NCBI RefSeq assembly: GCF_016026235.1
Contig: NZ_CP065613.1
DNA from: Escherichia coli
Lineage (GTDB): Bacteria; Pseudomonadota; Gammaproteobacteria; Enterobacterales; Enterobacteriaceae
Length of the DNA: 64,000 nt
Strand: one strand, 5' to 3'
In this document: in pieces, positions 1 to 64,000 of the stretch
Layout: every line of letters begins with the position of its first letter
Numbering within the stretch: the first letter of the stretch is position 1
Notes under the pieces: generated by a model
What the model was told of the DNA's origin: nothing
The model's database searches: none
What the model saw: only the letters and a program-made list of their open reading frames with translations
Position numbers and translations under genes: made by a program

Positions 1-45692: not shown

Positions 45693-48047
45693 TCACAAAG
45701 TGTTTTGATACGGCAGAATGTTCGAACGCAGCATCTCTTGCGTACCCAGACCGTAATTGGAGCTCAGGCCGCGAAGTTCGATGTTAAAGCCGATTGCGTT
45801 GTCATATACCGCATGTTGTTTATCGTTATCCCAACCGTTCAGCTTCCGCTCGTAACCGACGCGAATTGCATAGCAGCAGGAGCTGTATTGCACACCTAAC
45901 ATAGAGTCAGCTTGCTTGTTCGCATTGGTGTCGTAGTAGTAGGCCCCAACAATGGACCAACGATCGGCAATTGGCCAGCTGGCGACAGCACCTACCTGCG
46001 AAATACCATTCTTATATTGCTCAGCAGTGGAATAGTACTTAGGCAGCGTAGCCTGAATATATTCCGGGCTGGCGTAACGGTAATTCAGCTGTACCAGACG
46101 GTCTTCATCCCGACGGTATTCAATGCTGGAGTTACTGGTCGCTACGTTATCCAGACGTGTATCGTACTGAATCCCGCCACGCAATCCCCAACGCTCGGAG
46201 ATACGCCAGTAAGTATCGCCTGCCCACACCAGTGAGCCCGTTTTGTCGTCATTCTCCCATGTTATGTTGTCATCGCCAGTGCGAGACTCCGTGAAATAGT
46301 AGATTTGACCAACGGAAATATTAAAACGTTCAACGGCAGCATCATCATATATGCGAGATGTGACACCGGTCGTCACCTGGTTAGCGGAGGCTATACGGTC
46401 AAGACCGCCGTAAGTCCGGTCCCGGAACAGGCCAGAGTAGTCAGATTGCAGCAGAGACGAGTCGTAGTTATAGATGTCGCTCTGATCGCGATACGGCACG
46501 TACAAATACTGCGCGCGCGGTTCCAGCGTTTGGGTATAACCCAGAGCCAGCATTTCCATATCGCGTTCAAAGACCATTTTGCCGTCAACTTTGAATTGCG
46601 GCATTACGCGGTTAACGGATTCGTCCAGCTTGGTTGTGTTTCTGGAGTTATACCAGTCAAGATTGGTTTGCTGATAATGGGTTGCCAGCAACTTCGCTTC
46701 GGTATTGATGCTGCCCCAGTTATTAGAGAGCGGCAAATTGATGGTCGGTTCCAGGTGAACACGAGTTGCTTCAGGCATGTCGTCTCTGGTGTTAACAAAG
46801 TGCACTGCCTGGCCGTAAATACGCGTATCAAACGGACCAACATCATTCTGGTAGTAGTTAACGTCTAACTGCGGCTCTGCCGAGTAGCTACTGGTGTTCT
46901 GTTCACTGAAGACCTGGAACTGCTTGGTTGAAACGGTGGCATTGAAGTTTTGCACCGCATAGCCAACGCTGAATTTTTGCGTTGCGTAGCCGTCAGTACT
47001 GGAACCGTACTTGTTATCGAAATCATTGAAGTAGCTAGGATCGCTGACCTTGGTGTAGTCGACGTTGAAACGCCACACTTGATCCATGACCCCGGAGTGG
47101 TTCCAGTAGAATAACCAACGACGTGAACTGTCATCGTTCGGGTGTTCATCTTCATAGACTTTATCTGAAGGCAGATAGTCCAGTTCCATCAAGCCAGCGC
47201 CCGCCTGGGAGAGGTAGCGGAATTCGTTCTCCCACATGATGTTGCCACGACGATGCATATAATGCGGCGTGATGGTGGCATCCATATTTGGCGCGATGTT
47301 CCAGTAATATGGCAGGTAGAACTCAAAGTAGTTGGTGGTGGTGTACTTGGCGTTCGGGATCAAGAAACCAGAGCGACGTTTGTCACCCACCGGCAACTGC
47401 AAATAGGGGCTATAAAAGATCGGTACCGGACCCACCTTAAAGCGGGCGTTCCAGATCTCCGCAACTTGTTCTTCGCGGTCATGAATAATTTCGCTACCTA
47501 CCACGCTCCAGGTGTCAGAACCCGGCAGACAGGAGGTAAAGCTACCGTTATCCAGAATGGTATAGCGGTTTTCGCCACGTTGTTTCATCAGGTCCGCTTT
47601 ACCGCGTCCCTGGCGACCCACCATCTGGTAATCACCCTCCCAGACGTTGGTATCTTTGGTGTTCAGATTCGCCCAGCCTTTCGGCCCTTTGAGGATCACC
47701 TGGTTATCGTCGTAATGGACATTACCGAGCGCATCAACGGTACGTACCGGCTCCGGTTGTCCTGGTGCCTCTTTTTGATGGAGCTGCACTTCGTCGGCCT
47801 GCAGACGGCTGTTACCCTGCATGATATCCACGCTGCCAGTAAACACGGCGTCATCCGGGTAGTCCCCTTTCGCGTGGTCAGCATTGATAGTCACGGGTAA
47901 GTCATTGGTATCGCCCTGTACCAGAGGACGGTCATAACTTGGCACGCCCAACATGCACTGTGAGGCGAGGTCGGCTGCCAGTCCCTGTTGACTATAAAGG
48001 GCGGTGGCAATCATGGTGGCCAGGAGAGTGGGGATACGTTTTTTCAT
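45693..48047 (-). CDS. lptD: LPS assembly outer-membrane protein LptD
   Basis: 784 aa with signal peptide; beta-barrel protein. Confidence 0.97.
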
Positions 48048-48301
48048 ACGTTGATTTTATTGTTCCATCATCGGTAACGTTGCGCGTGACAAACGGTCAG
48101 AGACTAACGTACTCGTCATCTCTACGCTAGTGTTAATCCTGTCCGAATAGCGTCAGTGGTGTTAGGCACGGCATTGAATGACAGGTATGATAATGCAAAT
48201 TATAGGCGATGTCCCACAATTGACCGCAGCCGGAAAACGGTAAAAGCACCTTTATATTGTGGGAGATAGCCCTGATATCCGTGTGTCGATTTGGGGAATA
48301 T

Positions 48302-49117
48302 ATGCAGTATTGGGGAAAAATCATTGGCGTGGCCGTGGCCTTACTGATGGGCGGCGGCTTTTGGGGCGTAGTGTTAGGCCTGTTAATTGGCCATATGTTT
48401 GATAAAGCCCGTAGCCGTAAAATGGCGTGGTTTGCCAACCAGCGTGAGCGTCAGGCGCTGTTTTTTGCCACCACTTTTGAAGTGATGGGGCATTTAACAA
48501 AATCCAAAGGTCGCGTCACGGAGGCTGATATTCATATTGCCAGCCAGTTGATGGACCGAATGAATCTTCATGGCGCTTCCCGTACTGCGGCGCAAAACGC
48601 GTTCCGGGTGGGAAAATCAGACAATTACCCGCTGCGCGAAAAGATGCGCCAGTTTCGCAGTGTCTGCTTTGGTCGTTTTGACTTAATTCGTATGTTTCTG
48701 GAGATCCAGATTCAGGCGGCGTTTGCTGATGGTTCACTGCACCCGAATGAACGGGCGGTGCTGTATGTCATTGCTGAAGAATTAGGGATCTCCCGCGCCC
48801 AGTTTGACCAGTTTTTGCGCATGATGCAGGGCGGTGCACAGTTTGGCGGCGGTTATCAGCAGCAATCTGGCGGTGGTAACTGGCAGCAAGCGCAGCGTGG
48901 CCCGACGCTGGAAGATGCCTGTAATGTTTTGGGCGTGAAGCCGACGGATGATGCGACCACCATCAAACGTGCCTACCGTAAGCTGATGAGTGAACACCAT
49001 CCCGATAAGTTGGTGGCGAAGGGTTTGCCGCCTGAGATGATGGAGATGGCGAAGCAGAAAGCGCAGGAAATTCAGCAGGCCTATGAGCTGATAAAGCAGC
49101 AGAAAGGGTTTAAATAA
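48302..49117 (+). CDS. djlA: DnaJ-like membrane co-chaperone
   Basis: 271 aa from [19 protein letters not shown]..; C-terminal J domain with HPD. Confidence 0.95.
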
Positions 49118-49124
49118 GTTTTAA

Positions 49125-49215
49125 ACTGTAGGCCTGATAAGACGCGGCCCGCGTCGCATCAGGCAATCGGCGCACAATTGCCGGATGCGGCGTGAACGCC
49201 TTATCCGCCTACCGA
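49125..49215. repeat. REP/BIME element
   Basis: gtaggcctgataagacgcg...gccggatgcggcgtgaacgccttatccg. Confidence 0.85.
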
Positions 49216-49233
49216 ACTGCGCCAGCGTGACGA

Positions 49234-49893
49234 TTAAAAATCCGCTGGCGCTTTAAACGTCATACTATTGCCATACGCCGGATGGGTAATCGTCAACATC
49301 TCTGCATGTAGCAACAAACGCGGTGCCATCGCTCTCGCTTCTGGTGATGCATAAAAACGATCGCCGAGAATCGGATGCCCCAGCGCCAGCATATGCACAC
49401 GCAATTGATGCGAACGCCCGGTAATCGGTTTTAACACCACTCTTGCCGTGTTATCCGCCGCATACTCCACCACTTCATATTCCGTCTGCGCAGGTTTACC
49501 CGTTTCGTAACAGACTTTCTGTTTCGGGCGGTTTGGCCAGTCGCAAATCAGCGGCAGATCCACCAGACCTTCTGCGGGGGATGGATGCCCCCAGACGCGG
49601 GCCACATACTGCTTTTTCGGCTCGCGCTCGCGGAACTGGCGTTTTAACTCCCGCTCCGCGGCTTTGGTCAGCGCCACTACAATCACGCCGCTGGTAGCCA
49701 TATCCAGACGATGCACCGATTCTGCCTGCGGATAATCACGCTGAATGCGCGTCATCACGCTGTCTTTGTGCTCTTCCAGACGACCCGGCACTGACAACAA
49801 ACCGCTCGGCTTGTTGACCACCATAATGTGGTCATCCTGATACAGGATAACCAACCAGGGTTCCTGCGGTGGATTGTAGTTTTCCATCCCCAT
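49234..49893 (-). CDS. rluA: Pseudouridine synthase RluA
   Basis: 219 aa. Confidence 0.96.
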   Translation of the reverse strand: MGMENYNPPQEPWLVILYQDDHIMVVNKPSGLLSVPGRLEEHKDSVMTRIQRDYPQAESVHRLDMATSGVIVVALTKAAERELKRQFREREPKKQYVARVWGHPSPAEGLVDLPLICDWPNRPKQKVCYETGKPAQTEYEVVEYAADNTARVVLKPITGRSHQLRVHMLALGHPILGDRFYASPEARAMAPRLLLHAEMLTITHPAYGNSMTFKAPADF

Positions 49894-49904
49894 TTTCGGC
49901 TCCG

Positions 49905-52811
49905 TTACTGATGCGTCACAACGATCAAACGCAGGGCATCCAGACGCCAGCCTGCCTGATCCAGGCTTTCCATTACCTGCTGACGGTTGCTCTCAATGGC
50001 GGTCAGTTCGTCGTCACGAATGTTCGGGTTCACTGCGCGCAGCGCTTCCAGACGAGACAGCTCGGCAGACAGTTTTTCGTCGGCTTCGTTACGCGCTGCA
50101 TCAATCAATGCACGGGCAGATTTCTCGATCTGCGCTTCACCCAGCTGGAGAATAGCGTGAACATCCTGCTGCACGGCGTTAACCAGTTTGCTGCCGGTGT
50201 GACGGTTAACCGCGTTAAGCTGGCGGTTAAAGGTTTCAAACTCCACCTGGGCCGCCAGGTTGTTGCCATTTTTATCCAGCAGCATACGTACCGGCGTCGG
50301 TGGCAGGAAGCGGTTGAGCTGCAACTGCTTCGGCGCCTGGGCTTCAACCACGTAAATCAGTTCCACCAACAGCGTACCTACCGGCAACGCTTTGTTTTTC
50401 AACAGTGAAATCGTGCTGCTACCGGTGTCGCCAGAAAGGATCAGATCCAGACCGTTGCGGATCAGCGGATGCTCCCAGGTAATAAACTGTGCATCTTCAC
50501 GCGCCAGCGCCACTTCACGATCAAAGGTGATGGTGATGCCATCTTCCGACAGGCCAGGGAAGTCCGGCACCAGCATATGATCGGACGGCGTCAGCACGAT
50601 CATGTTGTCGCCGCGATCGTCCTGATTGATACCGATAATATCGAACAGGTTCATGGCGAAGGCGATCAGGTTGGTATCGTCATCCTGCTCTTCAATGCTT
50701 TCTGCCAGTGCCTGGGCTTTTTCGCCACCGTTGGAGTGGATTTCCAGCAGGCGGTCACGACCCTGTTCCAGCTGTGCTTTCAGCGCTTCATGTTGCTCGC
50801 GGCAGTTTTTGATCAGATCGTCAAAGCCTTCGGTTTGATCCGGTGAAGCCAGATAGTTAATCAGATCGTTGTATACGCTATCGTAAATAGTGCGTCCGGT
50901 CGGGCAGGTGTGCTCAAATGCATCCAGACCTTCGTGATACCAGCGCACCAGCACCGACTGAGCGGTTTTCTCCAGATAAGGCACATGGATCTGAATATCG
51001 TGCGCCTGGCCGATACGATCCAGACGACCAATACGCTGCTCCAGTAGATCCGGGTTGAATGGCAGGTCAAACATCACCATGTGGCTGGCGAACTGGAAGT
51101 TACGTCCTTCAGAACCGATTTCTGAGCACAGCAGTACCTGTGCGCCGGTGTCTTCTTCGGCAAACCAGGCGGCAGCGCGGTCACGTTCGATAATCGACAT
51201 ACCTTCGTGGAACACCGCAGCGCGAATACCTTCACGTTCGCGCAGTACCTGCTCCAGTTGCAGCGCAGTGGCAGCTTTGGCGCAGATCACCAGCACTTTC
51301 TGAGAGCGATGGCTGGTCAGGTAGCCCATCAGCCACTCAACGCGCGGATCGAAGTTCCACCAGGTGGCGTTATCACCTTCAAATTCCTGATAAATACGCT
51401 CCGGGTAGAGCATATCGCGAGCACGATCTTCCGCACTTTTACGTGCGCCCATAATGCCGGAGACTTTAATAGCCGTCTGATACTGCGTCGGTAGCGGCAG
51501 TTTAATGGTGTGCAGCTCGCGTTTCGGGAATCCTTTCACACCGTTACGCGTGTTACGGAACAGCACGCGGCTGGTGCCGTGGCGATCCATCAGCATCGAA
51601 ACCAGCTCCTGACGGGCGCTCTGGGCATCTTCGCTGTCGCTGTTTGCTGCCTGCAACAGCGGCTCGATATCCTGCTCGCCGATCATCTCGCCGAGCATGT
51701 TCAGTTCGTCATTGCTCAGTTTGTTACCTGCCAGCAGCATGGCAACGGCGTCCGCAACCGGACGATAATTTTTCTGCTCTTCAACGAACTGCGCAAAATC
51801 GTGGAAACGGTTCGGGTCCAGCAGACGCAGACGGGCGAAGTGGCTTTCCATCCCCAGCTGTTCCGGGGTCGCGGTCAGCAGCAGAACGCCCGGCACGTGC
51901 TCTGCCAGTTGTTCAATGGCCTGATATTCACGGCTTGGCGCATCTTCGCTCCACACCAGGTGATGCGCTTCATCGACCACCAGCAGGTCCCATTCGGCTT
52001 CACAGAGATGTTCCAGGCGCTGTTTGCTACGACGGGCAAAATCCAGCGAGCAAATCACCAGCTGTTCGGTGTCGAACGGGTTGTAAGCATCGTGCTGAGC
52101 TTCGGCATAACGCTCATCATCAAACAAAGCAAAGCGCAGGTTGAAACGGCGCAGCATTTCTACCAGCCACTGATGCTGTAAGGTTTCCGGGACGATAATC
52201 AGCACACGTTCAGCAGCGCCAGAGAGCAGTTGCTGATGAAGGATCATCCCGGCTTCAATGGTTTTCCCTAAACCCACTTCGTCAGCCAGCAGGACGCGCG
52301 GCGCGTGGCGGCGACCAACATCATGAGCGATGTTGAGCTGATGCGGAATCAGGCTGGTACGCTGACCGCGCAGGCCGCTGTACGGCATACGGAACTGTTC
52401 GCTGGAATACTTACGCGCGCGATAACGCAGCGCAAAGCGGTCCATACGGTCAATCTGCCCGGCAAACAGACGGTCCTGCGGTTTGCTGAACACCAGTTTG
52501 CTATCAAGGAAAACTTCACGCAGGGCTACGCCGGACTCTTCAGTATCCAGGCGAGTACCGATATAGGTCAGCAAGCCATTTTCTTCTTTTACTTCTTCGA
52601 CTTGCATCTGCCAGCCGTCATGGCTGGTAATGGTATCACCAGGGTTGAACATCACGCGGGTCACGGGGGAATCACTGCGTGCGTACAGACGGTTTTCACC
52701 AGTAGATGGGAAAAGTAAAGTGACAGTTCGCGCATCCACCGCGACAACGGTTCCAAGTCCCAATTCGCTTTCTGTATCGCTGATCCAGCGTTGACCAAGT
52801 GTAAAAGGCAT
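49905..52811 (-). CDS. rapA: RNA polymerase-associated SWI2/SNF2 ATPase RapA
   Basis: 968 aa with helicase motifs (GLGKT, DEAH). Confidence 0.97.
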
Positions 52812-52975
52812 ATGTGTTCGGCTCTATATCTTTAATTGCAGGCAATAACCACCCGCTACCGTGCTTATGAGGTAGTGGTGTTATTCAGGTCCAGGAATGG
52901 AAAGGGCGCTATGGTACTGGATGGCAAAGCATTCGTCACGCATCAAAATGGTATCTGGCGAACTCTTTTTTTTGC

Positions 52976-55327
52976 TCAAAATAGCCCAAGTTGCCCGGTC
53001 ATAAGTGTAGCAAAATTATCCTCAATAAAAGGGAGTATTCCCTCCGCCACGGGTTGTAGCTGGCGGGTCAGATAGTGTTCGTAATCCAGTGGTGAACGTT
53101 GGTAGTCCAGCGGCTCCGGGCCGTTGGTGGTCCATACGTACTTAATGGTGCCGCGATTCTGATATTGCAAGGGGCGACCGCGCTTTTGATTTTCTTCATC
53201 GGCAAGGCGAGCGGCGCGTACATGAGGCGGAACATTACGCTGATATTCGCTCAGCGGACGGCGAAGGCGTTTACGGTAAACCAGCCGCGCATCCAGTTCA
53301 CCCGCCATCAGTTTGTCGATGGTTTGGCGGACGTACTCCTGATATGGCTCGTTGCGGAAGATACGCAGGTACAGCTCCTGCTGAAACTGCTGGGCCAGCG
53401 GCGTCCAGTCGGTGCGCACGGTTTCCAGCCCTTTAAACACCATCCGCTGCTTGTCGCCCTCCTGAATCAGCCCGGCGTAGCGCTTTTTACTGCCGGTATC
53501 AGCTCCGCGAATGGTTGGCATAAGAAAACGGCAGAAATGAGTTTCATACTCCAGTTCTAATGCGCTGGTCAGCCGTTGTTTTTGCAGCGTTTCCGCCCAC
53601 CAGGCGTTAACGTGCTGCACCAGTGCACGACCGATTTTCGCCGCCTCTTCTTCCGAATGTGCACCTTTTAGCCAGACAAAAGTCGAGTCGGTATCTCCGT
53701 AGATAACGTCGTAGCCCTGCGCTTCAATCAATGCTTTGGTCTGCCGCATGATCTGATGACCACGCATGGTGATCGACGATGCCAGGCGCGGATCGAAGAA
53801 GCGGCAGGCGGTGGTGCCGAGCACGCCATAAAAGGCATTCATAATGATCTTCAGCGCCTGCGAAAGCGGCTTATTACCCTGACGTTTGGCTTCATCGCGC
53901 CCGTGCCAGATGTTAGTCACAATCTCCGGCAGGCAATGTTTCTCCCGTGAGAACCAGGCATCGAGAAAACCTTCGGTACTGGGCTCTGGATCAGGTTGCG
54001 CCATGCCTTCAACCAGCCCGACGGGATCAATCAGAAAGGTGCGGATGATCGACGGGTACAGGCTTTTATAGTCCAGCACCAGCACTGAATCATAAAGCCC
54101 TGGCCGTGAATCCATCACGTAGCCGCCAGGGCTGGCGTGCGGCGGCACTTCGCCGAGATTAGGCGCGACATAACCAGCGCGATGCATTCGCGGAAAATAG
54201 AGATGACCAAACGCTGCCACCGAACCGCCGTGCCGATCCACCGGCAGGCCGTTCACCGTTGCTCGTTCGAGTAAAAATGGCATGATTTCAGTTTTGTGGA
54301 AGATCTGCGTCACCAGCTCGCAATCTTTCAGGTTATAAGTTGCCAGCGCAGGTTTATCTTCGGCGAAACGGCGGTCAATTTCGTCCATTCGATCCCACGG
54401 GTTATCGATAGATTTTCCTTCGCCTAATAGCTCCTGAGCGACAGTTTCCAGCGAGAATGAAGAGAAATTCCAGAACGCGGATTTCAGCGCCTCGATACCG
54501 TCGATAATTAGCCGACCTTTAGCCTGGGCAAAAAAGACGCCGTTTTTAAAGCCGTGCTCGCGCCACTCCAGCTCGCTATTATCGCGCCCAAGACGCAGCG
54601 GAAGACGGTAACGCTCGGCATGTTTTTGCAGCATTCGCAGATCGAACTGCACCACGTTCCAGCCGATGATCACATCGGGATCGTGGTTTGCAAACCAGGC
54701 GTTGAGTTTTTCCAGCAGCAGCGGGCGGCTGGCGACGTATTCCAGTTCGAAATCAAGCGAGGAGGCGTCGCCATTCTCCGGCCCCAGCATATAAACGATG
54801 CGCTGCCCGCAGCCTTCCAGGCCGATGCAGTACAGCTCACCGTGGCGGGTGGTTTCAATATCTATAGAAACCCACTTGAGCGGCGGACGATAGTCGGGAT
54901 GCGGTTTCAGACGGGCATTAACGATAGTGCCATTGTGCATATCACCCTCGACCCACACCGGTGAGGTGATAAACCGCTCCATCAGATAGCGTTCTGGCGG
55001 GCGCACATCGGCCTCGTAGACGGTAACGCCACCTTCACGCAGGCGCTTTTCGTAATTCATCAATTGGCGATGGGCGCGACAGTAAAGGCCATACACCGGC
55101 TGGCGGTGAAAATCCTTTAACGCCAGCGGTGTCAGGCGAAAGCCTTGTTCACCCTGCAAAATATGCTGAGCGCGGGGAACCTGATCGGCGGGAATAAACG
55201 CCACGGACTCTTGCGGTGCAAGCGTAACCTGCAACGGCCCGTTGTCCGTCGCCAGCCAGAAGGAGACTTCTGTCCCTTGCGGGGTGTCCCGCCAGTGTCG
55301 GGTTAAGATAAAACCTGCCTGCGCCAC
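52976..55327 (-). CDS. polB: DNA polymerase II
   Basis: 783 aa B-family polymerase (YGDTDS motif). Confidence 0.97.
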
Positions 55328-55401
55328 GCTGAAAATCCATCAAAAAACCAGGCTTGAGTATAGCCTGGTTTCGTTTGATTGGCTGTGGTTTTATACAGTC
55401 A

Positions 55402-56097
55402 TTACTGCCCGTAATATGCCTTCGCGCCATGCTTACGCAGATAGTGTTTATCCAGCAGCGTTTGCTGCATATCCGGTAACTGCGGCGCTAACTGACGGCA
55501 GAATATCCCCATATAAGCGACCTCTTCCAGCACGATGGCGTTATGCACCGCATCTTCGGCATTTTTGCCCCATGCAAACGGGCCGTGGGAATGGACCAGA
55601 ACGCTGGGCATTTGCGCTGCATCGATACCCTGTTTTTCAAAGGTTTCTACGATGACGTTACCGGTTTCCCACTCATATTCGCCGTTGATTTCTGCGTCGG
55701 TCATTTTGCGGGTGCAGGGAATGGTGCCGTAGAAATAGTCGGCGTGGGTGGTGCCGGTTGCTGGAATCGACTGACCCGCCTGCGCCCAGATGGTGGCGTG
55801 GCGCGAGTGCGTATGCACAATGCCGCCAATGGAGGGGAATGCCTGATAGAGTAGTCGGTGAGTTGGCGTATCGGAGGAGGGCTTTTTCGCACCTTCAACC
55901 ACTTCACCGGTTTCGATGCTGACCACGACCATATCGTCAGCGGTCATGATGCTGTAATCGACGCCGGAGGGTTTGATCACAAAGACGCCGCGCTCGCGAT
56001 CAACGGCGCTGACGTTGCCCCATGTGAGCGTGACCAGGTTGTGTTTTGGCAGCGCCAGGTTGGCTTCTAATACCTGGCGTTTGAGATCTTCTAACAT
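55402..56097 (-). CDS. araD: L-ribulose-5-phosphate 4-epimerase
   Basis: 231 aa. Confidence 0.97.
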
Positions 56098-56108
56098 GTT
56101 GACTCCTT

Positions 56109-56280
56109 CGTGCCGGATGCACTTTGCTTATCCGGTCTACAAAATCGCAGCGCGTAGGCCTGATAAGACGCGCCAGCGTCGCATCAGGCGTTGAATGCCG
56201 GATGCGCTTTGCTTATCCGGCCTACAAAAACACAGCGCGTAGGCCTGATAAGACGCGTCAGCGTCGCATCAGGCGTTACA
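56109..56280. repeat. Tandemly duplicated BIME (two REP pairs)
   Basis: gccggatgc..ctttgcttatccgg.ctacaaaa..cgcagcgcgtaggcctgataagacgcg.cagcgtcgcatcaggcgtt occurs twice in tandem. Confidence 0.85.
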
Positions 56281-56296
56281 TACCTGATGTGGCTAC

Positions 56297-57799
56297 TTAG
56301 CGACGAAATCCGTAATACACTTCGTTCCAGCGCAGTGCGTCTTTAAACGCTGGCAGGCGGGTGTCGTTATCAATCACCGTGATTTCAATGTCGTGCATCT
56401 CGGCGAACTGGCGCATATCGTTGAGGTTCAGCGCATGGCTGAAGACGGTATGGTGCGCGCCACCAGCGAGGATCCACGCTTCGGAAGCAGTTGGCAGATC
56501 CGGTTGCGCTTTCCACAGCGCATTCGCCACCGGCAGTTTCGGCAGGGAGTGCGGTGTTTTCACCGTGTCGATACAGTTAACCAGCAGACGGTAACGATCG
56601 CCGAGATCAATCAGGCTGGCGACAATCGCTGGACCGGTTTGGGTATTGAAGATCAGTCGGGCAGGATCGTCCTTACCACCAATACCGAGATGCTGAACGT
56701 CGAGGATCGGTTTCTCTTCTACGGCAATCGACGGGCAGACTTCCAGCATATGGGAGCCGAGCACCAGGTCATTACCTTTCTCGAAGTGATAGGTGTAGTC
56801 CTCCATAAAGGAGGTGCCGCCCTGCAGACCGGTTGACATCACCTTCATGATGCGAAGCAGGGCGGCGGTTTTCCAGTCGCCTTCGCCCGCAAAGCCGTAA
56901 CCCTGCTGCATCAGACGCTGTACGGCCAGACCTGGAAGCTGTTTCAGACCGTGCAAATCTTCAAAGGTGGTGGTGAACGCGTGGAAGCCACCTTGTTCCA
57001 GGAAACGCTTCATCCCCAGCTCAATACGCGCCGCTTCCAGCACGTTCTGTCGTTTTTCGCCGTGGATTTGTGTGGCAGGCGTCATGGTGTAGCAGCTTTC
57101 GTACTCATCGACCAGCGCGTTAACATCGCCGTCGCTGATGGAGTTCACCACCTGCACCAGATCGCCAACCGCCCAGGTATTGACGGAGAAACCGAACTTG
57201 ATCTGTGCGGCAACTTTATCACCATCGGTGACCGCTACTTCACGCATGTTATCGCCAAAACGGCAGACTTTCAGATGACGGGTATCCTGTTTAGAGACCG
57301 CCTGGCGCATCCAGGAGCCGATACGCTCATGGGCTTGTTTATCCTGCCAGTGACCGGTAACCACGGCATGTTGCTGACGCATACGCGCGCCAATGAAGCC
57401 GAACTCGCGACCGCCATGTGCAGTCTGGTTCAGGTTCATAAAGTCCATATCGATACTGTCCCACGGCAGCGCCGCGTTAAACTGGGTGTGGAATTGCAGC
57501 AACGGTTTGTTGAGCATGGTCAGGCCGTTGATCCACATTTTGGCCGGGGAGAAGGTGTGCAGCCACACCACCAGACCAGCGCAACGATCGTCGTAATTCG
57601 CGTCGCGGCAAATAGCGGTGATTTCATCCGGCGTGGTGCCCAGCGGTTTCAACACCAGTTTGCAGGGCAGTTTCGCTTCCGTATTCAGCGCATTAACAAC
57701 GTGCTCGGCATGTTGGGTGACCTGACGCAGGGTTTCCGGGCCATACAGATGCTGGCTGCCAATGACAAACCACACTTCATAATTATCAAAAATCGTCAT
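56297..57799 (-). CDS. araA: L-arabinose isomerase
   Basis: 500 aa from [16 protein letters not shown].. Confidence 0.97.
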
Positions 57800-57809
57800 T
57801 ATCGTGTCC

Positions 57810-59848
<2,039 letters not shown>

Positions 59849-60727
59849 ATGGCTGAAGCGCAAAATGATCCCCTGCTGCCGGGATACTCGTTTAATGCCC
59901 ATCTGGTGGCGGGTTTAACGCCGATTGAGGCCAACGGTTATCTCGATTTTTTTATCGACCGACCGCTGGGAATGAAAGGTTATATTCTCAATCTCACCAT
60001 TCGCGGTCAGGGGGTGGTGAAAAATCAGGGACGAGAATTTGTTTGCCGACCGGGTGATATTTTGCTGTTCCCGCCAGGAGAGATTCATCACTACGGTCGT
60101 CATCCGGAGGCTCGCGAATGGTATCACCAGTGGGTTTACTTTCGTCCGCGCGCCTACTGGCATGAATGGCTTAACTGGCCGTCAATATTTGCCAATACGG
60201 GTTTCTTTCGCCCGGATGAAGCGCACCAGCCGCATTTCAGCGACCTATTTGGGCAAATCATTAACGCCGGGCAAGGGGAAGGGCGCTATTCGGAGCTGCT
60301 GGCGATAAATCTGCTTGAGCAATTGTTACTGCGGCGCATGGAAGCGATTAACGAGTCGCTCCATCCACCGATGGATAATCGGGTACGCGAGGCTTGTCAG
60401 TACATCAGCGATCACCTGGCAGACAGCAATTTTGATATCGCCAGCGTCGCACAGCATGTTTGCTTGTCACCGTCGCGTCTGTCACATCTTTTCCGCCAGC
60501 AGTTAGGGATTAGCGTCTTAAGCTGGCGCGAGGACCAACGTATCAGCCAGGCGAAGCTGCTTTTGAGCACCACCCGGATGCCTATCGCCACCGTCGGTCG
60601 CAATGTTGGTTTTGACGATCAACTCTATTTCTCGCGGGTATTTAAAAAATGCACCGGGGCCAGCCCGAGCGAGTTCCGAGCCGGTTGTGAAGAAAAAGTG
60701 AATGATGTAGCCGTCAAGTTGTCATAA
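59849..60727 (+). CDS. araC: Arabinose operon regulator AraC
   Basis: 292 aa from [23 protein letters not shown].. Confidence 0.97.
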
Positions 60728-60812
60728 TTGGTAACGAATCAGACAATTGACGGCTTGACGGAGTAGCATAGGGTTTGCAGAATCCCTGCTTCGTCCATTT
60801 GACAGGCACATT

Positions 60813-61577
60813 ATGCAAGCATTGCTGGAACACTTTATTACCCAATCTACCGTGTATTCATTGATGGCGGTGGTGTTGGTGGCCTTTCTGGAGTCGCTGG
60901 CGCTGGTCGGTTTGATTCTACCCGGTACGGTGCTGATGGCGGGGCTGGGAGCGCTGATTGGCAGCGGCGAGTTAAGTTTCTGGCACGCCTGGCTGGCAGG
61001 GATCGTCGGTTGCCTGCTGGGCGACTGGATCTCCTTCTGGCTGGGCTGGCGTTTTAAAAAGCCGTTGCATCGCTGGTCATTTCTGAAGAAAAACAAAGCA
61101 TTACTCGATAAAACTGAACATGCGTTGCATCAACACAGCATGTTCACCATTCTGGTCGGTCGTTTTGTTGGCCCGACGCGTCCGCTGGTGCCAATGGTGG
61201 CGGGAATGCTGGATCTGCCGGTGGCAAAATTCATTACGCCGAATATTATCGGCTGCCTGCTGTGGCCACCGTTTTACTTCCTGCCAGGGATTCTGGCGGG
61301 CGCGGCGATCGATATTCCAGCCGGAATGCAGAGCGGTGAGTTTAAATGGTTGCTGCTGGCAACAGCGGTGTTTTTGTGGGTTGGTGGCTGGCTGTGCTGG
61401 CGGTTATGGCGCAGTGGTAAAGCGACTGACCGTTTGAGTCATTATTTGTCCCGTGGTCGTTTGTTGTGGCTGACGCCGTTAATTTCTGCCATCGGCGTGG
61501 TGGCGCTGGTGGTGTTAATTCGCCACCCGTTGATGCCGGTGTATATCGATATTTTGCGTAAAGTGGTTGGGGGTTAG
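60813..61577 (+). CDS. yabI: DedA-family inner membrane protein
   Basis: 254 aa. Confidence 0.92.
   Translation: MQALLEHFITQSTVYSLMAVVLVAFLESLALVGLILPGTVLMAGLGALIGSGELSFWHAWLAGIVGCLLGDWISFWLGWRFKKPLHRWSFLKKNKALLDKTEHALHQHSMFTILVGRFVGPTRPLVPMVAGMLDLPVAKFITPNIIGCLLWPPFYFLPGILAGAAIDIPAGMQSGEFKWLLLATAVFLWVGGWLCWRLWRSGKATDRLSHYLSRGRLLWLTPLISAIGVVALVVLIRHPLMPVYIDILRKVVGG

Positions 61578-64000: not shown

Follow-up and report, generated by a model that had tools for sequence, protein, structure and literature searches.

Introduction

The closest described relatives of the sequence considered here are the REP and BIME elements of E. coli, to which roles in transcription termination and in the binding of gyrase, IHF and Pol I have been ascribed (PMC2817692). 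Such elements also serve insertion sequences as targets, and IS621 and IS1397 have been described as REP-specific (PMC1525189). A second point of comparison is provided by the espY1 islet, known as ECs0061 in O157:H7 and as yabP-yabQ in K-12, which constitutes an alternative allele at the very chromosomal site between djlA and rluA that is the subject of this study. The EspY family has been described as WEX5F/SopD-like, and EspY1 has been reported to be translocated by O157:H7 (PMC6313403). Two further systems serve for comparison, namely naRNA4 (CssrE), which derives from the multi-REP cluster REP325, and the chromosomal ccd locus that strain IAI39 carries between folA and apaH.

We have analysed the djlA-rluA spacer within a stretch of 64,000 nucleotides of E. 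coli DNA, the whole of which is referred to as the window. Its REP pair is ordinary and already annotated, and the difference from K-12 is known strain variation in the form of a decayed espY1 islet, so that the significance of the result extends little beyond careful annotation. The spacer is, very probably, an ordinary REP pair that represents both the ancestral and the majority form of this site, with the K-12-type allele being a derived, IS-bounded espY1 replacement. What is corrected is a K-12-centric misreading: at djlA-rluA, the reference strain is the unusual one. The features on which this reading is based are collected in Table 1.

Table 1. Features of the djlA-rluA and folA-apaH sites in the window, and of the djlA-rluA gap in K-12 (L001 is the K-12 locus)
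Feature	Coordinates	Strand	Description
ccdA-family antitoxin gene, truncated, no ccdB	ORF ending 40086	+	
Hypothetical gene, 155 aa	40185-40652	-	no family match
DUF4291 gene	40688-41287	-	
lptD	45693-48047	-	ORF
djlA	48302-49117	+	co-chaperone DjlA, 271 aa; ORF; annotated by RefSeq in the identical region of FDAARGOS_943
djlA-rluA spacer	49118-49233	.	between convergent genes, nearly all one REP pair
REP1	49128-49164	- (canonical orientation)	GTAGGCCTGATAAGACGCGGCCCGCGTCGCATCAGGC; GCCTGATGCGACG-type core, core match 49152-49164
Rfam RF02564 naRNA4 (REP-pair model)	49131-49210	-	covers both REPs; 75.8 bits
Inter-REP linker, 15 nt	49165-49179	.	AATCGGCGCACAATT; conserved across Escherichia species
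REP2	49180-49212	+	GCCGGATGCGGCGTGAACGCCTTATCCGCCTAC; GCCGGATGCGGCG-type core, core match 49180-49192
rluA	49234-49893	-	pseudouridine synthase, 219 aa; ORF; FDAARGOS_943 annotation
rapA	49905-52811	-	ORF
yabP	58474-59124 (MG1655)		within djlA-rluA gap
yabQ	59121-59279 (MG1655)		within djlA-rluA gap
IS256-family miniature remnant, 103 bp	L001 4179-4281 (K-12 58178-58280)		djlA side; IS256-family ends
espY1 region	L001 4475-5280		preceded by ~190 bp of AT-rich sequence
Hairpin	L001 5281-5320		17-bp perfect inverted repeat
ISEc13-like (IS4-family) terminal remnant, 355 bp	L001 5299-5653		DNA comparison to ISEc13
Last 34 bp of K-12 islet	between ISEc13-like remnant and rluA stop		

Two Alleles at the djlA-rluA Site

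In the window, the list of open reading frames leaves exactly 116 bp between the djlA stop codon, a TAA at 49115-49117, and the stop codon of the convergent rluA at 49234-49236, and two REP units of opposite orientation occupy 85 of these 116 bp. The same gene order has been annotated in FDAARGOS_943, which is 100% identical across the 1 kb tested. The length of djlA is 816 bp in the window and in K-12 alike. In MG1655 (NC_000913.3), djlA ends at 58179 and rluA occupies 59687-60346, which results in a gap of 1507 bp that contains yabP and yabQ and in a net length difference of 1391 bp. A preliminary description of this DNA, which had reported a 116-bp spacer made up of a REP cluster only and, for K-12, about 1.4 kb with yabP/yabQ, is borne out on both counts, and MG1655 does not share a spacer of about 116 bp. 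Its statement that some 1.4 kb are missing from the window holds for the size and fails for the loss that it implies, since the outgroups considered below point to the REP spacer as ancestral and to the K-12 segment as gained.

The espY1 islet is absent from the window. Compared with the whole window by blastn, the K-12 gap has matched the djlA and rluA coding flanks only, and a tblastn search of the window has detected no protein similarity to espY1 or yabP-yabQ (best E 0.72). Homology between the two sequences extends up to ...AAAT within the djlA stop codon (TAA in the window, TGA in K-12) and sets in again precisely with the TTA of the rluA stop; no REP has been found at the K-12 djlA-rluA site. 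The K-12 allele is a complete replacement of the REP spacer and not an indel, with no common sequence between the two stop codons.

The K-12-type islet has a length of 1.46-1.51 kb and a G+C content of 44%, compared with 52% for the window. On the djlA side, the IS256-family remnant has retained both terminal inverted repeats together with the last transposase codons, and the GA with which it begins provides the second and third bases of the TGA stop of djlA, which places the breakpoint inside the stop codon and makes this a tidy case of an IS end that supplies a replacement stop codon to a core gene. The left-end motif of this remnant is of low copy number (median 1, maximum 7 places per genome), and some of these places are on plasmids. 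A 58-bp partial copy with 91% identity has been observed at L007 2501-2558, where it abuts the N-terminally truncated helicase pseudogene yjhR, a gene that in K-12 belongs to the KpLE2 element.

In the central part of the islet, espY1 is intact in O157:H7, and the alignment to this strain has identified yabP and yabQ as espY1 broken in K-12 by two out-of-frame length changes, +29 bp in one 15-bp tandem-repeat tract and +14 bp in another. The RefSeq annotation of this segment in other strains lists espY1 ('T3SS effector EspY1') and, after it, an IS4/Tn5-family transposase pseudogene. When YabP, YabQ and EspY1 were scanned against Pfam and NCBIfam, no family match was obtained, so that the identification of espY1 rests on the RefSeq annotation, the O157 alignment and the literature (PMC6313403). 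The rluA side is formed by the ISEc13-like remnant, which shows 88% identity over 362 bp to the ISEc13 terminus plus the first ~57 codons; 34 bp separate its Tn5-like end from the rluA stop codon, and it holds a terminator-like hairpin oriented to follow rluA. The 'transposase DNA-binding' pseudogene that PGAP has annotated in the islet contains four in-frame stops on translation.

Terminal inverted repeats spanning the whole islet have been looked for and none has been found, the sole end-related repeat being the IS256-like pair at the left end; target-site duplications at the islet have likewise been looked for and none has been seen. The 34 bp adjoining rluA and the ~190 bp upstream of espY1 have no match in 80 enterobacterial djlA loci. 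The ancestral spacer would have been removed either by an IS-mediated adjacent deletion in situ or by the import, from an unsampled donor, of an allele that had been rearranged beforehand. Both routes are equally possible, and because of the lacking target-site duplication and the unmatched non-IS parts of the islet they are indistinguishable.

Distribution and Exchange of the Alleles in E. coli

Among 5426 complete E. coli genomes, the short contiguous djlA-rluA form has been found in 3182 (~59%) and the K-12-type islet, covered to at least 80%, in 2080 (~38%; 2083 by the left-end probe), with IS-disrupted spacers included in the remaining ~3%; all these counts are defined by BLAST coverage thresholds and are not phylogeny-based. 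The junctions of the islet and the TGA stop of djlA are identical in five out of five islet alleles (K-12, O157:H7, 300033, S1-CHI-01-A and SCU-316), which are 94-97% identical to one another (n=5), as compared with 95-99% third-codon-position identity in the djlA/rluA flanks. Since the junctions are identical and the divergence is close to that of third positions in the flanks, one old acquisition with roughly neutral drift is suggested. The islet would have been acquired once, long ago, and would later have moved between lineages by homologous recombination.

The 116-bp spacers of IAI1 and HS are identical to that of the window, and CFT073 and EPEC E2348/69 possess a 117-bp version. HS and K-12, both of which belong to phylogroup A, nevertheless differ in their djlA-rluA alleles, and either allele can be found between genes for the same DjlA and RluA proteins, as exemplified by DjlA WP_001200573.1. 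The combination of a patchy distribution with identical flanking proteins argues for the exchange of djlA-rluA alleles by homologous recombination.

One may ask whether the window lineage itself once had the islet and regained the REP allele by recombination, with crossovers in djlA/lptD and rluA/rapA. The patchiness of the alleles within phylogroups, as between K-12 and HS, is compatible with such a reversion, and so are the flanking genes, which are nearly identical between the allele classes, WP_001200573.1 occurring with both. However, nothing in the window requires a reversion, the spacer being identical to those of IAI1 and HS, and even if it had taken place, it would alter neither what the spacer sequence is nor what it does. 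We consider this history unlikely and retain the reading of the spacer as an ordinary, ancestral REP pair.

The EPEC prototype E2348/69, which is LEE-positive, has no espY1 at the site (L093 6617-6735) and carries the REP spacer there, while a decayed copy is kept by laboratory K-12, a LEE-negative strain. The presence of espY1 at djlA-rluA does not follow the presence of a T3SS.

Structure of the REP Pair

REP1 begins 10 nt 3' of the djlA stop codon, with its inverted-repeat arms at 49132-49147 and 49149-49164, and REP2 ends 21 nt short of the rluA stop codon. Going by consensus sequences, we regard REP1 as Z2-like and REP2 as Y-like. The tail of REP2 is devoid of one G (CTTATCC-GCCTAC), a 1-bp deletion when compared with the four other Escherichia spacers in the alignment, and one that IAI1 and HS have as well. 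In all other respects the units have the properties by which REPs are recognised: imperfect palindromes of ~35-40 nt with the core GCC(G/T)GATGCG(G/A)CG and the tail CTTATC(C/A)GGCCTAC, an extragenic location wholly between the stop codons of the convergent djlA and rluA, and many dispersed copies, with a median of 19 matching places per E. coli genome for a 1-kb query that includes the spacer. As in a BIME, successive REPs alternate in orientation and are 15 nt apart. Compared with the REP/BIME elements of E. coli, the spacer agrees in motifs, unit length (~35 nt), palindromic structure, extragenic site, alternation and copy number and differs in nothing material, representing a minimal two-REP unit with a REP2 tail that is 1 bp shorter. 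For the REP core GCCKGATGCGRCG, the window contains 15 copies where 0.81 would be expected, and this number was reached in 0 of 100 shuffles, which rules out a chance origin of the cores.

The REP pair also exceeds the curated threshold of the Rfam model for naRNA4 in sequence and structure (75.8 bits compared with a gathering score of 59.5, E=3.7e-13), and its predicted fold is one long hairpin with a minimum free energy of -50.7 kcal/mol on the plus strand (z -4.2) and of -52.7 kcal/mol on the minus strand (z -3.5). Both the minus-strand match to RF02564 and the very stable predicted fold are what would be expected if the spacer encoded a dedicated nucleoid-associated sRNA of the naRNA4/CssrE type and were not a passive 3'-UTR/REP element. 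RF02564, however, is in effect a model of REP pairs, and a second pair at 56157-56222 passes its threshold too; moreover, the REP cores number 15 in the 64 kb, no promoter-like site has been found within or beside the spacer in a scan of 48900-49450, and 38% of E. coli are without the element altogether, which in sum renders a dedicated sRNA very improbable. REP325, a longer cluster of several REPs, lies at another locus. The match reflects the REP sequence that both have in common, and an ordinary REP pair remains the preferred description of the spacer. The second pair, on the minus strand, scores 60.2 bits. Elsewhere in the window, the plus strand at 19098-19150 strongly matches the ES003 sRNA family (87.4 bits).

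A 9-bp perfect inverted repeat, GCGCCAGCG / CGCTGGCGC, at 49219-49227 / 49243-49251 straddles the rluA stop, one of its arms lying in the spacer and the other inside rluA. The spacer arm is gone in K-12-type alleles and imperfect in a 149-bp E. coli variant of the spacer.

Insertion Sequences in REP1

In other strains, REP-specific insertion sequences use the djlA-rluA spacer as a landing site, as has been seen directly in two genomes. EC_J_9 (L003 2709-4105) harbours IS621, an IS110-family element with a bridge-RNA recombinase, which is inserted at GTAG/GCC of REP1, equivalent to 49130/49131 of the window, and is accompanied on both sides by the dinucleotide AG (CT on the REP strand). In IAI39 (L094 11948-13501), IS1397, a member of the IS3 family, resides in the REP1 loop at the equivalent of 49146-49148 and is associated with a GGC duplication. 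REP1 of this site behaves as a REP also in this regard, and natural insertions of both IS621 and IS1397 have been documented in one specific REP.

Possible Roles of the REP Pair

A scan of 48900-49450 has revealed no intrinsic terminator, defined as a G+C-rich stem with a T-run, in the spacer, the sole match being situated inside rluA. The roles usually attributed to REPs and BIMEs fit the site because the 3' ends are convergent, the stem-loops are stable and a canonical intrinsic terminator is missing. When transcribed as the 3' portions of the djlA and rluA mRNAs, the G+C-rich REP stem-loops would shield the upstream mRNA from 3' exonucleases and would aid termination, possibly Rho-dependent, between the two convergent genes. 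By analogy with other REPs, we infer that the pair would act in 3'-end protection or termination, and REPs are indeed said to stabilise mRNA 3' ends, an observation attributed to Newbury et al. in 1987. A further effect on translation may be considered, as REPs at a distance of no more than 15 nt from a stop codon reportedly stall terminating ribosomes and lower the protein yield of the upstream gene, a result ascribed to Liang, Rudd and Deutscher in 2015; with its onset 10 nt from the djlA stop, REP1 falls within this range.

In K-12-type strains, djlA is followed by the IS256-derived sequence and rluA by the terminator-like hairpin of the ISEc13-like remnant. The two alleles could conceivably form a natural regulatory polymorphism in which the dosage of DjlA and RluA differs systematically between the allele classes, although we rate this as rather unlikely. 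If the alleles did regulate dosage in this way, K-12 would not serve as a representative model of djlA expression.

Polarity of the Replacement

The outgroup scan has covered 80 enterobacterial djlA loci with one genome per species. At loci with rluA less than 4 kb downstream, the spacer measures 28-216 bp in Citrobacter, Salmonella, Enterobacter, Kluyvera, Lelliottia, Kosakonia and others, the two longer gaps (483 and 1986 bp) belonging to the Pluralibacter lineage, and at none of the outgroup loci with rluA within 4 kb has espY1 been found between the two genes. Within the genus, E. albertii, E. whittamii and Escherichia sp. MOD1-EC7003 have spacers of 116-169 bp that can be aligned base for base with that of the window. 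Conservation in these three other species extends to both REPs, the linker and the bases on either side, and some of the spacers contain one or two additional REPs. Orthologous REP spacers in outgroup Escherichia, together with the absence of espY1 from this site in the enterobacterial outgroups, argue that the REP spacer is ancestral in Escherichia and that the K-12 islet is derived.

The converse, by which the window lineage lost an ancestral espY1 islet and the REP-only spacer is what the deletion left behind, with REPs moving in afterwards, might appeal to an islet that is old (3-6% divergence among carriers) and widespread (2080 of 5426 genomes in several phylogroups) and to the mobility that the RAYT hypothesis assigns to REPs (PMC2817692), but it is least likely of all and hardly credible given that the same REP pair, flanking bases and linker recur in E. 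albertii, E. whittamii and MOD1-EC7003, that no sampled enterobacterial outgroup has espY1 at djlA-rluA, that neither the islet nor its IS ends have left a scar in the REP allele, and that the islet, bounded by two IS remnants and with 44% versus 52% G+C, carries the signature of an acquisition. The REP spacer as the older state and the islet as the newcomer is the polarity adopted here.

Several observations concern variation at the same position. MOD1-EC7003 represents a cryptic Escherichia clade. The REP copy number is variable, as the GTDB representative of E. coli has a three-REP spacer of 149 bp (L008 4816-4966) and E. albertii one of 169 bp (L010 4816-4986), and three to four REPs are present across some E. 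coli and E. albertii (149-169 bp). In several ExPEC-type strains, the match is ~33 bp longer than the query at 94% identity, which probably corresponds to the three-REP variant. In K. pneumoniae (L065 4861-7207), a response-regulator and histidine-kinase pair is located 3' of djlA, with rluA not within 4 kb, and a Pluralibacter MAG (L057 5075-6208) contains a gene whose 377-aa product has an N-terminal signal-like sequence and is putatively secreted. The site downstream of djlA is recurrently variable across the Enterobacteriaceae.

The folA-apaH Islet

A second difference from K-12 is found between folA and apaH, where the gap amounts to 1425 bp in the window (39887-41311) as compared with 77 bp in K-12 (50303-50379). 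The additional ~1.35 kb announced for this site in the preliminary description agree well with the measured 1348 bp, and its view of both sites as strain-variable is supported by the genome counts, the two djlA-rluA alleles being divided 3182 to 2080 and the folA-apaH islet occurring in 536 of the 5426 complete E. coli genomes. Altogether 543 records match this islet, all but 14 of them with 95-99% identity to the copy in the window. The check that it put forward, whether the islet shares sequence with yabP/yabQ of K-12, has given a negative result, the best non-flank DNA match having an E-value of ~0.3 or worse and the best protein match one of 0.72. The folA-apaH and djlA-rluA sites are unrelated, independent polymorphisms.

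With respect to gene content, the islet resembles the chromosomal ccd locus of IAI39 in that it likewise opens with a ccdA-family remnant beside folA, which comprises 45 aa as annotated in FDAARGOS_943 versus 77 aa in IAI39. In contrast to IAI39, in which ccdA-ccdB is intact, the window has no ccdB and instead contains the 155-aa gene and the DUF4291 gene on the opposite strand. The neighbouring apaH (41312-42160) encodes 282 aa in the window and has the same length of 849 bp in IAI39, compared with 280 aa in K-12, and any occupied folA-apaH site may come with an altered 3' end of apaH.

Follow-up and report, generated by a model that had tools for sequence, protein, structure and literature searches.

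The spacer between araA and araD in the E. coli DNA analysed here, a stretch of 64,000 nt that we refer to as the window, very probably contains a BIME-2 array of two 85-bp units situated inside the araBAD operon. This array is one unit shorter than the corresponding array of K-12. Across complete E. coli genomes the same spacer holds one, two or three units, and the haplotypes that they form imply that whole units have been gained and lost on repeated occasions.

A tandem array of Y and Z2 REPs between araA and araD

The distance from the araD start to the araA stop in the window is 199 bp (56098-56296). The genes on either side were placed from the list of open reading frames and, for araD and araA, also from a complete E. 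coli genome whose sequence matches the window exactly over 601 bp at this locus and whose RefSeq annotation gives the same genes (Table 1). Tandem Repeats Finder reports one array in the spacer, at 56111-56277, with a period of 85, 2.0 copies, 93% matches and no indels, and a repeat search resolves two head-to-tail copies of 85 nt, 56111-56195 and 56196-56280, that are 92% identical. Both analyses thus bear out the earlier note on this DNA, which had described a REP-pair (BIME) unit present twice in tandem at 56109-56280; the right-hand limit is the one given there, while the left-hand limit is off by 2 nt. The REP-pair copies are intergenic, falling between the araA stop and the araD start.

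The two units share one layout. On the + strand, each comprises a 30-nt Y REP, a 13-nt linker, a 37-nt inverted Z2 REP and a 5-nt linker, and each contains a palindrome, GCCGGATGCG...CTTATCCGGCCTAC, plus an inverted palindrome, GCCTGATGCG...CTTATCAGGCCTAC. The arm of the Y REP is GCCGGATG on the + strand, and the Z2 REP, which has a long stem, reads GCCTGATGCGACGCTGGCGCGTC on the - strand. The second palindrome of each unit combines the arm GCCTGATG with the long stem, as in Z2-type REPs.

Table 1. Coordinates of the array, its components and the neighbouring genes in the window.
Feature	Position	Strand	Basis or remark
polB	52976-55327	-	List of open reading frames
araD	55402-56097	-	List of open reading frames; RefSeq annotation of the genome identical over 601 bp
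araD leader CGAAGGAGUCAAC (mRNA strand), then AUG at 56097-56095	56098-56110	-	Direct reading
araD Shine-Dalgarno AAGGAG (mRNA strand)	56103-56108	-	Nearest REP edge 2 nt upstream
Unit 1, Y-type REP TGCCGGATGCACTTTGCTTATCCGGTCTAC; two private substitutions relative to the K-12 units	56111-56140	+	REP types after PMC3333891
Unit 1, head-to-head linker, 13 nt, AAAATCGCAGCGC	56141-56153	.	Most variable segment from strain to strain
Unit 1, inverted Z2-type REP, GTAGGCCTGATAAGACGCGCCAGCGTCGCATCAGGCG on the + strand	56154-56190	-	Inverted repeat; hairpin in predicted RNA fold
Match to naRNA4 (RF02564): unit 1 Z2 REP, junction, unit 2 Y REP	56157-56222	-	60.2 bits; threshold passed by a small margin
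Tail-to-tail linker TTGAA at the unit 1/unit 2 junction	56191-56195	.	Direct reading
Unit 2, Y-type REP TGCCGGATGCGCTTTGCTTATCCGGCCTAC	56196-56225	+	Repeat search; core and arm matches
Unit 2, head-to-head linker, 13 nt, AAAAACACAGCGC	56226-56238	.	Direct reading
Unit 2, inverted Z2-type REP	56239-56275	-	Inverted repeat; core matches; RNA fold
TTACA and 16-nt degenerate REP remnant TACCTGATGTGGCTAC, adjoining the araA stop codon	56276-56296	.	Direct reading
araA stop codon (gene ends at 56297)	56297-56299	-	List of open reading frames; RefSeq annotation of the same identical genome
araB	57810-59510	-	List of open reading frames

The four palindromes of the array have the characteristics of REPs: they are imperfect, span ~30-37 nt, possess arms of the form GCC(G/T)GATG...CTTATC(C/A)GGC with a GTAG/CTAC head, and match the REP consensus found elsewhere in the genome. 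Six loci of the window account for 12 matches to the core GCCKGATGCG, where 0.6 would be expected, and the other arm, CTTATCMGGCCTAC, is likewise present 12 times, compared with an expectation of 0.03; both totals greatly exceed what chance would produce. Five further REP or REP-pair sites are present in the window (15256-15341, 24273-24355, 28730-28811, 49128-49189 and 61598-61662), and among the REP loci of the window only the ara site shows tandem repetition. The family is a dispersed one: a 601-bp query matched each E. coli genome at a median of 16 places.

By definition, BIME-2 elements consist of z2 and y REPs, joined by short linkers and repeated several times in tandem (Ton-Hoang et al., 2012; PMC3333891). 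At the ara locus, Y REPs alternate with Z2 REPs of the opposite orientation, the linkers of 13 nt (head-to-head) and 5 nt (tail-to-tail) are too short for an L motif, and the unit is present twice here and one, two or three times in other genomes. Y and inverted Z2 REPs joined by short linkers into a tandem unit constitute the BIME-2 architecture, and this is the basis of our assignment. Compared with the BIME-2 arrays of the Gilson/Bachellier classification (PMC3333891), with which it has in common the alternating inverted Y/Z2 REPs, the short linkers, the tandem unit and a unit number that varies among strains, the ara array shows no difference in kind; the present allele is distinguished from that of K-12 by having two units instead of three, and a few of its substitutions are private. 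BIME-1, or RIP, elements also contain REPs in inverted orientation, but they pair Y with Z1 REPs, have a long conserved linker with an IHF site and occur as single copies. That class was ruled out for the ara array, with its tandem unit, its Z2 partner REP and its linker of 13 nt. BIME-2 elements are reportedly bound and cleaved by DNA gyrase, a finding credited to Espeli and Boccard in 1997, and at the level of DNA the ara array could, by analogy, share this known gyrase-site property of BIME-2 arrays.

Unit number in K-12 and other E. coli genomes

In MG1655 (NC_000913.3), araD starts at 66550 and araA ends at 66835. In the intervening 284 bp (66551-66834), the leader of 13 nt and the remnant of 16 nt are the same as in the window and enclose three units of 85 bp, in register with those of the window. 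The spacer of the window is exactly 85 bp, or one unit, shorter, in agreement with the difference of about 85 bp that the earlier note had given. That note had further staked its claim on MG1655 not sharing the BIME arrangement and spacer length of the window, and since MG1655 differs in both, the claim stands. Its proposal that REP copy number varies at this site also proved correct, given the one, two or three units of other complete genomes. The term "duplicated", which it applied to the array, should not be taken to mean a recent duplication from one copy, because 7 of the 85 positions distinguish the two units and an array of three is the state most often seen; the change to two units may have been either a loss from three or a gain from one.

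The frequencies of the alleles were estimated from a query consisting of 500 bp of the araD and araA flanks only, with 60 records taken at even steps through the ranking and spacer length given by the distance between the flanks. Fifty-nine of these records are complete E. coli genomes and were counted; the 60th is an engineered strain with a partial locus. The three-unit spacer of 284 bp is found in 25 of the 59 genomes, the two-unit spacer of 199 bp in 13 (~22%), and a one-unit spacer of 114 bp in seven, with the remaining 14 genomes having a spacer of 168 bp, in which one unit is accompanied by a 54-bp insert derived from a different dispersed repeat. Three units were the maximum among the 59 sampled genomes, none of which lacks the array completely, as all 59 keep at least one unit together with the remnant. 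These allele frequencies may be new as detail, and they reveal no new kind of biology.

Short-read assemblies can collapse tandem repeats, and we therefore weighed whether a three-unit array might have been collapsed to two units during sequencing or assembly. We reject this explanation, whose probability we regard as negligible. The two units of the window differ at 7 positions and carry private variants, the 85-bp period lies well inside a single read, and the identical 199-bp allele occurs, base for base, in the independent complete genome FDAARGOS_943. Moreover, the ~22% of sampled complete genomes that have a 199-bp spacer represent several haplotypes, including that of O157:H7.

The insert of the 168-bp alleles is a G+C-rich palindromic sequence of 54 bp (...CCCCTCACCCCGGCCCTCTCCCCAAAGGGGCGAGGGGG...) located between the araD ribosome-binding site and the single BIME unit, at a position equivalent to 56107-56110 of the window. 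It is carried by about a quarter (~24%) of the E. coli genomes sampled, for example EC10, and where it is present the Shine-Dalgarno context reads CAGGAG instead of AAGGAG. The insert is a member of a second family of dispersed repeats, found at a median of 12 places per genome, and it was recovered at an identity of at least 99% in 1,299 records; the 64-kb window contains no copy of it. We take it to resemble boxC.

Recurrent gain and loss of whole units

We read the sequence of the spacer in 18 further genomes in addition to the window. With the exception of the 54-bp insert, all of the length differences correspond to whole units in the same register. In each of the 19 distinct alleles (18 genomes and the window), NTGAA closes the internal units and TTACA the last one, and the 16-nt REP remnant next to the araA stop is present in every allele read. 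Six two-unit haplotypes were found, namely that shared by the window and FDAARGOS_1059 and those of O157:H7, strain 361, HS4, CMZE065 and OkiPb01703. T28R has a spacer of 114 bp with a single unit that is identical to unit 3 of K-12, and in Ecol_AZ161 the one unit present is chimeric, combining features of the first unit of MDR_56-type alleles with those of their third, and last, unit. Unit 2 of CMZE065 is likewise a chimera, of MDR_56-type units 2 and 3: it carries the linker (AAATCCGGAACGC) that B2-type alleles with three units have in their middle unit, joined to the terminal TTACA end. Since there are several unrelated two- and one-unit haplotypes, some of them chimeric, we conclude that whole units have been both gained and lost repeatedly at this locus.

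The patterns of haplotypes and chimeras are those expected from misaligned pairing between 85-bp direct repeats, and we infer that units may be gained and lost through such pairing, by way of either replication slippage or unequal homologous exchange. The REP-associated transposase TnpA-REP (RAYT) may also contribute to the gain and loss of units. TnpA-REP performs cleavage and strand transfer in vitro, activities that have been suggested to give rise to the amplification of BIMEs (Ton-Hoang et al., 2012; PMC3333891). Slippage or unequal exchange on the one hand, and transposase-mediated change on the other, are both compatible with the observed alleles. That the number of BIME-2 copies at a given locus varies between strains is already known (PMC3333891, citing Bachellier et al., 1997), and the araD-araA case is ordinary in this respect. 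A literature search, to which the survey lists of Bachellier 1997 and Ton-Hoang 2012 were external, found no paper on REPs at araA-araD.

RNA structure and signals in the spacer

The operon is transcribed from the - strand, and the array is therefore part of the araBAD mRNA. For the window allele, the predicted fold of the - strand RNA has an energy of -91.4 kcal/mol, compared with -72.5 ± 4.3 for shuffled sequences (z = -4.35), and all four REPs are predicted to form separate hairpins; the corresponding z for the K-12 allele is -6.0. A scan of 56098-56296 revealed no promoter-like site, and no intrinsic terminator, in the sense of a hairpin followed by a T-run, was found there on either strand, the REP hairpins having no T-run. 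An independent araD promoter and an intrinsic terminator were rejected on the strength of this empty scan, and with neither signal in the spacer, we conclude that araD is expressed by read-through of the array.

Variation among the units is concentrated outside the stems. Over the 23 distinct units, standard pairing is seen in 98.2% of stem cells, and variable positions account for 7 of 44 paired columns versus 16 of 41 unpaired ones. Compensatory double substitutions in the stems number 0 pairs, a value that shuffles reproduce, among 23 units that are very alike; because the units are so similar, these data provide no test of selection on structure. The commonest stem variant, an A to U change at alignment column 35 that is found in 4 of the 23 units, breaks its pair. 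Overall, three of the single stem changes leave a G-U pair on the mRNA strand versus nine cells in which the pair is broken, and we make no claim of strand-specific selection on the stems.

The spacer also produces a match to the Rfam family naRNA4 (RF02564), which on the - strand reaches 60.2 bits against a gathering score of 59.5. Qian et al. (2015; PMC4550694) proposed a role in the nucleoid for REP325 RNA, and one might accordingly ask whether the ara locus encodes a similar noncoding RNA of the nucleoid, one that would bind HU and bring about condensation of the chromosome. We consider this very unlikely. The family was defined on the REP325 unit (PMC4550694), a BIME-2 unit, and any Y/Z2 REP pair will therefore score, so that the match reflects REP homology; the + strand of the same region scores 41.7 bits, and a second - strand match that involves the second unit, at 56242-56306, scores only 33.9 bits. 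In addition, the spacer has no promoter-like site, and a 2026 preprint that shares the author Adhya with the 2015 paper found REP325/naRNA4 to be without measurable nucleoid compaction.

In the - strand RNA, the final codons of araA (UUUCGU or GAUUUC) are also predicted to pair in a short helix with ACGAAG/GGAGUC, which lies at the Shine-Dalgarno sequence of araD. The helix pairs 56080-56110 with 56297-56310, appears in the folds of both two- and three-unit alleles, and would close the whole array. This helix is probably fortuitous, because its partner sequence is altered in the alleles with the 54-bp insert.

Implications for expression of the ara operon

REPs inside operons are classically seen as obstacles to 3'-to-5' exonucleases, with a stabilising effect on the message upstream of them. 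The intercistronic REPs of malE-malF are said to stabilise the upstream mRNA, as Newbury, Higgins and co-workers reportedly found in 1987. They too are hairpins within a polycistronic mRNA that has proximal and distal genes, and the ara array resembles them in its position. The REP325/naRNA4 locus, where tandem BIME-2 units again lie between co-transcribed genes, offers a tested model of a combined terminator and stabiliser role. REP325 consists of six BIME-2 units between yjdM and yjdN, which belong to one operon; it stabilises the upstream transcript, lowers downstream expression ~8-10-fold, partly through Rho, and is expressed as a ladder of hairpin-ended species (bioRxiv 10.64898/2026.03.23.713779). 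According to the same preprint, tandem gene pairs separated by REPs are biased genome-wide to the upstream gene, and the effects of REPs are context-dependent. The two loci also differ: REP325 has six units (12 hairpins) and a disputed nucleoid role for naRNA4, whereas the ara array has two units and is known from sequence.

By analogy with these systems, every REP of the array, once transcribed from the - strand within the araBAD mRNA, would form a stable hairpin. The hairpins would hinder 3'-to-5' exonucleases and partly attenuate read-through, and the araB and araA message would consequently rise relative to that of araD. We suggest that the probable role of these hairpins is to form a barrier to decay or to attenuate transcription in part, to the benefit of araBA relative to araD. 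With fewer units a somewhat weaker effect would be expected, and a reduction by one unit, from three to two, would probably alter the phenotype little or not at all. Arabinose is toxic to cells that have lost araD, and strong attenuation ahead of araD would therefore be costly; for the same reason, a weak or modest effect is the most that we would expect. That four forms of the spacer coexist is a further argument for weak constraint.

The four length classes, each at appreciable frequency, and the differences in copy number both within and between lineages would also be seen if the array were selfish or neutral and played no part in the expression of the ara genes, being harmless in the intercistronic gap and drifting in copy number. 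We regard this as quite possible, although we lean against it. About a quarter of the genomes have exchanged the upstream units for an unrelated 54-bp repeat, with a resulting change in the sequence beside the araD Shine-Dalgarno that suggests loose constraint, and the stems give no covariation signal, the units being too alike. Neutrality sits less comfortably with the retention of at least one unit and the remnant in all 59 sampled genomes, and with the measurable effect of REP325 in a comparable setting. The REP stems are also less variable than the loops and linkers, though gene conversion among REPs could explain this difference.

The opposite proposal would make unit number a heritable dial of the AraB/AraA:AraD ratio, and hence of the level of toxic L-ribulose-5-phosphate, such that the differences between lineages arose by selection and not by drift. 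This seems to us improbable. In a weaker variant, the predicted 6-bp helix that would close the array could couple translation of araD to termination of araA; the helix is lost in the ~24% of genomes that carry the 54-bp insert.

The araD-araA spacer is one among many BIME-2 loci at which the number of units differs between E. coli strains, and as such it matters little. It could nevertheless be of use as a minor length marker, its alleles measuring 114, 168, 199 and 284 bp, and it calls for caution when the araBAD operon is aligned or engineered across strains. The natural series of one, two and three units at a single inducible operon is also handy for asking whether REP number tunes the ratio of upstream to downstream expression.

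Observations in the flanking sequence

The region from 55300 to 57000 contains a single terminator-like hairpin with a T-run, which lies on the + strand, in the gap between polB and araD, at 55345-55371 (+ strand coordinates). The stem of this hairpin is palindromic and could serve the - strand after araD as well.

Within thiP, which is encoded on the - strand, the window lacks, at ~63017-63024, 75 bp (25 codons, in frame) that are found in its closest genome, FDAARGOS_943. The junction of this deletion falls at an 8-bp direct repeat, GCCAGCAC. Eleven other best-matching genomes also exceed the span of the 20,001-bp query, five of them by 75 bp and six by more, the alignment itself having been made for FDAARGOS_943 only. 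Between positions 44000 and 64000, the window differs from FDAARGOS_943 by just 7 substitutions besides the thiP deletion.
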